Shown piece after piece: positions 1 through 64,000 of a stretch of 64,000 bases of DNA. Positions within the stretch are counted from its first letter, which is position 1; the number at the start of each line of letters is the position of its first letter. Position numbers and translations under genes: made by a program. The stretch is from Candidatus Micrarchaeota archaeon (GTDB lineage Archaea > B1Sed10-29 > JAJRYS01): positions 1 through 64,000 of the forward strand of contig CAZBZN010000001.1 of assembly GCA_964496415.1 (NCBI GenBank). Reading direction: 5' to 3'. A model generated the notes under the pieces. The model was given only the letters and a program-made list of their open reading frames with translations, was not told the DNA's origin and searched no databases.

Positions 1-416
1 ACAAGATTTCTTAGTATGCCTGCAAGCATGAAAAAGACCATTGGAATCTGTGCTATTGCCATTGCTCCGCCGATTATTCCGAACGCTCCTACTATTTCCC
101 CGAATTTTCCTTTTCCTTTGTAGTGGTTTGCTATGAATCTTAATATTCCTGCACATATCAAGAGACCAATTATGCTTATTGCTGCACCTGCTATCATTGT
201 CCCTATAATAGATCCTACCGCATATGCTGGTGAACCGTAAGTATTCGTAGTTGTTGCTATAGGAATACTTAGCAGCAGAAAACCTACCATCCCAAGTATT
301 GCTACTGATATTAAACCATCAGAGGTCGTCAGCTTCTTTTTCTGCAGTTTTTTTACTGTTTTTTCAGGTTCTGTTAAAAGCGTGAACCATGTTTTAATTA
401 TCTCAGTTGCTTTCAT
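1..416 (-). CDS. Yip1-like integral membrane protein (3' end runs off the window)
   Basis: Manually read ORF MKATEIIKTWFTLLTEPEKTVKKL..., followed by several hydrophobic helices; GAGGTGA SD upstream; not in the ORF track. Confidence 0.55.
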   Translation of the reverse strand, partial: MKATEIIKTWFTLLTEPEKTVKKLQKKKLTTSDGLISVAILGMVGFLLLSIPIATTTNTYGSPAYAVGSIIGTMIAGAAISIIGLLICAGILRFIANHYKGKGKFGEIVGAFGIIGGAMAIAQIPMVFFMLAGILRNL

Positions 417-457
417 TTTTTCACCTCGCCTTAGTTTTCTGAAAGAATAACTTCTTT

Positions 458-1666
458 TTATTCTTTTCCTATCAAAGTTTTTTCAATTATTTTTTTGATT
501 CTTTCTGCTGGAAAAGAAAGCCTTATAAGAGTCGTGTTTCCTCTTACTCCTTTCCCTGATAAAGTTGTTGTTATTAATCCAAGCATTTCAAGTTCTCCTA
601 AGTATTCCTTACACCATCTTGCTGTTCTAGGGTCTTTTCCAAGTTCATGGCATAATCTTTCATACCTTTCATATACTTCTCCAGTGTACAGCATTCTATC
701 TTCGTAGGTTCCGTCAAGCCTAGCGTATTTTCCAGCTTCTTTTGAAAGCAAGGCAATGCCATACAAGAGAATCTTCTCATGCTCTGGAAGAGTGTTTATT
801 AACTCATAAACTATTTCTTCTTCAACTTCTTTTCTGGCTTTTCTTACATGAGCTTCTGTTATCTTTTTAGCTTCTTCATGGTCAGCCACTTCCCCTGCTT
901 TTAATAGTAATTTTAAAGCATATCTTGCGTCTCCTGATTCCTGAGCAGCTAATGCTGCAGCATAGCTTAAAGCAGCTTCTTCAACAGCTCCTTTTTTAAA
1001 TCCTTTTTCTGCTCTTTGCTTTAAGATCTCTTTTAATTGTTCAGCATTGTAAGGAGCAAAAACCATTTCTTCTTCACATAAGGTTGACTTGCTTCTTGGG
1101 TCAAGCTTGGTTTTAAATCCAACGTCATTTGTTATTCCTATAAAACCAACATGGCCTGTTGAAATTTCATCATTAGTTCTTGTTAGAGTGTAAATTAAGT
1201 CATCAAGGTCTTTTACTTTGTCTAATTCATCAAGCACTATTACTAAGTTTAATTGCTTTGTTTCCACAGCTTTTATCAGTTTGTCAACAAGATGCTGGAA
1301 AGGATAACCAAGTAATGTTTCTTCAGGGTAAAAATGCTCAACGCATTTCATGAGAACCTGGTATTTTGTCTTGGTTATCCTGCAGTTTATATAAACAGCG
1401 TCAACTTTTGCGTCATACTTTTCCTTAACATTTAAAAGTTTTTCAATCACGTGCTTTGTTGAAGCAGTTTTTCCAGTGCCTGTTTTTCCATAAATAAACA
1501 AGTTATTGAATCTCTTTCCTTTCAACGCAGGTGCGAGTGTCTTCATTATTTTTTCTATTTCCTTTTCCCTGAAAGGCAGCTCGTCAGGCAAGTAATGAGG
1601 GCTTAAGACGTTTCTGTCAAGAAAAACTGTTTCTTTTGCCAGTTCTTTTTCAAAAATATCTTCCAC
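458..1666 (-). CDS. cdc6: Orc1/Cdc6 replication initiator
   Basis: Walker A GKTGTGKT, Walker B IVLDELD, GDAR sensor, C-terminal winged helix; GTG start with GGAGG. Confidence 0.95.
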   Translation of the reverse strand: MEDIFEKELAKETVFLDRNVLSPHYLPDELPFREKEIEKIMKTLAPALKGKRFNNLFIYGKTGTGKTASTKHVIEKLLNVKEKYDAKVDAVYINCRITKTKYQVLMKCVEHFYPEETLLGYPFQHLVDKLIKAVETKQLNLVIVLDELDKVKDLDDLIYTLTRTNDEISTGHVGFIGITNDVGFKTKLDPRSKSTLCEEEMVFAPYNAEQLKEILKQRAEKGFKKGAVEEAALSYAAALAAQESGDARYALKLLLKAGEVADHEEAKKITEAHVRKARKEVEEEIVYELINTLPEHEKILLYGIALLSKEAGKYARLDGTYEDRMLYTGEVYERYERLCHELGKDPRTARWCKEYLGELEMLGLITTTLSGKGVRGNTTLIRLSFPAERIKKIIEKTLIGKE

Positions 1667-1764
1667 GAAAAAGCCTCCGCAACAATTAAGTTAAAATATG
1701 GGAAGGTGCTTAATTCTTATAAACTTATGAACTATCAATAATAAAAACTTTAGGAGGTTGCAAA

Positions 1765-2118
1765 ATGGTGGGCATACTGGAGAAGTTTAAAGTTGGCGGA
1801 AAGCAAGAAGTTGATATTGAAGAATACTTAGACACTCTTGGATTAGAAGAAGACGATCTTTTAGTAGAGCATGCTGACATGTGGGTAAGGCCGATGGCTT
1901 TAGAAACAGTGTCTGACGTGGATAAGATAACATCAGAGCTTAGGAAAGGCAATATTGTGATACTGAATATTGAGCCTTTGTTTAAGAGAAATGCAATAAA
2001 ACTCAGACAAACTATTTCAGAACTTAAAGGGACTGTGCAGGACATTAATGGTGACATTGCAAGGCTTTCAGAGCATAAGTTGATCCTGACTCCTTCAGGA
2101 GTTAAGATTTCAAAGTAA
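1765..2118 (+). CDS. sepF: Archaeal cell division protein SepF
   Basis: N-terminal amphipathic helix; ELRKGNIVILNI and GDIARLSE...LTPSGVKI core motifs. Confidence 0.85.
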   Translation: MVGILEKFKVGGKQEVDIEEYLDTLGLEEDDLLVEHADMWVRPMALETVSDVDKITSELRKGNIVILNIEPLFKRNAIKLRQTISELKGTVQDINGDIARLSEHKLILTPSGVKISK

Positions 2119-2145
2119 GGCGCTTGGCGCCTTTGAGGGCTGCTT

Positions 2146-2925
2146 ATGATTTTAGAAAGCCCAGCCCTTGTGTTAAATATTCGGATGCAGGATGTTCTTG
2201 ACATTCTTGAAAGCACTCTTGAAGAAAGAAACTGGCTTCATTTTGACTTAGTTAACATGAAACTCCAGTATGTCCCTTATTATCTTTTTAATTACGACGT
2301 GTTGTTAGAGCAGAAGGTTCAGGACCAGACTTTTTCTCAGGGTTTTTCAGGCTTAATGGCTATGAATGCCATTGATGGAAAGCTTGAGCCAGTATTGACT
2401 CAGATAATAGAGCAACAGCCTGTTGATTATGAGAGGAAGATAAGCCATGATTTGAAGTTTGAAGTAATGCAACCAGCACTTAGAGGAGATGAAGCTAAGA
2501 AAACAGCTGTGTTAAAACTTGCTGGGCAATTTAATGTTGGCAAGGATAATGTTGCAGTGACTGGTTTTAGAATGGTTTATTGGCCTATTTGGAAGGTTTT
2601 TGTCACTTTGCCTAATAAGAAGATTCAAAGGATTTTGATTGACGGTGTTGCTGGTTATCCTTTAAACATTCAGGAAGTGCCTGAAAGAGAACCTACTTGG
2701 ATTGAAATAACTCAAGAGACTTTTGAAAAGCTTAAAACCCCTAGTGGTTGGGCTGAATTGTCTAAGAAAGCATTTAAGGTTACTGCAAGTGTCTTTAAAG
2801 GAGCAACAGGTAAGAAAGAGAAATCAAAAGCAGGCTCTGCTTCTGCATGGCTTTTTCACTCAAAGTACGGCAGGTGGACTTTATTAGCTGTATTAATTTT
2901 AATTCTTATTTTAGTTTTATTGTAG
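2146..2925 (+). CDS. Hypothetical protein with C-terminal membrane anchor
   Basis: 259-aa ORF, repeated YxP(Y/I)(Y/W) motifs, terminal hydrophobic helix. Confidence 0.6.
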   Translation: MILESPALVLNIRMQDVLDILESTLEERNWLHFDLVNMKLQYVPYYLFNYDVLLEQKVQDQTFSQGFSGLMAMNAIDGKLEPVLTQIIEQQPVDYERKISHDLKFEVMQPALRGDEAKKTAVLKLAGQFNVGKDNVAVTGFRMVYWPIWKVFVTLPNKKIQRILIDGVAGYPLNIQEVPEREPTWIEITQETFEKLKTPSGWAELSKKAFKVTASVFKGATGKKEKSKAGSASAWLFHSKYGRWTLLAVLILILILVLL

Positions 2926-2967
2926 AACGACTAAAAGTTTTAAACCAGCAGTGTTTTTTAATTAACC

Positions 2968-4827
2968 ATGCCAAAGCTTCAGAAGCTAATAACACCCAAA
3001 GTAATGCTTGTTTTAACTATTAATGCAGTAATGGGTACTGGTATTCTTTTTCTTCCTGCGATTGGTGTTAGGATAAGTCATGCTTCTTCCTTGTTAGCAT
3101 GGGTCATTGTTTCAGTAATGGCTGTGATTACTTCTACTTATTTTTCAGAGCTCGTTTCAGCTTTTCCCAAAGCAGGAGGAGTTTATGAGTTTTCAAGACA
3201 AGCCTTCGGCGGGTTTTTTTCCTTTCTGGTCGGTTGGGTTGCTTTAATTGTTTGTGACATAACAATCGCAATGCTTATAATTGGAGGAATTTACTATTTA
3301 CTCCCAGAAGCCACTGCTTTGACAAAGATAATAATCTCTCTTTTTATAATACTAGTTTTCAGTTATGTTACTTTAAAAGGAGTAAAATCAAGTGTAAGGG
3401 TGTTGTTATTTTTTTCAGCTTTAACACTTGGTTTGCTTGCCTTTTTAGCTTTTTCAGGATTGTTAGTTGGAGATTATTCAAAACTAAGCGCGGTTACTCA
3501 GGTTTCTCTTGTTAATTTTTTAGTCACAATGTTTTTGATTTCAGAGAATTTTTTCGGCTGGGAGACAACTACTTTTTTAGCTGAAGAAACAAGTGATGTT
3601 AGCAAGCTTCCAAGAATAATAGTGCTTGCAACAGCAATAATGGCTGTGATTACTTTGGTGATAGTTGTTGCTACAATAATTAATTCTTCGCCTGAAATTT
3701 TTTACTCTAATGCTCCTCTTGCTGTTTTGGCTGAAGATGCTTTTGGAAGCACAGGTTTTCTTGTTTCAAGAGTATGGGCTTTTCTTGTGATAATGGGTTC
3801 TGTTGCTGGTTGGATTGTTGCTGCGCCAAGGCTAATTCTTGCCATGAGCAGGGATAATGCCTTCATTTATGGTTTTGAAGAACTTCATGAAAAATACTCT
3901 ACGCCATTCAAAGCAATATACTTACAAGCTGTTTTATCTTCTATAATAGTAATAGCTGGTCTTGGAACTTATGAAATCTTATTAGAGCTTCTTCTTCCTT
4001 TAGTGCTTTTTGTTTATTCTGCAGTCATAATTGCTGCTTTGAAGCTAAGGAATAGGAAGGATTACAAGCCTACTTATAAGTCTCCTTTTGGAAGTGTTGG
4101 AGCTTACTTAGTTATTGTTTTTAACTTGGTCCTGTTCTTGTCATGGCTTGCTTTTACTGAAGAAGCTTTAAGCGCAGTAACAATAGGCTCTGTGTTTATC
4201 TTATTAGGTTTTCCAGTGTATCTTTTAGTGAGATTGCAGGATAAGAGGTTTGTTGAGAAGTTTTTTGATTTTTTTTCATGGCTTGATGATTTGACCATGA
4301 GTTTTTGGGTTTCTGACCAAGACATTTTGCTAATGCTGAAGAATGCTGAAATAAAGAAGGGGGATGTGGTTCTTGATTATGGCTGTGGAACAGGAAAAAG
4401 GATAAAAAAAGTTTCAAGAAGAGTGGGAAATGGAAAGGTAGTTGCTTTAGATGTTTCAATAAAACAACTTGATAAGAGTGTTAAGAGAGCTAAAAAGGAG
4501 AAATTAGGTAATGTTATTTTCTTAAAAGAGGGTTATGAGAGGGTTAAGTTCCCTAAGAATACTTTTGATGCCATAATTTCAGTAAGTGTGTTGTCTTATC
4601 AGAAAGACCCGTTAGAGCTTTTAAGAGAATTCAGGAAGATGCTTAAGAAAGACGGAAGGCTTAGTTTGATTGAGTTTGGCAAGATTTTGATTTTCAACCA
4701 GCCATGGTTTTTAAGGAATAAAGAAACAGTAGAGGAATTGTTTAAGATAGCTGGTTTTTCAAAAGTTAAAGTCATTGAAAAAAGAAAGCATCTTTCAACA
4801 TACTATTTTATAAAAGCAGTTCCTTAA
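2968..4827 (+). CDS. APC-family amino acid permease fused to a class I SAM-dependent methyltransferase
   Basis: GTGI, ELVSAFPKAGGVY, PRLILAMSRD and HEKYSTP APC motifs with ~12 TM helices; C-terminal VVLDYGCGTG and FDAII methyltransferase motifs in the same frame. Confidence 0.85.
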   Translation: MPKLQKLITPKVMLVLTINAVMGTGILFLPAIGVRISHASSLLAWVIVSVMAVITSTYFSELVSAFPKAGGVYEFSRQAFGGFFSFLVGWVALIVCDITIAMLIIGGIYYLLPEATALTKIIISLFIILVFSYVTLKGVKSSVRVLLFFSALTLGLLAFLAFSGLLVGDYSKLSAVTQVSLVNFLVTMFLISENFFGWETTTFLAEETSDVSKLPRIIVLATAIMAVITLVIVVATIINSSPEIFYSNAPLAVLAEDAFGSTGFLVSRVWAFLVIMGSVAGWIVAAPRLILAMSRDNAFIYGFEELHEKYSTPFKAIYLQAVLSSIIVIAGLGTYEILLELLLPLVLFVYSAVIIAALKLRNRKDYKPTYKSPFGSVGAYLVIVFNLVLFLSWLAFTEEALSAVTIGSVFILLGFPVYLLVRLQDKRFVEKFFDFFSWLDDLTMSFWVSDQDILLMLKNAEIKKGDVVLDYGCGTGKRIKKVSRRVGNGKVVALDVSIKQLDKSVKRAKKEKLGNVIFLKEGYERVKFPKNTFDAIISVSVLSYQKDPLELLREFRKMLKKDGRLSLIEFGKILIFNQPWFLRNKETVEELFKIAGFSKVKVIEKRKHLSTYYFIKAVP

Positions 4828-4836
4828 CATTACTTC

Positions 4837-5301
4837 ATGAAAGCAAAGGATATAATGACTAAAAGAGTGGTGACAGTTAGTCCTGATGAAAACGTGTTAA
4901 AAGTAATAAAGTTATTTGTAAAGCATAAGATAAGCGGAGTTCCAGTTGTGAAGAACAATAAACCTGTTGGGATAGTTACTGAGTCTGACATAATAAGAAG
5001 CCTTAATGTTTTTGAGAACAAAATAGTCTTTACTAATTCTCCCTTGTTTGTTTTAATAGCCGCAGGAGTAAAGTATAAAAACAAGTCAAAGCAGTTGGAA
5101 AAAGAAATGAAGGCCCTTGAAGGATTAAAAGTTAAAGACGTCATGACTAAGAATCCAATAGCAGTAACTCAAGAAGCAGACTTGTTTGATGTTATTAAAG
5201 TGATGAGCAAAAACAACATAAACAGGGTTTTGGTTGTTGATTCTAAAAAGAAACTTAAAGGGATAATAGCAAGAGAAGACATAATAAGAGCCTTAGCCTG
5301 A
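4837..5301 (+). CDS. CBS-domain pair protein
   Basis: Two CBS repeats (KDIMT...ISGVPVV...GIVTESD; KDVMT...GIIARED). Confidence 0.9.
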   Translation: MKAKDIMTKRVVTVSPDENVLKVIKLFVKHKISGVPVVKNNKPVGIVTESDIIRSLNVFENKIVFTNSPLFVLIAAGVKYKNKSKQLEKEMKALEGLKVKDVMTKNPIAVTQEADLFDVIKVMSKNNINRVLVVDSKKKLKGIIAREDIIRALA

Positions 5302-8300
5302 TTAAATGAAGTCAGCAAGAGAGGCTTGTGCTTTGTCTTCTTGTTCTTCTTCACTGCTTTTGAAAATTTCCTCAATATCTGTTTCTATTAGTTTCAGCCT
5401 CTGCTTTAAGTAATCTGTTAAATTGTATTTTTCAGCTATCTCTTGGGATACTTTTAAGTATTTTTCAATCCCACCTTTATGAATTGTTAAAATTATTTTT
5501 CCACCGCACTTCGTGCATTTTCCAACCAATGGAACCCTCCGGTATTTTGCATTGCAGTCAACGCAACGGAATAATTGTTGTCCAAAAGAACGTAAGTTAC
5601 CATAAATATCTCTTAAAAAGTGTGAGTTTATCACTTTTTCAGCCACGTCTTTTTCATCCACTGCTCTTATTTTTTCAGCAAGTTGAAGTTGTTTTTCAAC
5701 TTTTTCAGCCATTGTCTTTATTTTGCTATAAGAAGTCATTGAGGGGCCTTCGTCAATTTGTTTAGTGTCAAACATGAAGTCAATTCCTTCAAGGGCTTTT
5801 CTTGTTCCAAGAAAGTCTTTTATGATGGGGATGTGGGTTTTTATTTTTGAGTTTTGTGATTCTTCATAGAATTCTATTGGAAGCTTGCATGTTTCAATGT
5901 CATGTGCTTGGTCATCAACTTCTTCTGGCCTTAAAGTTATTGTCAATACGGATATTACGTCTTCTGTTCCTCCTGGTTTTTCTGGAATGTACTTTCTTGA
6001 AAAGTTTATCAAAGCATCAAGGAGAAGCACGACTGAGTTTTCATCGCCATCACAGTCTCTTCTTGTGGCGCAATGCATTAATGGATGAGCATAAAGTCCT
6101 CTTGCCTTTGAGAATCCAACTATTCTTCCAAGAATACCTGCAGAAATATGCGGCGCCATTTCAACAACCAAATGCCCTATTAAGTCTTCTTTTTTCTTCA
6201 CGTTATAAAAGGCTGGAAGCCCGTATACTTTTTCCAGCATTTCGTCAATGAACTGACTTACTCTTACAAAATAGTCAGCAGCAGCTTCTGGAATAACAAT
6301 ATCCTGCGGGAATAACTCAACTACTTGGTCTTCTCTTTCAAGTTTTTCACCAATATAATCAGTTTCATACCCCAATTCCCTTAGTTTTTCTACACTTACG
6401 TTTATCTCGTAAGGTTTGAAATGGGTTAATGGAAGGTTAGTAGCATCAAACCTTGAAGTAGCATCTTTAAAACAGAAGACGTTATGCGCTGCTCTTAAGA
6501 AAGCTTTTTCTAATGGTTCAAAATACTTTTCAGCGTTAGTAGTTCCTATGACCCCTTTTACTTTTTCAGGTACTGAAATACCTTTTTTCCTGAGTTGCTC
6601 TATTGCTTTTTTTAAGTTTATTATTTTCTTTTTGTAAGGTAATGTTTTACCCCCACACTTTGGACATGTTTCTGAGTCACTTACTGCCCCGCATTTAGAA
6701 CAGATTCTTCTTATCAAAGCTCTTTCATTACACTCAGGGCACTTGTAACTCATTAATTCTTTACCACATTTAGGGCAGACCAAAAAAGGAGCGTCCACTA
6801 TTATTTTTTCATTTTCAGCTGCTTTTATTATGTTCCTCATTTTGCCGCCATAATCCCTTACTGGGAACAATCCATGCACTGGAGGGCTCATTTTTCTTTC
6901 TTTTGCTTTTTCAGGCCTCCCCATTCTTGTTCCAATGTAACAAGTGCTCTTTTTGTAAATTTTAAACCCTGCAAGCTTGTTAACAAAGTCCATAGAGTCC
7001 TTTGCTTGTTCAAATACTTTTCTTATTTCTTCTTCTGGTTTTTTTATTCCCAAGCTTTCGATTAGAGGCTCACAGTCTTCAATTATTACAAACTCATCTC
7101 TTAGTTTATGAGGTACACAGAGAAGCTCAAGGATTCTTTTTTCCTCACTCACTCTCACAGCCAGTCTTTTTTTCACCCCTTCAAAACTTTCAATTTCTTC
7201 TACCTCTCCTTTTTTAAGCCAGAAAATGAGTTTTAGCAAGTCTTCTTTTGACACATCATGGTAGAAATAAGTGAATTTTGGATGAAGTGGAAGGCCTCTT
7301 TCTTTTGAAAGTTTCAAGGCTTCATCAGAAGTAATCTGCCAAGCATTTGTTTTTATTCCTTTACTCTCAGCGATCATCTGCCACCATTCCTCACAAATAG
7401 GGGAAGGAATTATAGGGTGATTCGCGTTAATGAAATCCCCATAACTCACAAGCATATCCCCTAAAAATAAAATTTCTTCTATTTCTTCTCTTACTCTTGC
7501 TGCTTTTTCGACGTTATCAACAATGATTACATCACCATTCTTCAACCTTACTACTGGCGGTTCTATTGAGTCACATGGTACTACAGCACAGCCTTTCTTA
7601 GGACGTTCAACTTTGAACTGTGTTCCGACAGCAGGGAATTCATCAAGCACGTACATTGCAGCAGGATGAATCGCTCTTGCGTTTATCCCAGTGTTCCTAG
7701 CACGCCCATACCTTAACCTAAACCCTCCAGGTCTTGAAGGATAAGAAAAAATCGGCCTACCGCCTACTACTTCTTTTAAATACTTGTCAATAGGCTTTAT
7801 TTCTTCTTTTTCAGAAGAAGTTTTTGTTATTTTCACTAAGCCTTCAAGCCAATCCCAGCCAAGCTCAAGTTTTTTTGAAATCTTCAAAAGCTTCGGAGCT
7901 TTTTGTGCAAGGGACTCAGCCATTACTAAGCACATTCCACCCCTCACTTTGTTAGTAGGCACTCTTTTCAGGTTTCTGTTAACACTTACTTCAACTTGTG
8001 AAGTGCTATCACCAGTAACACAAACAGGACAGTTTTTAACTATGTGCCTGATGTCTTCTTCTTTTGGAAGATACTGAAGCCTTGAAATAGCGCTGTTATA
8101 AAGGAAGATTTCTTCAACGTACCTGTCTATTTCTTTTTCAGTTGGCTTATACCTGTCAAGCCCTAGTTTTTTCCTCACGTAATCAGCCAGCATTGCAGCA
8201 TAACCGCCAGCAGTACCCCCTGCAGACCTTATCGGGCTCGCGAAGAATATTGCTAAGTATTTTGAGCCGTCTTCATTTTCCTGGATTTCAACCCTGCTTA

Positions 8301-8658
8301 TTCCTTCTGTTCCGGCAACAACTATTCCTTCAGTAAGAAGAGTTATTGCTGTTCTTATGGCTTGTTCTCCTAGTTTTATTTTTTCATCTTTTCCAAATCT
8401 TCCTTCAAGAATCTCATCAATTATTCTCAACGCTGTCTTGTCACGGTCTTTTTTTTCTTCTTCCATCAGTTCTCTTATTCTTTTAGCACAGCCTTTTGGG
8501 CCAACTAGTTTTTCAACTCTATCAGCTAAATCTTCAGCTTGTCCTATTTCAATAAAAGGAAGAGGGTCAATTCCTTTAGCTTTTGCTTCAGAAGCTACTT
8601 GAAATGCTTTATCTTTCTCTTTTATTAAGGCTTTAATGCAGTTATCATAATTACTCAT
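5302..8658 (-). CDS. polC: DNA polymerase D large subunit DP2
   Basis: PIRSAGGT, GGFRLRYGR, RMGRPEK and CDGDE motifs, Zn-finger clusters; no intein. Confidence 0.97.
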   Translation of the reverse strand: MSNYDNCIKALIKEKDKAFQVASEAKAKGIDPLPFIEIGQAEDLADRVEKLVGPKGCAKRIRELMEEEKKDRDKTALRIIDEILEGRFGKDEKIKLGEQAIRTAITLLTEGIVVAGTEGISRVEIQENEDGSKYLAIFFASPIRSAGGTAGGYAAMLADYVRKKLGLDRYKPTEKEIDRYVEEIFLYNSAISRLQYLPKEEDIRHIVKNCPVCVTGDSTSQVEVSVNRNLKRVPTNKVRGGMCLVMAESLAQKAPKLLKISKKLELGWDWLEGLVKITKTSSEKEEIKPIDKYLKEVVGGRPIFSYPSRPGGFRLRYGRARNTGINARAIHPAAMYVLDEFPAVGTQFKVERPKKGCAVVPCDSIEPPVVRLKNGDVIIVDNVEKAARVREEIEEILFLGDMLVSYGDFINANHPIIPSPICEEWWQMIAESKGIKTNAWQITSDEALKLSKERGLPLHPKFTYFYHDVSKEDLLKLIFWLKKGEVEEIESFEGVKKRLAVRVSEEKRILELLCVPHKLRDEFVIIEDCEPLIESLGIKKPEEEIRKVFEQAKDSMDFVNKLAGFKIYKKSTCYIGTRMGRPEKAKERKMSPPVHGLFPVRDYGGKMRNIIKAAENEKIIVDAPFLVCPKCGKELMSYKCPECNERALIRRICSKCGAVSDSETCPKCGGKTLPYKKKIINLKKAIEQLRKKGISVPEKVKGVIGTTNAEKYFEPLEKAFLRAAHNVFCFKDATSRFDATNLPLTHFKPYEINVSVEKLRELGYETDYIGEKLEREDQVVELFPQDIVIPEAAADYFVRVSQFIDEMLEKVYGLPAFYNVKKKEDLIGHLVVEMAPHISAGILGRIVGFSKARGLYAHPLMHCATRRDCDGDENSVVLLLDALINFSRKYIPEKPGGTEDVISVLTITLRPEEVDDQAHDIETCKLPIEFYEESQNSKIKTHIPIIKDFLGTRKALEGIDFMFDTKQIDEGPSMTSYSKIKTMAEKVEKQLQLAEKIRAVDEKDVAEKVINSHFLRDIYGNLRSFGQQLFRCVDCNAKYRRVPLVGKCTKCGGKIILTIHKGGIEKYLKVSQEIAEKYNLTDYLKQRLKLIETDIEEIFKSSEEEQEDKAQASLADFI

Positions 8659-8659
8659 T

Positions 8660-10093
8660 TTAAAACCTCATAATGCTTATTTTACCTTCTTTAGCCATCA
8701 AGATCGGAAGAACTCCTGGCGTTGCCTTATGCCCTTGTTTTATCTGGTAAGGAGTGATCTGCTGCCAAGTACCAGAGTTCACTGCTATCACTCCCTTATA
8801 TGTTGTAGTATTAGTGTTATGAGTCTCGCCGCAGTGAAAAACATCAGGCTCTTCTTCTATTACCATGATGTCTTCTTTTTCAGGCGTGATTGGTTTTCCA
8901 CCATAAAAAGGATGCACGTGTCTTCTTTTAAGCATTTCAACCATCATTTCAGAACCACGTTCAAAACTACAGCCAGGCACGTGGTTGATGAAGTCAATAA
9001 AACTTGTTCCATGATATACTAAAAATTTTAATCCATGGACTTCAGCTCTTCCAGGACTACCTATCAAATAAAAGTTATCATACTTATAAAGTCTTGGAAC
9101 TAACTCTTTCGGAAGCTTCTGCTGAGGGTCAGCTGTCTTCACAGCATCATGATTGCCAGGAGCCACTAAGACTTTTATATGCTCTGGGATTTGAAGCAGG
9201 TAATCTTCAAGCATCTCGTACTGTTTAAAAATATCTTCCTCTTCTAACTCTTCTTCTTGTCCAGGATAAATTCCTATCCCATCAACAAGGTCTCCTGCAA
9301 GAGAAATATAAGCTACTTTTTCAGCTAGTCTTTTTTGCTTTTCATCTCCTCTTTTTCCGTTAAGCCAAGCAATGAATTTCTCAAAGCTTTCTTTTAAGAA
9401 GAGCTTGTTCCCCACGTGAATGTCTGAGCTTAACACAATTGCAATATCCTCTTCTGTTTTTTTAATTTCTTGCTTTTTAACATCAGGCTGAATTAGATTA
9501 TTTGCAATGAACAGCCTATTACGGTATCTTCCGTCAACAGCAATTACTTCGTCGGGCATTAGCCTTATAGCTTTTTCAATAAGGTTTTTGTTACTTGCTG
9601 GAAAAAGAATAGTTATTTGATCACTTAGGTCTTCTGCTTCAACAATTATATGCTTGTTTTTAGTAGTTCTTTTGTCATTAACTATCACGCAGATTCTTGT
9701 TTCCCTATCACCCTGTTTTGCTTTTTCAACAGAAGTAATACTGTTTCCTCTTTGCTCAAGAATGGCTTTTATTTTCTCATACCTGCTCCTGAAGAACTCT
9801 ACAAAGTCTTCTACTTTCCCTTTTGCTTTAGGAAGTTCTTTTTCCTTAACAATTATCTTTGTTTCTATTTCCTTAGCTATTGGCCTAAAATCAGTCCTCT
9901 CAACTTTGACTTCAATTATCTCTTTCACTTTTTCTTTTTTCTCTTCAAGAATTTCAGGAGTTATTATCGTAGAATCTGAGGAAAGAATCTTAGTCATTAG
10001 TTCATCAAAATCAGAGTGCCTTCTTATGATTTCAAGAGCCTCTGGAGTGATTAAGTAACCTTTTTCAGTTATTTTTTTTATGAACTCATCCAT
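8660..10093 (-). CDS. polB: DNA polymerase D small (exonuclease) subunit DP1
   Basis: SDIHVG, AGDLVDG, PGNHD and YHG phosphoesterase motifs; start placed at ATG 10093 (MDEFIKK) rather than the ORF-track start. Confidence 0.93.
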   Translation of the reverse strand: MDEFIKKITEKGYLITPEALEIIRRHSDFDELMTKILSSDSTIITPEILEEKKEKVKEIIEVKVERTDFRPIAKEIETKIIVKEKELPKAKGKVEDFVEFFRSRYEKIKAILEQRGNSITSVEKAKQGDRETRICVIVNDKRTTKNKHIIVEAEDLSDQITILFPASNKNLIEKAIRLMPDEVIAVDGRYRNRLFIANNLIQPDVKKQEIKKTEEDIAIVLSSDIHVGNKLFLKESFEKFIAWLNGKRGDEKQKRLAEKVAYISLAGDLVDGIGIYPGQEEELEEEDIFKQYEMLEDYLLQIPEHIKVLVAPGNHDAVKTADPQQKLPKELVPRLYKYDNFYLIGSPGRAEVHGLKFLVYHGTSFIDFINHVPGCSFERGSEMMVEMLKRRHVHPFYGGKPITPEKEDIMVIEEEPDVFHCGETHNTNTTTYKGVIAVNSGTWQQITPYQIKQGHKATPGVLPILMAKEGKISIMRF

Positions 10094-10108
10094 TAGACCA
10101 CTCTCTCC

Positions 10109-10168
10109 AGGCAGCCCGCGGGCTTCGCACGCCTTCATTTCGCTGAACTGCCTTGTAAAAAACAAGGC
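10109..10168 (-). promoter_or_regulatory. Structured GC-rich 5' leader of the PolD operon
   Basis: AGGCAGTTC/GGGCTGCCT stem with inner stems; competing GCCTTGT/ACAAGGC hairpin; TTTATA box at about 10192-10197. Confidence 0.45.
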
Positions 10169-10200
10169 TGTTAATTTTTGGAATGTCAAAGTATAAATTG

Positions 10201-11205
10201 TTATGCTCTTTCAAAAGTTTTTAATAAGTCAGGATTCTTTTCAAAGTACTCCCTAATTGGTTTAAGTATTTTTATTAAGTATTCTGCAGTGGCATTTTTT
10301 AAGTCAAGAGGATGAATCTCACCATTAAGATACTTTTGCTCTAATTCTTCTGGACTGTTAATAATTAAATCACCACCATATTTTTCAGGCCTTTTAATTA
10401 CTATTTTTTCTTCTTTTTTCATTATCAAATACTTCATGTATTCAAACACAGGATTTCCTTCAATTTGTTTTTGAGGACAGTATGCTTTCATTATTTTTTG
10501 TCTTATTTCTTCCTCAGAGGCAAAAAGCTCAAGCCTGCCTTGTTTTTTAGAAGCATCCATTTTTTTAGCGCCTTCAAGCCCAAGTCCTAAAGGCGTTAGT
10601 AACACTGACGGTTTTTTAAAACCCAATTTTGGGAAAATTTCTCTTGTAAGCATGTAAACATGGCGGTTGTCAATCCCAGCATAAGCAAGATCAATATCTA
10701 AAGCCCAGCAGTCAAGACTCTGCATTAATGGGTACACTATTGATGACACTTTAGCGTTTTCCATGTTCCTACATACTTCAGAGGCAGCTCTTGCAGCTCT
10801 TTTAACTGTGACATAAGGCATCATTCTCAATAACTGCTTGTAGTATTCTTGATCAAGTTGAAAATCAGTACCAAACTTATAGGTTACATTTTTTCCTTCA
10901 AGCCCTATCAATTGCAGGCATTTTTTGTAAATCTCAGCCCGGTTATTAATTTCCTCCCACGGGGATTTCATATCATCCATGTAAGCATGCAGATTAGCGA
11001 TTAGAATGGTATGGTCAAACCCTGCTTTTATCAAATCAAACTGTTTTGCTATAGTCCTATAATACCCAATATGAGGTGGTCCTGAAGGAGCTATCCCCCA
11101 ATAACTTTTTGCAGTCCTTTGTTTCAGTATTTCAATTAATTCTTGTTCTCCGATTAATTCTAAAGCATCTTGTTTGATTAGTTTTATTTTTTCATCAACA
11201 TTCAT
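10201..11205 (-). CDS. tyrS: Tyrosyl-tRNA synthetase
   Basis: PHIGY (HIGH), YPLMQ, KMDAS and IHPLDLK motifs. Confidence 0.92.
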   Translation of the reverse strand: MNVDEKIKLIKQDALELIGEQELIEILKQRTAKSYWGIAPSGPPHIGYYRTIAKQFDLIKAGFDHTILIANLHAYMDDMKSPWEEINNRAEIYKKCLQLIGLEGKNVTYKFGTDFQLDQEYYKQLLRMMPYVTVKRAARAASEVCRNMENAKVSSIVYPLMQSLDCWALDIDLAYAGIDNRHVYMLTREIFPKLGFKKPSVLLTPLGLGLEGAKKMDASKKQGRLELFASEEEIRQKIMKAYCPQKQIEGNPVFEYMKYLIMKKEEKIVIKRPEKYGGDLIINSPEELEQKYLNGEIHPLDLKNATAEYLIKILKPIREYFEKNPDLLKTFERA

Positions 11206-11210
11206 TTTTT

Positions 11211-11477
11211 TCACTCTTTTATTTCTTCTTTTATTCTTTCAAGCTCAGATATTATGTTCCATATTTCTGTCCTTGTATGAAAAGGCATGTTAATGTCATT
11301 GACAATTTCATCTAATGAGTAAATCGCACCCATGATGTTTACTTTAAGGTCTCCGCTGCTTAGGATTTTTTCTTTAGCTTCGTTTACTACTTTTTTAATG
11401 TTTCTTGGTACAGAATTATCTTCAAGAATGCTATCCATTAATTCTGCTACTTGCTGGAGTTCTTCTTCAGGCTTCAT
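11211..11477 (-). CDS. UPF0147 family protein
   Basis: DNSVPRNI and NMPFHTRTEIW motifs. Confidence 0.88.
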   Translation of the reverse strand: MKPEEELQQVAELMDSILEDNSVPRNIKKVVNEAKEKILSSGDLKVNIMGAIYSLDEIVNDINMPFHTRTEIWNIISELERIKEEIKE

Positions 11478-11541
11478 TTTATCACCTTCAAAAATAGTGG
11501 TTATTGTTCTTTTAGAAAGTTTGTTTTTAAAAGAGTTTCTT

Positions 11542-12453
11542 TTACTTTTCAGAGAATTTTATTATCTCTTTCACTAATTTTTCAACTTCTTTTTCTTCAA
11601 GTAAGTTCAAGTGCATGTCTGCTTTCTCATATTTTTCAGTGCATAAGTCTTTTTTAGTGGCAACTATCATCAACTTGGGTTTTAGCCTTTCTTTTATTCT
11701 CTTCAGCAAGTTCTCTTGTTCCTTTAAAGAAAATCCACAGGTTTCTGAAGGGTCGATTACAAAAATTACTTTATCTGTTAAGTGTTTCAATGCGGCTATT
11801 GCTTTTTTTTCTGTCTTGTTCATTTTTGAAAAGTCCCTGTCAAGTAATCCAGGAGTATCTATTAGTTGAATTTCATGGTAAGGAGTTCTAATGAATCCTA
11901 TTAGAAGCTTTTTCGTAGTAAAAGGATATGGTGCTGTTTTTACTTTTACCCCACTTACTCTTTTTAACAGTTCTGATTTCCCAACGTTTGGGCAGCCTGC
12001 TATTATTATCGTAGGAGTGTCTTTTATCCTTGGAAGGTTTCTCAATGCTTTTTCATAAGCTTCTAATGCTTCAAAATCAATGCTTTTAATTAAAGAAGCT
12101 ATTCTTCCATAGAACTGCTTTCTTTTTTCAGCAGCTTTTTTCAAGTTCTCAGCGTACTTTGTCTTAATGTAGTACTCTTTTTCCAGTTTCTTTATTATCT
12201 CAGCGCAGTCCTTTGCTTTTTTTGCTTCTTTTTTAGCTTTTTTAACGTCAGTAAGAGTCTCTATTAGTTCTTTTTCAAACTCAGTTAACTGTTTTCTAAC
12301 CTTACTTGAGGCTTTCAAAAGCTTTTTTACAGCAAGCTGAGAAGCAGTCTTAACCTTAAAAGCTTCCTTTTCTTTCCTTGTCTTAAACCTCTGCGACCCC
12401 GCTGTCTTTTTAGTTTTGACAATTATCTGTTCAACAATTTCTTCTGCCTTCAT
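11542..12453 (-). CDS. NOG1/OBG-family GTPase
   Basis: GCPNVGKS, YPFTT, DTPGLLDR, DPSETCG, TKKD. Confidence 0.9.
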   Translation of the reverse strand: MKAEEIVEQIIVKTKKTAGSQRFKTRKEKEAFKVKTASQLAVKKLLKASSKVRKQLTEFEKELIETLTDVKKAKKEAKKAKDCAEIIKKLEKEYYIKTKYAENLKKAAEKRKQFYGRIASLIKSIDFEALEAYEKALRNLPRIKDTPTIIIAGCPNVGKSELLKRVSGVKVKTAPYPFTTKKLLIGFIRTPYHEIQLIDTPGLLDRDFSKMNKTEKKAIAALKHLTDKVIFVIDPSETCGFSLKEQENLLKRIKERLKPKLMIVATKKDLCTEKYEKADMHLNLLEEKEVEKLVKEIIKFSEK

Positions 12454-12482
12454 TTTCTCCTCTTTCAGTTTTCATTTTTCAT

Positions 12483-12866
12483 TCACAGTTTTTCAAGAGC
12501 TTTTCTTTCTTTTTCAAGTATCATGAGTTTTTCTCTTAACTTTTCAATTTCCTTGCCCATTTTTTCTATTTCTAGTTTTTGCTGTTGAGTCAGCCCTCCT
12601 CTTATGCTAGCGTATTCTCCGTAAGCATCAATGTTTCTCAAAAGCAGGTTTATTCTTTCTTCTATTTTCTGTTGTTCTTGGTTAAGCCTTTGCAGGGCTT
12701 TTTCTTTTTCTTTCTGAATTTTCATTATTCTCTTTTCAGCTTCTTGCCTGGCTTTTTCTATTTTCTTTTCTATCTGTTTTATTCTTTTGTTCTTAGGACC
12801 TAATATTTCCATCCATATTTTTTGTTTTTCTTTTTTCCATCCTTTTGCAGCGCTTCTTCTTGCCAT
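12483..12866 (-). CDS. Hypothetical basic coiled-coil protein
   Basis: K/E-rich heptad pattern; GGTGA SD before MARRS. Confidence 0.6.
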   Translation of the reverse strand: MARRSAAKGWKKEKQKIWMEILGPKNKRIKQIEKKIEKARQEAEKRIMKIQKEKEKALQRLNQEQQKIEERINLLLRNIDAYGEYASIRGGLTQQQKLEIEKMGKEIEKLREKLMILEKERKALEKL

Positions 12867-12942
12867 GAACATCACCTTCCAATAACTTAGCTTTTTTGAA
12901 TTATAAAAACTTTTTTAAGCTAGAAGTGAGTTGTTTTAAAAC

Positions 12943-13632
12943 ATGAAGTACAGGTCATTAATCATTGCATTAGTGTTAAGTTCAGTTGTTTTAGCATCTT
13001 GTCAGGACTATGCAAAATTAGCTGAAGAAAGAACACTTCCACCTTATCCTAATTATTTTGGAGCAGCTGGAGAATTTCAGCATGCTGCTGACTGCTATTA
13101 CTCAATAGGTGAAGAAGCTTTAGCTAAAGAGTATTACGCAAAAGCAGCAGAGTATTATACTGTTGCGGTTACTCAGTTGGTTGAAGGCGGGGATAATTAC
13201 TTGAGAGGAAAGAGTTATGAGCTTGCCGGTGATTCTTATTACAAGGCAGGAATGATTTCACAAGCAATTCAGGCATATAACAAGTCTTTCACTGTTTTTT
13301 CATCAAATGGGTATGATGCTGAAGCGCAACAGGTAATGAAAAAACTAGAAGCTCTTACTAAAAGAGTTGACCTTTCTCCTTATGTTGGATTGATTTCTTT
13401 AACAGCATTATTTTTCAGCTTGTTTTCTTTAGTTTATGTCTGGAGTTATTCAAGAAAAAACCAGCAGCCGTTAGTAATAGAAAAAAAGATAATTAAAAGA
13501 GAAGTAGTTGAAAAACCAATAAAAAAGATTGAATTTAAGAAGAAAGAAGAAGTTCCAGTAAAAAAGAGAGAAGTGATGAGTCCTAAAGAAAAGCTTGCTA
13601 AGAAGCTTAGGGAAAAATACATGCCTAAGTGA
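12943..13632 (+). CDS. Secreted, membrane-anchored TPR/SNAP-like helical-repeat protein
   Basis: Signal peptide with LASC lipobox-like motif, Ala/Tyr helical repeats, TM helix, Lys-rich tail. Confidence 0.6.
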   Translation: MKYRSLIIALVLSSVVLASCQDYAKLAEERTLPPYPNYFGAAGEFQHAADCYYSIGEEALAKEYYAKAAEYYTVAVTQLVEGGDNYLRGKSYELAGDSYYKAGMISQAIQAYNKSFTVFSSNGYDAEAQQVMKKLEALTKRVDLSPYVGLISLTALFFSLFSLVYVWSYSRKNQQPLVIEKKIIKREVVEKPIKKIEFKKKEEVPVKKREVMSPKEKLAKKLREKYMPK

Positions 13633-15317
13633 GGCTGGTTGCTTTGAATTTTTTTGAAATAAAAAGCCATGACCTGGCTGCTAGGATAACAAAGCTTAAG
13701 ACAAACCATGGGACAATAACTACTCCTACGATTCTTCCAGTCATAAACCCAAAAGCACAGGTTATTCCTGCTTCTGAAATGAAAGAGTTCGGAGTAGAAG
13801 CAGTGATTACTAATGCGTACATTCTTTGGAAGGACTTAAGAGAAGAAGCATTAGATAAAGGCGTGCATGATTTGATAGGGTTTAACGGTCCAGTGATGAC
13901 TGACTCTGGAGCTTACCAGTTAATGGAGTACGGCGAGATAAGCGTAAGCAATAGGGAAGTAATCGACTTCCAGAAGAAGATAGGTGTTGATGTTGGAGTA
14001 ATTCTCGACGTTCCAACAAGCAGCAGCGACGAAGAAGCAGTGAAAGCAAGCGTTGCAGAGACCATTACACGCGCAAAGGAAGCAAAGCAATGGGCTGATG
14101 ATTCTCTTTTGTGGGCTGGGCCTGTGCAAGGCGGGACTAACTTAAAGCTGTTGAAGAAGTCTGCGATGGTCATGGATTCTCTTGGATATGACATCCTGCC
14201 AATTGGTTCTGTTGTTCCTTTGCTTGTGAAGTATGATTTCGCTTCAGTCGTGAGGATGATTAAGACAGTAAGAGAAACCACTGAAAAGCCTTTGCATTTG
14301 TTCGGCGCAGGTCATCCTATGTTCTTTTCTTTTGCAGTAGCTCTTGGAATTGACTTGTTTGACTCAGCTGCTTATGCTTTGTATGCTAAGGAAGGAAGGT
14401 ACTTGACTCCTCTTGGCACGAAACACTTGTCAGAACTTAAAGAACTCCCTTGCTCCTGTCCAGTATGTTCTAACACTCCTTTAAAAGAAATGGACGAGGA
14501 GAAGCTTGCAAGGCATAATCTTTTCGTAACAATGCAGGAGATAAGAACTGTAAGACAAGCTATAAGAGAAGGGGAATTGTTTGACTTGTTGTGCCAGAGA
14601 GCTGCTTCCCATCCTTCTCTTTACAAGGCAATGAAACAACTTGTCAAATACAAGGATTTCTTTGACAAAAGAGACCCCATTACTAAGAAGCACTTCTTTT
14701 ACTCCTCTGAGTTTTCAAAGCACAGGGTAGAAGTAATAAGAGTCAAGGAAAGGCTTTCAAGAATAAAGTCAAAGCAAAAGCAAGACATAGGACTGTTCAA
14801 ACAAGTTCCAATAACACTAACAGAATGCTATCCTTTCACTCAGTATGTTGACGGGGAGGAGAGAAAGCTGAAAAAAGCTCCAAATGGTTTTGAGAAGATA
14901 AGAGACGCAAGCTTGTACTGGTTTGGAGTGAATTTGTTCAAGCCAACGGACACTGTAAAAGTGTCAAGAAGCACTGGGAAGATAAGAGCAGTGTACAGGA
15001 AAGGAGAGTTGTTAGCTGTTTTCAGAGCATCAGACTTTATGATAATGCTTCATGCTGCTTCAAGAGACCTGCATGAAAAAACAAGACCACCCGAACATAG
15101 AGTGATAGTAAGAAAAGACGTTGCTGAATTCATCAAGCAAGGGAAGAGCGTGTTCGCAAAACATGTTATTAACTGTGGTAACATAGTGCCAGGCCAACAA
15201 GTACTGGTAGTCACAGAAGACGACGAGCTTTTAGCATCAGGAGACGCTTTGCTTAACTCTTCTGAAATGCTTGCAATGAAAAAAGGCCCTGCAGTAAGCG
15301 TGAGATGGCATGCGTAA
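13629..15317 (+). CDS. tgtA: Archaeosine tRNA-guanine(15) transglycosylase
   Basis: MTDSGAYQ, HLFGAGHP, DLFDSAAY, CSCPVC Zn site, C-terminal PUA domain. Confidence 0.95.
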   Translation: MRLVALNFFEIKSHDLAARITKLKTNHGTITTPTILPVINPKAQVIPASEMKEFGVEAVITNAYILWKDLREEALDKGVHDLIGFNGPVMTDSGAYQLMEYGEISVSNREVIDFQKKIGVDVGVILDVPTSSSDEEAVKASVAETITRAKEAKQWADDSLLWAGPVQGGTNLKLLKKSAMVMDSLGYDILPIGSVVPLLVKYDFASVVRMIKTVRETTEKPLHLFGAGHPMFFSFAVALGIDLFDSAAYALYAKEGRYLTPLGTKHLSELKELPCSCPVCSNTPLKEMDEEKLARHNLFVTMQEIRTVRQAIREGELFDLLCQRAASHPSLYKAMKQLVKYKDFFDKRDPITKKHFFYSSEFSKHRVEVIRVKERLSRIKSKQKQDIGLFKQVPITLTECYPFTQYVDGEERKLKKAPNGFEKIRDASLYWFGVNLFKPTDTVKVSRSTGKIRAVYRKGELLAVFRASDFMIMLHAASRDLHEKTRPPEHRVIVRKDVAEFIKQGKSVFAKHVINCGNIVPGQQVLVVTEDDELLASGDALLNSSEMLAMKKGPAVSVRWHA

Positions 15318-15464
15318 TTACATTTCCCAGGGTTCTTTTTGACGTTGGTTCATTTTCATTTCTTGAAGTTCTGCAAGTCTTTTTTCAAGCTCTATTCTGG
15401 CAATATGTGACTTTACTTGCTGTAGTTTTCTTCTCACAAGCTCTATTTCAGCATCAATATCCAT
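15318..15464 (-). CDS. Small hypothetical coiled-coil protein (48 aa)
   Basis: MDIDAEIELVRRKLQQVKSHIARIELEKRLAELQEMKMNQRQKEPWEM; GAGGTGA SD; fills the gap after trmI exactly. Confidence 0.65.
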   Translation of the reverse strand: MDIDAEIELVRRKLQQVKSHIARIELEKRLAELQEMKMNQRQKEPWEM

Positions 15465-15477
15465 TCTCTTTCACCTC

Positions 15478-16197
15478 TTATCTTTTTCTAGCAAATATGA
15501 AAAAGCCTGGAAAGCCAAGAAGCCCTTTCACACGAGCATATTTCTTGACTATCACTTCTTTGTTGTCAAACTGAATCCCACGTATGTCAAAGTAGTTAAG
15601 TGCTTCAAAAGCCCTCCAAACTGGTTTTATGCTGTCCATTACTGGGGAATAAACCCCAAAGAAGCCACCTGGTTTTAAGCAGTAGTCAAGAGCTTTCACT
15701 GCTCTTTCAGGTTCTTGCATGTCAATGAATACTGCGTCAAAGAATTCTTTTCTAAGCTTTGCAGTTAACACGTCCTTGTTGTACAAGTGCACGTTTTTCA
15801 ATCCTTTAAGGTTCTCTTTTGCTTTCTCATAGAACCTTTCTTCTTTTTCATAAGAGTAAACCTCTGCGCCTATCTGCGAGAAATAATAAGCAGTCCCGCC
15901 TGTTCCTGTTCCTGACTCAAGCACTTTTGAGCCTTTTTTTATGCTAAGCATTGCTGCTATTATTCCTGCATCATAAGGGTATATTGGTCTTGAAGCCATT
16001 TTGAAATTTTCAACTTGGTCCTGAATGCTTGACTCGTAGGCTAAGAACACATATCCTTTATGCGTTTTAACTTCTTTTCGTTTACCAACAGCTTTATTAA
16101 GCTCTCTGGTTTTAATAACCCCGTAATGAGTGTTTATTAATTTGGGGGTTTTCCTTATCACGAGCTTGTTTCCATGAGCATCAATTAAGGTGTACAT
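15478..16197 (-). CDS. trmI: tRNA (adenine-57/58-N1)-methyltransferase
   Basis: IYPYDAGII, VLESGTGTG, DAVFIDMQEP, YSP. Confidence 0.85.
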   Translation of the reverse strand: MYTLIDAHGNKLVIRKTPKLINTHYGVIKTRELNKAVGKRKEVKTHKGYVFLAYESSIQDQVENFKMASRPIYPYDAGIIAAMLSIKKGSKVLESGTGTGGTAYYFSQIGAEVYSYEKEERFYEKAKENLKGLKNVHLYNKDVLTAKLRKEFFDAVFIDMQEPERAVKALDYCLKPGGFFGVYSPVMDSIKPVWRAFEALNYFDIRGIQFDNKEVIVKKYARVKGLLGFPGFFIFARKR

Positions 16198-16198
16198 A

Positions 16199-17170
16199 AT
16201 GGGAATTTACGATTCAAAACATTATAAACTATTACTATTGATTCCTATTACTATCTTAGTGTTTGCATTGTATTTTTCTACAAAAGTTGAGCCAGGCATA
16301 GACCTGCAAGGCGGGACTTTGGTTACTGTTTCTGCTGGCTCAGAGGTAAACGCAGATCAATTAAAGCAAGAGCTTGAGAAAAATTTTGAATTAGAAGATT
16401 TGAAAGTGAGAAGCATTAGTGGTGGAACAACAGGTGTTTATATTGAATTTAAAGGGGAGAAAAACTTGCTTGAAATGCAAAAGTTGATTAATTCAGGCAA
16501 GTATCATGAGCTTTCTTCTTACTGCGGTTATGACGTTAATTCAAAGGATGCTGCTGACAAGTGTTTTTCTCAGAAAAGAGAGGAATTTAAAAATGCTTTT
16601 GTAAAGCTTGTTTCAAGGGAGACTGGTGCTTCTTCAGATGCTTTTTCTATTCAGGAAGTAGGGCCTTCACTTGGCAAGGTGTTTTTGGACCAAGCAAGAA
16701 ATGCTATAATAATTGCTTTTGTTTTAATCATTTTCCTAATCTTTTATTACTTCAGGACTCCTGTCGTCTCTTTTGCAGTAGCGCAGTCCGCTTTCTTTGA
16801 TGTTCTTGTTGCTTACTCTTCTTTAGGTTTTTTAGGTATTCCATTATCATTATCAACAATCGCTCCTTTATTAATGCTTATTGGTTATTCTGTTGATACT
16901 GACATAATGCTTACTGACTGGCTTATTTCAAGAAAAACAAAATCACCAACAGATAGGGCTTATAAAGCAATGAAAACTGGTTTGACAATGACTGGTACTA
17001 CTCTAACAGCACTCACTGTAATGCTGTTGGTAGCTTATTATGCTCACATAATCACTATTATGAACATAGCTTTAGTGTTATTATTTGGATTGCTTGCTGA
17101 CTTAGTAGGTACTTGGTTTACTAACGCAGTAATAATTTTATGGCATCTTGAAAAGAAGGTGAAAAAATGA
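16199..17170 (+). CDS. secF: Protein translocase subunit SecF
   Basis: GIDLQGG, VGPSLG, IGYSVDTDI; ATG at 16199. Confidence 0.93.
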   Translation: MGIYDSKHYKLLLLIPITILVFALYFSTKVEPGIDLQGGTLVTVSAGSEVNADQLKQELEKNFELEDLKVRSISGGTTGVYIEFKGEKNLLEMQKLINSGKYHELSSYCGYDVNSKDAADKCFSQKREEFKNAFVKLVSRETGASSDAFSIQEVGPSLGKVFLDQARNAIIIAFVLIIFLIFYYFRTPVVSFAVAQSAFFDVLVAYSSLGFLGIPLSLSTIAPLLMLIGYSVDTDIMLTDWLISRKTKSPTDRAYKAMKTGLTMTGTTLTALTVMLLVAYYAHIITIMNIALVLLFGLLADLVGTWFTNAVIILWHLEKKVKK

Positions 17171-18717
17171 CTCTATCAAAGATATTTAAAAACAGGAAAG
17201 TTAAGATTTCCTTAGCATTATTTCTTTTGATTGGTGTTTTTCCTTTAATGTTTAAAGGCTTACAGTTTGGGATGGATTTTAAGGGAGGAACTTTAATTCA
17301 AGTAAGTCTTGTAAAAGAAGAGAATACTTCTTTTGACATTTCTTCAGTGATAAAAGTAATGCAATCAAGGCTTAATGCTTATGGGTTAAAGGATGTCTCT
17401 GTAAAGCCTTATGGTAATGAGTATGTGATAATTGAGATTGCTGAGACAGATCCTAAAGTTGTTAATCAAATCCAGTCTTTGCTTGGTCAGCAGGGAAAGT
17501 TTGAAGCATTATTTGAAGGAAAGGTAGTGTTGACTGGTTCTGATATTCAGTCAGTAATCACAGATCCTCAGCAGGGTTATGGGATCAGAGGGTCTCAGGG
17601 GAATTACGAGTGGATAGTTCCTTTTAGGATAACTTCTCAGGCTTCTGAGAGAATAGCTAAAGAATTTGAAGGAAAGTGCAGTACTCCTCAAGCACAGACT
17701 TGTCCTGAAAAATTATACATGTTTATAGACAGACCATCAAATGCAGTCATAGTTATTCCAACTAATTTAGCTAATGAAGAAGCATACATTTCTGAGACCC
17801 TTGAAAAAACACAGGAAGCCCAATCAACTATTCCTTTAGAAGAACTGGTAAGAGAGTCAGGTGAGGAGCTTATAATAACTAATTCCATTACTGATGAGGT
17901 CATTGATAAGGTTAAAGGCAAGACAGTTATCATTCCTGAAGGGTATTATTCTGACAACGAGGTTGCTTTGCTTAATTCTTCAGCTTCCAAATTGTTGGTT
18001 AAAGCAAAAGCAGAAGACTATTGGATTGTTAGTGCTTTGAATTTAGAGAATATAGTTCACTTAACTCCAGGAGTGACTGCAGGAGTACCTGTTACTACTC
18101 CAAGTATCACTGGTCATGCTGCTGATTATGAAAAGGCAAATGAAGAAATGAATAGAGTGGTGATCTTGCTTAAGTCAGGAAAGCTTCCTGTTTCTGTTTC
18201 AATAGCAAGCGTGTCTACTATCTCACCTGTTTTTGGAACAGAGTTTGTAAGGTATAGTTTGTTTGCTGGCTTGCTTGCAGTGTTAAGCGTCGGAGCTTTC
18301 ATAACTGCAAGATATAGGAAGCTTGTCATAGCTTTTCCAATAATGGCTACCATGCTGATGGAAGTGATAATGATTTTAGGCATGGCTGCTTTGATAGGCT
18401 GGCAGCTTGACTTAGCAGCTATTGCAGGAGTTATTGCTGCTGTTGGTACAGGGGTCGATCATCAGATTCTGATTACTGATGAGGTTTTGAGAGGAGAAGA
18501 AGATGAGGAAGTTCAGAGGTCAAGACTTGGTAAGATTAAGAAAGCTTTTTCAATAATAATGCGTTCAGCTACCACCACTATCGTTGCTTTGATTCCTTTG
18601 TTCATGATAGGGCTTGGTGCTTTGAAAGGATTTGCGCTTACAAGCATTTTAGGCATACTTATAGGAGTTTTTATTACAAGGCCTACTTATGCTGCCATTA
18701 TTAAGGAGTTAGTTTGA
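17167..18717 (+). CDS. secD: Protein translocase subunit SecD
   Basis: GMDFKGG, LKSGKLPV, GTGVDHQI, GFALT. Confidence 0.93.
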   Translation: MTLSKIFKNRKVKISLALFLLIGVFPLMFKGLQFGMDFKGGTLIQVSLVKEENTSFDISSVIKVMQSRLNAYGLKDVSVKPYGNEYVIIEIAETDPKVVNQIQSLLGQQGKFEALFEGKVVLTGSDIQSVITDPQQGYGIRGSQGNYEWIVPFRITSQASERIAKEFEGKCSTPQAQTCPEKLYMFIDRPSNAVIVIPTNLANEEAYISETLEKTQEAQSTIPLEELVRESGEELIITNSITDEVIDKVKGKTVIIPEGYYSDNEVALLNSSASKLLVKAKAEDYWIVSALNLENIVHLTPGVTAGVPVTTPSITGHAADYEKANEEMNRVVILLKSGKLPVSVSIASVSTISPVFGTEFVRYSLFAGLLAVLSVGAFITARYRKLVIAFPIMATMLMEVIMILGMAALIGWQLDLAAIAGVIAAVGTGVDHQILITDEVLRGEEDEEVQRSRLGKIKKAFSIIMRSATTTIVALIPLFMIGLGALKGFALTSILGILIGVFITRPTYAAIIKELV

Positions 18718-18727
18718 AGGGTGGCTT

Positions 18728-19423
18728 ATGGAGAGAATAAAGACAGGTGTGGAAGGGCTGGATTACTTGCTTGAAGGAGGCTTTCCTCATCCTTCCTCTG
18801 TCCTGATTACAGGGCCTCCTGGTTCAGGTAAGACCATTTTAGGATTACAATTTCTTTACGAAGGAGCTTCAAAGTATAAAGAACCAGGATTGCTGATTAA
18901 TATGGAAGGTTTTCCTAATGAAATTTCTTGGTATGCTGAAGTTTTTGACTGGGATTTGGGAGCATTACAGCAGAAAGGATTGCTTATTTTTTCCTCTTAT
19001 GATCCTGCAGAGTTTGAAAAGTTTGAGCTTAGGACTCTTCATTCTGAGATAATAATCCAGCTGCAGAGAGTGATAAAACAGATTAAAGCTAAAAGAGTGG
19101 TTATTGATTCTATTACTCCTTTAGGCCAAGCTTTAAAAGATAAAGCTAAGTTTAGGACTTTACTTTATTACCTTTCTAAAGCACTTAAGGAGAATGGTTG
19201 TACTTCTTTGTTTATTGCTGAAAAAGTTGACGAAAAGGATACTGAGTTTCAGGTGGAATCCTTTTTGATGGATGGCGTTATAGAACTTAATTTTACTGCT
19301 CGTGCAGATGTTTTGGAGAATACTTTAATGATTAAGAAGATGGTTGCTACTAAGTTTCCAAGGTCAAAATACTTGATTGATTTTTCAGAAAAAGGAATAA
19401 GGCTTGCTACTGGGTATTATTAA
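18728..19423 (+). CDS. KaiC-like RecA-superfamily ATPase (single domain)
   Basis: RIKTGVEGLD, GPPGSGKT, RVVIDS, DGVIEL. Confidence 0.88.
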   Translation: MERIKTGVEGLDYLLEGGFPHPSSVLITGPPGSGKTILGLQFLYEGASKYKEPGLLINMEGFPNEISWYAEVFDWDLGALQQKGLLIFSSYDPAEFEKFELRTLHSEIIIQLQRVIKQIKAKRVVIDSITPLGQALKDKAKFRTLLYYLSKALKENGCTSLFIAEKVDEKDTEFQVESFLMDGVIELNFTARADVLENTLMIKKMVATKFPRSKYLIDFSEKGIRLATGYY

Positions 19424-19918
19424 TTACCATGGTACTTTTTTTAGTTTTAGTAAATAACCGATGAAATTAACGGTTAAGTGCGCTGCAGGGGTTATTATTA
19501 GTAAAAAACAGAACTGGTTTAGGGTTATTGGTTTTATCAGCATGCCTAAGCATACTGCTCCTATTAAGAAATCAATCTGGTCAAGGATTGGAACTGGCTG
19601 ACCGCTTTTTACCCCCACTTGTCTTTTTAAGAAGCTTCCCGCAAAGTCTCCTAATACTGCTCCAAGAGACAAGAAAAATGCTAAAATAATTAATGAAAAA
19701 TCTGCTGTAAACGTGGCTAGTAATGCTCCTGTAAGAGTTCCAAAGAAAATACCGCTTGCTGTTCCTCTTATTGTTTTCCCTTTTCCAAGAATTCTTTTTC
19801 CTCTTATTGTTTTTCCGAAGTCAATGCTTTTTCCTCCTCCGAATAACGCTGCTGAAGAATTACAAATGTACGCTGGGAGGATGTATATTAACGCCTGAAC
19901 CATTGTTGAGGGATTCAT
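19424..19918 (-). CDS. carS: CDP-archaeol synthase (DUF46)
   Basis: LPAYICNS, GKGKTIRG, GDFAGSFLKRQ, PILDQIDF. Confidence 0.9.
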   Translation of the reverse strand: MNPSTMVQALIYILPAYICNSSAALFGGGKSIDFGKTIRGKRILGKGKTIRGTASGIFFGTLTGALLATFTADFSLIILAFFLSLGAVLGDFAGSFLKRQVGVKSGQPVPILDQIDFLIGAVCLGMLIKPITLNQFCFLLIITPAAHLTVNFIGYLLKLKKVPW

Positions 19919-19927
19919 TTTTATCAC

Positions 19928-20608
19928 TTATAGTAACGCTCCTACGAGCATTCCTATTATGGCTCCAACTGTTGTTGCTGCAAGGTTTGTTGAGGAATTC
20001 CCAATTATTTTTTTATTTTCAAGTAAAGCTCCGACTAATGAGTCAGTAAGGTTTCCAGCAAGACCTGCTACTATTGCTATTATTATTGCTTTGACACTTG
20101 GAAGGATTATTAGAGAAGAGACACCTATCATTAAAGAAGCTATTACCCCTAATATTGTTCCTGTGAGTGTTACTCCTCCATTTACTCCTGGATTTACTTT
20201 TTTGAAGTTTGTTATCATTCTTGGAGTTTCTTTTGAAAGAACTCCTAGTTCAGAAGAAGTTGTATCTGCTGTTGCTGTTGCTATTGCGCCGATGAACCCG
20301 TAAGTCCCTGCAGGCCCTCCTAGTAAAGCCATTAGCATTGCTATTCCGCCGTTGGATACTACGTTTCTTGACCCTCTTATCTTTTGCAGTACTTTGAGCT
20401 TTCTTTTTTTATCCCATCCATATCTTGTAACAAGGTTTCCTATTATGAAAAACAAGAACATTATTAAGAACCATTTTATTCCCTGAGTTAACAGAATAAT
20501 GTATGCTAAGAATAATGCTGAAAGTGCTCCTGGAAAGTTAAGGGATTTTTTTTCTATTCCAAGCACGACAATAAAAAGAGGAAGAGAGTAAATAGCTAAC
20601 TCATTCAT
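19928..20608 (-). CDS. DUF92/TMEM19 family membrane protein
   Basis: ADTTSSELG, GVNGGVT, DSLVGA. Confidence 0.88.
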   Translation of the reverse strand: MNELAIYSLPLFIVVLGIEKKSLNFPGALSALFLAYIILLTQGIKWFLIMFLFFIIGNLVTRYGWDKKRKLKVLQKIRGSRNVVSNGGIAMLMALLGGPAGTYGFIGAIATATADTTSSELGVLSKETPRMITNFKKVNPGVNGGVTLTGTILGVIASLMIGVSSLIILPSVKAIIIAIVAGLAGNLTDSLVGALLENKKIIGNSSTNLAATTVGAIIGMLVGALL

Positions 20609-21189
20609 TGCCTACCACTTATTAACTTGCATTTTCCAAATTCAATTCTTTTTATTGGGACTATTTTTTTAACTTCTTTGAAGAGTTCTCCAGCATAAGT
20701 TCCGAACACGCATTTTTGAATAAAAGCATCAAAGTTTTCTTCTTTTGCTTTATTTTCTACGAATTCTTCCATTATTTTTCTTATTGCTGACTTTTTGCTT
20801 GTTTCTATTCTTCTTGCAGTGAAAGTATAAACTGTTACTCTTATTTTTTTACCGTCCTTTGTTTCAGCATTTTTGACTAGCTTAACCATACTCCTTCTTC
20901 TTCTGACGTTTCTCCTAAGGTATTCTTCTGAAAGTTCAAATCCTTCAAGCTGAGTGTACGCGCTTTTTCCTTTCACTTCTTTTATTCTTAAAGTTAGTTT
21001 TACAAATTGATGACTCAGGTTGTTAGTAATTTCTTTTAATGGGCACCTGTAAATTCTTCCTATTAATTTCTTTTCATCATCAGCAACAGTGATCCCGACT
21101 GCTTTTTCTTCAAAAGATTTTGGAGAGTAAATAGTGTATTTTTCTTTCTTTTTCCAAGTGTCTGTCTTTTTTCTTTTTTTAACAGCCAT
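20605..21189 (-). CDS. rps3ae: 30S ribosomal protein eS1 (S3Ae)
   Basis: DTWKKKEKY, KKIVPIKRIE. Confidence 0.93.
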   Translation of the reverse strand: MAVKKRKKTDTWKKKEKYTIYSPKSFEEKAVGITVADDEKKLIGRIYRCPLKEITNNLSHQFVKLTLRIKEVKGKSAYTQLEGFELSEEYLRRNVRRRRSMVKLVKNAETKDGKKIRVTVYTFTARRIETSKKSAIRKIMEEFVENKAKEENFDAFIQKCVFGTYAGELFKEVKKIVPIKRIEFGKCKLISGRQ

Positions 21190-21195
21190 CTTTTA

Positions 21196-21651
21196 TCACT
21201 CTCTAATCAAAAGTTTGACTTTTTCAGGATCATAGTACCAGTCTTTAGCCACTACTCCTTTCCTCTTGTAGTATTTTACGAGTCTTCTTATTTTTGACTC
21301 TGTTAATTGTAGAGCGCGTCTGTTATGAATATCCTTCTTATGCTCTTCTAAGTGTTTTCTTAATCTAATTGCTTTTTTGAATAAGTTCATTAAATCTTCA
21401 GGCCATTCAGGCAATAGGTTTTCTTCTTTTAAGATTTGTGAAACTGATTTTCCAACTATTGCCTTTACACTTGGAATCCCATATTGGTCTCTTAAAACAA
21501 GACCTATCATTGAAAGACTTTTTCCTTCTTTAAAGAGTTTAATGACTAATTCTTTTACTTCTTCTTTTGAATAATTTACCCAGTCAGGGGCTACCTTTTT
21601 AGGTCTTTTTGACCCTGACTTCCCTCTTTTCCTAGCATGCATTCTTGCCAA
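21196..21651 (-). CDS. rps15: 30S ribosomal protein uS15 (S13e)
   Basis: [32 protein letters not shown] start. Confidence 0.97.
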
Positions 21652-21665
21652 TTTTATCCCTCTTT

Positions 21666-21711
21666 AACGCGTCAGGCACGGGCTTGTTTGGACCCGTCCT
21701 CTTCCCGCGTT
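21666..21711 (-). promoter_or_regulatory. Candidate ribosomal-protein leader upstream of rps15
   Basis: Nested stems AACGCG/CGCGTT, AGG/CCT and ACGGG/CCCGT in an otherwise AT-rich UTR. Confidence 0.55.
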
Positions 21712-21793
21712 TTGAACTTAATTAGAAACAACCCTATTTAAAGGGTAGAATTGTAGTGTTATTTTATTATTTGGGGTTTATAAAAGCTTCGTT

Positions 21794-22381
21794 TTAAGCA
21801 TACCTTGCTCTTTTTTCTATTTCTTCTAACTTTTTTTCAACTTCTTTGTTTTTATAAGCTTTTAAGATATTTTTCCAGATTTTTTCAAAGTTTTTCCAAT
21901 GAGTGCTTTTCAGCATTTTTTTTAAGACTAATAAGTCAACTGCTTTGTCTTCTATTCTTTTTGATTTTGAAGCAAGCCCGAAGTCAATTAAGTAGATTTC
22001 CCCATCTTTTTCAATCATGTTTGAAGTAGTAAGGTCATTATGGATTATGTTATTTTTATGAAGTTTTTTTACCATCAAACCTATTTTTTTACCGTATTCT
22101 TCAGGCGCTTTATCAATTATCTTTTTTAATTTTTTCCCATTTATGTATTGCATTGTTATTGTTTTTTCTTTTAAGTCAACGTCAAAAACATAGGGGGCTT
22201 TTATTATCTTTTTAACTTCGTTTAGCATTAATGCTTCTCTTTTTATCCTTTCGTTTCTTACTTTTTCATCTATTTCCTTTATTCTATAAGCTTTCCTTAT
22301 TCTTTTTTTTATTACTGATGGGTAAGACAAGTATTTTGATTTGTATAATACTGCTTCTGCTCCGCGGTAAATTAGTTCCAT
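21794..22381 (-). CDS. bud32: KEOPS kinase/ATPase Bud32
   Basis: GAEA, HNDLTTSN, IDFGLA, EDKAVDL, RARY C-terminus. Confidence 0.93.
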   Translation of the reverse strand: MELIYRGAEAVLYKSKYLSYPSVIKKRIRKAYRIKEIDEKVRNERIKREALMLNEVKKIIKAPYVFDVDLKEKTITMQYINGKKLKKIIDKAPEEYGKKIGLMVKKLHKNNIIHNDLTTSNMIEKDGEIYLIDFGLASKSKRIEDKAVDLLVLKKMLKSTHWKNFEKIWKNILKAYKNKEVEKKLEEIEKRARYA

Positions 22382-22426
22382 AGTTATGTTTTTAAGCTTC
22401 CTTTTTATTAAAAACTATGTGATAGA

Positions 22427-23251
22427 ATGCCTGTTATCTCGTTAGAAGAGTATGAGTTTTTGTTAAGCAGACTTAATGATTTGCATGATGTAGAGTTTGT
22501 TCATGAAAGAACAGGGTATCCTTTTGAAATGCTTTTGAATATTCTTGCTAAGAAGATAACTAGGAATACTTTAAGAAATTATTATGTAGTGAAAAAAAAG
22601 TCAAAGATTTTGAAACAAAGGTGGCTGCTTGGAGAGTCAATAACTTTTATTGCTAAGAAAGAAAATTTTCCTCCAGTGCTCATTGCTTCTTTTATCATGA
22701 GTGAGTTAGGATACTCAAAGAGAAAGATAAAAGAGTTCATTAGAAATCCTGAATTAGTTGAAGATAAAAGGTTAAGGTTGGAGCTTGAGAAAGCTGTTCA
22801 GGAGGATTTTGTTTATTCTCCTGCTTCTTCAGAAGCTCAAGCTAAAAATGGGAGAAGGGCTGAGGATTTTATCGCTGAATGGCTTGACAAAAATAAAGTG
22901 CCTTATCAGACAGAAGTTGAGAGCAGGGAAAAAGGGCTTTCTAAAACTCCTGACTTTCTTCTGAAGAAGAAGATTCTAATCAAAGGAAGAGAAGTTAATT
23001 GGATTGAAAGCAAGTCAAGCTTTGGTGACCCATACGAAGTTAGGAGGAACAGTAGGCTTCAGCTTTCTTATTATGTTAAAATGTTTGGTCCTGGAGCAGT
23101 GGTTTATTGGTATGGTTATGTTGAAGGCTTAAAACCAAGGGGATTCATCTTACTGACGAAAGAAGACCTTAAGCAGAAAGACCTGATTAAGAAAATTTCT
23201 TTAACTCGACGCCAAGCCCATAAACCTCGTCGCAGTAAAAAGGCACGGTGA
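22427..23251 (+). CDS. TPD-domain (C15orf41/CDIN1-like) PD-(D/E)xK protein
   Basis: KTPDFLL, WIESKSSFGD, YVKMFGPGAVVYWYG. Confidence 0.82.
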   Translation: MPVISLEEYEFLLSRLNDLHDVEFVHERTGYPFEMLLNILAKKITRNTLRNYYVVKKKSKILKQRWLLGESITFIAKKENFPPVLIASFIMSELGYSKRKIKEFIRNPELVEDKRLRLELEKAVQEDFVYSPASSEAQAKNGRRAEDFIAEWLDKNKVPYQTEVESREKGLSKTPDFLLKKKILIKGREVNWIESKSSFGDPYEVRRNSRLQLSYYVKMFGPGAVVYWYGYVEGLKPRGFILLTKEDLKQKDLIKKISLTRRQAHKPRRSKKAR

Positions 23252-23579
23252 AGTTTATTTCTTTTTTTACCAACAAGTTTTTCTCTAAGTCTTCAAGCTC
23301 AATTACTGTTAGCCCTAATTTTTCTCCTTTAGAATTTATTGCGCTTATTTCAACTTCAGCGTGTTTCGCATATTCTCCTTTGTTGACTAATTCTATTGTC
23401 CCATTTATGAAGCATTCTTTTACTTCTGGGTATTGTGTTTTAGTAATTGTTTGGTTTACTATTACTATTTTAGGCGGCTTTGTAAGATTAATTTGAAAGT
23501 TAAACAAGGTTACTAAGACAACTATTGCTGTGCTTACCACTAAGATTATGCTTACTTTTTCATAAGGAGTAAGTTTCAT
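23187..23579 (-). CDS. Hypothetical protein with N-terminal membrane anchor
   Basis: N-terminal TM helix, beta-rich (Ig-like) remainder. Confidence 0.55.
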   Translation of the reverse strand: MKLTPYEKVSIILVVSTAIVVLVTLFNFQINLTKPPKIVIVNQTITKTQYPEVKECFINGTIELVNKGEYAKHAEVEISAINSKGEKLGLTVIELEDLEKNLLVKKEINFTVPFYCDEVYGLGVELKKFS

Positions 23580-23611
23580 GCTTCTAAATAATGCTTTTCC
23601 TTTTTAAAAAC

Positions 23612-24571
23612 TTACCACTCAACTTCATCAGTACGCCATCTTGGTTTTATGTCTATTTCAGGAAGTTTCTTTTTTTCAGTTAAGGCAATGACTCCGGCCC
23701 AAGCTATCATTAACCCGTTATCTCCACAGACTTCTTTTTTTGGAACTAAGAATTTTGCGTTGTGTTCTTCGCTCATCTTTTTAAGCATTTCCTGAAGTCT
23801 TTTGTTTTGAGCAACTCCACCTGTTAGTATTACTTCTTTTTTTTCAGAATGCGCTAAAGCCCTCTCAGTAACTTCAACTAACATTGAAAAAATAGTTTCT
23901 TGGAAAGAATAGCATAAGTCTTCTATTTTTGCTTTTTTCTTTAAAGCAGCAGTTACTACTCCTGAAAATACGAGGTCCATTCCTTTCACGGTGTAAGGAA
24001 GAGGAATATATTCTTTTCCTTTTTTAGCAAGTTTTTCTATTTTAGGCCCTCCAGGAAAACCAATTCCTTTTTCTCTTGCAAATTTGTCAATAGCATTTCC
24101 TATGCCTATGTCAAGAGTTTCTCCAAATACCCTGTATCTTCCAGCTTCATACCCTATTATTTGCGTGTTTCCTCCTGAAACATAAACTGTTAGTGGGTCT
24201 TTCATTTTTCCATAGAGTTTTGCTATTTCAATATGAGCTATGCAGTGGTTTATCCCTATTAATGGTTTTTTGCTTTCTTCTGCTAGTTTTTTTGCTATTT
24301 TTATTCCTTCAAGCAAGCACGGAGGAAGCCCTGGACCTATTGATATTGCAATACCATCTACTTCTTTGAGGGTTATTCCTGCTTTTTCCAGAGCAGAAGA
24401 AATCACTTCTTCACTTACTTTTTTATGATGTCTTGCGGCGTCAGATGGGATTATACCCCATCCTTCTTTTGGCTTATAAATGTCTCTTTCGTTTGCTAGT
24501 TCTTTTCCTTTTTCAGTGATTATTCCAACACCAAAAGTATGGGCAGTGCCTTCTATCCCAAGCACGATCAT
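23612..24571 (-). CDS. kae1: tRNA N6-adenosine threonylcarbamoyltransferase Kae1
   Basis: [36 protein letters not shown]. Confidence 0.96.
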
Positions 24572-25077
24572 ACCGAATACACCAAAAGTATCATTATTAA
24601 ATTGTATAATACGTGGGTGAGGGCTGGAGTGAACAAATTTTTTCTTTTCATGAACTCTATCCCTAAGATTAATCCTAAAAAGAAAGCGCCTATTACCTCT
24701 GAAAGTGAGCCATAAATTATGTGAAAATAACTAAAGATGAAAGAGGACATTAGAAGGTTTGTTTTCTTTAATAAGTATCCTCTGAAAAAAGCTTCTTCTA
24801 CAATTGACCCAACTACTATTATTGAAAGGACTTCTTCCAAGCTTATTGATTTTATTATTTCAGGTACTTTTGCAGTATCTGATGCCATTCCAAAAGAATA
24901 AAAGATTACTCCAATTAAGATTGTCACTGCAAGCATTAAAAATAAATAAAATACTGCGTGGATGGTTTCTTCTAGTAAGTCTGTTTTTTTGAAGCCTAAT
25001 TTTTTCAGTTTGTTTTTCCCAAGGCTAATGTATAGAAAAAAAAGCATTAATCCGTATAAGAGAAAAGAAGCGTTCAT
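24568..25077 (-). CDS. CPBP (CAAX/Abi) intramembrane metalloprotease
   Basis: EEAFFRG, FSYFH, HVLYN motifs. Confidence 0.88.
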
Positions 25078-25224
25078 TTACTTCTTCCACCTGGTGTAAC
25101 CGCATTTCCCGCATTGGAACCTGTCTGCATGTTCAGCCATGAAGACTCCTGCCCCGCACTTTGGACAGGTTTGTTTTTTTCTAATTAGTTTTCCATCCTT
25201 TATTTCATAAGCGTCACTTTTCAT
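25078..25224 (-). CDS. rps27ae: 30S ribosomal protein eS31 (S27ae)
   Basis: Manual translation [48 protein letters not shown]. Confidence 0.93.
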
Positions 25225-25568
25225 TTTTCATCACCTGCTTTTTCTTCCGTTTGTTGTTCTGGTTGCTGTGTTTGTGATTCTTTTTCTTCAGTTTCTTCTC
25301 CTTTTGTTCTTTTTATTTTATGTTCATTTTCTATTTTTAAGCTTTCTTCTGTTTCATATACTTTAATGTAAGCATAGCATTCAGGTTTTCCAAAGCACTG
25401 GTCAATCCTGTCAATTACTGTCTTGTTTAAGTCAGCACCTGCTTTTGCAGTAAATGCTGAGAGCACTTGTTGTCTTGAAGGGGTTTCGTTGAATTCGCTT
25501 ATCTTAACTTTGTATTCTTTCCTGTTTAGTAGTTTGTTTTCTTTTTCTTCGATTATTTCTATTTTCAT
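25221..25568 (-). CDS. rps24e: 30S ribosomal protein eS24
   Basis: [16 protein letters not shown]; gene context. Confidence 0.9.
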
Positions 25569-25578
25569 TTTCTCACCT

Positions 25579-25770
25579 TTATTTGCTTACTCTTAATGCG
25601 TATTTTCCAGGTACTTTTATTCCAAATTTTTCAGCTATTTTTGATTTTTCAGGATTTAAAATTAAAGTGAATCCTTTCCAGTTTGCAGTTAATTCTGAAG
25701 TCTTACAGATTGGGCAGATATCTCCTGTTACTATTAAGTGACAGTTTTTGCAAGCTTTTTCAGTTGTCAT
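25579..25770 (-). CDS. spt4: Transcription elongation factor Spt4 (RpoE'')
   Basis: ACKNCH...CPIC, PGKYALRV. Confidence 0.93.
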   Translation of the reverse strand: MTTEKACKNCHLIVTGDICPICKTSELTANWKGFTLILNPEKSKIAEKFGIKVPGKYALRVSK

Positions 25771-26342
25771 TTCTTCCCACCTTTTTTCTTATTTTTTTCA
25801 GTTGTTTTTTTCTTTTTCAACCATTCTTTTTTACCAAGACCTTCTTGTCTCATGGTTAAATTTATCTTACTATCAGTGATTTTGTCTTTTAATGAAATTG
25901 CAGTTATTCTTGCAAGAACAATATCATCCTTTTTCAAACTCTTCTTTGACTGTTTTCCTGATAATGCTCCTGTTTTTGGATTGTAACTCATAAAGTCATC
26001 TGTTACTTGTGATACGTGAACTAATCCATCTATTGGCCCAAACCTTATGAATGCCCCAAATTCTGTTATGTCATTTACTTTTCCACGGACTATTTCATGG
26101 AGTTCTGGTTTAAAGACAAGTGCTTCAAACTTTACTTTGTGATATGTTGCTCCATCTCCTAAGATTATTTTTCCAGGAGCTATTTCATCTGCTTTAGTTA
26201 CAGCGACTATTACTCCTGTTTTCTTGCTTATGAAACCTTCGTATTGCTGCCTTAGTGCCTCTATTACTGATTTTTCTAAGTTTTCTGAAAAAAGCTTTGG
26301 AGGAATTCTAACAGTATCTTCTATCTTCATTAACTTATACAT
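25767..26342 (-). CDS. rpoE: RNA polymerase subunit Rpo7 (E')
   Basis: VRIPP, GDGATYH, FGPIDGLVHVSQ, TMRQEGLG. Confidence 0.95.
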   Translation of the reverse strand: MYKLMKIEDTVRIPPKLFSENLEKSVIEALRQQYEGFISKKTGVIVAVTKADEIAPGKIILGDGATYHKVKFEALVFKPELHEIVRGKVNDITEFGAFIRFGPIDGLVHVSQVTDDFMSYNPKTGALSGKQSKKSLKKDDIVLARITAISLKDKITDSKINLTMRQEGLGKKEWLKKKKTTEKNKKKGGKK

Positions 26343-26869
26343 TATTTCATCTCCTTATATCTTTTTAGACATTCTCTTATTATTTCTTTAGCATGTTCTA
26401 CGTCTAAGAACCCATGGACTTTAGCCCATTTTCCAGGCTCGAGTTTTTTATAGTTAAGCATGAAATCTTGGATTTCTTTCTTTACATGATTTGGAAGGTC
26501 TTTTATTGATTTTATTTCAGATTTTCTTGGTTCAATACTGCTTATTGGAACTGTTATTATTTTGATGTCATTTCCTGCTTGGTCCTCCATTTTTAAAGCG
26601 CCTATTATTCTTGTTTTTATAACGCATCCTGGGAAGGTTGGTTGTTCTGTTAGTACAATAGCATCTAATGGGTCCATGTCTTCTGCTCTTGTTTGAGGGA
26701 TAAAACCATAATCAAATGGGAAGAACATTGCTGAGTGAAGAGCTCTATCAAGTCTGAAAACTTCTAGTTTTTCATCATACTCATACTTGTTGCTGCTTCC
26801 TTTTGGTATTTCTATTATTACATTTAAACCTTCAAGGCTTCCGTGACTGATGTCAACAAGGTTTTTCAT
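26342..26869 (-). CDS. ppa: Inorganic pyrophosphatase (family I)
   Basis: IEIPKGS, KYEYD, YGFIPQT, DMDPLD; start at MKNLV coupled to the upstream stop. Confidence 0.93.
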   Translation of the reverse strand: MKNLVDISHGSLEGLNVIIEIPKGSSNKYEYDEKLEVFRLDRALHSAMFFPFDYGFIPQTRAEDMDPLDAIVLTEQPTFPGCVIKTRIIGALKMEDQAGNDIKIITVPISSIEPRKSEIKSIKDLPNHVKKEIQDFMLNYKKLEPGKWAKVHGFLDVEHAKEIIRECLKRYKEMK

Positions 26870-27231
26870 TCCAACCCCCTTATTTTTATTATTCTCTTTT
26901 TTCTTACAAACATTACAGGTATTCCTTGTTTGATGCATTTGTTTTTAAGTTCTTTGTCATTTGTGAATACTACTGCCTTTAGTTTTTTAGCAGTTTCTAT
27001 TATTTTTTCATCAACATTTCCTTCTGTTGGGATTATTCTCACATTATGGATTTTTAATAGTTCAAGCCCAACTTTTGCAGCTTTTTTGTCTTTTATTTTT
27101 TTAAGTTCATCTATTACTGTTGAAAGGGTAAGTATTTCTGGGTTTGGTATGAGTTTTTTGATTTCTTCAAATATGTCTATTTTTAGTTGTTCTGGCACTG
27201 CAAGTGCGTTAGTATCTAAGAGGACTTTCAT
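26866..27231 (-). CDS. PIN-domain ribonuclease (Fcf1/Utp24-like)
   Basis: VLLDTN, VIDEL, VDE, TNDKEL; conserved position after aIF2-gamma. Confidence 0.88.
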   Translation of the reverse strand: MKVLLDTNALAVPEQLKIDIFEEIKKLIPNPEILTLSTVIDELKKIKDKKAAKVGLELLKIHNVRIIPTEGNVDEKIIETAKKLKAVVFTNDKELKNKCIKQGIPVMFVRKKRIIKIRGLE

Positions 27232-28430
27232 TCAACCACTCCGTACCCTATAAGGCACCATCTTGTCGGAGATTTTCTGGAAATAGCTATTTTTGCTTTT
27301 TCTTCAACGCAAATTGGTTTTTTTAAGCTTATTTTTGCTTTTCCTTTTTTGGTTTCCTTTACGACTCCAAGAGTGGTTGCTGTTCCTGCGTTTATTACTA
27401 ATAATTCCCCTTGTTTTAAGTCTTCAACTTTGTCAAGTCCTATTACTTTATCAAACAAATGAACAGTGATTGTTATTTCATTTCTTACTGGTGGAAGAGT
27501 TCCTGGCTTTCCAACAACACTTCCTATTAGATTATCTCCTTTAGTAAAAGAGGGGTCTAACCCTGTGCCTATTCCAACTAATCCTCCTGGCCTGGCTTCT
27601 TTGATTAAGCCTTCTTTTATTGAAAGACTTTTTACTTTTGTTTTTATAGGCTGGGTTTCTCCGTTTTCTTTTATTAGTCCTGGCAGGATTTCTATTTCAT
27701 CCCCTACTTTTACTACTCCTTGAATTATTGACCCTCCAACTACTCCTCCTTTTAGTTTTTCTATTGGAGTGTTTGGTTTGTTAATATCAAAGGATCTTGC
27801 TACAAGCATTCTAAAAGGCTTTTTTTCATCTCTTTTAGGAGTTTTTATAGTGTTTTGAATTGCTTCTACTAAATCACTAATGTTTATAGGGTAATGAGCA
27901 GCAAAAGGAATTATCGGCGCGTTTTCGGCTATCGTGCCCTTTACAAACTCTTTTATTTGTTTGTAGTGTTCTATTGCTTTTTCTTTTGAGACAAGGTCTA
28001 TTTTGTTTTGAACTATCACTATGTTTTTTATTCCTGCTATTTGAAGGGCTCTAAGGTGCTCTGCGGTTTGTGGTTGTGGGCAAGGCTCATTGGCGGCTAT
28101 TACAAGCATGGCGCCGTCCATTATTGATGCTCCTGCGAGCATTACTGCCATCAGGCTTTCATGTCCTGGACAGTCAACAAAAGATACTTTTCTTAAGAAT
28201 TTTGTTTCATGTCCTTTGTCACAAGTAGGTGTTGTGTAGTACTTCTTACATTTTTCACAATAATAAAAGCTTGCATCCGCGTATCCTAATTTTATTGTTA
28301 TTCCTCTTTTAAGTTCTTCAGAGTGTTTGTCTGCCCACTCATTAGTAAGTGCTTTCACTATTGTTGTCTTGCCATGATCTACGTGTCCTACTACTCCGAT
28401 GTTTACTTCAGGCTGCTTTGGTATTTTCAT
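27228..28430 (-). CDS. eif2g: Translation initiation factor 2 gamma subunit
   Basis: [35 protein letters not shown]. Confidence 0.96.
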
Positions 28431-28818
28431 CACCCTCTTTTGTTTCTTCTTTTCCAAAGATTTCAGCTAATTTTTTACTGCCTTCTTTTGTTACCACTGT
28501 ATTTACTTGTGCGATGTGCTCTGAGATAGTATTTCCTCTTACTGTTTTTTTCCTTCTTTCTCCTTTTCTTTTTTTCCTTATTCCTGGCCCGCTTCCTATC
28601 AGGATGCTTTTTCTTTCAGGTCCATGCACGTCTGGCCTCATTGGAAAACCGTCTTTGTCTGTGCCTCCTGTTATTTTTAGTTTGTAGCCATTAAGTCCGA
28701 AGAGTGCTCCGTCAATTTCTTCTCCAATTTTCATGCCAATCAGTGGCTTGCTTTTGTTTTCATCAATTTCTGTTTGATAGCTTCTGCCTGTTTTTGGGTC
28801 AGATATCACTATCTTCAT
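28408..28818 (-). CDS. rps6e: 30S ribosomal protein eS6
   Basis: [26 protein letters not shown]. Confidence 0.95.
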
Positions 28819-30569
28819 TTTTTGCACCTCTCTTTTATTTTTCTTATTTCTTTTATTAATTCTTGATCTTCAAAAAATTCAATCAGCTCATATAATTGCT
28901 CGTAAGGGACATTAGTATATAGAAAGCCGCCTTCTTTGATGTTTCTTCCAACAACACCGTTGTCTATTGATATTGCTACTTTTTCTCCTTTTTCAGCTTT
29001 TCCCACTGCTTGGTTTTTACTTTGGATTCCAAGGATTTTCCCAACAGGACTCCCTTTTTCATTCATTAGAGGGTACTTTGGTTTTATCACGCCGCTTATT
29101 ACTTCAACTCCTATTATTGCTGGCTTGCTTGCTCTGAAAACAAACCCTGGGAGGACTTTAAGTTTTGCAGGAAACACGTATTTTTCGAGTTTTTTCTCTT
29201 TTTCCTCTTCTTCTTTTTTCTTTTTCCATTCTAAATAATCTTCTTCAAGTTTGTAGATTACTTTTGATTCAAAGATTGGTATTTCTTCTTTTTCAGCTTC
29301 TTCTTTTGCGTCATCATTAATTTGGGTGTTGAAGGCAATTATTACGCCAAGAAGGGGGTTTTCTTTTTTTACTGAAGCTGCTTCAAGCACGTCTTTTTTG
29401 GTAACTACTCCCACATCTGCTTTTTTTACAGGAACTTTTAATTGTTCAAATAGTTTAACTAATGCTTCTAAAGAACCTAACGCATCTGCTTTTATTATTA
29501 TCCCCAAGCTTTCTTTTTCTATTATTACGTCTTCTACTTCTGCTTTTATTTCTTTTATTACTTCTTGTTCGTTTCCTCTTATTACTCTTAAAGGAGATCC
29601 TGCTAAAGCATTTTCAAGTCCAGGAGCTGCAATTTTTAACCCAGCAGCAGCGTATACTTTTTCAACTGTTTTAAATTTTTTCTTTGTTTCTCTAATTTCT
29701 TCTAAAGGTTGTGGAAGAAGAAGGGCTCTTATTTTTGTTTTTATTATTCCATTTTTTCCAATTAGTGCTATCTCGTCTCCTTTTTTTATACAACCCTCAT
29801 AAATTATTGCGTCTATAGTCATCCCAAGCCCTTGTACTTCTTTTACTTCTAACACGTTTCCTTTTGCTGGTTTTTCCAAATCAATTTCAAGTTTTTTCTT
29901 CATAAATTTTTGAGCTAATCCAGAAACAAAGAGAAGGAGTTCTTGTATTCCTTCACCTGTTTTTGCAGAGACTGGGATGATTATTACTTCTTTAGTGAAG
30001 TCTTTTACTCTGTCAAATCTTTCAGCATTAAACCCCTCTTCTGATAATTGAGCTATTAATTCATAGATTTTTTGTTCCAGTAAGTCAATTACATGCTGTC
30101 TTTGTTCTTGTGATGTATCTAAAAAGCATTTGTTTTCTTTAGGAAGCCATCCGTTGATTAGGTCTATTTTGTTAGCAGCTACAATAAAAGGAACTTTGTT
30201 GATCTTTAGAATTTCTATTGCTTCTTTAGTTTGTGGTTGGATTCCTTGAGTTATGTCTATTACTAAGATTGCAATGTCTGCTATTGACCCTCCTCTTTTT
30301 CTTAGGTTAGTAAAAGCTTCATGTCCAGGGGTGTCGATGAAAAGTAATCCTGGAATAGTGAGTTCAAACTTGTATTTTTTTATTAAGTCAGCGCATTTCT
30401 TTTTTATCACTTCTATTGGAATAAAGCTTGCACCAACATGCTGGGTTATTGCTCCTGCTTCTCTTTCTGCTACACTTGTTCCTCTTATTCTATCAAGTAG
30501 TAAAGTCTTTCCATGATCCACGTGACCTAATACAGCTACTATTGGAGATCTTAAGGTTATTTTTATCAC
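28815..30569 (-). CDS. infB: Translation initiation factor aIF5B (IF-2)
   Basis: [33 protein letters not shown]; start uncertain (GTG 30569 or ATA 30560). Confidence 0.96.
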
Positions 30570-30615
30570 CTTTTTGAAAGAGTCTTCTCAGCTTTTGCCG
30601 AGAAGCATTTCTATA

Positions 30616-31275
30616 TCATTCTTTTATTATTCTGATTATTTTTTCAAGCATTACTTCTATTGGAATGTCTATTTCACCTTCAGGGACTAGTTCTTTTTTC
30701 CATTCAACTGTATACAACCTGCCGTCTTTTTTATAGTAATCTAAGACTTCCTGTGCTGTTTCCCTGTATTTTTCAAGCCTTTTTCTTATAGCTTCTTCTT
30801 TGTCATCTTCTCTTTGAATTAGCTTAGCCCCGCACTTGTCGCAGATGCCTTCTACTTTAGGCTTTAATGTTAAGATATTGTATACTGCTCCGCAGTTTGG
30901 GCAGATTCTTCTTGAAGAAAGTCTTCTTATTATCACTTCTTCAGGTACTTCAATATTTAGTGCTTTGTCTATTTTTGCAAACTCATCTAATGCTTTTGCT
31001 TGGTTTAATGTTCTTGGCATTCCGTCAAGGATAAATCCATTTTTGCAGTCTTCTTGAGAAAGTCTTTGTTTTGTTATTTCAATTACTATTTCATCAGGAA
31101 CGAGCTCTCCTTTTTCAAGGATTGGCTTTATCTTTTTGCCAAGTTCTGTTTCTTTCGCTACGTGTTCTCTAAAAATGTCTCCTGTAGAGATATGTGGGAT
31201 TCCTAAGATTTTTGAAGCTCTTGAAGCGTAAGTTCCTTTTCCTGACCCTGGTGCTCCGAAGAATGTTATTTTCAT
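30616..31275 (-). CDS. adk: Adenylate kinase, bacterial-type with Zn-binding LID
   Basis: [31 protein letters not shown]...CDKC, QREDD. Confidence 0.93.
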
Positions 31276-31451
31276 TTTTTCTCCTTCTTTTTTTGTTTTT
31301 TAACCCATTTTACTTTTGCTGGCTTTCTTTTGAGTTTTAGAAGGTTTTTTTCACATTTTGATGAGCAAAAATAGTACCTTGTGCCATCTTTTAAAGCATA
31401 AATTTTTCCAGTTCCAGGGATTATTTCTTTTCCACAGAAAGAACACTTCAT
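31272..31451 (-). CDS. rpl24e: 50S ribosomal protein eL24
   Basis: Manual translation [36 protein letters not shown]...KVKW. Confidence 0.94.
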
Positions 31452-31455
31452 TAGC

Positions 31456-31665
31456 TCACCTTACTTTTATTGGCTTTGCTTCTGTTTCAGTATCTAATAA
31501 CATTAAAATGTCCCCGATTCTTACAGGTCCTTTTACATTTCTTCTCATTATTCTACCTTTGTCTCTTCCTTCAAGGATTTTTACCATCACTTGCCAGATT
31601 TCTCCATGTACTCCTGTTTTTCCAATGATTTCAACTATTTCTGCTGGAGTTGCTTCTTCACTCAT
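31456..31665 (-). CDS. rps28e: 30S ribosomal protein eS28
   Basis: [19 protein letters not shown]. Confidence 0.95.
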
Positions 31666-32035
31666 TAGCTTTCACCTGTTTTTTCAGTTCTTCCATTTTT
31701 GTAGCTATGTCTTTTATTAAGTCTTTGGCATTTCCTGGTTCTACTATTGCTACCGCGCTTGAAGCTACTTTTATTCCAGCAGCTTCTCCGAGTTCTTTTT
31801 TACCAGGAACAAAGACGTATGGGATTCCTTTTTCATCACATAATACTGGCAGAAAAGCAACTATTTCTGGTGGGTTGACATCTTCAGCGATTATTACTAA
31901 CTTTGCTATCTCTCTTTCAACTGCTTTTGTTGTTTCGTTTATTCCTTTTCTTATTTTTCCAGAAGATCTTGCCATTTCAACTGCTTGGTATGCTTCGTCA
32001 GCTAATTCTTTTGGAACATTTATTTTTGCAACCAT
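31658..32035 (-). CDS. rpl7ae: 50S ribosomal protein eL8 (L7Ae)
   Basis: [28 protein letters not shown]. Confidence 0.96.
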
Positions 32036-32041
32036 TTTCAT

Positions 32042-32084
32042 ACCTCCTTTGTCACAGTTGCTTGCGCAACTCCTTCATTGGGTT
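32042..32084 (-). promoter_or_regulatory. K-turn leader overlapping the rpl7ae SD (L7Ae autoregulatory element)
   Basis: GA-GTTGC-GCAA-GCAAC-TGT-GA inner k-turn; possible outer k-turn CC-AAT-GA...GA-GG that uses the GGAGGT SD. Confidence 0.7.
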
Positions 32085-32142
32085 TAAAAAAAGTAATAGT
32101 ATTCTGAAATTGATAGTATTTAAAGCTTTACACTATGTTTTG

Positions 32143-33360
32143 TCATTCCTTAAAGGTGGGTTTTTTCCTTGCTTTTTTATCAGCTGCTTCTATCATTGAC
32201 CAAGTAAGGGTCACATTGTTCTTTTTTACCCCAAGATCCCAGATTAATTGTTTTATTCCCTCAGCAGAGATCCCTCTCTTCCTAAGTCCTCTGATTGTTA
32301 ATAGCCGTGGGTCATCCCAGCCAGAATATTCCCCTTGTCTTATTTTTTCAGCCATCCATGAGCAGCTTAGTTTTGCTCCCTCAACATTGACTTTTCCTGT
32401 TACTATTGTTACAGGATACTCCCATCCAAAGTGGTTGTATAAGTATTTTTGCTGTAATTCAGTGAAATCCAAGTCTCTTCCTCTTATGATATGAGTGGTT
32501 CCAAGTAAGTGGTCGTCAATTGCTGAGTTAAAATTAAGCAACGGCCACACAACTGCTTTTTTATTTCTTGGATGGTCATGGTTTTTTACAATCCTAAAAC
32601 CAGGCCAGTCTCTTAACGCAGGATTAGGGTCTTTCAAGTTTGTTTTTACTCTGAATACTGCTTCTCCTTCATCATACTCAGTGAACATCTTCTCCCAGCG
32701 CTTTAATTGTTCTTCAACAGGAAGCTCCCTGCATGGGCATGGCTCTCCTTTCTTCTTAAGCTCTTTGAAATATTCTGGGTTGCAAGTGCATACGTAAGCT
32801 TTTCCCATTTTCAAGAGCTTTTCAGCGTACTCGTAGTAAATTTCAAGCCTGTCAGAAGCATAGATTACTTTGTCTGGTTTTATCCCAAGCCATTCAAGGT
32901 CCTCAAGCCACCACTCATAAGCTTCTTTTAAAGGAGGCTTTACTTTTGGGTCAGTATCGTCAAATCTTAAAATGTACTTCCCGTTATATTTTCTTACGTA
33001 AAACCAGTTGAGGAGGGCTTGTCTCGCATGACCTAAATGCATTGGTCCGTTAGGATTTGGAGCCATCCTCATTATTACTTTTCCTTCTACTGCTTTTTCA
33101 AGTTCAGGAAGAGCATGTCTTTCTTCATCTTTTTTTTCTAATGCTTCTGGCCATAACTCCTTAAGTTTTTCTCTTATTTCTTCGATGCTCATTTTATTTA
33201 CTTCTTCTACTACTTTCTTCACCGTAATGCCTAGTTTTTTCATGTCTTTCTTAAGCTCAGGAGCTTCTCCGAGAACACCATTAATTACAGCTCCTGCAAG
33301 TGCTTTCCCTTCATGCTGGTATGCGTTTTTTAATGCATGTTTTAGAATAAGTTCTTCCAT
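32143..33360 (-). CDS. gltX: Glutamyl-tRNA synthetase, archaeal type, lacking the C-terminal anticodon-binding domains
   Basis: RMAPNPNGPMHLGHAR, LRFDDTDP, THIIRG, GWDDPRL; only 405 aa. Confidence 0.85.
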   Translation of the reverse strand: MEELILKHALKNAYQHEGKALAGAVINGVLGEAPELKKDMKKLGITVKKVVEEVNKMSIEEIREKLKELWPEALEKKDEERHALPELEKAVEGKVIMRMAPNPNGPMHLGHARQALLNWFYVRKYNGKYILRFDDTDPKVKPPLKEAYEWWLEDLEWLGIKPDKVIYASDRLEIYYEYAEKLLKMGKAYVCTCNPEYFKELKKKGEPCPCRELPVEEQLKRWEKMFTEYDEGEAVFRVKTNLKDPNPALRDWPGFRIVKNHDHPRNKKAVVWPLLNFNSAIDDHLLGTTHIIRGRDLDFTELQQKYLYNHFGWEYPVTIVTGKVNVEGAKLSCSWMAEKIRQGEYSGWDDPRLLTIRGLRKRGISAEGIKQLIWDLGVKKNNVTLTWSMIEAADKKARKKPTFKE

Positions 33361-33404
33361 GACTTTATTTAGTTTGAGAGGGTATAAATTCTTGTAGGTC
33401 TTTT

Positions 33405-34199
33405 TTACTCAAAGATTATTGAAGCATAGCCAACTACTTTAAAATAATCTCCATTTATGTCTCCGCTTGTTGAGTACTTGAGGAGTTTTGCTTTTTTTAC
33501 ATCTCTTTGCTTTGAAAAAATCATAGCACTTAGTATACATCCATATCCGCATATTGACATCTCTTTTTCTTCAACTAATTTATAGAAGCCTTCGTCGTCT
33601 AATTGTTCTATTTTTTTAATGGCTTCATTGTCTTTTTGAAAAGCAGACTCCTGTGGCTCGTAGTGAGTGAAGTCAGAGGAGGCAATGATTATGTCATTTT
33701 TTTCAAGAACTTCTGCTAAAGAGCTTCCAAGTTTTTTCATTGTTTGATATGATTGATCCATCACGCATATTGGAAGTATTTTAAAGTTTTCAAAGATTAC
33801 TTGTAAGAAAGGTAACTGTACTTCTATGGAGTGTTCATATTCATGAGCTATTTGGTCGATTGCAAAACCTTTTTCAGCAAGAAAATTAGCTTTTTCTTTG
33901 TCAGTTTCTATTATGCCTAAAGGAGTTTCCCAGTCTTGAGTTGATATTGAGACAAGACTTCCCAGGCCAGTGTGGTTTGGACCAATTATTACAATAGTCC
34001 TTGGATCAGTGTTTTTTAATGCAGAGTAAGAATAAGCTGCAGTTTGCCCTGAATAAATATACCCAGCATGAGGGCTTACTGCTGCTTTTGGTTTTGCTTT
34101 TATTTCACCAGCTTTTTCTAAGAACGAGGATATCATCTCTTTTAGTTCATCTTTGTCTGCAGGGTAGAACTGTCCAGCCACAGCTGGTTTTCTAACCAT
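33405..34199 (-). CDS. MEMO1-family protein (AmmeMemoRadiSam protein B)
   Basis: PAVAGQFYP, PHAGYIYSG, EHSIEVQLPF, SSDFTHY, CGYG. Confidence 0.93.
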   Translation of the reverse strand: MVRKPAVAGQFYPADKDELKEMISSFLEKAGEIKAKPKAAVSPHAGYIYSGQTAAYSYSALKNTDPRTIVIIGPNHTGLGSLVSISTQDWETPLGIIETDKEKANFLAEKGFAIDQIAHEYEHSIEVQLPFLQVIFENFKILPICVMDQSYQTMKKLGSSLAEVLEKNDIIIASSDFTHYEPQESAFQKDNEAIKKIEQLDDEGFYKLVEEKEMSICGYGCILSAMIFSKQRDVKKAKLLKYSTSGDINGDYFKVVGYASIIFE

Positions 34200-34204
34200 T
34201 TTTG

Positions 34205-34849
34205 TCACTTTATTGGTTTTGTTTCAAACTCACTTACTGGTACTTCAAATTCTTTGTCATTTTTTAAGTAGCCTCTTTCTTTTAGAACCTCTCTTGTAAG
34301 TAACCAGTAAATCAGGGCTAAAGCTTTTTTTCCTTTGTTATTAGTTGGGATTATCAAATCAATGTTTTTAGTCAAGCTGCTTGTGTCACATAAGGAAATT
34401 ACAGGTATTCTTGCTTTTTTTGCTTCTTTTATTGCTTGCCTGTCAATTGGAGGGTCTGAAGTTATTATGAGCTCTGGTTCTACAAAGTTTTCTGAGTTTG
34501 GGTTGGTTAATGTTCCTGGAATAAATCTTCCAATTACTTCCATTGCTCCTATTCTTTTAGCAAATTCATGAGCAGGTTTTCTAGCATATGCTCTGTTAGC
34601 TACTACTAAGATTTTTTCAGGGTCATATTGTGCTATAAATCTTGCAGCTACTTTTATTCTTTCATTTAAAGAGTTAATGTCAAGTACGCATAATCCGTCT
34701 GTTCTTATTTTGTAAATGAATTTTCTCATTGTTCCTGACTTGAATTTTGAGCCTATATGAACTCCAGCTTCTAAGTATTTTTCAAGAGGGACTAAGGATC
34801 TTTTAACTTCTTGCTTTGAAGATTCTTCTTTCCCTTTTCTTTTTTTCAT
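34205..34849 (-). CDS. rps2: 30S ribosomal protein uS2
   Basis: YLEAGVHIG, RFIPGTLTNP, PTNNKG. Confidence 0.96.
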   Translation of the reverse strand: MKKRKGKEESSKQEVKRSLVPLEKYLEAGVHIGSKFKSGTMRKFIYKIRTDGLCVLDINSLNERIKVAARFIAQYDPEKILVVANRAYARKPAHEFAKRIGAMEVIGRFIPGTLTNPNSENFVEPELIITSDPPIDRQAIKEAKKARIPVISLCDTSSLTKNIDLIIPTNNKGKKALALIYWLLTREVLKERGYLKNDKEFEVPVSEFETKPIK

Positions 34850-36026
34850 GTTTTATCACCTTTTGAATTTTCATTAGCCTTTTTATTTTTATTACTCTTT
34901 CTTTTCCTATGATCCCTATTTTCATGTAAGGAATGTTAAGCCCTACTGCAAGGTCTGAGATGAGGTCATCCATTGTTTCTCCTGACCTATGAGATATTAT
35001 TGGAGTGTACTGGTTTTCAAAAGCTTTTTTTACTACGTTAAGAGTTTGAGTTATTGTTCCCGCTTGATTTGGCTTTATTATTATAGAGTTTGCTGCTTTT
35101 AATTTTATTCCTTTTTCAAATCTTTTTTCATTTGTAGCAAATAAGTCGTCCCCGCATATTAGCCTGTCAGGAAATTTTTCAGCCAGCCATTTGAATGATT
35201 TAAAGTCATCTTCATGAAAAGGATCCTCGATGTAATAAAGGTCATATTCTTCTATTAGTTCAGCCACGTATCTTCTTTGTTGCATGGTGCTTAATTCTTT
35301 GTCCTTATAAACATATTTTTTCCCATTGTAAAAACTGCTTGCTGCGAAGTCAACTCCTATTGCTATTTCAATTTTTCTTTTTCTGCTCAGTTTTTCAGCT
35401 TCTTCATTTAGAATTTTTAATGCGATTTCGTTTGGAATTTCAGCAACCCATCCTCCTTCATAGTCAAGTTTTTTTGACCCAATTTTTTTACCTATCCTTG
35501 CATGGAGTTCTTTACTAATCTTAAAGGCTTTTTTAATTGACGAAGTTAGGGGAATTGCAAGGAATTCTTGAATTTCTGTTGAGTTCTCAGCGTGTTTTCC
35601 TCCGCCTATCATCTTGTTAATCATTAAAGGGATTGATGGGTTAGATTCTTTTGCTAAATATTTGTATAGTTCTTTCTTTTTTGACTTAGCAGCTGCTTTT
35701 AGGCAAGCAGCAGAGATTGCAATTGCAATATTCCCGCCTATTGCTGAGAAATTATTTGTATCATCAACTTTTCTTATTATGCTGTCAATTTTTTCCTGGT
35801 CAGTGACTTCAACACCTATGAGCTTAGGGATAAGGGTCTTTTCAGCTCTTTTTATTAACAAATCTATATCTCTTGGAAAAGCTATTGCCTCATACTTGCT
35901 TACAGAGGTTCCAGAAGGAGCTATTGCTACTGCTTTTGAATTTTTTGTTTTTACTATTGCCTTCACTGTTGGCTCGTTTTTTGAATTCCTGTCTTTTTTG
36001 ATTTTAATGCTCTTTATTTTTGCCAA
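34803..36026 (-). CDS. eno: Enolase (divergent N-terminus)
   Basis: GGKHA, QEF, EGG, DFAAS, IEDPF, GDDL, KPNQ, SHRSGET; TTG start after GGTGA. Confidence 0.9.
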   Translation of the reverse strand: MAKIKSIKIKKDRNSKNEPTVKAIVKTKNSKAVAIAPSGTSVSKYEAIAFPRDIDLLIKRAEKTLIPKLIGVEVTDQEKIDSIIRKVDDTNNFSAIGGNIAIAISAACLKAAAKSKKKELYKYLAKESNPSIPLMINKMIGGGKHAENSTEIQEFLAIPLTSSIKKAFKISKELHARIGKKIGSKKLDYEGGWVAEIPNEIALKILNEEAEKLSRKRKIEIAIGVDFAASSFYNGKKYVYKDKELSTMQQRRYVAELIEEYDLYYIEDPFHEDDFKSFKWLAEKFPDRLICGDDLFATNEKRFEKGIKLKAANSIIIKPNQAGTITQTLNVVKKAFENQYTPIISHRSGETMDDLISDLAVGLNIPYMKIGIIGKERVIKIKRLMKIQKVIKHEKKKRERRIFKARS

Positions 36027-36240
36027 CTTCTTCACCAAGAGTCTTTATTCTTTTGAACTTTATTATCTCGTCAATGTAGTCTTTGTGAGTTAAGAGCATT
36101 CTTCTGCAGCAGTACCTTTTTATTCCAAGCTCGTCCATTACTTTTCCGGGTTCTTCTCCGTTTTTCACTCTTTCAGCATATTCTTCCCAGTATTGTCCAA
36201 TAGGTTTTCCACAGGAAAAACATCTTATTGGGATTATCAT
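36004..36240 (-). CDS. rpoN: RNA polymerase subunit Rpo10 (N)
   Basis: MIIPIRCFSCG, RYCCRRM. Confidence 0.96.
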   Translation of the reverse strand: MIIPIRCFSCGKPIGQYWEEYAERVKNGEEPGKVMDELGIKRYCCRRMLLTHKDYIDEIIKFKRIKTLGEEVGKNKEH

Positions 36241-36244
36241 CTTT

Positions 36245-36676
36245 TCACCTGAATGATTTTATTGGTTTAGCTCTAGCTCCTTTTCTAAGGAACTTCTTAG
36301 GTTCTTTTCTTCTAACATCATCAATTATCAATGACCTATCATATTCTAAGAACTTATTTTTCAAGTCCTCGCTTTCACTCCATTCAACAAGTGCTTTTCC
36401 TATAGCTGTTCTTACTGCAAATGCCTGTCCTGATACTCCTCCTCCTTTAACATTAGCTCTGATGTCAAGAGTATTAATGAAGTTGTCTCCGAGGACTTTT
36501 TTAGCAATAGTGATTGGTTCCATTATTATTTCTCTCACATGAGCTGGTTCATAAGCATCAATTGAATAGCCGTTTATCTTTATTGTTCCATGCCCTTCTC
36601 TTATTCTTACTCTAGCTACTGCTGCCTTTTTCTTTCCTTTAGTGAACACGATTTTTTCTTTCTTTTTTGAAGTCAT
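36245..36676 (-). CDS. rps9: 30S ribosomal protein uS9
   Basis: GKKKAAVAR, GGGVSGQ, YDRSL, GARAK. Confidence 0.95.
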   Translation of the reverse strand: MTSKKKEKIVFTKGKKKAAVARVRIREGHGTIKINGYSIDAYEPAHVREIIMEPITIAKKVLGDNFINTLDIRANVKGGGVSGQAFAVRTAIGKALVEWSESEDLKNKFLEYDRSLIIDDVRRKEPKKFLRKGARAKPIKSFR

Positions 36677-36679
36677 TTT

Positions 36680-37093
36680 TCATCCCTTCCATCCAAGTCT
36701 TTTACAGAGTTCTTCAATTGTTATGTATTTTTTTGCTTTTGTTTCAGGAATGATTTTTTCAGCTTTTCCAGAATACTCTTCAGGAACCCCTATGAATGCT
36801 TTAACTCTTCTCATTGCTTCCATTCCTCTTTTTGTTTTTCTTGGAACCATGCCTCTTATGGTTCTTTTTACAAACAAGTCAGGCCTTCTTGAAAGCTTAG
36901 GACTTTTTATTGGTTTTGCGATATCTCTTATTTCAAACTTTTTCTTCCACTCTTCATAAACAGATTCAGGATTGCCTGTTATTACTGCTTTTTCAGCATT
37001 AACTATTATCACAGTTTCACCATTCAACAGTAATTTTGCTGTTTCTGAAGCAAGTCTTCCAAGCGCTGTTTTTTCAGCATCTATTATTTTCAT
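36680..37093 (-). CDS. rpl13: 50S ribosomal protein uL13
   Basis: IDA...LGRLAS, NAEKAVITG, RTIRGMVP. Confidence 0.95.
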   Translation of the reverse strand: MKIIDAEKTALGRLASETAKLLLNGETVIIVNAEKAVITGNPESVYEEWKKKFEIRDIAKPIKSPKLSRRPDLFVKRTIRGMVPRKTKRGMEAMRRVKAFIGVPEEYSGKAEKIIPETKAKKYITIEELCKRLGWKG

Positions 37094-37099
37094 ATCTCC

Positions 37100-37444
37100 T
37101 CACTGAATGATTTTTAAGTTTTTCACTTCTCCCATGTTTACCAATTCTTCTAAACTAATTGCTTTTGACCCGTTTTTTTCTATTTTTTCTTTAGCTTTTT
37201 TTGAGAACTGGTAAGCAGCAATCGTTACTTTTTTACTTAGGTTGCCTTCTGAGAGCACTTTTCCAGGAACAACTACTGTTTCTTCTTCTTTAGCATATTT
37301 CTGAATTTTAAATAAGTTAACTTCAGCCCTTTTTCTTGAAGGCTTTTCAAGTTTTTCAGCTACCGCTACTAATGCTGGCTTTTTTGTTTTTTTAAGGCTA
37401 ATGATAAGCTTCCTGAGGTTTTCATTCGTTGTTCCTCTTTTCAT
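37100..37444 (-). CDS. rpl18e: 50S ribosomal protein eL18
   Basis: RAEVNL, VVVPGKVL, FSKKAKEKI. Confidence 0.94.
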   Translation of the reverse strand: MKRGTTNENLRKLIISLKKTKKPALVAVAEKLEKPSRKRAEVNLFKIQKYAKEEETVVVPGKVLSEGNLSKKVTIAAYQFSKKAKEKIEKNGSKAISLEELVNMGEVKNLKIIQ

Positions 37445-37479
37445 AATACCACTCAGTATTTTTAGTCGCTTGTTGCTTT

Positions 37480-37540
37480 CAGGCGATTGAGAACCACGTT
37501 AGTGGTTCGATGTCGCCTGCCCGCAAGCCGTATGCGGCTC
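37480..37540. repeat. tRNA-trailing double-hairpin repeat, diverged copy B
   Basis: CAGGCGAT-TGA-GAACCAC-GTTA-GTGGTTC-GAT-GTCGCCTG plus AGCCG-TATG-CGGCT. Confidence 0.85.
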
Positions 37541-37603
37541 TAGGGGATTGAGAACCACGTTAGTGGTTCGAACATCCCCTGTCCGTAAACCGCACGCGGT
37601 TTA
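37541..37603. repeat. tRNA-trailing double-hairpin repeat, copy A
   Basis: 63 bp identical to 40094-40156; abuts the tRNA-Leu discriminator. Confidence 0.92.
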
Positions 37604-37741
37604 TGCAGGGGACGAGATTTGAACTCGCGTGGGCACTAAGCCACAGGGCCCTCAACCCTGCCCGTTTTCCGGGAGGCCCCGCCTCTTATTACTTTTATTA
37701 ACAGGAGGCAGGGGCCACCGTCCAGGCTCCGGCACCCCTGC
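37604..37741 (-). tRNA. tRNA-Leu(GAG) with a ~53-nt D-loop intron (about 37667-37719)
   Basis: GCAGGGG/CCCCTGC acceptor, CAGGG-TT-GAG-GG-CCCTG anticodon arm, long variable arm, TTCAAAT T-loop; BHB-like CTGG/CCGG helix; usual position between rpoD and rpl18e. Confidence 0.9.
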
Positions 37742-37808
37742 GTAGTTTTCATAGCATAGGGGTTGCGGGGAAGCTTTGCTTACCCAAGTACCCCTGCATA
37801 GTAATCCA

Positions 37809-38375
37809 TTATAACTGTTTTTCAAGCTCTTCAGCTTTTTCTTTTAATATTTCTACTGCTTTTTTAAGCAGTTCTTTTGGTTCAAGGTTTCCAAATGATT
37901 CTATTTCAAAGTCAAAGTTGTTTTCATTGGTTTTATGAACATTATATGATGCAATGCATGGTTGGAATTTAGCATGCTGTTTTCCAGTTCCCATTATTGC
38001 TGTGGCTTCAAGTCTTAGGTTTTGTTCTTCTCCTAACTTTATTATTGGTATGTTGTCATACACTGGCTTTACGTTTGATTTTGTTTTTAAGTCTTTTGAA
38101 TAGACCACTGTTGGCCCTTTTGCTTCAAGGTGAAATGTGGCTTTTGATTTTGAGGTTGCTGTTTTAGGAGTTACGAGGGGGATTAGCCCAAGTCTATGAG
38201 CTATGAACTCGTCAAAAAGGTTTGAAGTGTTTTCAAAAAAGTCCACTTCATCTATTGCCATTATTGGTACTTCTGACATTAATGCCCTTCTAAGTGCGTT
38301 TGCTTTTGGGTACGAAGCTTCTTTTAAAGTGAATTTCAAGTAATTCCCATCAACTTTTAAGTTCTCTATTTTCAT
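37809..38375 (-). CDS. rpoD: RNA polymerase subunit Rpo3 (D), short form
   Basis: ANALRRALMSEVP, ENTSNLFDEFIAHRLGLIP, HAKFQP. Confidence 0.94.
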   Translation of the reverse strand: MKIENLKVDGNYLKFTLKEASYPKANALRRALMSEVPIMAIDEVDFFENTSNLFDEFIAHRLGLIPLVTPKTATSKSKATFHLEAKGPTVVYSKDLKTKSNVKPVYDNIPIIKLGEEQNLRLEATAIMGTGKQHAKFQPCIASYNVHKTNENNFDFEIESFGNLEPKELLKKAVEILKEKAEELEKQL

Positions 38376-38385
38376 TTTTCATCAC

Positions 38386-38781
38386 TTATACTCTTCTTCC
38401 TCTTTTCCCACCTTTTCTTCTTGTAGTGTCATGAGGAATAGGAGTGACGTCTTCAATTCTTCCTATTCTAAGCCCGCTTCTTGCAAGAGCTCTAATTGCT
38501 GCTTGGGCTCCTTGTCCAGGAATTTTTGACCTATGACCACCAGGAGCTCTTACATGAATGTGAACTCCTACTACTCCTTTGTTTTTAAGTTCTTCAGCTA
38601 CTCTTTGAGCAGCCATCATTGCAGCGTAAGGTGAACCTTCTTTTCTATCAGCGTCAACCACCATTCCTCCAGAGCATTTTGCCAGAGTTTCTGCTCCTGT
38701 CAAATCAGTAACAGTAATTATAGTGTTATTCTTTGAAGCATAAATGTGTGCTATTCCCCACAGTTCTTCTTTCATTTTCAT
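38386..38781 (-). CDS. rps11: 30S ribosomal protein uS11
   Basis: [28 protein letters not shown]. Confidence 0.97.
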
Positions 38782-39413
38782 TCACCTAAATTTTCAGCTG
38801 CTTCTTTCAGTTCTTCTTCCTCTTTTTCAGCGAGTTCCTGTTCTTTTTCCATGATTTCTTTTTCTTCTTCTTTTTCCACTTCTTTTGCAATTACTTCTAA
38901 TCCTGTTTCCTGCTTTGGTTCTTCAATTGCTATTTTTAAAGGTTCCTTATACCAGCCAACAGTTTTTTCAGTTTCAAGGTCAATGATCATTGAAGGAGCA
39001 GTAGTCTTTATCCCATTGACAGCAATATGCCCGTGAGTTATAAATTGTCTTGCTTGTTTTATTGTTCTCGCAAGACCCTTTTTCCATACGATTGTTTGAA
39101 GCCTTCTTTTTAACAAGTCTTCTGTTTTTAATGATAAAACATCATCAAGGCTGCTGTTTTCAGGAAGAATTCCATATCTTTCAAGTTTATTAAGTAAAGC
39201 TTTTTCTTTTTCTTCTCTTTCTTCAGGAGCAAGCCCAACCAGTTCTCTAGCCATGTGCCTGTACTTTCTTATTTGAGTTTTAGCTCTCCAGATTTCTTTT
39301 TTGTTTTTTAACCCATACTCTTTCATTAGTTTCTTTTCTTCTAAGATTCTTTCTTTCTCCCAAGGATGTGATGGAGGTTCATATTTTTTCTTTAGTCTTC
39401 TCGGATCTCCCAT
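38778..39413 (-). CDS. rps4: 30S ribosomal protein uS4
   Basis: [31 protein letters not shown]; acidic tail. Confidence 0.96.
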
Positions 39414-39423
39414 TTTCAATCAC

Positions 39424-39909
39424 TTATTTTTTCTTTTTAGCAGGCTGCTGTTTTTTCCTTTGCACTCCTACGGTTACTCCTGTTCTTCCCATTGTTCTTG
39501 TTCTCTGCCCTCTTACTGGCAGTCCAAACATGTGTCTTACTCCTCTGTATGAACGCATGTTCATTTCTCTTTTCTTGTCATTTTGAATGGCAAATTCAAG
39601 ATCTGAACCAACTAAATGAATATCTCTTCCACTTTCAAAGTCCTTTCTTCTATTAAGCATCCATGTTGGAATGCCAAATTCTCCAGGAGAAGCTATTATC
39701 TTTTCTAATTTTTCTAATTGTTCATCAGAAAGATAACCTATTTTTGTGGACTTTTTAACTCCTTCTGTTTTTTCAAATTCCCCAGCTATTGCTTCCGCTA
39801 ACCTTTGTCCTATTCCTTTAACCATTCTTAAGGCTTTTATCATGTCGTAGTTTCCATCAACTTCGTAGCCTGAAAGCCTTAATCTTCCCTTGAATTCTGC
39901 TTCAGTCAT
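39424..39909 (-). CDS. rps13: 30S ribosomal protein uS13
   Basis: KGIG, WMLNRRKD, GLPVRGQRTR. Confidence 0.96.
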   Translation of the reverse strand: MTEAEFKGRLRLSGYEVDGNYDMIKALRMVKGIGQRLAEAIAGEFEKTEGVKKSTKIGYLSDEQLEKLEKIIASPGEFGIPTWMLNRRKDFESGRDIHLVGSDLEFAIQNDKKREMNMRSYRGVRHMFGLPVRGQRTRTMGRTGVTVGVQRKKQQPAKKKK

Positions 39910-39933
39910 TCATTCACCAGAATTTTTTATTTC

Positions 39934-39965
39934 CCTGTAGGTCACAGCCTTAGCGGCTCGCCAGG
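39934..39965 (-). promoter_or_regulatory. Candidate k-turn in the 5' leader of the rps13-rps4-rps11-rpoD operon
   Basis: TGGC-GA-GCC-GCTAA-GGC-TGT-GA-CCTA; TTTATAA box at about 40010-40016. Confidence 0.55.
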
Positions 39966-40039
39966 ATTTGGTTTTTTATAACAAGTGTTATGATTTGTGA
40001 ACTCTTTTGTTTATAAACCTTATGGAAACAGCCGCACCA

Positions 40040-40093
40040 CTGGGTTGAGGTCCGTAGGACCGAAGTCCTGTAAATGCAGGCTTTTTGAAGCCT
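40040..40093. repeat. Degenerate copy D of the tRNA-trailing repeat
   Basis: TTGA-GGTCC-GTA-GGACC-GAA plus AGGCTT-TTTG-AAGCCT: same architecture, different stem sequences. Confidence 0.5.
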
Positions 40094-40156
40094 TAGGGGA
40101 TTGAGAACCACGTTAGTGGTTCGAACATCCCCTGTCCGTAAACCGCACGCGGTTTA
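40094..40156. repeat. tRNA-trailing double-hairpin repeat, copy C
   Basis: Identical to 37541-37603; 1 nt from the tRNA-Ser discriminator. Confidence 0.92.
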
Positions 40157-40157
40157 A

Positions 40158-40325
40158 CGCGGCGGGGGAGATTCGAACTCCCGTGCCCCGAAGGGCACCA
40201 GCTCTCCAGGCTCACCTCACTTTGTTTAAGTTCACTTTTTAAGCAAAGTGAACTGGCGCAATACCATTGCACCCACAAGGGTGCAAACCAAATGGCTTGC
40301 CATTTGTGGTCTATGCGACCGCCGC
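40158..40325 (-). tRNA. tRNA-Ser(GGA) with two introns: 15/16 (40267-40310) and 30/31 (40211-40252)
   Basis: GCGGCGG/CCGCCGC acceptor, G73, TTCGAAT, variable arm TGCCC-TTCG-GGGCA; removing both BHB introns restores the AGTGGTA D-loop and CCAGC-CT-GGA-GA-GCTGG (82-nt mature tRNA). Confidence 0.92.
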
Positions 40326-40331
40326 ATGTTT

Positions 40332-41165
40332 TTATTTGATAACTTTTTCTGTTTTTATCATTTTTCCTTTTTTCGAATTTATTATTGTTTTTTTATCATA
40401 GAGAGCTGTTCCTATGGCTATAAGTTCTTGCTTTTCATTGATTATGGCTATTGGTGATCCTTTTACTATGTGTCCTTTTAGTTCTATTATTCCTGATCTG
40501 AATACTGGCGCTCCTTTTAGTATGTTTTTTTCAGCAGTTTCTTTTACTATTGCTTTTGGCATTAGTTTTACAGCGTACTCTAAGGGTTTTATTACTTCTT
40601 TTAGTAGCTTTGGATTTTCTTTTTCTAATGCTACCGCGTCTTTTAGTTTTGTTATGGTAATACATTCTTCTTCAGTGAATGGTCCTGAGCGGGTTCTTCT
40701 TAGTTGCAGCATTGTTGTTTTTGTTCCTAAGACTTTTCCAAAGTCTTCAACTAATTTCCTTATGTATGTTCCATGCTGGCAGCTTACTCTGAAAAGATAG
40801 TAGTTTTTTTTCTTTTGAATTAGTTCAAGCTCGTATATTCGTCTTATCCTTATTTTTTTCGAAACAGCTGAAAGTTCAGGTGGTTTTTGGTAGATTTTTC
40901 CAGTGAATTCTTTAAAAAGAGTGTTTATTTTTTCTTCAGGAATTTCTTCTTCTATTTTCATTAGGCAGACGTACTCTTTGTCATGTTTTTGCAGGTATTC
41001 TATTAGTTTTCTGCCTTTTCCTACTAGTATTGGCAGGACTCCTGTTACTTCAGGGTCAAGAGTGCCGCAGTGCCCTGCTTTTTCATTAAGGATTTCAGAT
41101 ACCCATTGAGTGACTTGGGCACTTGTAGGCCCTCTTGGTTTGTCAATTAAAATCAGAGCATTCAT
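40332..41165 (-). CDS. cbf5: H/ACA pseudouridine synthase Cbf5 (TruB family)
   Basis: IDKPRGPTS, GTLDP, YQKPP, GTYIR, LRRTRSGPF, PUA domain. Confidence 0.93.
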   Translation of the reverse strand: MNALILIDKPRGPTSAQVTQWVSEILNEKAGHCGTLDPEVTGVLPILVGKGRKLIEYLQKHDKEYVCLMKIEEEIPEEKINTLFKEFTGKIYQKPPELSAVSKKIRIRRIYELELIQKKKNYYLFRVSCQHGTYIRKLVEDFGKVLGTKTTMLQLRRTRSGPFTEEECITITKLKDAVALEKENPKLLKEVIKPLEYAVKLMPKAIVKETAEKNILKGAPVFRSGIIELKGHIVKGSPIAIINEKQELIAIGTALYDKKTIINSKKGKMIKTEKVIK

Positions 41166-41395
41166 TTTTTCTCCTTTTTCTCTTCTTTACTTTTTTTGGT
41201 TTTTTCTCTTGGTTTTGGTATTTCTTTCGCTTTTGAACTTAAGAGTTCTATGTGTTTTATGTTTATTCTTCTTTCTTTTACTTTTTCACCTACTATTTTT
41301 ACAAAGTTTTCATCAATAACGTCAACTATTACTGCTTTTTTTCCAGCATCTGATCCTTTAACTATCACGCATTCTCTTCCTTTTTCAAGCAGCAT
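41162..41395 (-). CDS. rpl14e: 50S ribosomal protein eL14
   Basis: GSDAGKKAVIVDVID, RRINIKHIE. Confidence 0.9.
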   Translation of the reverse strand: MLLEKGRECVIVKGSDAGKKAVIVDVIDENFVKIVGEKVKERRINIKHIELLSSKAKEIPKPREKTKKSKEEKKEKK

Positions 41396-41924
41396 TATTT
41401 ACCACCTCTTTTATTACTTTTGTTATTTCTTCAGGAGTTAGTTTTGTTGTATCTATGATCATGTCATACAATTCTTTGTCTTTCACATAATCAATTCCGT
41501 ACAATTCTTTAAATTCTTTTCTTTCTATTTCTTCTCTTTCTTTTATTCTTTTTAATGCTTCTTCAACATTTATTTTTTCTCTTTTAGCCACTCTTTTTGC
41601 TCTTTCTTTTAGTTCAGCAGTAAGAAGAATCTTTAAGTCAGCGTTTTTTATTTGAAAAGCACTTAGCTTTCCGTTTATTATGACGTTTCCCTTTTCTGCT
41701 TCTTTTTTCTGCAGTTCATCTAATTTTTGATGGAATTCTTTTAGTTTTTGTTTATCTTGTCTTATTCTCTTCCAGTGTTCTTCAACTGTTAAGCCTTTTT
41801 CTTTAGCAATTTTTTTATGTAATTCACCAACTGTCACTAATTTTAAACCAAGTTCTTTTGCAAGCATTTTTGAAATAGTGGTGCTTCCAGCTCCAGGTTC
41901 TCCGCTTATGGTAATGATCATCAT
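41385..41924 (-). CDS. cmk: Cytidylate kinase (archaeal type)
   Basis: ITISGEPGAGSTT, RAKRVAKRE, YDMIIDT; gene context. Confidence 0.9.
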   Translation of the reverse strand: MMIITISGEPGAGSTTISKMLAKELGLKLVTVGELHKKIAKEKGLTVEEHWKRIRQDKQKLKEFHQKLDELQKKEAEKGNVIINGKLSAFQIKNADLKILLTAELKERAKRVAKREKINVEEALKRIKEREEIERKEFKELYGIDYVKDKELYDMIIDTTKLTPEEITKVIKEVVNNAA

Positions 41925-41929
41925 GAGTT

Positions 41930-42241
41930 TTATTTTTCAACAAACTTTCTATACTTTGGTTCAACTTCTTCTATTTTCATTTCTCCTGCTTTTATTCTTG
42001 CTTTTAATCTTATCACTCTTTCAGCACAAGAATGGCATAGATTTCCAGAGTATTTTCTTCCCGGCTTTTTCTGAGTTTTTGACAGCTTTTTATCAGTGCT
42101 TACTCCGGTTAGTTTTTTCCCACAGATTTCACAGGAAGCATGAGTACTTTTTCTTCTTTTGTAGAAAGTTTTAACTTCTCCTTTAGGTGTTCTTTTCTTT
42201 ATTCTTCTAAGACTTCTGCTTCTTTTTCTTGGTTCAACCAT
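41930..42241 (-). CDS. rpl34e: 50S ribosomal protein eL34
   Basis: RSRSLRR, RTPKG, CEICG, GNLCHSC. Confidence 0.94.
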   Translation of the reverse strand: MVEPRKRSRSLRRIKKRTPKGEVKTFYKRRKSTHASCEICGKKLTGVSTDKKLSKTQKKPGRKYSGNLCHSCAERVIRLKARIKAGEMKIEEVEPKYRKFVEK

Positions 42242-42680
42242 TATTCTTCCCCCTATCTTTTGCCTTGTAAGCTATTTCAAGTATTATCGTTGTTATTAAC
42301 GAAGATAGAATGTATAATCCAAGCCACCCGAACTTACTGTGGAAAGGTAATGGGATTTCAGCTATTACTCCAAGGCTTCCATATCTCATGCTCATGAACC
42401 CAATTATTATCAAAATTGGGATGGTGGTATACATTAATGGTTTCATGCTCATATTTGTTTGCTCTTTCATTAAATCCAATAGTTCTTTATTTATCTCCTG
42501 TAATCTTTTATTTCCTGGGTCGCCTTGCATTTTCTTTAATTCTTTTTGAAGCTCTTTTTGTCTCTTTCTTATTTCTTTTAATTTTTTCTGGTCAACGAGT
42601 CTTTTATTTGCAGCAAAATTTATGAGTGAAATCAACACTCCTAAGGTTATTATTTCAATTCCAGCTTGAGTTATCATCAT
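42234..42680 (-). CDS. DUF106 / EMC3-TMCO1 (Oxa1 superfamily) membrane protein
   Basis: TM helix, coiled coil, MKPLMYTTIP, GWLGLY; conserved position after secY. Confidence 0.85.
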   Translation of the reverse strand: MMITQAGIEIITLGVLISLINFAANKRLVDQKKLKEIRKRQKELQKELKKMQGDPGNKRLQEINKELLDLMKEQTNMSMKPLMYTTIPILIIIGFMSMRYGSLGVIAEIPLPFHSKFGWLGLYILSSLITTIILEIAYKAKDRGKNNG

Positions 42681-42681
42681 T

Positions 42682-44043
42682 TTATCCCCCTATTAATCCT
42701 TTAAGCATTGGCATTAATTCTGCGGCTTGTTGTGCTGCTAATTCTTCATACATCCTGTATAGTATTCCTACTGTTAATAATATTCCAGTACCTGTTCCTA
42801 ATGCTCCTGTTAGGTCTGCTATTACAGCAATTATTCCTACTGTAGCAGAACCAAGAACAGTTATTGCTGGGATGTATCTTTCTAATACTCTTTCTATTAT
42901 TCTTGGGTCTCTTCTGAATCCAGGCACATGCAGGCCTACTTGTTGGAGTTGTTTTGCTACGCTTTTTGAGTCCATACCACTTAGTTCTACCCAGAACTTC
43001 CCGAAGAGTATGCAGAAAATTATCATTGCAAGAGTATAAATTAGTATGTGAAGTACCATTCCAGGGCTTGTTAGTGTGTTAATCATTTGAGTAGGAGTTG
43101 ATAATGCTCCATAGGGTGCTTTTAGATAGTAAGCTATTCCACTTACTGGCTGGTTTTCTACGAAGTTTCCAAGTAGTGGTAGTCCTATTTTCTGTAAGGC
43201 AACACCCCATAATTGGACATTGGCAAATAATGCTGCTGTGAATATTACTGGGATGTTTGAAACGTATAAGAATTTCAAAGGCCATCTTGCTCCGAAGCCT
43301 TTTATTCTTCCAAATGTTAATGGGATTTCTATTTTCATTGATTCAGCATATACGACAAATAAGAATACTAAGATTGTGAAAATTAGTGGGAATAATGCTG
43401 TTTCAGGGATTTGTCCATTAATTAATCCTTGAAGTAATTGTGGGACTAGCCCAACATAGGTTCCTGAGGTTGGAACCCATGATAATGCTCTCCATATTAT
43501 TGTAAATGATACCCCTGCTGCTATGAATAATCCTACTCCAGAACCTATTCCGTATTTTGAAACTACTTCATCTAAGTACATTATCATTAAAGCTGCGAAA
43601 GCTAATTGCAGCATTACTAAGACTTTATTAAAACCAACTGCTGGAACGAAGCCGCTTATTACGTAGACCCCTGCTTCAAAAAAACAGAAGAATATGGCCA
43701 TGAGTTTTTGAAGTGATTGATAATATGCTTTTTGTTTTGGGTCATGAACGTCTATTTTTATTATCCCTGCACCCATTAGTAATTGTAATACTATTGAACC
43801 CATTACTATTGGTCCTATTCCAAGTGTTGCAAGAGTTCCTATTTTTGATGCTGTTACAAGTTGAAGATTTTTAAGAAAATCTGATTGCCTTGTGGCAGTC
43901 ATTCCAACAGGTGTTATTACTCCAAGAATGGCAAAAATAAGTAATGCTATTGCAGTCCATTCTAATCTTCTTTTAAGGCCTGGTTTTCTTTCAGGAGTTT
44001 TTACTTCTGGAATGAATTTCATCAAGGAATTAACAATACTCAA
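42682..44043 (-). CDS. secY: Protein translocase subunit SecY
   Basis: LGIGPIV, YGIGSGVGLFI, YVSNIPVI, GFRRDP, GTGILL. Confidence 0.97.
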   Translation of the reverse strand: MSIVNSLMKFIPEVKTPERKPGLKRRLEWTAIALLIFAILGVITPVGMTATRQSDFLKNLQLVTASKIGTLATLGIGPIVMGSIVLQLLMGAGIIKIDVHDPKQKAYYQSLQKLMAIFFCFFEAGVYVISGFVPAVGFNKVLVMLQLAFAALMIMYLDEVVSKYGIGSGVGLFIAAGVSFTIIWRALSWVPTSGTYVGLVPQLLQGLINGQIPETALFPLIFTILVFLFVVYAESMKIEIPLTFGRIKGFGARWPLKFLYVSNIPVIFTAALFANVQLWGVALQKIGLPLLGNFVENQPVSGIAYYLKAPYGALSTPTQMINTLTSPGMVLHILIYTLAMIIFCILFGKFWVELSGMDSKSVAKQLQQVGLHVPGFRRDPRIIERVLERYIPAITVLGSATVGIIAVIADLTGALGTGTGILLTVGILYRMYEELAAQQAAELMPMLKGLIGG

Positions 44044-44447
44044 CTTTCTTCACCTATGAGAAAGGCTTTGCCTCCTGCTTTTTCTATTTTTTCTTTAGCT
44101 TTTTCAGTAAAGTAATGTGCTTTTATTGCTAAGGGTTTTGAAATTGTTCCTGCGCCAAGAACTTTCTCATAACCATGTTTTGTGACATCAACTTCTAATG
44201 ACCCTTCTTTGACTAGTTTTTCCAATTCTTTTAAGTTTATTGCTTTTGGTTTTTTCTTCAAGCTGTGAAATCCTTTTTTGTATAATCTTTCTGGCTCGTA
44301 TTTTATTATATGGAGTTTGTTTCTTTGCCCTCTTTTCACAGAGCCTCTTCCCATTCTGCTTCCTTTTCCTCTTTTGTTTTTAGTATTTCCTTTACCGCAA
44401 GTTCTTGTTCCACGTTTTTTTGTTATCTTTCTTTTATGCCTTATCAT
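44040..44447 (-). CDS. rpl15: 50S ribosomal protein uL15
   Basis: RGTRTCG, KVLGAG, KIEKAGG. Confidence 0.93.
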   Translation of the reverse strand: MIRHKRKITKKRGTRTCGKGNTKNKRGKGSRMGRGSVKRGQRNKLHIIKYEPERLYKKGFHSLKKKPKAINLKELEKLVKEGSLEVDVTKHGYEKVLGAGTISKPLAIKAHYFTEKAKEKIEKAGGKAFLIGEES

Positions 44448-44468
44448 TCTTACACGCCTCTTGCATTT

Positions 44469-44927
44469 TCATATCATTCTTTCTAATAATTCGTTTATTT
44501 TTTCACCTCTGTACCCGAGGTCTCCTTTCATTGTAAACGGTCTTTTTATTGACTTGTATCCTTTTCTTGGTGGGTGAAGCCTGAAAGGTTGTTTTATTCC
44601 GACATCCTTGAATTTTACTTTTAATGAGTACAAGTCATCTACTGTTATTCCTTTTTCTTTTAAGTATTCTGGAGTTACTTTTTTATCTCCTTCTATTCTT
44701 CCCCATTTGAACAGAAGTTTTTCAAACACATCTTTGCTTATTTCTCCAAAAGTAGCATAGTCTTTTATTTTTTGAAGCATTCCCTTGTAATATTTATTAT
44801 AAGGAACTATCACACAGTTGTTTACTTTTTTAAGTTTAAGCAGTTGCATTGTTCTTTCTATTGGCTCTCTTACACCTACATTTCCTCTTATTCTTATTAC
44901 TGCCATTGGTTTTACTTCCTCATTCAT
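44469..44927 (-). CDS. rpl30: 50S ribosomal protein uL30
   Basis: AVIRIRG, FRLHPPRKG, GYRGEKINELL. Confidence 0.95.
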   Translation of the reverse strand: MNEEVKPMAVIRIRGNVGVREPIERTMQLLKLKKVNNCVIVPYNKYYKGMLQKIKDYATFGEISKDVFEKLLFKWGRIEGDKKVTPEYLKEKGITVDDLYSLKVKFKDVGIKQPFRLHPPRKGYKSIKRPFTMKGDLGYRGEKINELLERMI

Positions 44928-45532
44928 TCATATCCCTTCATTTTTCTTGTATTTTTTAATGCTTCATAGGTTGCTTTTGCAAAGTTGAAGACAGTGCTTG
45001 TTTTTCCATAGCTTTTTGACCAAACATCTTTGATTCCTGCTAATTTAAGTACTTTTGCAGCAGTGCTTCCTGCAACTATTCCAGTTCCTTTTGGTGCTGG
45101 CATTAATTCAATTGTTACTGAGGAGCATGAGCCTTTTACCTTGAATGGGATTGAATGGTTTTCGTTACATCCGCATTGCCAGCTTCCACATCCTCTTCTA
45201 ATACTTATCATGTTCTTTTTTGCTTCTCTTACTGCCTTTTCTATTGTTGGTCTTACTTCTTGGCCTTTTGCAGTTCCTATGCCTATGCATCCGTCTTGGT
45301 TTCCTACTGCTACCGTTATCATGAAAGAACCTTTTCTTCCTGAGTCTGTTGTTCTTTGAACCATTTTTATTTGGAGCACTTCTTCTTTCAGGTTTGGTAC
45401 TAAGTAATCTATTATTTCAGGTTCTAGAATTGGCAGATTTCTTTCATAAACCTGCTCAAGGCTTGTTATTTCTCCGCTTTTTACAAGTTTTCCAAGCTTT
45501 GTTTTTGGAATCCATTCTTTTTCTTCTTCCAT
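44924..45532 (-). CDS. rps5: 30S ribosomal protein uS5
   Basis: WIPKTKLG, RRGCGSW, PAPKGTG. Confidence 0.96.
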   Translation of the reverse strand: MEEEKEWIPKTKLGKLVKSGEITSLEQVYERNLPILEPEIIDYLVPNLKEEVLQIKMVQRTTDSGRKGSFMITVAVGNQDGCIGIGTAKGQEVRPTIEKAVREAKKNMISIRRGCGSWQCGCNENHSIPFKVKGSCSSVTIELMPAPKGTGIVAGSTAAKVLKLAGIKDVWSKSYGKTSTVFNFAKATYEALKNTRKMKGYE

Positions 45533-46011
45533 TATTTCACCTTTTGTATTTCTTCAATTATTTTTTCTATTTCCCTTTTCTTTATTTTTTCATCATTTGG
45601 GAATACTTTTTCATCATGAGGGATAAGCATGCCTGCTTCAACAGCTCCTCTTAATGCAGCAAATACATTGGATCCTTTTACAGGAGTCCTTAGTCCGATG
45701 TCTAATACTGCTTCTTTTATTTGTTTTGCCAGGGCTTTTTTGCCACAGAGCATTCCTGTGAGATATGCTGCTGAAGCATTTCCTTTGTGTCCTGAGTACC
45801 CGTACTTTTTCAGTTCATGAGAAGTTGTATTCACTATTGTTTCATCTCCTTTTGGGTTATATTTTATTATTTGAGCGACTATTTGATTGTTTCCGATTCT
45901 TACAACTAATCTTGGCTTTTTTGATTTAAGCAAAGCAAGTCTTTTTTCTTTGTTTGTTTTTCCTTCCCTTCTTCTTCTTTCTTTTACTTTGTAAGTTGTT
46001 TTATGTGCCAT
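45532..46011 (-). CDS. rpl18: 50S ribosomal protein uL18
   Basis: RRRREGKT, PRLVVR, AAYLTG, LDIGL. Confidence 0.95.
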   Translation of the reverse strand: MAHKTTYKVKERRRREGKTNKEKRLALLKSKKPRLVVRIGNNQIVAQIIKYNPKGDETIVNTTSHELKKYGYSGHKGNASAAYLTGMLCGKKALAKQIKEAVLDIGLRTPVKGSNVFAALRGAVEAGMLIPHDEKVFPNDEKIKKREIEKIIEEIQKVK

Positions 46012-46016
46012 TTTCT

Positions 46017-46454
46017 TCACGCCTTTTCTTCTTTCAATAATTTTCTTTCAGTAACATAAAGTTTTAAGTGTGATTTGCTTCTAAAGTACCCTCCTTTTAT
46101 CATCTTATAAAGTCTTTTATAGTCAGCTGGCTCAAGTTTTGGTTTTAGCTCTCTTAATTGTTTTCTTAAAGCTCTTACTTTTTTCATCCATTCTTCTTTA
46201 GTTCCTTTCTTTGTTTTTTTCCTGCTTCCAGGACCTCTTCTTCTTCCTTTCTTTTTCTGTTCTTCTATTTTTCTTGCTCTTGCTCTGCTTGTTCCTTTTT
46301 CTGGTTTTTTACTTATGGCTCCTTTTTCAACGAGCTTTCTTACGTCTTCTCTTGTCATTGCTTGCGCTGCTTCTTCTGGTTTTTTTACCACTACTCTTGA
46401 AATTCCTACCTTTAGTACCTTTGAGGCTATTCTTTTTACTTGGTTAAGCTCCAT
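46017..46454 (-). CDS. rpl19e: 50S ribosomal protein eL19
   Basis: KRIASKVLKVG, GRRRGPGSRK, WMKKVRALR, KGGYF. Confidence 0.95.
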   Translation of the reverse strand: MELNQVKRIASKVLKVGISRVVVKKPEEAAQAMTREDVRKLVEKGAISKKPEKGTSRARARKIEEQKKKGRRRGPGSRKKTKKGTKEEWMKKVRALRKQLRELKPKLEPADYKRLYKMIKGGYFRSKSHLKLYVTERKLLKEEKA

Positions 46455-46801
46455 TTCACTCCCTTATTTAGAATTTTTATTCCAAGTTCTTCAGCTTTTT
46501 TTATTATCTCAATTCTTTTTTTCTTTCCAACTGTCGCTCTTATTCTAGCAGCATGAGTTTTAGGATTTATTTTTTCAAGGTCATTAACATTACTTACTAA
46601 TACTTCATAATAGCCTGAAGGGTGTTTTCCTCTTACTTCTTTTGGTTGTCTGAAGCCAACAGTTGGCCTTTTACCATAAGATTTTTCTTTTTCTCTTTGA
46701 TGAGAATATCTTCCTCTTGGCTTTCTCCAACTATCACTTACTCTTTTCTTTCTATGTGAATTTTGCCTGTGGAACTTTGGCTTTTTTCTTTTTTTCAGCA
46801 T
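46436..46801 (-). CDS. rpl32e: 50S ribosomal protein eL32
   Basis: KPKFHRQ, WRKPRG, HPSGYYEVLV. Confidence 0.95.
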   Translation of the reverse strand: MLKKRKKPKFHRQNSHRKKRVSDSWRKPRGRYSHQREKEKSYGKRPTVGFRQPKEVRGKHPSGYYEVLVSNVNDLEKINPKTHAARIRATVGKKKRIEIIKKAEELGIKILNKGVKWSLTK

Positions 46802-46805
46802 TTCT

Positions 46806-47324
46806 TCACCCTTTCTTTATTATGAATATCCCGTCTTGGAATACTCTTATGTCTCTTCCTCTTACTCTTGTGGCTTGTTCAATGTTTGCTGCTGTCTGAC
46901 CGACTATTTCTTTATTTATTCCTTTTACTTCAATTATTTCTCCTTTTATTTGAACTTCTGCTCCTGGAAGGATTTTAGCATATCTTGGTTTTTTCTCTCC
47001 GTAAAAGTTTTTTATTACTACTTGGTTTCCTTCTACTGATAAGTTTATTGGAAAGTGCTTGTAAACTGCTTTTAATTTGTAAGTGTATCCTTCAGTTACT
47101 CCTTTTATCATATTTCTGATGTGTGCTGCTATTGTTCCAAGGATTGCTTTTTCTTTCCTTCTTGCATTTTCTTTTGAAAGGATTATTTTACCATCTTCTT
47201 TTTTTACTTCATACTCTAAATCAAAGCTTCTTTTTAACTCTCCTAATTTTCCTTTTACCACTACTTCTTTTCCTTTGAATTCTACAGTTACTTCTGGTGG
47301 CACTATTATCTCAAACTCTGCCAT
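46806..47324 (-). CDS. rpl6: 50S ribosomal protein uL6
   Basis: GKLGEL, NMIKGVTEGY, RDIRVFQDGIF. Confidence 0.96.
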   Translation of the reverse strand: MAEFEIIVPPEVTVEFKGKEVVVKGKLGELKRSFDLEYEVKKEDGKIILSKENARRKEKAILGTIAAHIRNMIKGVTEGYTYKLKAVYKHFPINLSVEGNQVVIKNFYGEKKPRYAKILPGAEVQIKGEIIEVKGINKEIVGQTAANIEQATRVRGRDIRVFQDGIFIIKKG

Positions 47325-47335
47325 TCAAATCACTC

Positions 47336-47719
47336 TTAATAAACATAAGCTAATAGCTTTCCACCTATCTTGTTTTCTTTTGCTTCTTTGTGGCTCATTA
47401 CTCCTTTTGAGGTTGAGACTATCAGGATTCCAAGGTGTCTTGATGGTAAGTATCTTTTCTCCCATTCCATGAACTCGTCTTTTCCAACAGAGTATCTTGG
47501 TTTTATTGCTTTACAGTCATTTATTTTCCCTATTAATTGAACTTTGTATTTTCCACCTCTGCCATCATCAATGAATTCAAATCCTCCAATGTAATTGTAT
47601 TTTTGCATTACCTTTAGAACGTTACCAATGAGTTTTGAAGCTGGCTTTATGAAGCATTCTTTTTTACCAACTGCCTCGTTATTTTTCAAGTTTATCAAAG
47701 CATCTGCTAAAGTATCCAT
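47336..47719 (-). CDS. rps8: 30S ribosomal protein uS8
   Basis: [32 protein letters not shown]; start re-set to MDTL. Confidence 0.96.
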
Positions 47720-47723
47720 TTTC

Positions 47724-47894
47724 TCACCCGTACTTTTTGAATCCAAGGGATGCTGCTTTTTCTCTGAAGCATTCTCTGCAGATGAGCAGCCCATATTTTC
47801 TTATGAGAGCATCATTTCTACCGCAGAAAATACAGGCTCTTCCAGGCTCTCCTCTTCTTGGGTACTTGTATTTTTGCTCTGGTTTTACTTTCAT
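47724..47894 (-). CDS. rps14: 30S ribosomal protein uS14
   Basis: Manual translation ...[38 protein letters not shown]. Confidence 0.93.
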
Positions 47895-48388
47895 TCTACT
47901 TCAACTCCGAATTCTTTTTTTATGAATTCAATTGCTTCTTCTTTTTTTACAGAATGCCTTTTTGGGTATTTGCTTTTCTTTATTTTTCTTCTTTTTACAC
48001 GGTATCCTTGTTTTCCTATAGTAACGCAAACATCAAATCCAAACATTCCTATTTCAGGATCGTATTTTTCTCCAGGTAGTTCAATGTATTCTTTTATTCC
48101 AAATGAGAAATTACCATTAGCATCAAAGTTTGATTCTTTGATTTTGTTGTCAACTGCTTCCAAGCATTTTTTCAGGAATTCTTTTGCTTTTTTTCCTCTT
48201 AGGGTTACTTTTGCTCCTATTGGAAGTCCTTTTCTTATCCCCCAGTTTGGTATTCTTTTTTTGCTTACTGTTTCAATAGGCTTTTGCCCAGTGAGTTTTT
48301 CAAGTAGTTTTTTTGCTTTTTCAAGTCTTTCTCCAGCAGCTCCTGCGCCAATGTTTATTGTGACTTTTTCAACTTTTATCATTAGCAT
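47891..48388 (-). CDS. rpl5: 50S ribosomal protein uL5
   Basis: EKVTINIG, IGAKVTLRG, GNFSFGI, YDPEIG. Confidence 0.96.
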   Translation of the reverse strand: MLMIKVEKVTINIGAGAAGERLEKAKKLLEKLTGQKPIETVSKKRIPNWGIRKGLPIGAKVTLRGKKAKEFLKKCLEAVDNKIKESNFDANGNFSFGIKEYIELPGEKYDPEIGMFGFDVCVTIGKQGYRVKRRKIKKSKYPKRHSVKKEEAIEFIKKEFGVEVE

Positions 48389-48391
48389 CCC

Positions 48392-49108
48392 TCAAATTTT
48401 TACAGCAGGTTCTTCTTTTCCAATCACGAACACGTAATCTTTTATTGTGTTGAAGGTTTCTTTTTCTGATTGAAGCACTACTTCTGGTTTTCTTGTCATA
48501 GTACCTTCTTTTATTCCTATTATTTTCCCGATTTTTCCAGCGTGTTTTCCGTTAATGACATATCCGAGGTTTCCTGGTTTTAACTCAAATCTTTCAACTA
48601 TCTTTTGTTCTGGGACAGTTATCTTGAATACTTCCCCTACTTTGTATTCTTGGTCTTTGTCAAAAGTAAGGTTTCTTCCATCATGAGTGGTCAGCAGGAT
48701 TTTTCCTCCTTTTATTTTTCTTTTTTTATTCACTCTTACTAGTTTGAAGTTTGCTTCAGTTTCTATTTCTTCTACAATTATTCTTCCTTTTTTGTCAAGC
48801 ATTACTCTGTAGTTTTTACCAAGTTCTGGGATTTGGATTAAATCCATGAATCCTACAGGGAATTTGTGATCAGTTACTTTTCTTCCGTCAACAAGGACTT
48901 TTCCTTGTTTTATTATCTTTTTTGCTTCTTTTGCTGTGTCAGCTAGTTTTAGATAATCTCTTATTATGACTAGTAATGCTACTGCTTCTTTTGGAGAGTG
49001 AGGTCCTGTTCTTGGTTTTGTGAGCCAAGTGCTTATTTTTTTAAGTACCTTTACTTTTCTTCCTGATGCGATTCTTTTAAGTTGTTTTGTTTCTCCTTTT
49101 TTACCCAT
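48392..49108 (-). CDS. rps4e: 30S ribosomal protein eS4
   Basis: LKRI, GPH, VDGRKVTDHKFPVGFMD, HDGRN. Confidence 0.95.
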   Translation of the reverse strand: MGKKGETKQLKRIASGRKVKVLKKISTWLTKPRTGPHSPKEAVALLVIIRDYLKLADTAKEAKKIIKQGKVLVDGRKVTDHKFPVGFMDLIQIPELGKNYRVMLDKKGRIIVEEIETEANFKLVRVNKKRKIKGGKILLTTHDGRNLTFDKDQEYKVGEVFKITVPEQKIVERFELKPGNLGYVINGKHAGKIGKIIGIKEGTMTRKPEVVLQSEKETFNTIKDYVFVIGKEEPAVKI

Positions 49109-49113
49109 TTACA

Positions 49114-49467
49114 TCACTTTCTCATCAAGGCTTTTTTCCTTTTTTCATCACTTAAGTTAAGGCTTGTGATCATAAGGTTTGACGGTTGTAATGGTACTAA
49201 TTTTTCCTCTCCCTTCTGATTTTTCACAGTGATTCCTTTTACGTAGACTAATGCTTTGGTGTGGCTTACTTTTGCTACTTCTCCTTCTTTTCCCTTAAAG
49301 TCTCCTCTCATGATTTTTACTTTATCCCCCTTTCTTATGGGGAAGTTTCTTTTCCCATATTCTTTTTGCAGTTCTTTACTTAGTCTTGCACTTAGGAGTT
49401 TCCTCTTTTTATGAAGAGGAAGATTGTACAGTTTTTTTCTTTGTTTTCTTGGTTGTTTTGATACCAT
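49114..49467 (-). CDS. rpl24: 50S ribosomal protein uL24
   Basis: SKQPRKQRK, GDKVKIMRG, PSNLMIT. Confidence 0.95.
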   Translation of the reverse strand: MVSKQPRKQRKKLYNLPLHKKRKLLSARLSKELQKEYGKRNFPIRKGDKVKIMRGDFKGKEGEVAKVSHTKALVYVKGITVKNQKGEEKLVPLQPSNLMITSLNLSDEKRKKALMRK

Positions 49468-49472
49468 TTGCC

Positions 49473-49871
49473 TCACACTATGTTTTTTGAAATTGTAGAG
49501 ATTTTAGGGAATCTTTCAGCAACTTCTTTTGCTACTACTCCTTTAATTTCAGATGCTTTTGGCTCGTTTTTGTCAGTGATGAGCACGCAAGCATTATCTT
49601 CAAATTTTATCCTTTCCCCACTTGCTCTTCTATATTCTTTTTTTTGCCTTATTAGAACAGCTCTTACTACTTTTTTTCTTAGGTCTTTTTTCCCTTCTAT
49701 TACTGAACCTATGAGGATATCTCCAACACTTATTGTTGGGAGTCTTCTTCTTCTCCCTTTATAGCCTTCTTTTGCTATTACTCTTATTTTTTTAGCTCCT
49801 GAATTATCATCTACTTTTACAACAGAGCCTATTGTTACTCCTCCACTCATTTTTGAGCTTACTGCTTTCAT
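49473..49871 (-). CDS. rpl14: 50S ribosomal protein uL14
   Basis: [19 protein letters not shown]. Confidence 0.96.
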
Positions 49872-50161
49872 TTTTTCTGCACCTTTTCGATTACTACGAA
49901 GCTTTTAGTCTTGCTTATTTTTTTACATTCTCCTATTTTTACCTTGTCTCCAACGTTTATTTCCATGCATTCAGGTTTGTGAGCATTAATTCTTGATTTT
50001 CTTCTTTCATATCTTTCATACTTTGGAACAAAGTGTAAGTATTCTCTTTCAACTACTACTGTGTTTTTTGGTTTGTTACTTACCACTACTCCTTCAAGTA
50101 TTATTCCCCTTACTTTTAGATTTCCGTGGATTGGACAGTTTTTGTCTTTGCATTCTTGCAT
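49868..50161 (-). CDS. rps17: 30S ribosomal protein uS17
   Basis: [22 protein letters not shown]. Confidence 0.95.
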
Positions 50162-50429
50162 GGAATTTCCTCCAATATTTTTTTATTCTTTCTTCTGGTC
50201 TGAAGAGGATTTCTTCCCCTTTTATTGTGACTCCTTCAATCATGAACGTGTTGTGTTTTTTGTTTATTTTTTTTATTTCACCGTTTTCCTCTTCTATTAT
50301 TAACAGTTTCATTGTTTCGTCGATGATCTTTCCTTCTTTGCCTATAAGGCTTTTGTCAGGGCTTTTTATTACCCTGACTTTTTTTCCTATTAGTTCTCCC
50401 ATCAAGAGCATTGGTTTTTTGTTTTTCAT
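50094..50429 (-). CDS. rnp1: RNase P protein component 1 (Rpp29/POP4)
   Basis: ELIG, GKIIDET, RPEERIK; gene context. Confidence 0.9.
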
Positions 50430-50728
50430 ATGACGTCAATTTGATCTTCATGATAGTTCATTTTTAGCATGATTTGTTTTACTTTTTCTTTATGATCCCC
50501 TTGAAGGATTATTTTCCCGTCTTTTGCAGTTCCACCGCATGCGAGTTTCTTTTTTAATTCTTTTGCGAGACTTGAAAGTTCTTTTTGGTTGTCTATCCCT
50601 TCAATGGTGGTGTATATTTTTCCGAACTTTCTTTTTTCAGTTCTTATTTTTATCTTTTGAGTTGTTTTTGAGATTTCTTTGCACACGCAAAGTTCTTTTG
50701 GCAGCCCACATACTGGACAGATTTCCAT
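50426..50728 (-). CDS. sui1: Translation initiation factor aIF1 (SUI1)
   Basis: CPVCGLPKELC, LKKKLACGGT, LQGDH. Confidence 0.94.
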   Translation of the reverse strand: MEICPVCGLPKELCVCKEISKTTQKIKIRTEKRKFGKIYTTIEGIDNQKELSSLAKELKKKLACGGTAKDGKIILQGDHKEKVKQIMLKMNYHEDQIDVI

Positions 50729-50731
50729 TTT

Positions 50732-50935
50732 TTAGCTAACACCTCTTTCTTTTTTTATTGTTAGTATCCTTGCTATTGTTTTTCTCATTTCTCTTATTTT
50801 TCCAGGGTTTTCTGGTTTTGCACCGCTTTTTACTGCTGATCTTTCTCTTGCTATTTCTCCTCTTAGTTCTTTTTCTATCTTTTCAAGTTCTTCAGTTGTT
50901 TTTTCTCTCAGTTCTTTTATTCTGTAAATTGCCAT
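50732..50935 (-). CDS. rpl29: 50S ribosomal protein uL29
   Basis: ELREKT, NPGKIREMRKTIARILT. Confidence 0.94.
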   Translation of the reverse strand: MAIYRIKELREKTTEELEKIEKELRGEIARERSAVKSGAKPENPGKIREMRKTIARILTIKKERGVS

Positions 50936-50940
50936 AAGCA

Positions 50941-51786
50941 TCACTTATGCACTCTCTTATGAGCTGAGAGCCCTCTTTTGGAATTAAACTCTTTTCCACA
51001 GATCTCACATTTGAACACTTGCTTTTTTTCAGTTTCTTCAGCTATCTCTTTTATTACTTCCTTTGCAGTTTCTTTTTCAGGTTTTTCAGGAATCACTTCT
51101 TCACTTAGCTCTTTTATTCCTGTTTCTTTTATTTCTTCAGCTGCTTTCTTTTCTTCAGGAAGCACTGTTGTTTCTTCAGCTATCTCTTCTATGCCTGGTT
51201 TTTGAATTTCGATTTTGTCAGGGAATTTAAGTTCTCTTGGAACAATTCTAACAGTTATCCCAATTACTCCTTGTTTTAGGAAAGCCTGCATTTTTGTTTC
51301 TTTTATCTGATTAACAGGATCACCTGCTTTTTTCAAATAGCCTCTTGCTACTCTTTCTTTTCTTGATCTTGCTCCTTTACTTTGAGTACCATCAGCTATT
51401 ATTTCAACACCTATGGCTCCAGCATCCATTACTCTTTTTGCAGCTTTTTTAATTGCTATTCTTGGTTTTGTTCCTCTTTCAATCATTCTTTTTACCCATC
51501 TTGCGATTACTGTTGGTTCAAGGTCTGGGTTTTGTACTTCAATAACTTCAAGTTGAGGATTTTCTATTCCAAGTTCTTTTTCAAGTCTTTCGTTAAGTTC
51601 TTTTATGTTTGACCCTTTTCTTCCAATTACTAATGCTATTCTTTCAGCTATTATTCCTATTCTTGTTGAGATAGGGGTTCTTTGAATTTCAACGTCAACT
51701 ATTCCGGCTCTTTCTAATTCTTTTTTTATGAATTCCCTTGTCTTAAGTCTTTTTACTGCTTCTTCAACGAATTTTCTTTCAATCAT
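50941..51786 (-). CDS. rps3: 30S ribosomal protein uS3 with acidic linker and C-terminal C2H2 zinc finger
   Basis: KH domain (VIGRKG), GAIGVEI, GVIGITVRI; tail FKCEICGKEFNSKRGLSAHKRVH. Confidence 0.94.
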   Translation of the reverse strand: MIERKFVEEAVKRLKTREFIKKELERAGIVDVEIQRTPISTRIGIIAERIALVIGRKGSNIKELNERLEKELGIENPQLEVIEVQNPDLEPTVIARWVKRMIERGTKPRIAIKKAAKRVMDAGAIGVEIIADGTQSKGARSRKERVARGYLKKAGDPVNQIKETKMQAFLKQGVIGITVRIVPRELKFPDKIEIQKPGIEEIAEETTVLPEEKKAAEEIKETGIKELSEEVIPEKPEKETAKEVIKEIAEETEKKQVFKCEICGKEFNSKRGLSAHKRVHK

Positions 51787-51789
51787 TTT

Positions 51790-52254
51790 TCATACCTCTT
51801 TTACTACTATTTCTACATTGGCTAGTTCAATGTTATGCATCATTCCACTAGTGTATGAAAATCCTCCTCTTGAGCCTGTCTTTGGTTTTACTCTTTCAAG
51901 GGTTATTGTCTTGTAAGCAGTAGCATGAATTATTTTGAGTTTTTCAGTGTCAAGACCCTTTTGTTCAGCATTGTTTTTAGCATTTTCAAGTATTTTTTTA
52001 ATTATTTTTGCTGCTTTTACAGGATATCCTCCTGGAATTCCTCCTTTTCTATGTGCTATGCCTGTATTATATCTTCTGTAAGGAACGAATTCTTTTCTTT
52101 GCATTACTTTTTCAAGGTATTCTATTGCTTTGTTTAGTTTCATGTTTTTTATAGTGTAACAAATCTCATTGCATTTTTTCCATGATACATTAAGGTCTTT
52201 TCCTAATGCTCTTGCTGTTTTTTCTAAGTCACCTTGGTATGAGTATCCTTTCAT
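51790..52254 (-). CDS. rpl22: 50S ribosomal protein uL22
   Basis: VPYRRYN, YPVKAA, NAEQKGL. Confidence 0.94.
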   Translation of the reverse strand: MKGYSYQGDLEKTARALGKDLNVSWKKCNEICYTIKNMKLNKAIEYLEKVMQRKEFVPYRRYNTGIAHRKGGIPGGYPVKAAKIIKKILENAKNNAEQKGLDTEKLKIIHATAYKTITLERVKPKTGSRGGFSYTSGMMHNIELANVEIVVKEV

Positions 52255-52260
52255 TTTTCA

Positions 52261-52647
52261 TCACTTCATTGAAGCAAACTTAGTGCTCCTAGTAGCCCCT
52301 ATTCCAGGGCCAGAGTGAATCACTCTTTTTCTGGTTATTGCGAATTCTCCTAAGTAATGCCCAAGCATTTCAGGTTTTATTTCAACAACATTCCATTCTT
52401 TTCCGTTGTGGATTGCTATTTTTTTACCAAGCATTTCTGGAATGATTATCATGTCTCTAACATGAGTTCTTACTATTTTTTTATCTCCTTTTTTCCTTAG
52501 TTTTTTAAGCAAGGTTTTTTGAGGTTCTTTAAATCCTCTTTTAATAGTTCTTCTTGCTCTTGCAGTAAGCAATTCTGCAAATTCTTCCAGACTCATTTTC
52601 TTAAGTTCTTCTACTGTTTTTCCCTTAAACTTAAACTCTTTTGCCAT
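52261..52647 (-). CDS. rps19: 30S ribosomal protein uS19
   Basis: RTHVRD, HNGKEW, GHYLGEF, GATRS. Confidence 0.96.
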
Positions 52648-52653
52648 GTTTCA

Positions 52654-53370
52654 TCACGCGCGTTTTCTTCTTCCAGTTCTCCTTGCTCCGAAGGAACCAA
52701 CGTGTTGTCCAGGTGATCCTCCCTTTCCTTTCTTTGTCTTTGCTCCATGATGTTCTTTTCCACCGAAAGGATGTTCATAAGCAGCCATTTTTACTCCTCT
52801 TACTGTTGGGTATCTTTGTCCTTTTGCTTTCTTTCTTTTGTAATTATTTCCTGCTTTTAACAGAGGCTTTTTTGTTCTGCCTCCCCCTGAAGCATTACCA
52901 ATAGTTGCAAAGCATCTTGGGTCAAATGATTTTACTTTTTTAGAAGGAAGTCTTAATACTACTTCTTTTTCACTTTTGCTCATTATTAGGCATACTGCTC
53001 CTGAAGCTCTTGCAAGGTTTCCTCCTTTTCCTGGTTTTACTTCAACATTGAATACTGGAAATCCTTCAGGGATTTTTCCTAATGGCAGTATGTTACCTAT
53101 TTCTGGTTTTGCTTCTTCACCATGATGAATTATTTTTCCAACGCTTAATCCCTCAGCACTTGGAACATAAGCTTCTTTTCCATCTTCGTATAATAGTTTT
53201 GCAAGAACAACAGTTCTTGCAGGGTCATCTATTAAGTCAACTACTTGTGCTTTCATTGTTTTTCCTTGTGGGATTGACCTATAAACAGCATCTGCTTTGA
53301 ACCTCGTATGATTAGCTTGAAATGTTGGGCTTCCTTTTCCTCTTCTTTGAGTTATTAATGGTTTTCCCAT
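52654..53370 (-). CDS. rpl2: 50S ribosomal protein uL2
   Basis: QRRGKGS, DPAR, ARASG, VRGVKM, HPFGG. Confidence 0.96.
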   Translation of the reverse strand: MGKPLITQRRGKGSPTFQANHTRFKADAVYRSIPQGKTMKAQVVDLIDDPARTVVLAKLLYEDGKEAYVPSAEGLSVGKIIHHGEEAKPEIGNILPLGKIPEGFPVFNVEVKPGKGGNLARASGAVCLIMSKSEKEVVLRLPSKKVKSFDPRCFATIGNASGGGRTKKPLLKAGNNYKRKKAKGQRYPTVRGVKMAAYEHPFGGKEHHGAKTKKGKGGSPGQHVGSFGARRTGRRKRA

Positions 53371-53376
53371 TTTTCA

Positions 53377-53625
53377 TCACATTAGTTTAAGTTTTGTAGC
53401 TAAGTCCAAAGCACTTGATTCTTTACTTAGTTTTACAAGTGCTTTTTTAGGTCCTTTTATTGTTCTTATAGTGTTCACTTTTTCTACTTTTACTCCGTAA
53501 AGTTCTTCTATTGCTTTTTTTATCTGTGCTTTAGTAGCTTCTTTTTCAACTACAAAGATGATTTTATTTTCTTTTTCAATCATTCCTACTGCTTTTTCAG
53601 ACACGACTGGGTAAAGGATAACCAT
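53377..53625 (-). CDS. rpl23: 50S ribosomal protein uL23
   Basis: YPVVSEKA, ATKAQIK, VEKVNT, KKALVKL. Confidence 0.95.
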   Translation of the reverse strand: MVILYPVVSEKAVGMIEKENKIIFVVEKEATKAQIKKAIEELYGVKVEKVNTIRTIKGPKKALVKLSKESSALDLATKLKLM

Positions 53626-53631
53626 TATTTT

Positions 53632-54432
53632 TCACCTGAACTTTTGTCCTATTTCTTTTAAAGCACTCTCAGTGAATACAGTTAATCTTCCAGGGTCTCC
53701 TCCAGGGGCAAGGTGGTCAATGTTTAATTCTTTTACAGTGCATACTTCAACTCCAGGGATGTTACTTCCTGCTTTTTTGATTCCTTTGTCTTCTTTTATT
53801 ACTATTAAAGGACCTTTTTTCTTCTTGTATTTTCTTCCTCTCATTTTTCCTTTTCCTGCTTTTATTTTCTTCTTTTCACATCTTTTTAGTTCTTCTTTTA
53901 ATCCTAAGTTTTCAAGAAGTTTTCTTACTTCTTTTGTTTTTTTGAGTTCTTCTGCTTTGTCTTCTAAAACTATTGGAAGAGTGTTTAGTTTTGTTACTTT
54001 ATGCCCTCTTTTTTCAGCTAGTTCTTTTTTTGCAGTTGCTGCTATAGCTGATTTCATTGCCTTGGCTTTTTCTTTCTTGTTAATTTTTTCAATTATTTTC
54101 TTTTCTGTTTTTGGAGGATGAGCTCTTCTACCTCCTTTTGCTTGCGGGACTCTTTTTACGTCTCCCCATCTTCCTTCAGGGAGTTTTTCTCTTGGAAGCC
54201 TTGCTCTTCCAATGTTAATACTTGTTCTATAAACTTTATGCCTTCTTCCAACGTATTCTGCTGAAGTCATTAATCCAGCAAGTTTAAAAGCTCCTTTTAT
54301 CTGGTATAATTTTGACCTGAAAGCATGAAAAGCTCTTCTTATGATATCCTTTCTTAATTCTTCGTTGAATACTTCTGGAAGTTGTATTTCTTTTATTGGT
54401 TTTCCTTCAAGGTCAAATACTTGTGTTTTCAT
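53632..54432 (-). CDS. rpl4: 50S ribosomal protein uL4
   Basis: GRARLPR, GGRRAHPPK, AGKGKMRGR, LAPGGDPGRLT. Confidence 0.96.
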   Translation of the reverse strand: MKTQVFDLEGKPIKEIQLPEVFNEELRKDIIRRAFHAFRSKLYQIKGAFKLAGLMTSAEYVGRRHKVYRTSINIGRARLPREKLPEGRWGDVKRVPQAKGGRRAHPPKTEKKIIEKINKKEKAKAMKSAIAATAKKELAEKRGHKVTKLNTLPIVLEDKAEELKKTKEVRKLLENLGLKEELKRCEKKKIKAGKGKMRGRKYKKKKGPLIVIKEDKGIKKAGSNIPGVEVCTVKELNIDHLAPGGDPGRLTVFTESALKEIGQKFR

Positions 54433-54438
54433 TTTTCA

Positions 54439-55425
54439 TCATCCTTGTTGTGATTTTGTTATTATTTGTTCAATACTTGGTAATGGAAGATCTTTGTTTT
54501 TCCTTAGAGCTTCTCTTATTACTATTGTTCTCTTCTTAGGTCCTGGAACTGATCCTTTTATTAAGATGTAGTCTGCTTTTACTTCACCGTAATTTACAAA
54601 TCCTCCTTTTGGAGTGACTTCTTTTCCATCTGTTCCTATTTTAAGAATTCTTTTGTTAAGCTCTGTTCTTCTTTGGAATCCCATTTGACCAGTCATTGGA
54701 ACAGTGTAAAGGACTCTGGCAGGATGCCAGGCGCCTATTGCTCCAGGCATTCTTCTATGTCCTTTTGCTTTCCTTGTTTGGATTTTTATTCCAAATCTTT
54801 TTACAGGCCCCTGGGTTCCTTTTCCTTTAGTTACTCCTATAACGTCGACCCATGCTCCTTCTGTGAATATGTCACTTATTTTTACTTCTTTTCCTAAAAG
54901 TTCAAGGCCTTTTTTCCATGCTTCTTCAACACTTCCTCCTATCTTAAGTTCCATTATTTCAGGAGTCTTCTTAAGTCCTATCTTATCAGGCTGAGTGTGA
55001 ATTATTGCTCTTACTTCTTTTACTTTTGAAAGCATGCCTTCAATTTCTTTTATTCTTTTTTTATGATCGTAATTTTTTGGTAAGATTATTTTTCTTCCAA
55101 CATTTTTGCTTAGTTTTTCAGCCCATACTTCTGTAAGTGTTTTTAGCCCTTCAGGTGTTTTTTCATAGACTCTTATTCCAAGTACTACAATTGGCGGGCA
55201 TTCAAGAACAGTGACTGGAATCGCTATTTTTTTTCCAAAAGCTGGAGACTTCTCGTAAGTCTCAGTGGCTATTATTTGGGTCATTCCAGCTTTGTATGCT
55301 GGAAACCCAAGAATTTTAGGTTCAGCTGTTTCTTTGAAGCTTTTAACATCTGGGTAAATCCTCTTTGCTCTTTTACGAGGATAGAATGCAAGTGATCCTC
55401 TTCTTGGTCCGCTTCTTTTTCCCAT
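54439..55425 (-). CDS. rpl3: 50S ribosomal protein uL3
   Basis: PRRGSL, YKAGMT, TKGKGTQGPVKRFG, GQMG, GSVPGP. Confidence 0.97.
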   Translation of the reverse strand: MGKRSGPRRGSLAFYPRKRAKRIYPDVKSFKETAEPKILGFPAYKAGMTQIIATETYEKSPAFGKKIAIPVTVLECPPIVVLGIRVYEKTPEGLKTLTEVWAEKLSKNVGRKIILPKNYDHKKRIKEIEGMLSKVKEVRAIIHTQPDKIGLKKTPEIMELKIGGSVEEAWKKGLELLGKEVKISDIFTEGAWVDVIGVTKGKGTQGPVKRFGIKIQTRKAKGHRRMPGAIGAWHPARVLYTVPMTGQMGFQRRTELNKRILKIGTDGKEVTPKGGFVNYGEVKADYILIKGSVPGPKKRTIVIREALRKNKDLPLPSIEQIITKSQQG

Positions 55426-55628
55426 TGTGATTCACGTCTTAAAGTTAATTTTAGGTGATTATGAAAGGCAAAAACCCGCCTTCAGGCCATAAAAACCAAA
55501 GGCCTTCAAGTGCCGCCGGACATATTTTCAAATAAAAAGCAAGTATAATTCTTATCAAAACAATATATAAATGTTGTGGTAAGGTTTTTGGTTAAAGTTT
55601 AAATACTCTTATTGTTTTTTAGTTTTTG

Positions 55629-57530
55629 ATGAGGATTCTTAAAAAAGTTGACGTGCTTGAAAAGAAAGGTAAGAAAGTGGTATTATTAGGAAATGAAGCT
55701 ATTGTCAGGGGAGCGTTAGAAGCAGGAGTAGGAGTTGCTACTGCTTACCCAGGAACTCCTTCTTCTGAAGTTCCAATGACTTTTTCAAGAATAGCCAAGC
55801 AAGCCGGAGTGTATTTTGAGTATTCCACTAATGAAAAAGTTGCTTTTGAAACAGCTGCTGGAGCAGCTTATTCAGGTGTTCCAGCTATCGTTTCAATGAA
55901 GCATTTTGGGCTTAATGTTGCTTCTGATTCAGTAATGCCTGTTATTTATACTGGTGTCAAGGCTCCTTTGATTATAATGGTTGCTGATGATCCTCAAGGT
56001 TGGAGTTCAGCCCAGTCAGAGCAAGATTCAAGGTTTTACTCAAGATTAGGCCATATCCCAACAATAGAGCCAGCTAATCCTCAAGAATGTAAGGACTTCA
56101 CAGTCCTTGCTTTTAAGATTTCAGAGGAATTCAACATCCCTGTAATGCTTAGGACTACTACTAAAGTGAGCCATTCTATTGGAACAGTAAAGCTTGGTGA
56201 AGTCAAGAAACCAAAAAGAAAAGGAAAGTTTGTGAAGGATAAAAAGGTTTACTATAACATAAGACCTAATCTTCAAAAGCTTCATGAGCTTTTGCTTGAA
56301 AAAAATGAAAAAATAAGGAAAAAATATTCTGAAAAGTTAGTTGATGTTATCCCAGGTTCAAAAAATCTCGGCGTGATTTGTTCAGGAGTTTCTTATGAAT
56401 ACGTGCTTGAAGCAGTTAAGGAAATGAAAGTAAAGCCAAGGATTTTAAGAATTAAGATGACTTATCCTCTTCCAGTAAAAATGATTTCAAAGTTTATCAA
56501 AGACCTTAAGTCAGTGGTTGTTGTTGAAGAACTTGAGCCAATAATAGAAGAAGAAGTTAAAGCCATAGCTAAGGAGGTTAACCCCAAACTTGTTGTTCAT
56601 GGAAAGGATTTATTACCTTCAGTAGGAGAGTATAACACTGAAGACATTATTTCTGCTTTTGAGAAGCTTTACAAAAAGAAGTATCATATTGATTTTAAGA
56701 AACATTTAAGGAAAGCAGAAGCCATGGTTAAGGACTTACCTCCAAGAAAGCCCTCTTTCTGTCAAGGATGTCCTCATAGGTCAACTTTTTACGCGGTCAA
56801 GAAAGTACTTGGAAGCAAGACAATTTACGCAGGAGATATTGGTTGTTATATTTTGGGAATTTTTGAGCCTTATGAAATGCAGGATTTTATAATAAGCATG
56901 GGGGCCTCTGAAGGAATAACTCATGGGATTATGAAGTCAACAAAGCAAAAGCCAGTAGTGTTCATAGGGGATTCTACTTTTTTCCATGCAGGAATGCCTG
57001 GGTTGGCTAACTTTCATTTTAACAAGACAGACGCATTAGTAATCATTCTTGACAATTCAGTTACTGCAATGACAGGACATCAACCTCATCCAGGTACTGG
57101 GAGAACAGGAATGAATGAATCAGTACCAGCTTTAAAACTTGAAGAAATAGCCAAAGCATTAGGAGCTGACAACGTAAGAGTAGTTAATTCTTTCAACCAA
57201 AAAGAAGTTCAAAAGGCAGTTAAGGAATTGTATTCTAAGCCAGGTGTGAATGTTATTGTTTCAAGAGGAGAGTGTAGGCTTTTGTTCATGAGAGAAATGA
57301 AAAAAGAGCAAATTCAAGTTCCAAAGTTCCAGATTGATCCTGAAAAATGCGTTAAGTGTGGGGTGTGCACTGATGAATTTGCCTGCCCTGCGATCATAAA
57401 AGAAGGTAAAGGAAAGAATGCCAAATATTATATTAACGAGGACATGTGCTGGGGTTGTTCTGTCTGCGCTCAAATATGTCCTTATAATGCAATAAAACCA
57501 GCAAGGCTGGTTAAGAGGGATGATTTATGA
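55629..57530 (+). CDS. iorA: Indolepyruvate:ferredoxin oxidoreductase alpha subunit
   Basis: LGNEAIVRG, YPGTPSSE, NEKVAFE, CQGCPH, GDIGCY, GDSTFFH, two C-terminal 4Fe-4S motifs. Confidence 0.95.
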   Translation: MRILKKVDVLEKKGKKVVLLGNEAIVRGALEAGVGVATAYPGTPSSEVPMTFSRIAKQAGVYFEYSTNEKVAFETAAGAAYSGVPAIVSMKHFGLNVASDSVMPVIYTGVKAPLIIMVADDPQGWSSAQSEQDSRFYSRLGHIPTIEPANPQECKDFTVLAFKISEEFNIPVMLRTTTKVSHSIGTVKLGEVKKPKRKGKFVKDKKVYYNIRPNLQKLHELLLEKNEKIRKKYSEKLVDVIPGSKNLGVICSGVSYEYVLEAVKEMKVKPRILRIKMTYPLPVKMISKFIKDLKSVVVVEELEPIIEEEVKAIAKEVNPKLVVHGKDLLPSVGEYNTEDIISAFEKLYKKKYHIDFKKHLRKAEAMVKDLPPRKPSFCQGCPHRSTFYAVKKVLGSKTIYAGDIGCYILGIFEPYEMQDFIISMGASEGITHGIMKSTKQKPVVFIGDSTFFHAGMPGLANFHFNKTDALVIILDNSVTAMTGHQPHPGTGRTGMNESVPALKLEEIAKALGADNVRVVNSFNQKEVQKAVKELYSKPGVNVIVSRGECRLLFMREMKKEQIQVPKFQIDPEKCVKCGVCTDEFACPAIIKEGKGKNAKYYINEDMCWGCSVCAQICPYNAIKPARLVKRDDL

Positions 57531-58123
57531 CTGATGTCTTGCTTACTGGTATTGGAGGTCAGGGGGTTTTAAGCACTTCAGCAGTACTTGCAAGAGCTGC
57601 TCAACTTGATGGTTTTTTTGTCAGAGGCGTCACGCTTCATGGTCTTGCTCAAAGAGGAGGCTCAACTCATACTTTCATCAGGTTTTCCAAGGATAAAGTA
57701 TTCTCACCATCTGTTTTAACTGCTAACGCTGATTTGATTCTTGCTTTTGAGCCTTTAGAAGCATTACGAGTTTTGAAATACGCGTCTAAAGAAAAAACAG
57801 CAATAGTGGTTAATGATTATCCTTTGACTCCAATTTATTCTAACGTGCTGAAAATACCTTATCCTAAAAAGGAAGAAATAATGTCAAAGCTTAAGAAGTT
57901 TTCAAAAGAAGTAGTAGTCTTTAATGCTTTTGGAAAAACAAAAGAAGAATATGGCAATATTCTTTATGGCAATTTAATGCTTCTAGGAATCAGCATTGGA
58001 AAAGGATTTTTAAATCTTTCTGAAAAAAATGTTGAAAAAGCAATACTCTGCACGATAAAGTACGACTTGGATAAAAACTTAAAGGCCTTCAGGGAAGGCG
58101 TGAGCCTTGGTAAAAAATTATAG
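57527..58123 (+). CDS. iorB: Indolepyruvate:ferredoxin oxidoreductase beta subunit
   Basis: GIGGQG, HGLAQRGG, EPLEALR, NLKAF. Confidence 0.94.
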   Translation: MTDVLLTGIGGQGVLSTSAVLARAAQLDGFFVRGVTLHGLAQRGGSTHTFIRFSKDKVFSPSVLTANADLILAFEPLEALRVLKYASKEKTAIVVNDYPLTPIYSNVLKIPYPKKEEIMSKLKKFSKEVVVFNAFGKTKEEYGNILYGNLMLLGISIGKGFLNLSEKNVEKAILCTIKYDLDKNLKAFREGVSLGKKL

Positions 58124-58128
58124 GCTGC

Positions 58129-59556
58129 TCATCCTTTAATACAGCCTATTGGTCTTACTCTTACTACTTTTTTAGCTAACCCGGCATTGTGCACTGCGTC
58201 AACTACTTCTGCTACGTCCTTGTAAGCTTCAGGAGCTTCTTCAGCTACTCCTGCGTAAGAATGTGCTTTAACTATGATTCCTTTTTCCCTTAGTCTGCGG
58301 ATTATTTCCTCTCCTCTCCAGGAATGTTTTGCTTTTGTCCTGCTCATTCTTCTTCCACCGCCATGGCAAGCGCTTCCAAAAGTCTTACTGGTTCCGGTTT
58401 CTGTTCCAACTAATATGTAAGAGTATGTTCCCATGCTTCCTCCTATGAGTACTGGTTGTCCTACTTCCATGTAATCTTTTGGCAATTCTTTCCTGCCAGG
58501 ACCAAAAGCTCTAGTAGCTCCTTTTCTATGAACATAAAGTTTTCTCTTCTCCCCGTCAACGTCATGCTCTTCTATCTTGCACGTGTTATGTGAGATATCA
58601 TAAAGTGTTTCCACTTTTGCTTCTGGAAGTACTTTTTCAAAAGCAGTCCTTGCCAAGTGAGCTATTACTTGCCTGTTCGCTAACGCGCAGTTTATTCCAG
58701 CATTCATTGCACCCCAGTAATCCTGTCCTTCTTTTGATTTTATAGGAGCACATACGAGTTCCCTGTCCCTTATAGGAATCCCGTACTTTTTTGAAGCCTG
58801 CGCAAGGATTGGAAGGTAATCCATTCCTATCTGATGCCCAAGAGCTCTTGAACCACAGTGAAATGATATTAAGACATCTCCTTTTTCCACTTTGAACACT
58901 TTTGCTGTTTTTTCATCAAACACTTCATCAACTACTTGAATTTCTAAGTAGTGGTTTCCTGAACCAAGAGTCCCTACTTGCTTGTACTGCCTTTTTTTTG
59001 CTTTGTGTGATACTTTTGAAGCATCAGCTCCGTCAACTCTGCCGAATTCTTCTATGAATTCAAGGTCTCTTTTTGTCCCATACCCTTGTTCAACAGCCCA
59101 AACAGCTCCTCCTTCTAGCACTTCATCAATTCCCTGTTCAGTTAGCTTTATTTCACCAGTGCTTCCAAGACCAGCAGGTACTGTTCTAAACAATTCGTTT
59201 ACTACCTCCTCTATTTTTTCCTTTACTTGTTCTTCTTTCAGGCCAGTCCTCATTGTTCTTACTCCGCAAGAAATGTCAAACCCTACTCCTCCTACTGAAA
59301 GTATTCCTTCATCTTCGTCAAAAGCACCTACTCCTCCTATTGGGAAACCGTACCCCCAGTGAGCGTCAGGCATTGCCATTGCTGCTTTAACAATGCCTGG
59401 AAGGCTTGCCACGTTCATGAGTTGTTCTCTTACTTTTTCATCCATTTCTGTAACTAGTTTCTCGTCAGCGTAAATCCTTGCAGGAACATTCATTTCACCA
59501 GTTTTTTCAATTTCCCATTCATAGTCACTTATCTTTTTCAAAGCTTTAATATCCAC
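58129..59556 (-). CDS. rtcB: RNA-splicing ligase RtcB
   Basis: MPDAHWGYGFPIG, DISCG, GSGNHYLE, HRKGAT, ACHG, EEAPEAYK; no intein. Confidence 0.97.
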   Translation of the reverse strand: MDIKALKKISDYEWEIEKTGEMNVPARIYADEKLVTEMDEKVREQLMNVASLPGIVKAAMAMPDAHWGYGFPIGGVGAFDEDEGILSVGGVGFDISCGVRTMRTGLKEEQVKEKIEEVVNELFRTVPAGLGSTGEIKLTEQGIDEVLEGGAVWAVEQGYGTKRDLEFIEEFGRVDGADASKVSHKAKKRQYKQVGTLGSGNHYLEIQVVDEVFDEKTAKVFKVEKGDVLISFHCGSRALGHQIGMDYLPILAQASKKYGIPIRDRELVCAPIKSKEGQDYWGAMNAGINCALANRQVIAHLARTAFEKVLPEAKVETLYDISHNTCKIEEHDVDGEKRKLYVHRKGATRAFGPGRKELPKDYMEVGQPVLIGGSMGTYSYILVGTETGTSKTFGSACHGGGRRMSRTKAKHSWRGEEIIRRLREKGIIVKAHSYAGVAEEAPEAYKDVAEVVDAVHNAGLAKKVVRVRPIGCIKG

Positions 59557-59575
59557 AGGACTCCCTCCTTAAGAC

Positions 59576-59992
59576 TCATACGTCAACAATGCATTGAGCA
59601 ATCCAATGATCATTTGTTTTCTCAACTTTTACCTGTGAGTAAGTGGCTGCTTTTACTTCTGTCTTAGGATGGTGCTTTTCAGGGTTAAATTCTTCTCCGA
59701 GAGCGATAGCGGTTAGTTTGTTATCGTTTATGGTTACTTTAAAATCTTTGAAGACAATTCCTTCTAAGTCCATTTCTGTAAGCAGCTCGTTGAGGAATGA
59801 TACGAGAAGACTTTCAAGGTCTGTTGACTCGCAGGTTATTTTTATTTCTTTGCAGGGGGTTATGTTTTCTAAGTCAAACATTATTGAAAACATTGCCTTG
59901 GCACATTCAGTAAAAGCTTCTTCAACTGTTTTTCCAATTCCTCTTACTCCTATGTCAGCAGTGTGTTCAAAAGTTTCGAACAACTTACTCAC
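59576..59992 (-). CDS. Archease (RtcB cofactor)
   Basis: FEHTADIG, EVKAATY, C-terminal VDV; adjacent to rtcB. Confidence 0.94.
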   Translation of the reverse strand: MSKLFETFEHTADIGVRGIGKTVEEAFTECAKAMFSIMFDLENITPCKEIKITCESTDLESLLVSFLNELLTEMDLEGIVFKDFKVTINDNKLTAIALGEEFNPEKHHPKTEVKAATYSQVKVEKTNDHWIAQCIVDV

Positions 59993-60062
59993 TCCTTATT
60001 AGTGATCTAAGCATAGTTTAAGCAATTAAGTTTATAAGGTTTTTTTGTTTTAAATTTGTTTA

Positions 60063-60365
60063 ATGAAGAGAAGAAATCCTAACAAGGCTAAAAAGAAAGT
60101 TGAGGAAAAGAGAGCTGAGAAAGCTGCTGTTGATTCTTTGATTAGCGTTATAAGGTCAAGGATTACTTTTTTGACTCCTGAGGAGAAAAAAGCTGATAGG
60201 ATTTTTAAAGAAATTGAAAGAGACCCGTCATTGGTTGATAATCTTTCAGCAAGAGACATAGATTGGCTTATGGAAGTTGCAGAAAAACGTGAGCATGAAA
60301 TGAGTATTTATTTAAATGTTCTTCCTCTTTTAGAGAAAAGACGTGAAGAGTTAAAGAAAAAATAG
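60063..60365 (+). CDS. Hypothetical charged helical protein
   Basis: 100-aa ORF filling the archease-rps10 gap; TTTATAA about 26-32 nt upstream. Confidence 0.6.
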   Translation: MKRRNPNKAKKKVEEKRAEKAAVDSLISVIRSRITFLTPEEKKADRIFKEIERDPSLVDNLSARDIDWLMEVAEKREHEMSIYLNVLPLLEKRREELKKK

Positions 60366-60370
60366 TTGGC

Positions 60371-60679
60371 TTATTCAAGTTCTATTTCTATGTGGACTTG
60401 GTCTGGGATTTGCACTCTCATTATTTGCCTTAATGTCCTTTCATCTGCTTGGATGTTTATCAGTCTTTTATGGATTCTCATCTGCCATTTTTCCCATGTC
60501 TTGCTTCCGTCACCGCAAGGAGTCTTAAGTGTTGGTACAGTTAGTTTTTTCGTAGGAAGAGGAATGGGGCCTGATACTCTTGCCCCTGTTTTTAAAGCTA
60601 CTTCTTTTATTTCTTTGCATACTTCTTCAAGTTTCTTGTAGTCAGGGCTTACAAGTTTTATGCTTGCGGTTTGAGTCAC
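60371..60679 (-). CDS. rps10: 30S ribosomal protein uS10
   Basis: SGPIPLPT, PCGDGS, MRIHKRLI; GTG start. Confidence 0.96.
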   Translation of the reverse strand: MTQTASIKLVSPDYKKLEEVCKEIKEVALKTGARVSGPIPLPTKKLTVPTLKTPCGDGSKTWEKWQMRIHKRLINIQADERTLRQIMRVQIPDQVHIEIELE

Positions 60680-60717
60680 TTTTTTTCACCTTAAATTAAA
60701 ATAAAAAAGGAAAGGTT

Positions 60718-61989
60718 TTATTGTTTTTTCTTAACGTCTATCACCATTCCTGCTGCTACTGTTTGACCCATGTCTCTTACTGCGAACCTTCCAAGTGGTG
60801 AGAACTCGTTTGCTTTTTCAATGACCATTGGCCTTGTTGGCTTGAATTTTACTATTGCAACGTCTCCTGTCTTAATGAATTCAGGGTTTTCTTGTTCTAC
60901 TTGTCCTGTTTTTGGGTTGATTTTCTTTACAAGCTCAGTTATTGTACAAGCTACTTGTGCAGTGTGCGCATGGATTACTGGCTGGTATCCTACTGTTATT
61001 GCTGTTGGGTGGTTTAATACTACTATTTGAGCAGTGAATTCTTCTGCCACCGTTGGTGGATTGTCAGGATGACCTACTACGTCTCCTCTCTTTATGCTTT
61101 TCTTGTCAACCCCTTTGAGGTTGAATCCAATGTTGTCTCCTGGTTCTGCTTCCTGTAATGGCTGGTGGTGCATTTCTATTGATTTTACTTCTCCAACCAC
61201 TCCTGATGGCATTACTATTACTTTGTCTCCTACTTTGAGTTTTCCGGTTTCAACTCTTCCTACTGGCACTAATCCTACTCCTGTAATTGTGTATACGTCT
61301 TGTACTGGTAGTCTTAATGGTTTGTCTACTGGTTTTTCAGGTACTTTAAAGTCGTCAAAAGCTTCTACTATTGTTTTTCCTTTGTACCATGGAGTTTTAT
61401 CTGACTTTTTAGCTACGTTGTCTCCGTAGTAAGCTGATACTGGAATGAATGGAATTTCATCTGTCTTGTATCCTATGGTTTTCAGTAAGTTTTCTACTTG
61501 TGATTTTACTTCGTTGAATCTGTTTTCATCATAGTTTACTGTGTCCATTTTGTTTATTGCAACTATGAGTTGTCCTACTCCAAGAGTTCTTGCTAAGAAA
61601 GCATGCTCTTTTGTTTGTGGTTGTGGTCCTTCTTTAGCTGATACTACTAAAACTGCAGCGTCTGCTTGAGAAGTACCAGTAATCATGTTTTTAACGAAGT
61701 CTCTGTGTCCTGGAGCGTCTATTATTGTGAAGTAGTATTTGTTTGTTTGGAAGTCTTTGTGCATTACGTCTATTGTTACTCCTCTTTCCCTTTCTTCTTT
61801 GAGTTTGTCCATTACGAATGCAAACTCAAAAGTTGCTTTTCCAAGCTTTGCTGCTTCTTCTTTGAGTTTTCTTAGTTCAACATCACTGAGTGCTCCTGTG
61901 TCGTAGAGGATTCTTCCAACCAAGGTTGACTTTCCATGGTCTACGTGTCCTATGAACACCAGGTTAAGGTGTGGTTTTTTGTCTGCCAT
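60718..61989 (-). CDS. tuf: Elongation factor 1-alpha
   Basis: [37 protein letters not shown]. Confidence 0.98.
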
Positions 61990-62085
61990 TTCTTCTTACC
62001 TCCGTTTTTAATTAATATGAAGTGGTTAGTTTGATTTTTAATACTTTTGTTTTTTAAGCCTAATAAACTTTTCTCTTCTCGTTTT

Positions 62086-64000
62086 TCATGCTAGTAACTC
62101 TTGTGGGGTTGGTGGCTGTGGTTTTAATCCTTTTCTTTCTCTTACTTTTTTAATTATTTCTTCTTGTAAGCTTTTTGGAACCATTTCATATCCTAAGTAT
62201 TCAGTGCTCCATAGTGCTCTTCCCTGAGTAGCTGACCTTATTGCTGCAGCAAATCCAAACATTTCAGCTACTGGTACTTTTGCGATTATTGTTAATGCGT
62301 CTTCTTCTTGATTCATTTCAAGTATTTGCCCTCTTCTTCCTTGTATTTCTTTTGTTACCGCGCTCATGTATTCTTGTGGTATTGAGATGAATAGTTTTTG
62401 TTTTGGTTCCATGAGGACAGCGTCTCCTAACAGCATTGCTGCAAGGATTGCTCTTTTTACTGCTGGGATTACTTGAGCAGGCCCTCTGTGAACAGCATCT
62501 TCATGGAGCACTGCGTCATGAAGTTTTACTATCATCTTTATTCCTTTTTCCTGGGCTAAAGGCCCTGCATTCATTGCTTCTATAAATGCTTGGATTATTA
62601 GTTCTTTTGCTTCGTTTAAGTATTGTACTCCTTTAGTGACGTCTATAAGCATGCAGTTATTGTGAATATACCATACTTTTTTGGATTCTTCAGCATCCAT
62701 GCCAAGGTTTCTTAGTTTTTCTGCTAATGCTTTTTGGTCTTTTACTTTTCCTTCTTTTATTTCCCCTTCTTTTATTGCTTTGTGGATTTCATCGCTCATT
62801 GGTTCTACTGTTAAATAAAATTTATTGTGTTTGTTTGGGGATTTTCCTTCTACTTGTTGTGATTGACTTGCAACGCTTTCACGGTAAACTACTATTGGCT
62901 GTGATGAGGTTATTTCTACTCCTTTGTCTTTTCTTAGTACGTGTTCAAGGATTTCTAAGTGAAGTTCTCCCATTCCAGATAGTAAGTGTTCTCCTGTTTC
63001 TTCATTTATTTCTACCCTTACTGTTGGGTCTTCTTTTGCTAATTGTCTTAGAGCTTCGATGAGTTTTGGAAGGTCTTTTGGGTTTTTTGCTTCAATTGAT
63101 TTTGTAACTACTGGTTCTGAATAGTGTTTTATTGATTCAAATGGCTCTATTTTTTCTTCGCATGCTGTTTCTCCTGCAAAAGCATCTTTCAAGCCTGTTA
63201 TTGCAGCAATATTACCAGCAGGAATATCAGGCAACTGAATTCTTCCATCATTCATGTATATTGCTACTTGTTGCACTGTTGCTTCTCTTGCAGAGTTGAT
63301 TAAGTATAATTTTTGTCCTTTTTTCACCGTTCCTGAGAAGACTCTGCCTGTGGCTACTTCTCCAGCATGAGGGTCTATTGAAATATTGGTTATCATTATG
63401 GTTGTTTTTCCGTCTTTGTCGCAGTTTATCATTTGTTTCCCTACTTCACTTTCAGGGTCTCCGTTCCAAATGTTTTCAATCCTGTATTTTTGAGCTTCTT
63501 TTGGGCTTGGCAGGTGTTTTACTACCATGTCTAAGATTACTTGATAGGCTGGGATTTTTTTAGCTAATTCTTTTTGTTTTTCTTGTTGGGAGTATTCATA
63601 GATTTCTTTGAAACCAATGCCTGTTTTTTTCATGAATGGAACTGAAATAGCCCAGTTATGATAAGCAGAGCCAAAAGCAACAGACCCATCTTGCACTCTT
63701 ACCTGCCATTTTTCTTTGTATTCAGGTGGGGCATATTTTCTAATAAGTTCGTTTACTTTTGTTATTATTTTAGTAAGTCTTTTTTGAAGTTCTTCAGGCC
63801 CTACTTGCAATTCATTGATTAACCTGTCTACTTTGTTTATGAAGAGTACTGGTTTTACTCTTTCTTTTAGAGCTTGTCTTAATACTGTTTCTGTTTGAGG
63901 CATTACTCCTTCAACAGCGCAAGCTACTACTATTGCTCCGTCTACTGCTCTCATTGCTCTTGTTACTCCTCCTCCAAAGTCAACGTGTCCAGGGGTGTCT
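62086..64000 (-). CDS. fusA: Elongation factor 2 (5' end outside the window)
   Basis: TPGHVDFGG at the window edge, [13 protein letters not shown], diphthamide-site HRGPAQ. Confidence 0.97.

Follow-up and report, generated by a model that had tools for sequence, protein, structure and literature searches.

A structured tandem repeat unit abutting the 3' ends of two intron-containing tRNA genes in a Micrarchaeota ribosomal-protein cluster

In a 64,000-nt stretch of DNA from a Candidatus Micrarchaeota archaeon (hereafter “the window”), we found that each tRNA gene is followed, after a gap of 0 or 1 nt, by a tandem pair of short, two-hairpin repeat units whose structure is conserved between copies. 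All four copies of the unit in these 64 kb (4/4) lie at tRNA 3' ends, and both tRNA genes in the window (2/2) carry a pair. The reading that we favor, tentatively and with somewhat less than even confidence, is that the units are a discrete structured module of the tRNA 3' trailer. It would share a transcript with the tRNA, be severed from it by tRNase Z, and spread from one tRNA locus to another as an intact unit.

Micrarchaeota have hardly been cultivated, and to our knowledge very little has been learned about which non-coding RNAs DPANN archaea have and how they process RNA. If the units are part of a tRNA-linked RNA, Nanoarchaeum would no longer be the only reduced genome in which tRNAs act as processing handles for other RNAs. 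If they are mobile, they would represent an element that targets tRNA genes to the nucleotide. In both cases, they offer something concrete and compact to test (the 63-nt sequence, its covariance model and the two loci), and they could be used to study how tRNA-ribosomal-protein operons are punctuated in such genomes.

The locus is a conserved ribosomal-protein cluster of this DPANN archaeon. Both minus-strand tRNA genes in it are real and contain non-canonical introns (Table 1). That of tRNA-Leu(GAG) is a 51-nt D-loop intron at about 37669-37719, with splice points that are perhaps 1-2 nt off; tRNA-Ser(GGA) has two, one in the D loop (40267-40310) and one in the anticodon stem (40211-40252). 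When the introns were cut out by coordinates, each gene gave a complete cloverleaf whose 7-bp acceptor stem is perfectly paired.

Table 1. Positions of the tRNA genes, repeat units and promoter-like boxes in the window
Feature	Position	Strand	Description	Covariance model
tRNA-Leu(GAG) gene	37604..37741	-	exons 37741-37720 and 37668-37604; no CCA encoded	
tRNA-Ser(GGA) gene	40158..40325	-	exons 40325-40311, 40266-40253 and 40210-40158; no CCA encoded	
Unit A1	37541..37603	.	adjoins tRNA-Leu discriminator (37604), gap 0	94.9 bits
Unit B1	37480..37540	.	diverged tandem copy	80.7 bits
Unit A2	40094..40156	.	63/63 identical to A1; first base 1 nt past tRNA-Ser discriminator (40158)	
Unit B2	40038..40093	.	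strongly diverged copy	19.6 bits, rough E 0.008
Putative promoter facing S13	40010..40024	-	A-rich BRE + TTTATAAA, between B2 and the S13 gene; inferred by comparison with other boxes in the window	
Putative TATA box upstream of tRNA-Leu	37808..37815	-	over the rpoD stop codon; inferred; leader ~43 nt	

An identical 63-bp element next to tRNA-Leu and tRNA-Ser had been reported in a first-pass annotation of this DNA; alignment and the spliced tRNA models confirm it, with gaps of 0 and 1 nt, respectively, and no mismatch in the 63 bp. The base that flanks this block differs between the loci (C at 37540, T at 40093). The block coincides with exactly one structural unit: it runs from the tRNA end to the foot of the outer stem, and the B units that flank it differ. 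These limits point to the copying of a discrete unit. A 26-nt core is present three times in the window versus zero times in 100 shuffles, and the core of B1 (26-30 nt) is identical to that of unit A. The diverged tandem copy described beside each 63-bp unit was recovered by a covariance model trained on A1, A2 and B1; B2, which was left out of training, was detected directly beside A2. Divergence is graded: A1 and A2 are the same, B1 scores 80.7 bits, and B2 scores 19.6 bits. The proposal that the newest copy lies beside the tRNA agrees with the identity of A1 and A2 and with the closer resemblance of B1 than of B2 to unit A, although this agreement falls short of proof.

In the plus-strand reading, unit A comprises a 7-bp outer stem, a UGA/GAAC internal loop, and a 7-bp inner hairpin with a 4-nt loop; after the outer stem come a linker of 5-6 nt and a second hairpin of 6-7 bp. 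The two-hairpin architecture originally described (outer stem, UGA/GA internal loop, inner hairpin, second hairpin) is genuine and common to all copies. The parts have the same order even in B2, which reads TTGAG, a 5-bp hairpin with a 3-nt loop, CGAA, and the second hairpin. Across the four copies in the window, 8 of the 20 modelled pairs display compensatory double changes, and only one cell is broken. Two of the eight fall in the unambiguously aligned B1. The changes that had been noticed in this unit are present: a G-C pair of the outer stem has become C-G, and an A-U pair of the second hairpin has become G-C. B2 was misaligned by MAFFT, and a model-based alignment, which leans towards the model's own structure, was used instead. 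Compared with shuffled sequences, A and B1 fold with z scores of about -5 on either strand, and B2 alone has no clear excess (z of -1.65 and -1.70). The frequency of double compensation, the single broken cell, and the z scores of A and B1 argue that pairing in the units is under selection.

The suspicion that the units belong to no described family was borne out. Rfam 15 yielded no matches in the window at gathering thresholds and nothing over the units at E values up to 10, nor up to 5 in a whole-window scan, and no description of such an element was found in full-text searches of the literature. Several motifs were considered and rejected. Tandem GA/GA pairs reminiscent of a K-turn/L7Ae motif, in which a 3-nt bulge on a single strand adjoins the sheared G.A pairs, are present on the plus strand, but three to four extra pairable nucleotides on each strand (A-U, U.G and U.U in B1) make the loop symmetric. 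The sides of the internal loop are directly opposed, and the 4-bp offset between the two opposing 3-nt bulges of a bulge-helix-bulge is impossible on either strand. An H/ACA RNA would need a pocket that the unit lacks; a hammerhead-like core is contradicted by the two-way (not three-way) junction and by mismatches to the core; and a SECIS element and an attC-like site were discarded on reading the structure. An intrinsic or oligo-T terminator was also rejected, as both trailers lack a T4 on the minus strand.

On the tRNA strand, four or more T in succession occur in neither of the trailers; one T5 lies on the plus strand, in the loop of the second hairpin of B2. Further, no box resembling the other promoters of the window is found between the L18e start codon and B1. 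(A scan for bacterial-type promoters and terminators was run, but it is uninformative for an archaeal host.) Given these two facts, read-through from tRNA-Leu into L18e is the simplest reading, and, judging from the sequence, a minus-strand RNA of A1 and B1 should exist at this locus. For the same two reasons, a tRNA-trailer processing signal or small RNA, the second option offered in the first-pass annotation, fits the context better. If the function of the units depends on tRNase Z cleavage, a start 0 or 1 nt after the discriminator is exactly what one would look for.

We thus envision a module of ~57-63 nt with two hairpins, constrained by its structure, that would sit in the 3' trailer of tRNA genes of this Micrarchaeota genome and be transcribed from the minus strand together with the tRNA. 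Cleavage by tRNase Z past the discriminator would liberate the tRNA and leave a downstream RNA that begins 1-2 nt before its first hairpin, with three further hairpins closely packed behind it. The released RNA could be a stable tRNA-linked small RNA. Another possibility is that it forms the hairpin-capped 5' end and structured spacer of the next ribosomal-protein mRNA, which at the Leu locus would be L18e-L13-S9-RpoN; at the Ser locus such a role is not needed, because a good S13 promoter box lies downstream of B2. The whole module would have been copied to equivalent sites 3' of two or more distinct tRNA genes, with the tRNA-proximal copy being the youngest. A purely structural role does not explain the 63/63 identity between the loci.

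There are precedents for this arrangement. Much as proposed for our units, the tRNA-Val/C/D box sRNA8 pair of Nanoarchaeum equitans and plant tRNA-snoRNA genes have a structured RNA directly 3' of a tRNA, where its 5' end would be set by RNase Z cleavage. In the account of the Nanoarchaeum locus in PMC3491384, the small RNA gene lies directly downstream of tRNA-Val and RNase Z is proposed to generate its 5' end; that organism, like the host of the units, is a DPANN archaeon (PMC3491384). With gaps of 0 or 1 nt, the units match the position of a tRNA-linked small RNA. They depart from these dicistrons in that one unit type occurs behind two different tRNAs, in tandem, without C/D or C'/D' boxes and without an Rfam match. 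Box C/D sRNAs have a C box (RUGAUGA) and a D box (CUGA) close to their ends and C'/D' boxes inside. RTGATGA and TGATG are absent from both strands of both loci, and the one CTGA (37482, minus strand) is at the edge of B1; lacking C/D boxes, the units are not the kind of small RNA found in the Nanoarchaeum precedent. A looser parallel concerns the 5' end itself. Stabilising 5'-terminal stem-loops are known on bacterial mRNAs, and they resemble the proposed product of the tRNase Z cut in having a hairpin a few nucleotides from a processed 5' end. The parallel is one of analogy only, and such a role in archaeal tRNA-linked operons would be hypothetical.

A different origin, the main idea of the first-pass annotation and possible but in our estimation unlikely, is that the units are a non-autonomous mobile element that folds as plus-strand ssDNA or RNA and inserts precisely at tRNA 3' ends, newer copies next to the tRNA, with its enzyme encoded elsewhere in the genome. 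Tandem units at two unrelated tRNA genes, an identity block that is exactly one unit between differing flanks, the graded divergence, and the tandem G.A pairs, G...A loops and three wobbles of the plus strand are all points in its favor. However, the retention of pairing in diverged copies suggests selection after insertion, and a Pfam scan of 82 translated ORFs from the window disclosed no transposase, integrase, HUH nuclease or reverse transcriptase, which upholds the initial claim that the window encodes no cognate enzyme.

The ends of the units are also not those of a familiar element. On the plus strand, the units are preceded by GCTC, GCCT, CTTT and GCAC and followed by TGCA (A1), ACGC (A2) and TAGG (B1 and B2); no flanking tetranucleotide is common to all four. 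No GTAG/GGAG head precedes any unit: GGAG was not found, and the single GTAG (40054, plus strand) lies in the apical loop of B2's first hairpin. Neither terminal inverted repeats nor target duplications were seen on reading the unit ends. These observations do not support a mobile element of the IS200/IS605 type. Miniature elements derived from IS200/IS605 (PATE-type) bear hairpins, carry no genes, have no terminal inverted repeats or target duplications, and insert 3' of a fixed tetra- or pentanucleotide that all copies share. The units are similar in all of these respects, but they have no common flanking tetranucleotide, their two hairpins are unlike each other, and there is no TnpA/TnpB gene in the window. 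The REP/BIME sequences of bacteria are short, GC-rich, imperfect palindromes in the intergenic DNA after genes, often paired, with structure kept across diverged copies; they have a conserved GTAG/GGAG head 5' of the palindrome and number tens to hundreds per genome, and copies flank the RAYT gene. The resemblance to our units extends to their length, GC-richness, imperfect palindromes, intergenic position after genes, pairing of copies and conserved structure; the units differ from the REP/RAYT system in their archaeal host, in the lack of a GTAG/GGAG head, in the location of all four copies within 64 kb at tRNA 3' ends, and in the lack of a RAYT-like gene in the window.

Of the searches for copies elsewhere, those of representative genomes and of plasmids and phages speak against mobility as well. 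An exact-core scan (20 specified bases) of two strands of 185,579 representative genomes (596 Gb) returned two matches, both in Microbulbifer bacteria; about one was expected by chance. These sites were rejected as relatives: they have no outer stem and score 17.5 and 14.8 bits, compared with 81-95 for A and B1 and 19.6 for B2; their folding does not surpass that of shuffled sequences, and they match no Rfam family. A blastn search of B1+A1 against plasmids and phages gave no match. Word-index protein searches for the element as a spurious ORF translation, using the minus-strand frames, gave no candidate. An exhaustive protein search with a 39-aa plus-strand frame had five matches, all rejected; the four that were fetched are unrelated tandem repeats or CRISPR-like arrays, their scores inflated by repeated stretches.

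A more specific version, which we hold to be rather doubtful, is that the units constitute a previously undescribed tRNA-targeting mobile module of DPANN archaea, in which a ~60-nt unit is copied 0-1 nt past the discriminator and newer copies are layered next to the tRNA. The tRNase Z cut followed by RNA ligation and copying back into DNA could provide a route for such a module, as could a structure-specific single-strand nuclease, a hypothetical enzyme.

We think it improbable that the units act in cis as a barrier, at the level of the DNA or of the tRNA transcript, in which four stable hairpins stop or attenuate read-through into the next operon or shield the tRNA 3' end with no separate RNA. 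Both strands form very stable hairpins, and these are positioned between the tRNA and the next transcription unit, with the S13 promoter box following at the Ser locus; further, some other stop signal would be needed where an oligo-T terminator is absent from the tRNA strand. On the other hand, a full stop at the Leu locus would silence L18e-L13-S9-RpoN, as no promoter for L18e can be recognised behind B1. A hairpin barrier also conflicts with the general view that oligo-T, and not a hairpin, is where archaeal RNA polymerase terminates. Nor would a barrier need 63/63 identity.

The choice of strand bears on a further alternative. It had been claimed that all structural features favor the plus strand, antisense to the tRNAs. 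The direction of this preference stands: the plus strand of all three distinct copies has a folding advantage of 1.4-2.2 kcal/mol as RNA and 0.4-0.9 kcal/mol as DNA, and it has the tandem G.A pairs and loops that start with G and end with A. Its strength does not, as the advantage is just 1.4-2.2 kcal/mol, one wobble pair favors the minus strand against three for the plus, and the tandem G.A pairs, located in a symmetric internal loop, form no K-turn. The plus-strand case is only weakly supported. The hallmarks of folded RNA on the plus strand count against a trailer module read from the minus strand.

An independent plus-strand small RNA gene of ~120 nt (B then A), convergent with the tRNA, would accommodate these features, and a palindromic TATA box (40010-40017) stops 23 nt short of B2. 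We nonetheless give this gene little credence. The A-rich BRE is on the S13 side of the box, which fits the other promoters of the window in the minus orientation only; the only AT-rich box of the Leu locus would start transcription within the outer stem of B1; the plus strand has no terminator beyond A; and there is no reason for convergent genes to abut within 0-1 nt.

The 3' ends of tRNA genes are common integration targets, and an arm of unit A's outer stem has 6 nt in common with the acceptor arm of tRNA-Leu, but it is very improbable that the units are integrase attachment-site remnants, in which tRNA 3' ends are duplicated, or that they arose in assembly: one unit type lies behind two tRNAs whose acceptor stems differ, the copies are separated by conserved ribosomal-protein genes, and 63 bp is presumably below typical assembly k-mers and reads. 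A tRNA-derived origin of the units was rejected too, for want of convincing similarity in 12 local-alignment tests of the units against both tRNA genes; the best result was 2/500 shuffles (plus strand of B1 versus tRNA-Leu), and the aligned blocks printed for three pairs were just 7-10 nt. These alignments count against attachment-site remnants as well, which would contain a copy of the 3' part of the neighbouring tRNA gene.

Leader-trailer pairing in pre-tRNA-Leu, where the first 8 nt of the tRNA are duplicated upstream and this duplicate pairs with the tRNA 3' end, was considered and set aside, there being nothing comparable at the Ser locus. In the raw window, ARAGORN missed tRNA-Ser and offered only one poor 82-nt model of tRNA-Leu. 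A T-arm scan of the window gave three matches, namely the two tRNAs and one within the RtcB coding sequence. Multi-intron tRNA genes of this kind are missed by standard tRNA finders.

The repeat family beside the two tRNA genes is real and non-random. The window is AT-rich (35.9% G+C), and its two most prominent GC-rich islands lie at 37475-37779 and 40018-40231. A repeat search and direct reading confirmed that a single 63-bp block, noticed in the first-pass annotation, is identical at 63 of 63 positions in units A1 (at tRNA-Leu) and A2 (at tRNA-Ser), and that the bases immediately outside it differ. Three copies of its 26-nt core are present in the window (A1, A2 and 37485-37510), versus none in 100 shuffles. 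A covariance model trained on A1, A2 and B1, the tandem neighbor of A1, was run unfiltered on both window strands and returned 13 matches at E up to 10. The four best are the units themselves; the claim of a diverged copy beside each A holds for B2 as well, the neighbor of A2, which was detected even though it was left out of model building. Six weaker matches overlap the two unit loci, five on the strand opposite the units and one within tRNA-Ser, and three lie elsewhere (E 1.4-9.8). All four units are also recovered by a manually composed descriptor (outer stem, TGA, hairpin, GA, outer stem), along with nine background matches where shuffled sequence yields 1-8. From the model and descriptor matches, the family has four members in 64 kb, arranged as two tandem pairs.

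Coordinates of the units, tRNA genes, promoter-like boxes and Microbulbifer core-bearing sites
Feature	Position	Strand	Remarks
Unit A1	37541-37603	+	94.9 bits, covariance model
Unit A2	40094-40156	+	94.9 bits, covariance model
Unit B1	37480-37540	+	80.7 bits, covariance model
Unit B2	40038-40093	+	19.6 bits, rough E 0.008, covariance model
tRNA-Leu(GAG)	37604-37741; exons 37741-37720, 37668-37604	-	51-nt D-loop intron
tRNA-Ser(GGA)	40158-40325; exons 40325-40311, 40266-40253, 40210-40158	-	44-nt D-loop intron, 42-nt anticodon-stem intron
Promoter-like box	40010-40024	-	between B2 and S13
Promoter-like box	37808-37815	-	upstream of tRNA-Leu, overlapping rpoD stop codon
Microbulbifer hainanensis core-bearing site	L001 4694-5160		231 nt after tRNA-Phe gene
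Microbulbifer mangrovi core-bearing site	L002 4860-5159		59 nt after tRNA-Phe gene

The units are also associated with tRNA genes. On the raw window the sole ARAGORN prediction was a tRNA-Leu of 82 nt whose acceptor stem was poor. When candidate introns were omitted by coordinates, both genes gave full cloverleaves with perfect 7-bp acceptor stems, with splice points uncertain by a base or two. These models bear out the reported abutment: unit A begins at the base right after the tRNA-Leu discriminator and one base further on at tRNA-Ser. Neither gene encodes CCA. A T-arm scan of the window found three matches, namely the two tRNAs and one within the RtcB coding sequence; a unit pair therefore follows both tRNA genes, and all four units lie at tRNA 3' ends. 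By our own arithmetic, two independent loci would both fall just 3' of a tRNA (about 0.4% of the window) by chance about once in 60,000.

The introns of both tRNAs are non-canonical. The two genes were missed or mis-modelled by ARAGORN and wholly missed by Rfam, which reported no tRNA in the window. Micrarchaeum is reported to have both non-canonical tRNA introns and a broad-specificity splicing endonuclease (PMC3239211 and PMC3488258). The tRNA-splicing ligase pair RtcB and archease is encoded at 58132-59992. The first 8 nt of tRNA-Leu (37741-37734) recur 56 nt upstream on the minus strand (37797-37790), and the two copies flank a GC-rich, folded 48-nt segment (z -2.3; 37742-37800, minus strand). 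When the long precursor is folded, a 10-bp pairing joins the upstream copy to the tRNA 3' end together with the first 2 nt of A1. This arrangement could be a helix between leader and trailer, an additional intron close to position 8 or the scar of an insertion.

Units A and B1 form the same two hairpins on either strand, far better than shuffles do (z about -5 for both; -1.7 for B2). The RNA minimum free energies, plus/minus, are -30.2/-28.8 for A, -33.2/-31.1 for B1 and -18.2/-16.0 for B2; with DNA parameters they are -17.3/-16.4, -19.8/-19.4 and -9.0/-8.6. In a model-based alignment of the three distinct sequences, compensatory change, which had been noted by eye, is found at 8 of 20 modelled pairs, with both sides altered and pairing kept. 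B1, which aligns unambiguously, accounts for two of them; the others fall in B2, whose alignment was fitted to the model, so that its counts are biased towards structure. One cell is broken (U.U in B2), and two are gaps because the inner stem of B2 is shorter. An internal loop is kept throughout, its 5' side being TGA and its 3' side GA with 1-2 further bases. Being symmetric, it is not a K-turn; a bulge-helix-bulge was likewise rejected on structure. Three pairing cells are mismatched on the minus strand but G.U on the plus (one shows the opposite pattern), tandem G.A pairs adjoin the inner stem on the plus strand, and the first-hairpin apical loops read G..A there. Together with a difference of 1.4-2.2 kcal/mol, these features make up the whole case for the plus strand, which is suggestive, as first proposed, but not decisive.

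We tentatively propose, at somewhat less than an even likelihood, that the units are a two-hairpin RNA module of the tRNA 3' trailer; a function linked to the 3' end of the tRNA suits both loci. Cleavage by tRNase Z would leave a downstream RNA starting 1-2 nt before a hairpin and consisting of four closely packed hairpins. It might persist as a stable tRNA-linked small RNA, or provide the next mRNA with a spacer and a protected 5' end. In bacteria, 5'-terminal stem-loops can protect RNA. The closest parallel comes from Nanoarchaeum equitans, where RNase Z is proposed to generate the 5' end of sRNA8 in a tRNA-Val/sRNA8 dicistron (PMC3491384); sRNA8 is a C/D box RNA, whereas our units have no C/D boxes.

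Transcription of the trailers bears on this proposal. Putative promoter boxes were read by eye from the upstream regions of window genes, where a recurring pattern is an A-rich stretch and then, some 23-25 nt ahead of the start codon, a GTTTATAAG-like box. L18e has no such box between its start codon and B1, only a Shine-Dalgarno-like stretch, and on the tRNA strand neither trailer contains four consecutive T. Lacking oligo-T and a box before L18e, the Leu locus is most simply read as a single transcript of tRNA-Leu, A1, B1 and the L18e operon, which would mean that the units are present as minus-strand RNA. The Ser locus has its own box before S13; read-through into S13 may occur there but is not required.

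The foremost rival, a mobile element folding on the plus strand, strikes us as rather doubtful. Its main argument is that the 63/63 identity is confined to exactly one unit between diverged neighbors, from which recent copying as a discrete piece follows; such copying is compatible with the trailer module as well. Pfam annotation of 82 ORF translations of the window (61 + 21) found no transposase, integrase, HUH nuclease or reverse transcriptase, as the earlier reading had it. None of the units is preceded by a GTAG or GGAG head (the lone GTAG lies in the apical loop of the first hairpin of B2), no flanking tetranucleotide is common to all four, and nothing similar was found in the plasmid and phage collections. 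That the hairpins act as a read-through barrier is unlikely; the box before S13 would suit such a role, but the Leu locus reads as one transcript. An independent plus-strand small RNA we consider distinctly improbable. Attachment-site remnants or an artefact are very improbable, similarity to the adjoining tRNAs being unconvincing (the best of 12 local-alignment tests was reached in 2 of 500 shuffles; the three alignments printed span only 7-10 nt).

The units resemble tRNA-linked small RNAs and extragenic palindromic repeats but do not show the full set of features that defines either kind. In agreement with the first-pass annotation, the Rfam scan of the window assigned them no family; no comparable element is described in the open-access papers and preprints covered, and searches of protein collections for spurious translations of the element likewise found none. 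Twenty specified core bases, scanned against 185,579 representative genomes, matched two mutually orthologous Microbulbifer sites, where about one chance match is expected by our arithmetic. Neither site has the outer stem; they score 17.5 and 14.8 bits against the covariance model, their folds are no better than those of shuffles, and no Rfam family matches them. They are probably unrelated. Both follow a tRNA-Phe gene, an odd coincidence that may simply stem from the resemblance of the core's 3' half to a T-arm. In M. hainanensis, a block of about 170 nt around the site is duplicated in tandem. Although the evidence comes from four copies in one window, the units clearly merit genome-wide and transcriptome follow-up.

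The surrounding genes form a conserved archaeal cluster, in the order SecY ... cytidylate kinase, L14e, Cbf5, tRNA-Ser, S13, S4, S11, RpoD, tRNA-Leu, then L18e, L13, S9, RpoN, enolase and S2; PolD, Orc1/Cdc6, RtcB and archease are also encoded. SecY has its closest named relatives in Candidatus Micrarchaeota, at about 68% identity, and a best overall match of 77%. A weak Rfam match to the C/D box sRNA sR52 within the PolD large-subunit gene (22.1 bits, E 2.6; 5601-5664, minus) is probably due to chance. Within the 145-nt region upstream of S15, a GC-rich hairpin interrupted by a large internal loop (21656-21719, minus; z about -2) may be a leader structure or small RNA. Ribosomal protein S3 (50944-51786, minus) has a C2H2-type zinc finger at its C terminus (residues 257-281; Pfam E about 1e-5). 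Finally, Orc1/Cdc6 and SepF diverge (461-2115) from an AT-rich spacer of 98 nt in which two promoter-like boxes face opposite ways, a candidate replication-origin neighborhood.

What the first reader, a model, noticed from the sequence alone, without database searches (positions are those of the whole stretch)
40267..40310. tRNA-Ser D-loop intron folds into a near-perfect rod across its own circularisation junction
Seen: the 44-nt intron (minus strand, ACCACAAATGGCAAGCCATTTGGTTTGCACCCTTGTGGGTGCAA) forms a BHB with exon 1 (GCAT/GTGC helix, AG^A and AA^T bulges, CCACAA/TTGTGG stem). Its interior GCCATTTGGTTTGCACCC is also complementary to intron 3' end joined to intron 5' end (GGGTGCAA|ACC..CAAATGGC). 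That gives 17 Watson-Crick pairs, two tetraloops and one 2-nt bulge, with the splice junction in mid-helix. Known: excised archaeal BHB introns are circularised by RtcB, and RtcB plus archease are in this window. Inference: the excised intron self-splints its ligation and becomes a stable viroid-like mini-circle with the BHB destroyed. It could be a functional small RNA or a mobile intron intermediate. In the precursor the same two hairpins compete with the BHB and could act as a splicing switch.
Basis: partly seen in the sequence, partly recalled or inferred. Interest (0 to 1): 0.82.

Follow-up and report, generated by a model that had tools for sequence, protein, structure and literature searches.

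The report
Bistable two-hairpin intron in tRNA-Ser
A serine tRNA gene of a tiny archaeon carries a 44-base intron that can fold either into the shape needed for its removal or into two tight hairpins; relatives preserve both folds, and the predicted closed rod is the two-hairpin fold after the ends are joined.

Summary
Window 40158-40325 (-) is tRNA-Ser(GGA) with two introns. The 44-nt D-loop intron (40310..40267) has a strict bulge-helix-bulge (BHB) motif. As a circle it folds into a 17-bp rod (-21.4 kcal/mol; 0 of 2000 arm-preserving shuffles reach it).

The circle-centred interpretation is only partly supported.
- Both hairpins already exist in the linear intron (-21.0) and dominate the predicted pre-tRNA.
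- Closing the circle adds 0.4 kcal/mol.
- The junction-crossing pairs form in only 3 of 13 relatives, without compensation.

What is conserved is bistability. I found 13 related introns in Ser, Thr, Lys and unassigned tRNA genes of five genomes and one metagenome contig. Two T-loop introns are also homologous. On the 9 best-aligned copies, compensatory changes support both folds:
- the BHB fold: 88% of cells paired, 5 of 17 pairs changed on both sides;
- the mutually exclusive two-hairpin fold: 94% paired, 8 of 15 pairs.

Orthologous tRNA-Ser(GGA) genes in two genera of the same family lack the intron.

Best reading: a lineage-specific, spreading family of switchable introns, in which ligation locks the rod in place. 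No RNA data exist. The scan had already noted this stretch as a two-intron tRNA-Ser (e1-973863), and found nothing similar on other DNA.

The parts
40158..40325 (-). tRNA-Ser(GGA) gene, from G1 at 40325 to the discriminator at 40158; three exons and two introns
   Evidence: ARAGORN after in-silico excision; BHB plus cloverleaf search; orthologues
40267..40310 (-). Intron 1: 44 nt, in the D-loop between G15 and U16. This is the finding.
40313..40316 (-). Exon-1 strand of the BHB central helix (GCAT, tRNA positions 10-13, which is also the 5' strand of the D-stem)
   Evidence: read from the sequence; pairs counted across relatives (helix 1: 91.7% paired, 2 of 4 pairs changed on both sides)
40269..40272 (-). 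Intron strand of the BHB central helix (GTGC, intron nt 39-42). In the other fold it lies inside hairpin 2.
40304..40309 (-). 5' strand of BHB helix B (CCACAA, intron nt 2-7); overlaps hairpin 1 by 3 nt
40273..40278 (-). 3' strand of BHB helix B (TTGTGG, intron nt 33-38); it is the loop and first pairs of hairpin 2
40289..40306 (-). Hairpin 1 (intron nt 5-22): 7 bp and a tetraloop
   Evidence: covariation (helix 1: 96.7% paired, 4 of 7 pairs changed on both sides)
40267..40286 (-). Hairpin 2 (intron nt 25-44): 8 bp and a tetraloop. Its 3' strand is the last 8 nt of the intron, so it sequesters the BHB strand and both bulge nucleotides.
   Evidence: covariation (helix 2: 91.7% paired, 4 of 8 pairs changed on both sides)
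40283..40300 (-). Interior hairpin of the BHB-type fold (intron nt 11-28, GCAAGCC/GGTTTGC). It is exclusive with hairpins 1 and 2.
   Evidence: (helices 3-4: 80-88% paired, 1 pair changed on both sides)
40211..40252 (-). Intron 2: 42 nt, at 30/31 in the anticodon stem. BHB with bulges AG^T and AG^C, central helix CGCC/GGTG, and an 8-bp helix B.
   Evidence: ARAGORN places it one base later (31/32). The 30/31 call restores a perfect CCAGC/GCTGG stem, as in the intron-less G003 orthologue.
58132..59556 (-). RtcB RNA ligase gene
   Evidence: Pfam PF01139, E 6e-173
59579..59992 (-). Archease gene
   Evidence: Pfam PF01951, E 1e-47

Best explanation
The 44-nt D-loop intron belongs to a lineage-specific family of protein-spliced (BHB) tRNA introns built as a two-state RNA.

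Fold I is the splicing substrate. The D-stem 5' strand of exon 1 pairs with intron nt 39-42. Intron nt 2-7 pair with nt 33-38. The interior forms a third hairpin.

Fold II is two local hairpins. Hairpin 1 takes part of the 5' arm of helix B. Hairpin 2 takes the 3' arm, the exon-binding strand and both terminal bulge nucleotides.

Shown here:
- both folds are far stronger than chance;
- they are mutually exclusive;
- they lie within 1-3 kcal/mol of each other in the free linear intron;
- both are kept by compensatory substitutions in relatives, although the exon context differs.

Inferred:
- The local hairpins form first during transcription. The intron then sits as a self-contained domain while the tRNA body, including the D-stem, folds.
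- The endonuclease captures the rarer fold I.
- After cleavage the intron falls back into fold II. This frees the D-stem strand and hides the BHB strand.
- RtcB then closes the intron, as it does other archaeal BHB introns.

On this reading the rod is the end state of the switch, not a structure selected for the junction itself. The family's presence in many different tRNA genes, at two positions, and its absence from orthologous genes, show that it is gained and lost like the 'transposed' introns of Thermoproteales.
For: Gene, splice sites and BHB.

Strength of both folds in the window copy: fold I -18.5 and fold II -21.0 kcal/mol. Among 1500 interior shuffles with the arms kept, 17 reach fold I, 0 reach fold II, and 0 have both folds at -15 or below.

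Near-equal energies of fold I and fold II in five homologues:
- -18.5 / -21.0
- -15.0 / -17.7
- -14.7 / -13.5
- -16.5 / -18.2
- -16.8 / -17.7

In local precursor context the BHB fold is 0.5-4.9 kcal/mol less stable than the alternative.

Covariation on 9 aligned family members:
- Fold II: 94.0% of cells paired, 8 of 15 pairs changed on both sides, 0 of 500 shuffles reach this, slid controls 38-50% paired.
- Fold I: 88.1% paired, 5 of 17 pairs changed on both sides, 0-1 of 500 shuffles, slid controls 30-47%.

Alignment-free check: the last 8 nt find an 8/8 interior complement in 7 of 13 members and 7/8 in the other 6. Four single-hairpin D-loop introns at the same site reach only 4-5/8.

Specific cases read:
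- In G004 the change at hairpin-2 pair 8 keeps hairpin 2 but breaks the helix-B pair.
- In G011 the last intron nucleotide changes A to G, and its hairpin-2 partner changes T to C.
- In G004 C22 three hairpin-2 pairs are exchanged together.

The circle locks fold II: -21.4 against -13.4 kcal/mol.

Family spread: tRNA-Ser GGA, GCU and UGA, tRNA-Thr GGU, UGU and CGU, tRNA-Lys CUU and unassigned genes. Homologous T-loop introns occur in two G000 genes.

Intron 1 is 39 of 44 identical between G000 and G004. Intron 2 of the same gene has diverged except at its 3' end.

Enzymes are present: RtcB and archease, and one EndA catalytic domain.

Circularisation of excised archaeal tRNA introns is established (PMC3326292, passages read).
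Against: - No RNA data exist, so neither splicing nor either fold is observed.
- All energies are nearest-neighbour predictions at 37 C (55 and 70 C were also tried). The growth temperature is unknown.
- The 9-sequence alignment was fitted by a covariance model to fold II, which favours fold II in the counts. The sequences are related copies, so shuffle counts overstate significance.
- Hairpin 2 is weak in two G011 Thr introns, at 6 of 8 pairs including G-T.
- Hairpin 1 has a mismatch in G004 SerGCU.
- Four introns at the same site manage without hairpin 2, so the second fold is not needed for splicing at this site.
- A 4-bp exon-intron helix should dissociate by itself, so 'product release' may need no help.
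- In the window copy the BHB fold is predicted to be rare. That could as well mean inefficient splicing.
- In three unrelated Ser introns at 29-31 the terminal strand is also paired in the free intron (P 0.70-0.86). Sequestration may therefore be a commoner, less specific property.
Confidence: 0.5

Rival explanations
1. The selected form is the circle. The interior evolved to pair across the ligation junction, so the excised intron splints its own ends for RtcB and persists as a stable, EndA-resistant rod-shaped mini-circle that acts as a small RNA.
For: - In the window copy the circle is a 17-bp rod with junction pairs at probability 0.98-1.00 at 37-70 C.
- Hairpin 2 reaches the very last intron nucleotide. 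That terminal pair covaries once: T-A to C-G in G011.
- Intron 1 is far more conserved than intron 2 of the same gene.
- RtcB and archease are present.
- Stable functional circular tRNA introns are known, such as the tRNA-Trp intron (PMC3326292).
Against: - Circularisation adds only 0.4 kcal/mol.
- The splinted geometry is populated only about 0.2 in the linear ensemble.
- Both junction-crossing pairs are possible in 3 of 13 members, all close relatives. Nt 1 changes to T or C in several members without a compensating change.
- The long hairpin with an open junction loop is the circular MFE in 5 of 9 members.
- In 4 of 5 homologues the circle is predicted less stable than the linear form.
- No conserved target was found. 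The only 15-nt antisense match in the genome (E 0.017) is not conserved in G004.
- From memory, RtcB does not need a splint.
Confidence: 0.2
2. The two hairpins are a signature of how the element moves or persists as DNA. The family is a small palindromic mobile element with short inverted ends (CTGCAA...TTGCAG) that inserts where a BHB can form. Its hairpins serve insertion, or are carried along. The RNA folds are tolerated consequences.
For: - Patchy distribution. The intron is absent from the syntenic tRNA-Ser(GGA) of G003 and G001 in the same family.
- It is present in at least 7 tRNA identities and at two positions, the D-loop and the T-loop.
- The two T-loop copies in G000 share an identical core and flanks over the stretch shown.
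- The T-loop junctions carry a 5-nt direct repeat.
- Intron families shared across tRNA types are read as DNA-level transposition in Thermoproteales (PMC4090602, passages read).
Against: - No further copy of hairpin 1, hairpin 2 or the intron lies outside tRNA genes in G000: 0 extra hits at up to 3, 4 and 10 mismatches.
- No tRNA-linked match in viral contigs: 2 chance hits in other sequence.
- Hairpin 2 tracks the exon-specific BHB strand in each host tRNA. This points to selection at the RNA level after arrival.
- No transposase or mechanism is known for such elements.
Confidence: 0.17
3. There is no selected second fold. The hairpins are a by-product of a GC-rich, partly palindromic intron whose interior only needs to extend helix B. 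The apparent covariation comes from shared ancestry and from an alignment fitted to the model.
For: - There are only 9-13 related sequences, and the alignment was fitted to the structure.
- Single-hairpin introns work at the same site.
- For one sequence, an 8/8 complement arises in 1.6% of shuffles.
Against: - 0 of 1500 shuffles give two strong exclusive folds.
- Hairpin 2 is kept through changes on both sides in lineages with different exon strands, including a case where the competing BHB pair is lost.
- The alignment-free check gives 7-8 of 8 pairs in 13 of 13 members, against 4-5 of 8 in 4 controls.
Confidence: 0.13

Closest known systems
Non-canonical BHB introns in the D-loop of archaeal pre-tRNAs (Crenarchaeota, DPANN/ARMAN; Fujishima et al. 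2011, PMC3239211, seen in a search listing only; review PMC4090602, passages read)
   Same: A protein-spliced intron outside position 37/38. It has a BHB with two 3-nt bulges and a 4-bp helix that borrows a stem strand of the mature tRNA. Standard tRNA finders miss it. It occurs in multi-intron genes of small-genome archaea.
   Different: Here a second fold that excludes the BHB is conserved by compensatory change across the family. My searches found no description of this.
Intron families shared between tRNA genes and positions in Thermoproteales ('large-scale intron transposition', Fujishima et al. 2010, as cited in PMC4090602 and in bioRxiv 10.64898/2026.10.13.758758; passages read)
   Same: Related intron sequences sit in tRNA genes of different identity and at different positions (D-loop 15/16 and T-loop). 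Their exon-pairing strand is adapted to each host. Presence among orthologues is patchy.
   Different: A different phylum (DPANN-type archaea with genomes of about 0.6-0.9 Mb). The family has a defined two-hairpin architecture. The mechanism is unknown in both cases.
Stable circular tRNA-Trp intron of Haloferax and Sulfolobus (Danan et al. 2012, PMC3326292, passages read; Salgia et al. 2003 as cited there)
   Same: An excised BHB intron, circularised by the tRNA ligase, that is unusually conserved and structured. From memory, the box C/D guide fold of the Trp intron and its BHB are also mutually exclusive.
   Different: No C or D boxes and no guide complementarity were seen (by eye; no Rfam match). 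The circle has not been observed here. The intron is 44 nt, against 65-105 nt.
Metazoan tricRNAs (Lu et al. 2015, PMC4536317; Schmidt et al. 2019, PMC6614914; abstracts seen in a listing)
   Same: tRNA intron circles made by the splicing endonuclease and RtcB. Stem strength in the intron matters for their biogenesis.
   Different: They are eukaryotic and sit at the canonical position. No conserved alternative fold that masks the BHB is described for them.
Bistable RNA switches in which two local hairpins compete with one long-range helix (for example transcription attenuators; recalled)
   Same: The logic is the same: overlapping segments pair 1:2 and 3:4, or 2:3 and 1:4.
   Different: No ligand, ribosome or terminator is involved. 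The output would be access of a splicing endonuclease.

Membership tests
Archaeal BHB (hBHBh') tRNA intron | Two 3-nt bulges on opposite strands, separated by a 4-bp helix, with cleavage after the second bulge nucleotide | tested here: met
   GCAT/GTGC (one G-T pair), bulges AG^A and AA^T. Found by the motif scan as gene positions 15-59.
Archaeal BHB (hBHBh') tRNA intron | Flanking helices on both sides of the bulges | tested here: met
   Helix B has 6 bp. The outer exon-exon helix has 3 pairs including G-T by the script (kA=3, kB=6), so it is weak.
Archaeal BHB (hBHBh') tRNA intron | Removal restores a canonical cloverleaf tRNA | tested here: met
   ARAGORN calls tRNA-Ser(GGA) after excision. 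The cloverleaf score is 14, with A14, GG, T33 and a long variable arm. The intron-less orthologue agrees.
Archaeal BHB (hBHBh') tRNA intron | Cleavage by EndA and ligation by RtcB | not testable with these tools
   The genes are present: an EndA domain in a 188-aa frame on C18, and RtcB and archease. No RNA run is available.
Stable circular tRNA intron (tRNA-Trp type, tricRNA) | Junction-spanning reads or RNase R resistance showing an accumulating circle | not testable with these tools
   Only DNA runs hold the stretch.
Stable circular tRNA intron (tRNA-Trp type, tricRNA) | An embedded functional module, such as box C/D with guide complementarity | tested here: not met
   No Rfam match at E up to 10 apart from noise. 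No C or D box motif in the 44 nt (read).
Viroid-like RNA | A rod-shaped or branched covalently closed circle | tested here: inconclusive
   The rod is predicted in silico for a hypothetical circle. The circle itself has not been observed.
Viroid-like RNA | Autonomous replication signals or self-cleaving ribozymes | tested here: not met
   No ribozyme or viroid family in Rfam. It is 44 nt and encoded in a chromosomal tRNA gene.
Intron family shared across tRNA genes (Thermoproteales-type 'transposed' introns) | Clearly homologous intron sequences in tRNA genes of different identity | tested here: met
   Covariance-model hits of 23-96 bits in Ser, Thr, Lys and unassigned genes of G000, G001, G002, G004, G011 and one metagenome contig. 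Identities by ARAGORN after excision.
Intron family shared across tRNA genes (Thermoproteales-type 'transposed' introns) | The same family at different positions in the tRNA | tested here: met
   The D-loop and T-loop introns of G000 align over their whole length.
Intron family shared across tRNA genes (Thermoproteales-type 'transposed' introns) | Gain or loss among orthologous genes | tested here: met
   The syntenic tRNA-Ser(GGA) of G003 has no intron. G001 and G015 have only the anticodon-stem intron.

The most novel reading that the evidence does not exclude
A family of self-contained, switchable introns is spreading among the D-loops and T-loops of many tRNA genes in a DPANN lineage. The ligated rod resists both EndA and exonucleases. 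It would be the persistent form that mediates either spread (re-entry at sites that can rebuild a BHB with its exon-binding strand) or regulation in trans of Ser/Thr tRNA maturation, by pairing with the D-stem strand it was cut from.
Probability: 0.1. Interest if true: 0.85.

Novelty: new variant of a known kind. Interest (0 to 1): 0.58.

Why it matters
Archaeal tRNA introns are usually treated as passive inserts whose only constraint is the BHB motif. Why they persist, and how they reach new genes, are open questions. Here the intron interior is under selection for a second fold that hides the splicing motif, and the same design recurs at two positions in many tRNA genes.

If confirmed, this gives:
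- a concrete, mutable RNA element with which to test whether splicing of non-canonical introns is timed or made irreversible by the intron itself;
- a tractable family outside Thermoproteales for studying intron gain;
- a natural small scaffold that becomes a closed rod after RtcB ligation.

It also shows that a large part of the tRNA set of such genomes is invisible to standard finders.

Tried and rejected
- **RNA evidence.** No RNA holder is listed for window 39900-40600. The three listed runs are DNA, from hydrothermal vent metagenomes.
- **Exact-pattern scans.** GTDB genomes gave 21 loci, of which 4 are real tRNA introns from 2 genomes; the rest are chance matches in bacteria. Metagenomes gave 24 loci, of which 1 is real.
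- **Viral contigs.** 2 matches, neither in a tRNA-like context.
- **Repeated hairpin modules.** I searched G000 for other copies of hairpin 1, hairpin 2 or the intron and found none.
- **Antisense target.** One 15-nt exact match lies antisense to an ORF on C20 (E 0.017). It is not conserved in G004, G011 or G001-G003, so I treat it as chance.
- **Exon-2 mimicry.** The interior TGGTTTGCAC resembles exon 2, TGGTATTGCG. I considered a duplication origin and dropped it, because the linker and the first hairpin-2 base differ in G011 and the metagenome copy.
- **Alternative splicing motif.** The 4-bp helix ACCA/TGGT of the MFE precursor is not a BHB mimic. The cut sites lie 5' of each strand, not in 3' bulges.
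- **Genome-wide intron catalogue.** The ARAGORN-based version was too permissive. The strict cloverleaf version resolved only 3 intron-bearing genes cleanly, so the reference set of unrelated introns is small.
- **Technical failures.** The circle energies under enforced pairs are wrong; explicit structure evaluation replaces them. Two attempts at constraints failed, and one search replaces them.
- **MAFFT alignment of five introns.** It misaligned hairpin 2 by one column, so I used covariance-model alignments instead.
- **EndA type.** Only one catalytic-domain hit. I did not look for a second subunit.

Full report
**The gene.** On the minus strand, window 40325..40158 has a 7-bp acceptor stem, a T-arm and a long variable arm, interrupted twice.
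- ARAGORN and Rfam do not see the gene unspliced.
- After in-silico removal of 40310..40267, ARAGORN calls tRNA-Ser(GGA) with a second intron of 42 nt.
- An exhaustive search of the 167-nt region combined every BHB-like candidate with a cloverleaf check. It ranks the same two introns among its equal-best solutions: gene positions 15-59 (44 nt) and 73-115 (42 nt); the ARAGORN-checked run ranked them first.
- I place intron 2 at 30/31. This restores a perfect CCAGC/GCTGG anticodon stem, as in the intron-less orthologue of G003. ARAGORN places it one base later.
- The gene lies between cbf5 (40335-41165) and the ribosomal protein S13 gene. RtcB and archease are at 58132-59992. One EndA catalytic domain is on contig 18.
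- The genome has 687,403 bases in 41 contigs, 36% G+C and 91% completeness. Relatives carry titles such as 'Nanobdellati archaeon', so this is a DPANN-type archaeon.

**The observation.**
- Exon GCAT pairs with intron GTGC.
- The bulges are AG^A and AA^T.
- Helix B is CCACAA/TTGTGG.
- Folded as a circle, the intron gives -21.4 kcal/mol with 17 pairs, two tetraloops and a 2-nt bulge, and the junction lies inside a helix.
- Controls: 1 of 2000 whole-intron dinucleotide shuffles reach this energy. With the BHB arms kept, 0 of 2000 mononucleotide and 0 of 2000 dinucleotide interior shuffles reach it.

**What the rod is made of.** It is two local hairpins: hairpin 1 (intron nt 5-22) and hairpin 2 (nt 25-44).
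- Both are present in the linear intron, at -21.0 kcal/mol.
- Closing the circle adds two to four pairs between the 5' leader and the linker, worth 0.4 kcal/mol.
- In the linear ensemble those pairs have probability 0.17-0.22.
- In the whole pre-tRNA the MFE (-81.6) keeps the D-stem, pairs intron nt 1-4 with the first four bases of exon 2, and carries both hairpins.
- The BHB-enforced fold is at -76.4, and BHB pair probabilities are 0-0.02.

**Two exclusive folds.** When the BHB is enforced, the interior forms a third hairpin (nt 11-28). The intron therefore has two complete, mutually exclusive folds.
- Fold I is the BHB type, at -18.5 kcal/mol.
- Fold II is hairpins 1 and 2, at -21.0 kcal/mol.
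- Among 1500 interior shuffles with the arms kept, 17 reach fold I, 0 reach fold II, and none has both folds at -15 or below.
- In a circle, fold I drops to -13.4 and fold II stays at -21.4. Ligation would lock fold II.

**Relatives.** BLAST in 60 relatives, exact-pattern scans and two covariance models found related introns at the same D-loop site. tRNA identities were assigned by ARAGORN after in-silico excision:

| Source | tRNA genes carrying a family intron |
|---|---|
| G000 (this genome) | Ser GGA, Lys CUU |
| G004 | Ser GGA, Ser GCU, Thr CGU, two unassigned multi-intron genes |
| G011 | Ser UGA, Thr CGU, Thr UGU |
| G002 | Thr UGU |
| G001 | one unassigned gene |
| Metagenome contig | Thr GGU |

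- That makes 13 members.
- Four further introns at the same site are plain single hairpins: G011 Ser GCU, G000 Thr UGU, G002 Thr GGU and G022 Lys.
- The model matched 4 of 31 genomes of the phylum-level set and 6 of 151 relatives.
- The syntenic tRNA-Ser(GGA) of G003 has no intron. Those of G001 and G015 have only the anticodon-stem intron.
- Eight further Ser genes in other relatives are uninterrupted.
- Two T-loop introns of G000, on contigs 4 and 5, align with the D-loop family over their whole length and have the same two-hairpin plan.
- Intron 1 is 39 of 44 identical between G000 and G004. Intron 2 of the same gene has diverged except at its 3' end.

**Covariation.** These counts are on the 9 best members, aligned by the model.

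| Measure | Fold II | Fold I, including the exon-intron helix |
|---|---|---|
| Cells forming a standard pair | 94.0% | 88.1% |
| Pairs changed on both sides | 8 of 15 (17 cells) | 5 of 17 (7 cells) |
| Shuffles reaching the observed value | 0 of 500 | 0-1 of 500 |
| Paired when partners are slid 1-3 columns | 38-50% | 30-47% |

The alignment was fitted to fold II and the copies are related. I therefore added an alignment-free check. The last 8 nt of the intron find an 8/8 interior complement in 7 of 13 members and 7/8 in the other 6. The four single-hairpin controls reach only 4-5/8.

Informative cases:
- In both G004 Ser copies, position 37 changes G to A and its hairpin-2 partner changes C to T, while its helix-B partner does not follow.
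- In G011 Ser UGA, the last intron base changes A to G and its partner changes T to C.
- In the metagenome Thr copy, the exon-binding strand changes GTGC to ATGC and the interior follows.
- In G004 C22, three hairpin-2 pairs are exchanged at once.

Hairpin 2 thus tracks the exon-specific BHB strand in each host gene.

**The junction.** The junction-crossing pairs are not conserved.
- Intron nt 1 can pair with the base before hairpin 2 in 6 of 13 members.
- Nt 2 can pair in 7 of 13.
- Both can pair in only 3 of 13, all G000/G004 Ser copies.
- There is no compensation where nt 1 differs.
- The two-hairpin fold is the circular MFE in 4 of 9 aligned members. In 3 of these it stacks across the junction.
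- The long hairpin with an open junction loop is the MFE in 5 of 9. The script also flags G002 as 'stacked', but that is the long hairpin plus an isolated pair.
- In five homologues the two folds differ by 1-3 kcal/mol in the linear intron. In local precursor context the BHB fold is 0.5-4.9 kcal/mol less stable than the alternative.

**Reading.** The selected feature is the pair of exclusive folds, not the junction helix.
- I take the intron to be a two-state element. The local hairpins form first and keep the intron self-contained while the tRNA body folds.
- EndA captures the BHB fold.
- After cleavage the intron reverts to the hairpins. This frees the D-stem strand and hides the BHB strand.
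- RtcB closure, which is established for archaeal introns (PMC3326292, passages read), makes the hairpin fold irreversible in this copy.
- These steps are inference. Nothing here shows splicing kinetics or a circle.
- Rivals are a circle-specific function, a DNA-level mobility signature, and no function at all.
- The distribution fits the 'intron transposition' pattern described for Thermoproteales (PMC4090602; bioRxiv 10.64898/2026.10.13.758758). Copies outside tRNA genes or in viral contigs were not found.

**Novelty.** D-loop BHB introns, circular introns and shared intron families are all known. A conserved alternative fold that masks the BHB was not in the listings of four full-text searches. 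Those searches cover only the open-access library. The closest case I recall, unverified here, is the tRNA-Trp intron, whose box C/D guide fold excludes its BHB.

**Limits.**
- No RNA data.
- Predicted energies only.
- A small and related sequence set.
- Uncertain boundaries and relaxed BHBs (3 of 4 central pairs) in the distant members.
- A small reference set of unrelated introns. In most of them the terminal strand is unpaired, but in three Ser anticodon-stem introns it is paired.

Noticed in passing
window 40211-40252 (-): Intron 2 of the same tRNA-Ser also has two alternative partners for its 5' arm, because AAAGTGA is repeated inside it. The proximal partner makes a 10-bp hairpin that uses the AG before the 5' splice site. 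After circularisation the identical AG at the intron's 3' end would take that place.
   Followed up: partly
G000 contig 5, 32209-32354 (-), and contig 4, 19684-19727 (-); loci L097, L101, L099: tRNA-Lys(CUU) carries both a D-loop intron and a T-loop intron of the same family. A second tRNA on contig 4 has a T-loop intron with an identical core. The T-loop junctions are flanked by a 5-nt direct repeat (AAATC), so the exact boundaries are ambiguous.
   Followed up: partly
G000 contig 1, 74308-74360 (-), beyond the window; locus L102: tRNA-Thr(UGU) has a 35-nt single-hairpin D-loop intron at the same 15/16 site, plus a further intron after the anticodon.
   Followed up: partly
window 40285-40299 against G000 contig 20, 3885-3899: Intron nt 12-26 are exactly antisense, over 15 nt, to the mRNA of a minus-strand ORF (blastn-short E 0.017). 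The match is not conserved in G004 or the other relatives checked, so it is probably chance.
   Followed up: yes
window 13629-15314 (+): An archaeosine-type tRNA-guanine transglycosylase (TGT, C2 and PUA domains) is encoded in the window. From memory, its target is G15, the last exon base before this intron. The intron may therefore affect when G15 is modified.
   Followed up: no
window about 40120-40157 (-), just 3' of the tRNA: A short perfect hairpin (AAACCGC / GCGGTTT) follows the discriminator base. G004 has comparable hairpins upstream of both of its Ser genes.
   Followed up: no
whole genome G000: ARAGORN with intron search finds only 28 tRNA genes, several with doubtful calls. Many tRNA genes are hidden by non-canonical or multiple introns. 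Only one EndA catalytic-domain hit was found, in a 188-aa frame on contig 18.
   Followed up: partly
locus L031/L088 (G004 contig 2) and L090, L100 (G004 contigs 22 and 9): G004 tRNA genes carry up to three introns, including long T-loop inserts that share a CAGCTGAAGCTGAAG-type palindromic segment between genes. This may be another shared intron family.
   Followed up: no

Follow-up and report, generated by a model that had tools for sequence, protein, structure and literature searches.

The tRNA-Ser(GGA) gene of a Candidatus Micrarchaeota archaeon contains two short introns, and the second of these carries the heptamer AAAGTGA twice, one copy competing with the other for the same 5' arm. The question raised by this locus is whether the second intron is a selected bistable element, as a preliminary description had proposed, or a genuine splicing substrate in which mutation has produced a second, competing hairpin. 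The window, i.e. the whole stretch of DNA analysed here (64,000 nucleotides), corresponds to the beginning of contig C1 (its first 64 kb) in an assembly of 687 kb (hereafter G000; 41 contigs, ~36% G+C, 91% complete), and the identical sequence is present in DNA runs labelled hydrothermal vent metagenome. The G+C content of tRNAs is linked to growth temperature, and the 68% G+C of the exons together with the vent origin suggests that the source organism is a thermophile.

The unspliced gene, which is GC-rich, is missed by ARAGORN and by Rfam. When both introns (40310..40267 and 40252..40211) are deleted, ARAGORN reports tRNA-Ser(gga) of 82 bases, the first acceptor base of this spliced input being a padding letter, and the exon junction is identical to that of the intronless Ser(GGA) orthologue in genome G003. 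One copy of tRNA-Ser(GGA) was found in the G000 assembly. Permissive Rfam fragments at 39900-40450 (CrcZ, 15 bits; a tmRNA piece, 14 bits) are below threshold and were rejected as spurious, the tmRNA piece being the T-arm. Contigs of three DNA runs were compared with the locus. Those of two runs, which come from different studies and are recorded as 2018 and 2025, span 40169-40600 without a single difference, and one of these two runs may be the source sample; the third run has no coverage of the intron. No variants or indels of intron 2 occur in the two covering runs, which shows stability, not selection. The features of the locus are collected in Table 1.

Table 1. Coordinates (window numbering) of the tRNA-Ser(GGA) gene, of the elements of its introns and of the RNA ligase gene
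Feature	Coordinates	Strand	Remarks
tRNA-Ser(GGA) gene, 168 nt	40158..40325	(-)	ARAGORN call on spliced sequence; exons match intronless G003 orthologue
Exons of tRNA-Ser(GGA), n=3	40325-40311, 40266-40253, 40210-40158	(-)	
Intron 1, 44 nt, D-loop 15/16	40267..40310	(-)	best BHB candidate in gene; kept in two G004 Ser genes
Intron 2, 42 nt, anticodon stem 30/31	40211..40252	(-)	homologous-position intron in 6/18 genomes of the order
Stretch AAAGTGAAC, also in intron 2		(-)	
H helix 5' strand CGCC, exon, tRNA positions 25-28	40255..40258	(-)	used likewise in all homologues
5' bulge AG^T of intron 2, after CGCC	40254-40252	(-)	
h' 5' arm TCACTTTG	40244..40251	(-)	partners: distal copy (BHB), proximal copy (decoy), slipped intron 3' end (rod)
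Proximal copy AAAGTGAACT (decoy strand)	40229..40238	(-)	in circle extends to 40227 (AAAGTGAACTTA)
Direct-repeat unit 1, CTTAAAAAGTGA, intron positions 10-21	40232..40243	(-)	self-alignment score 16
Direct-repeat unit 2, CTTAAACAAAGTGA, intron positions 23-36	40217..40230	(-)	last 8 nt CAAAGTGA = h' 3' arm
GTGAG-GTGAG tandem pentamer	40211..40220	(-)	contains h' end, H 3' strand and 3' bulge nucleotides; basis of rod conformer
H 3' strand GGTG	40216-40213	(-)	
3' bulge nucleotides AG	40212-40211	(-)	
RtcB-type RNA ligase gene	58132..59424	(-)	PF01139, E 7.3e-174, open frame 479 aa

Several observations concern the surroundings of the gene. A 277-aa ORF at window 40332-41165 (-) ends 7 nt upstream of the tRNA 5' end on the same strand, and tRNA-Ser may therefore be co-transcribed with it or have its promoter within the coding sequence. 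Just 3' of the tRNA, GC-rich short hairpin modules form an array (window 40020-40157, (-)), and such modules likewise follow the tRNA-Leu at 37604 and tRNAs on G000 contigs C30 and C31. The module AAACCGCGTGCGGTTTACGGACAGGGGATGTTCGAACCA lies 3' of both tRNA-Ser and tRNA-Leu, and GGCTTCAAAAAGCCTGCATTTACAGGAC is found 3' of two Leu tRNAs and also within the array 3' of tRNA-Ser; over 40044-40140 the summed contig depth rises from ~10 to ~200 in two runs. In many tRNA genes of G000 (C2:1395, C1:73338, C1:73765, C9:15299 and C32:5066 among them), the heptamer CTTCAAA stands directly after the discriminator base or a few bases from it.

The sequence of intron 2 (reverse complement of window 40211-40252) is TTCACTTTGCTTAAAAAGTGAACTTAAACAAAGTGAGGTGAG, 42 nt, with AAAGTGA at intron positions 15-21 and 30-36, exactly as first described. 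All pairs that had been named for a splice-competent BHB built on the distal copy are present. The H helix, CGCC/GGTG, has 4 bp (3 G-C and 1 G-U) and is flanked by the bulges AG^T and AG^C, and h', TCACTTTG/CAAAGTGA, closes the first bulge with 8 Watson-Crick pairs. The outer helix h is 1 bp only, short of a strict hBHBh' motif, and the structure is therefore of the relaxed HBh' form. A BHB scan of the whole gene with every combination of H and h'/h gave 34 candidates, none of them using the proximal hairpin, and the two introns were clearly best (helices h' 8 and h' 6 + h 3). The label 30/31 depends on the BHB rule because the junction slides within the shared AG (CC^AG, CCA^G and CCAG^ give an identical mature tRNA); by this rule, reportedly due to Marck and Grosjean (2003), cleavage takes place after the second nucleotide of the 3-nt bulges that flank a 4-bp helix. 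Judged from its sequence, 40252..40211 is an archaeal protein-spliced intron of the relaxed HBh' kind and is presumably cleaved in vivo. The box C/D consensus is RUGAUGA for C and CUGA for D; neither TGATGA nor CTGA, nor any other recognisable functional motif, is present in the 42 nt.

The enzymes needed for such splicing are encoded. EndA would cleave both bulges, AG^T and AG^C, after their second nucleotide, and RtcB would then ligate the exons and circularise the intron. An EndA gene with PF02778 and PF01974 (N-terminal and catalytic domains, ~170 aa) lies at G000:C18:3427-3936 (+), and no paralogue that could be a second splicing-endonuclease gene was found at E<=10 in the 91%-complete assembly. 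G000 carries many non-canonical introns despite this single detectable EndA gene. As stated in an excerpt of PMC5829648, non-canonical introns are cut only by (alpha-beta)2 and epsilon2 enzymes; either a second EndA subunit is missing from the assembly or escapes detection, or the specificity of an alpha-type enzyme is broad here.

An exon-only pattern was searched in 18 genomes of the order, the class of the source organism comprising 31 genomes only. An insert at the same place was found in 8 of the 18, among which six have a T...GGYGAN intron (G000, G001, G004, G012, G015 and G016); the two remaining matches, G011 and G003:C22, differ in appearance. Metagenome contigs contributed at least three more 30/31 Ser introns among the matches listed. 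The pattern used there was loose and mostly matched unrelated GC-rich DNA (119 parsed, 118 stretches listed, 3 of them tRNA-Ser genes), and none of the tRNA-Ser genes among the matches listed was near G000. Two contig scans for a nearer relative returned only a G004 contig, and no congeneric genome was present in the collections searched, all relatives belonging to other genera. Paralogous introns occupy 30/31 in G004 Ser(GCT) and in G000 Ser(TGA). The latter gene (G000:C27:3758-3884 (-)) has a 45-nt intron with matching ends (ATCAC...GTGAGGTGAG) and a different interior, and has no D-loop intron. Two G004 genes are further disrupted: tRNA-Ser(GGA) (L022, G004:C28) by an apparent third insert of ~24 nt directly after the anticodon loop, and tRNA-Ser(GCT) (L021, G004:C2) by a long T-loop insert in addition to its 15/16 and 30/31 introns.

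The arm adjacent to the bulge is paired in 11/11 introns despite differing sequence (8, 6, 4, 4, 6, 6, 9, 10, 8, 3 and 4 bp). The H 3' strand was part of the selection pattern for 9 of these 11 introns, and therefore only the arm counts as independent covariation evidence. Because the position is kept and the arm pairs in all 11 introns, intron 2 and its BHB are old and under constraint. The 30/31 position in Ser tRNAs is conserved in two families of this order of small genomes, and introns at this position are an old feature of the order. Lengths are comparable (42 nt in G000 versus 19-45 nt in relatives, 37-45 nt in the same family), and the introns of homologues end in AT or AA besides AG. 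The H 3' strand is GGCG in all 10 other introns and GGTG here and in G000 Ser(TGA); the place of GTGAG-GTGAG is taken by GCGAG-GCGAG in both G004 introns and again by GTGAG-GTGAG in G000 Ser(TGA).

The proximal copy forms a hairpin over the 5' splice site (AGTTCACTTT/AAAGTGAACT, 10 Watson-Crick pairs, 6-nt loop), and the burial of this site by 10 bp, noted in the preliminary description, is thus borne out. We call this hairpin the decoy. A 10-bp run was obtained in 0/5000 loop shuffles, and pairing of the 5' site stabilises the nascent transcript by 12.0 kcal/mol versus 2.4-2.6 ± 1.5 in shuffles, a value that 0/1000 reach. Nothing of the kind was found in relatives. Among nine other 30/31 homologues, the longest Watson-Crick run between the 5' site and the loop is 2-5 bp (p 0.24-1). 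Likewise, no significant nascent trap was detected in nine other introns (eight homologues, without M148, and the paralogue), shuffles reaching the observed value in 136/1000 cases for Ser(TGA) and in 747-1000/1000 for the others, and eight other G000 introns have no 5'-site trap (147-946/1000). The proximal repeat is therefore absent from every relative found, all of other genera, which is the observation that the preliminary description itself had named as speaking against its view. In 6/9 homologues, no more than 1.2 kcal/mol separates the BHB from the local minimum-energy fold; bistability is therefore not a property of the intron family.

The intron had been called bistable. Its alternative folds are real, and with the BHB three folds compete rather than two. 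In a third conformer, the rod, the pairing of TTCACTTTGCTT with AAGTGAGGTGAG is shifted by five bases (GTGAG-GTGAG) and the helix stacks on CCAG/CTGG. The rod is the predicted minimum at 37 C, and is preferred only in the G000/G004 lineage, with its GYGAG-GYGAG tail. In the full precursor, the BHB lies 7.8 (37 C), 3.6 (60 C) and 1.9 (80 C) kcal/mol above the minimum, or 5.1-7.8, 3.2-3.6 and ~1.9 kcal/mol over the contexts used, the energy parameters being extrapolated at high temperature; the decoy fold lies 0.8, 0.9 and 0.5 kcal/mol above it at the same temperatures. The predicted share of the intron 2 BHB in the ensemble of the full precursor is 2e-6 (37 C), 1e-3 (60 C) and 5e-3 (80 C), and its distal arm is already in the minimum-energy fold at 75-80 C. 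According to these predictions, the AU-rich competing folds would be far less important at the temperatures of a thermophile.

The preliminary description also reported a 12-bp pairing across the ligated intron ends, and such a helix (8+4 bp) is indeed the minimum-energy fold of the circularised intron 2, at a predicted -7.8 kcal/mol versus -10.0 kcal/mol for the linear intron. The circle adds only two pairs (G-U and U-A) to the decoy helix. Since AG precedes the junction in the exon as in the intron, this is the decoy helix over again and not independent evidence.

The same design had been claimed for intron 1, and this holds only in a loose sense. Its BHB is composed of H GCAT/GTGC and h' CCACAA/TTGTGG, with bulges AG^A and AA^T, and competes with two hairpins, hp1 and hp2. 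The latter (TTGCACCC/GGGTGCAA) is a perfect 8 bp, includes the H 3' strand and buries the 3' site of the intron. This 3'-site trap is within the null (172/1000) and the circle of intron 1 has no cross-junction helix; what the two introns have in common is therefore a BHB that is not the minimum-energy fold, not a design. Between G000 and the two G004 genes, the BHB and hp2 have a single compensatory pair apiece, and the BHB arm has one broken pair in G004; covariation over these three sequences reaches significance for neither fold (155/500 and 177/500). At 37 C, the BHB of intron 1 (BHB1) is predicted to be ~150x more populated than that of intron 2 (BHB2), which suggests that intron 1 is removed before intron 2. 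No coupling is predicted between the introns, since the BHB2 penalty hardly differs with or without intron 1 (7.8 vs 7.2 kcal/mol).

The origin of the second AAAGTGA can be sought in the intron itself, where it belongs to a near-tandem direct repeat that includes the loop letters CTTAAA, superfluous for the decoy helix; a single duplication or templated mutation is therefore enough to account for it. The self-alignment score of 16 was reached by 24/1000 shuffles, which is moderately significant in an A-rich sequence, and Tandem Repeats Finder (score 30, 40150-40330) returned 0 rows. Since relatives are without the hairpin, we consider it probable that 40252..40211 is a genuine HBh' intron whose decoy is a lineage-specific mutational by-product, presumably neutral and not a selected switch, most likely due to near-tandem duplication. 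Duplication of the loop and 3' arm (CTTAAAAAGTGA / CTTAAACAAAGTGA) would yield the second AAAGTGA and keep the distal copy beside H; the BHB would survive and the proximal copy would become its competitor. With such a mutation, competition for the 5' arm and occlusion of the 5' splice site by a hairpin would follow automatically, and the shared AG bulge ends would give the helix of that hairpin again over the ligated intron ends. The effect would likely be a slower or more temperature-dependent removal of intron 2, probably after intron 1. Against a by-product stands the perfection of the decoy over 10 bp in an intron interior that is otherwise unalignable between genera, which could reflect a very recent event or purifying selection. 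In addition, as the intron is not longer than those of relatives, a simple 15-nt insertion into a 27-nt form needs either an ancestral intron that was unusually short or a deletion to compensate for it. Both positions at which the repeat units differ add to the length of a helix (an A pairs with T1 in the decoy, an inserted C with G9 in h'), and the change of GGCG to GGTG weakens the BHB yet retains the rod pair with A4, as selection for the alternative fold would predict, though this is a single event.

Repeats and related elements also occur in other tRNA introns of G000. The tRNA-Lys(CTT) gene (G000:C5:32241-32313 (-)) has a 47-nt D-loop intron (16/17) with a clear tandem duplication of a 15-nt hairpin unit (GAGCTTTTCGCTCCT / GAGCTTTCAGCTCTT, 0/1000 shuffles). 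A competing helix covers its 3' splice site (18/1000); no G000 intron besides this one and intron 2 has a significant splice-site trap, and the coincidence of trap and duplication speaks for the by-product reading of the decoy. T-loop inserts are present in two Gln tRNAs and one further tRNA (G000:C5:6924-6981 (+), C26:760-828 (-) and C25:657-760 (-)). A long element, GAGGGGCTGYGCCCCTTCTAACCCCC(C)AGGCAAC, is common to two of these, with a diverged form GAGGAGTTGTACCTCTCCTAACTCCTCAGGCAAC in Gln(TTG), whose insert contains its 3' arm AACTCCTCA twice (19/1000); this shared element suggests that the inserts are related or transposed introns.

A by-product could also have arisen by a template switch during replication, which would copy the complement of the 5' arm: in this quasi-palindrome correction, an imperfect complement would have been overwritten by a perfect copy that includes the exon AG. 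The inverted repeat is indeed perfect over 10 nt and reaches into the exon, no net insertion is required as the intron has the length of its relatives', the Ser(TGA) paralogue has an imperfect complement, GAAGGAT, at the matching place, and Mönttinen & Löytynoja (2022, PMC8794818) document that perfect RNA hairpins can arise by template switching. This origin leaves the repeat of CTTAAA in direct orientation unexplained, however, and no outgroup is near enough for reconstruction; we hold it to be quite unlikely. That chance or an assembly artefact produced the decoy is scarcely credible: the loop is A-rich and of low complexity and the case is known from a single genome, but the decoy was matched by none of the shuffles (0/5000 and 0/1000) and contigs of two different studies agree over it without a difference.

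Selection rather than chance, as first proposed, would make the intron a bistable or kinetic gate, in which a co-transcriptional proximal hairpin hides the 5' splice site until the distal copy displaces it, and the anticodon-stem intron would be delayed until other maturation is done, or its splicing would depend on temperature. The decoy far exceeds chance, the predicted barrier from decoy to BHB (an estimate in local context) drops from 15.1 (37 C) to 11.6 (60 C) and 7.2 kcal/mol (75 C) while the share of BHB2 rises as given above and its distal arm enters the minimum, the GGTG change retains the rod pair, and the excess of BHB1 over BHB2 agrees with the processing order in an excerpt on Cyanidioschyzon merolae (PMC3728597). 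These points are outweighed, in our view, by the absence of the decoy in nine homologues and the paralogue, by a BHB that is a local minimum in 6/9 homologues, by the lack of a general trend among eight other G000 introns, by a BHB2 penalty that removal of intron 1 leaves unchanged, and by an architecture that one duplication explains. Conservation of both folds with compensatory changes, as a switch would show, was not found, the rod being restricted to the G000/G004 lineage. A selected design is thus unsupported and such a gate unlikely. Its specific version as a built-in thermal or kinetic gate, in which the decoy and the five-base slip lock tRNA-Ser(GGA) in an unspliceable state below growth temperature and the GC-rich H wins near 70-80 C with this intron removed last, appears improbable; in that case, temperature or the completion of earlier maturation would govern the supply of the tRNA reading UCC/UCU. 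It is highly improbable that the cross-junction helix was selected for the circle, either to hold the ends in a nicked helix for RtcB or to give a long-lived functional circle. RtcB is encoded, the minimum-energy circle is a 12-bp rod over the junction, and archaeal circular tRNA introns are known (see also PMC4238349 and PMC12558985); yet 10/12 pairs are those of the precursor helix and the other two have a chance expectation of ~0.14 (estimate), the circle is predicted to be less stable than the linear intron, that of intron 1 has no such helix, no C/D-box or other recognisable motif is present, and the junction context is not conserved because AT and AA are found beside AG at the intron ends of homologues.

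With the decoy as a probable mutational by-product, the locus offers a clean natural case of a BHB intron that may have gained a strong misfolding trap through a small duplication within itself, in a tRNA that is essential and apparently present in one copy, and a convenient substrate for studying how archaeal splicing endonucleases locate a BHB that is a minority conformer. In the literature consulted on archaeal tRNA introns with alternative or sequestering structures, no such gate is described; a true gate would be the first structure-gated protein-spliced tRNA intron besides the C/D-box tRNA-Trp. The intron of archaeal pre-tRNA-Trp is reported to double as a box C/D guide RNA (Clouet d'Orval, 2001; Singh, 2004, the latter cited in PMC4090602), the BHB alternating with the guide fold. 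Both introns have mutually exclusive pairings of which one is splice-competent. Unlike the tRNA-Trp intron, with its demonstrated function and conserved C/D boxes, intron 2 has an alternative fold that is not conserved, and because it is without boxes the analogy does not apply.

The pre-tRNAs of C. merolae, in which BHB free energy and the order of processing are correlated and the BHB of the anticodon arm comes last (Soma et al. 2013, an excerpt of PMC3728597), are similar in that several BHB motifs occur in one pre-tRNA and that a far larger population is predicted here for BHB1 than for BHB2. They differ in being eukaryotic nuclear transcripts with an experimental order, whereas the order here is predicted and the low occupancy of BHB2 comes from competing folds, not from a weak BHB. 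With the hairpins attributed to template switching or duplication (PMC8794818, in part), intron 2 has in common a perfect stem, attainable in one step, in fast-evolving sequence, and differs in that its event has no close outgroup and is not reconstructable. Finally, non-canonical relaxed-BHB (HBh'/hBH) introns are described for multi-intron tRNA genes of Thermoproteales, Nanoarchaeum and ARMAN/Micrarchaeota (excerpts of PMC4090602 and PMC4033280, which name Marck & Grosjean 2003, Sugahara 2007-2009 and Fujishima 2011 as sources), and the present gene extends by one the list of disrupted tRNA genes known from ultrasmall archaea. As in those genes, the intron lies within a stem and has a 4-bp exon-intron central helix, 3-nt bulges with the splice sites and one flanking helix h'; there are several introns per gene, standard tRNA finders miss them, and EndA and RtcB are encoded. 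What sets tRNA-Ser intron 2 apart from them is its perfect internal decoy hairpin and a 30/31 Ser position kept across two families.
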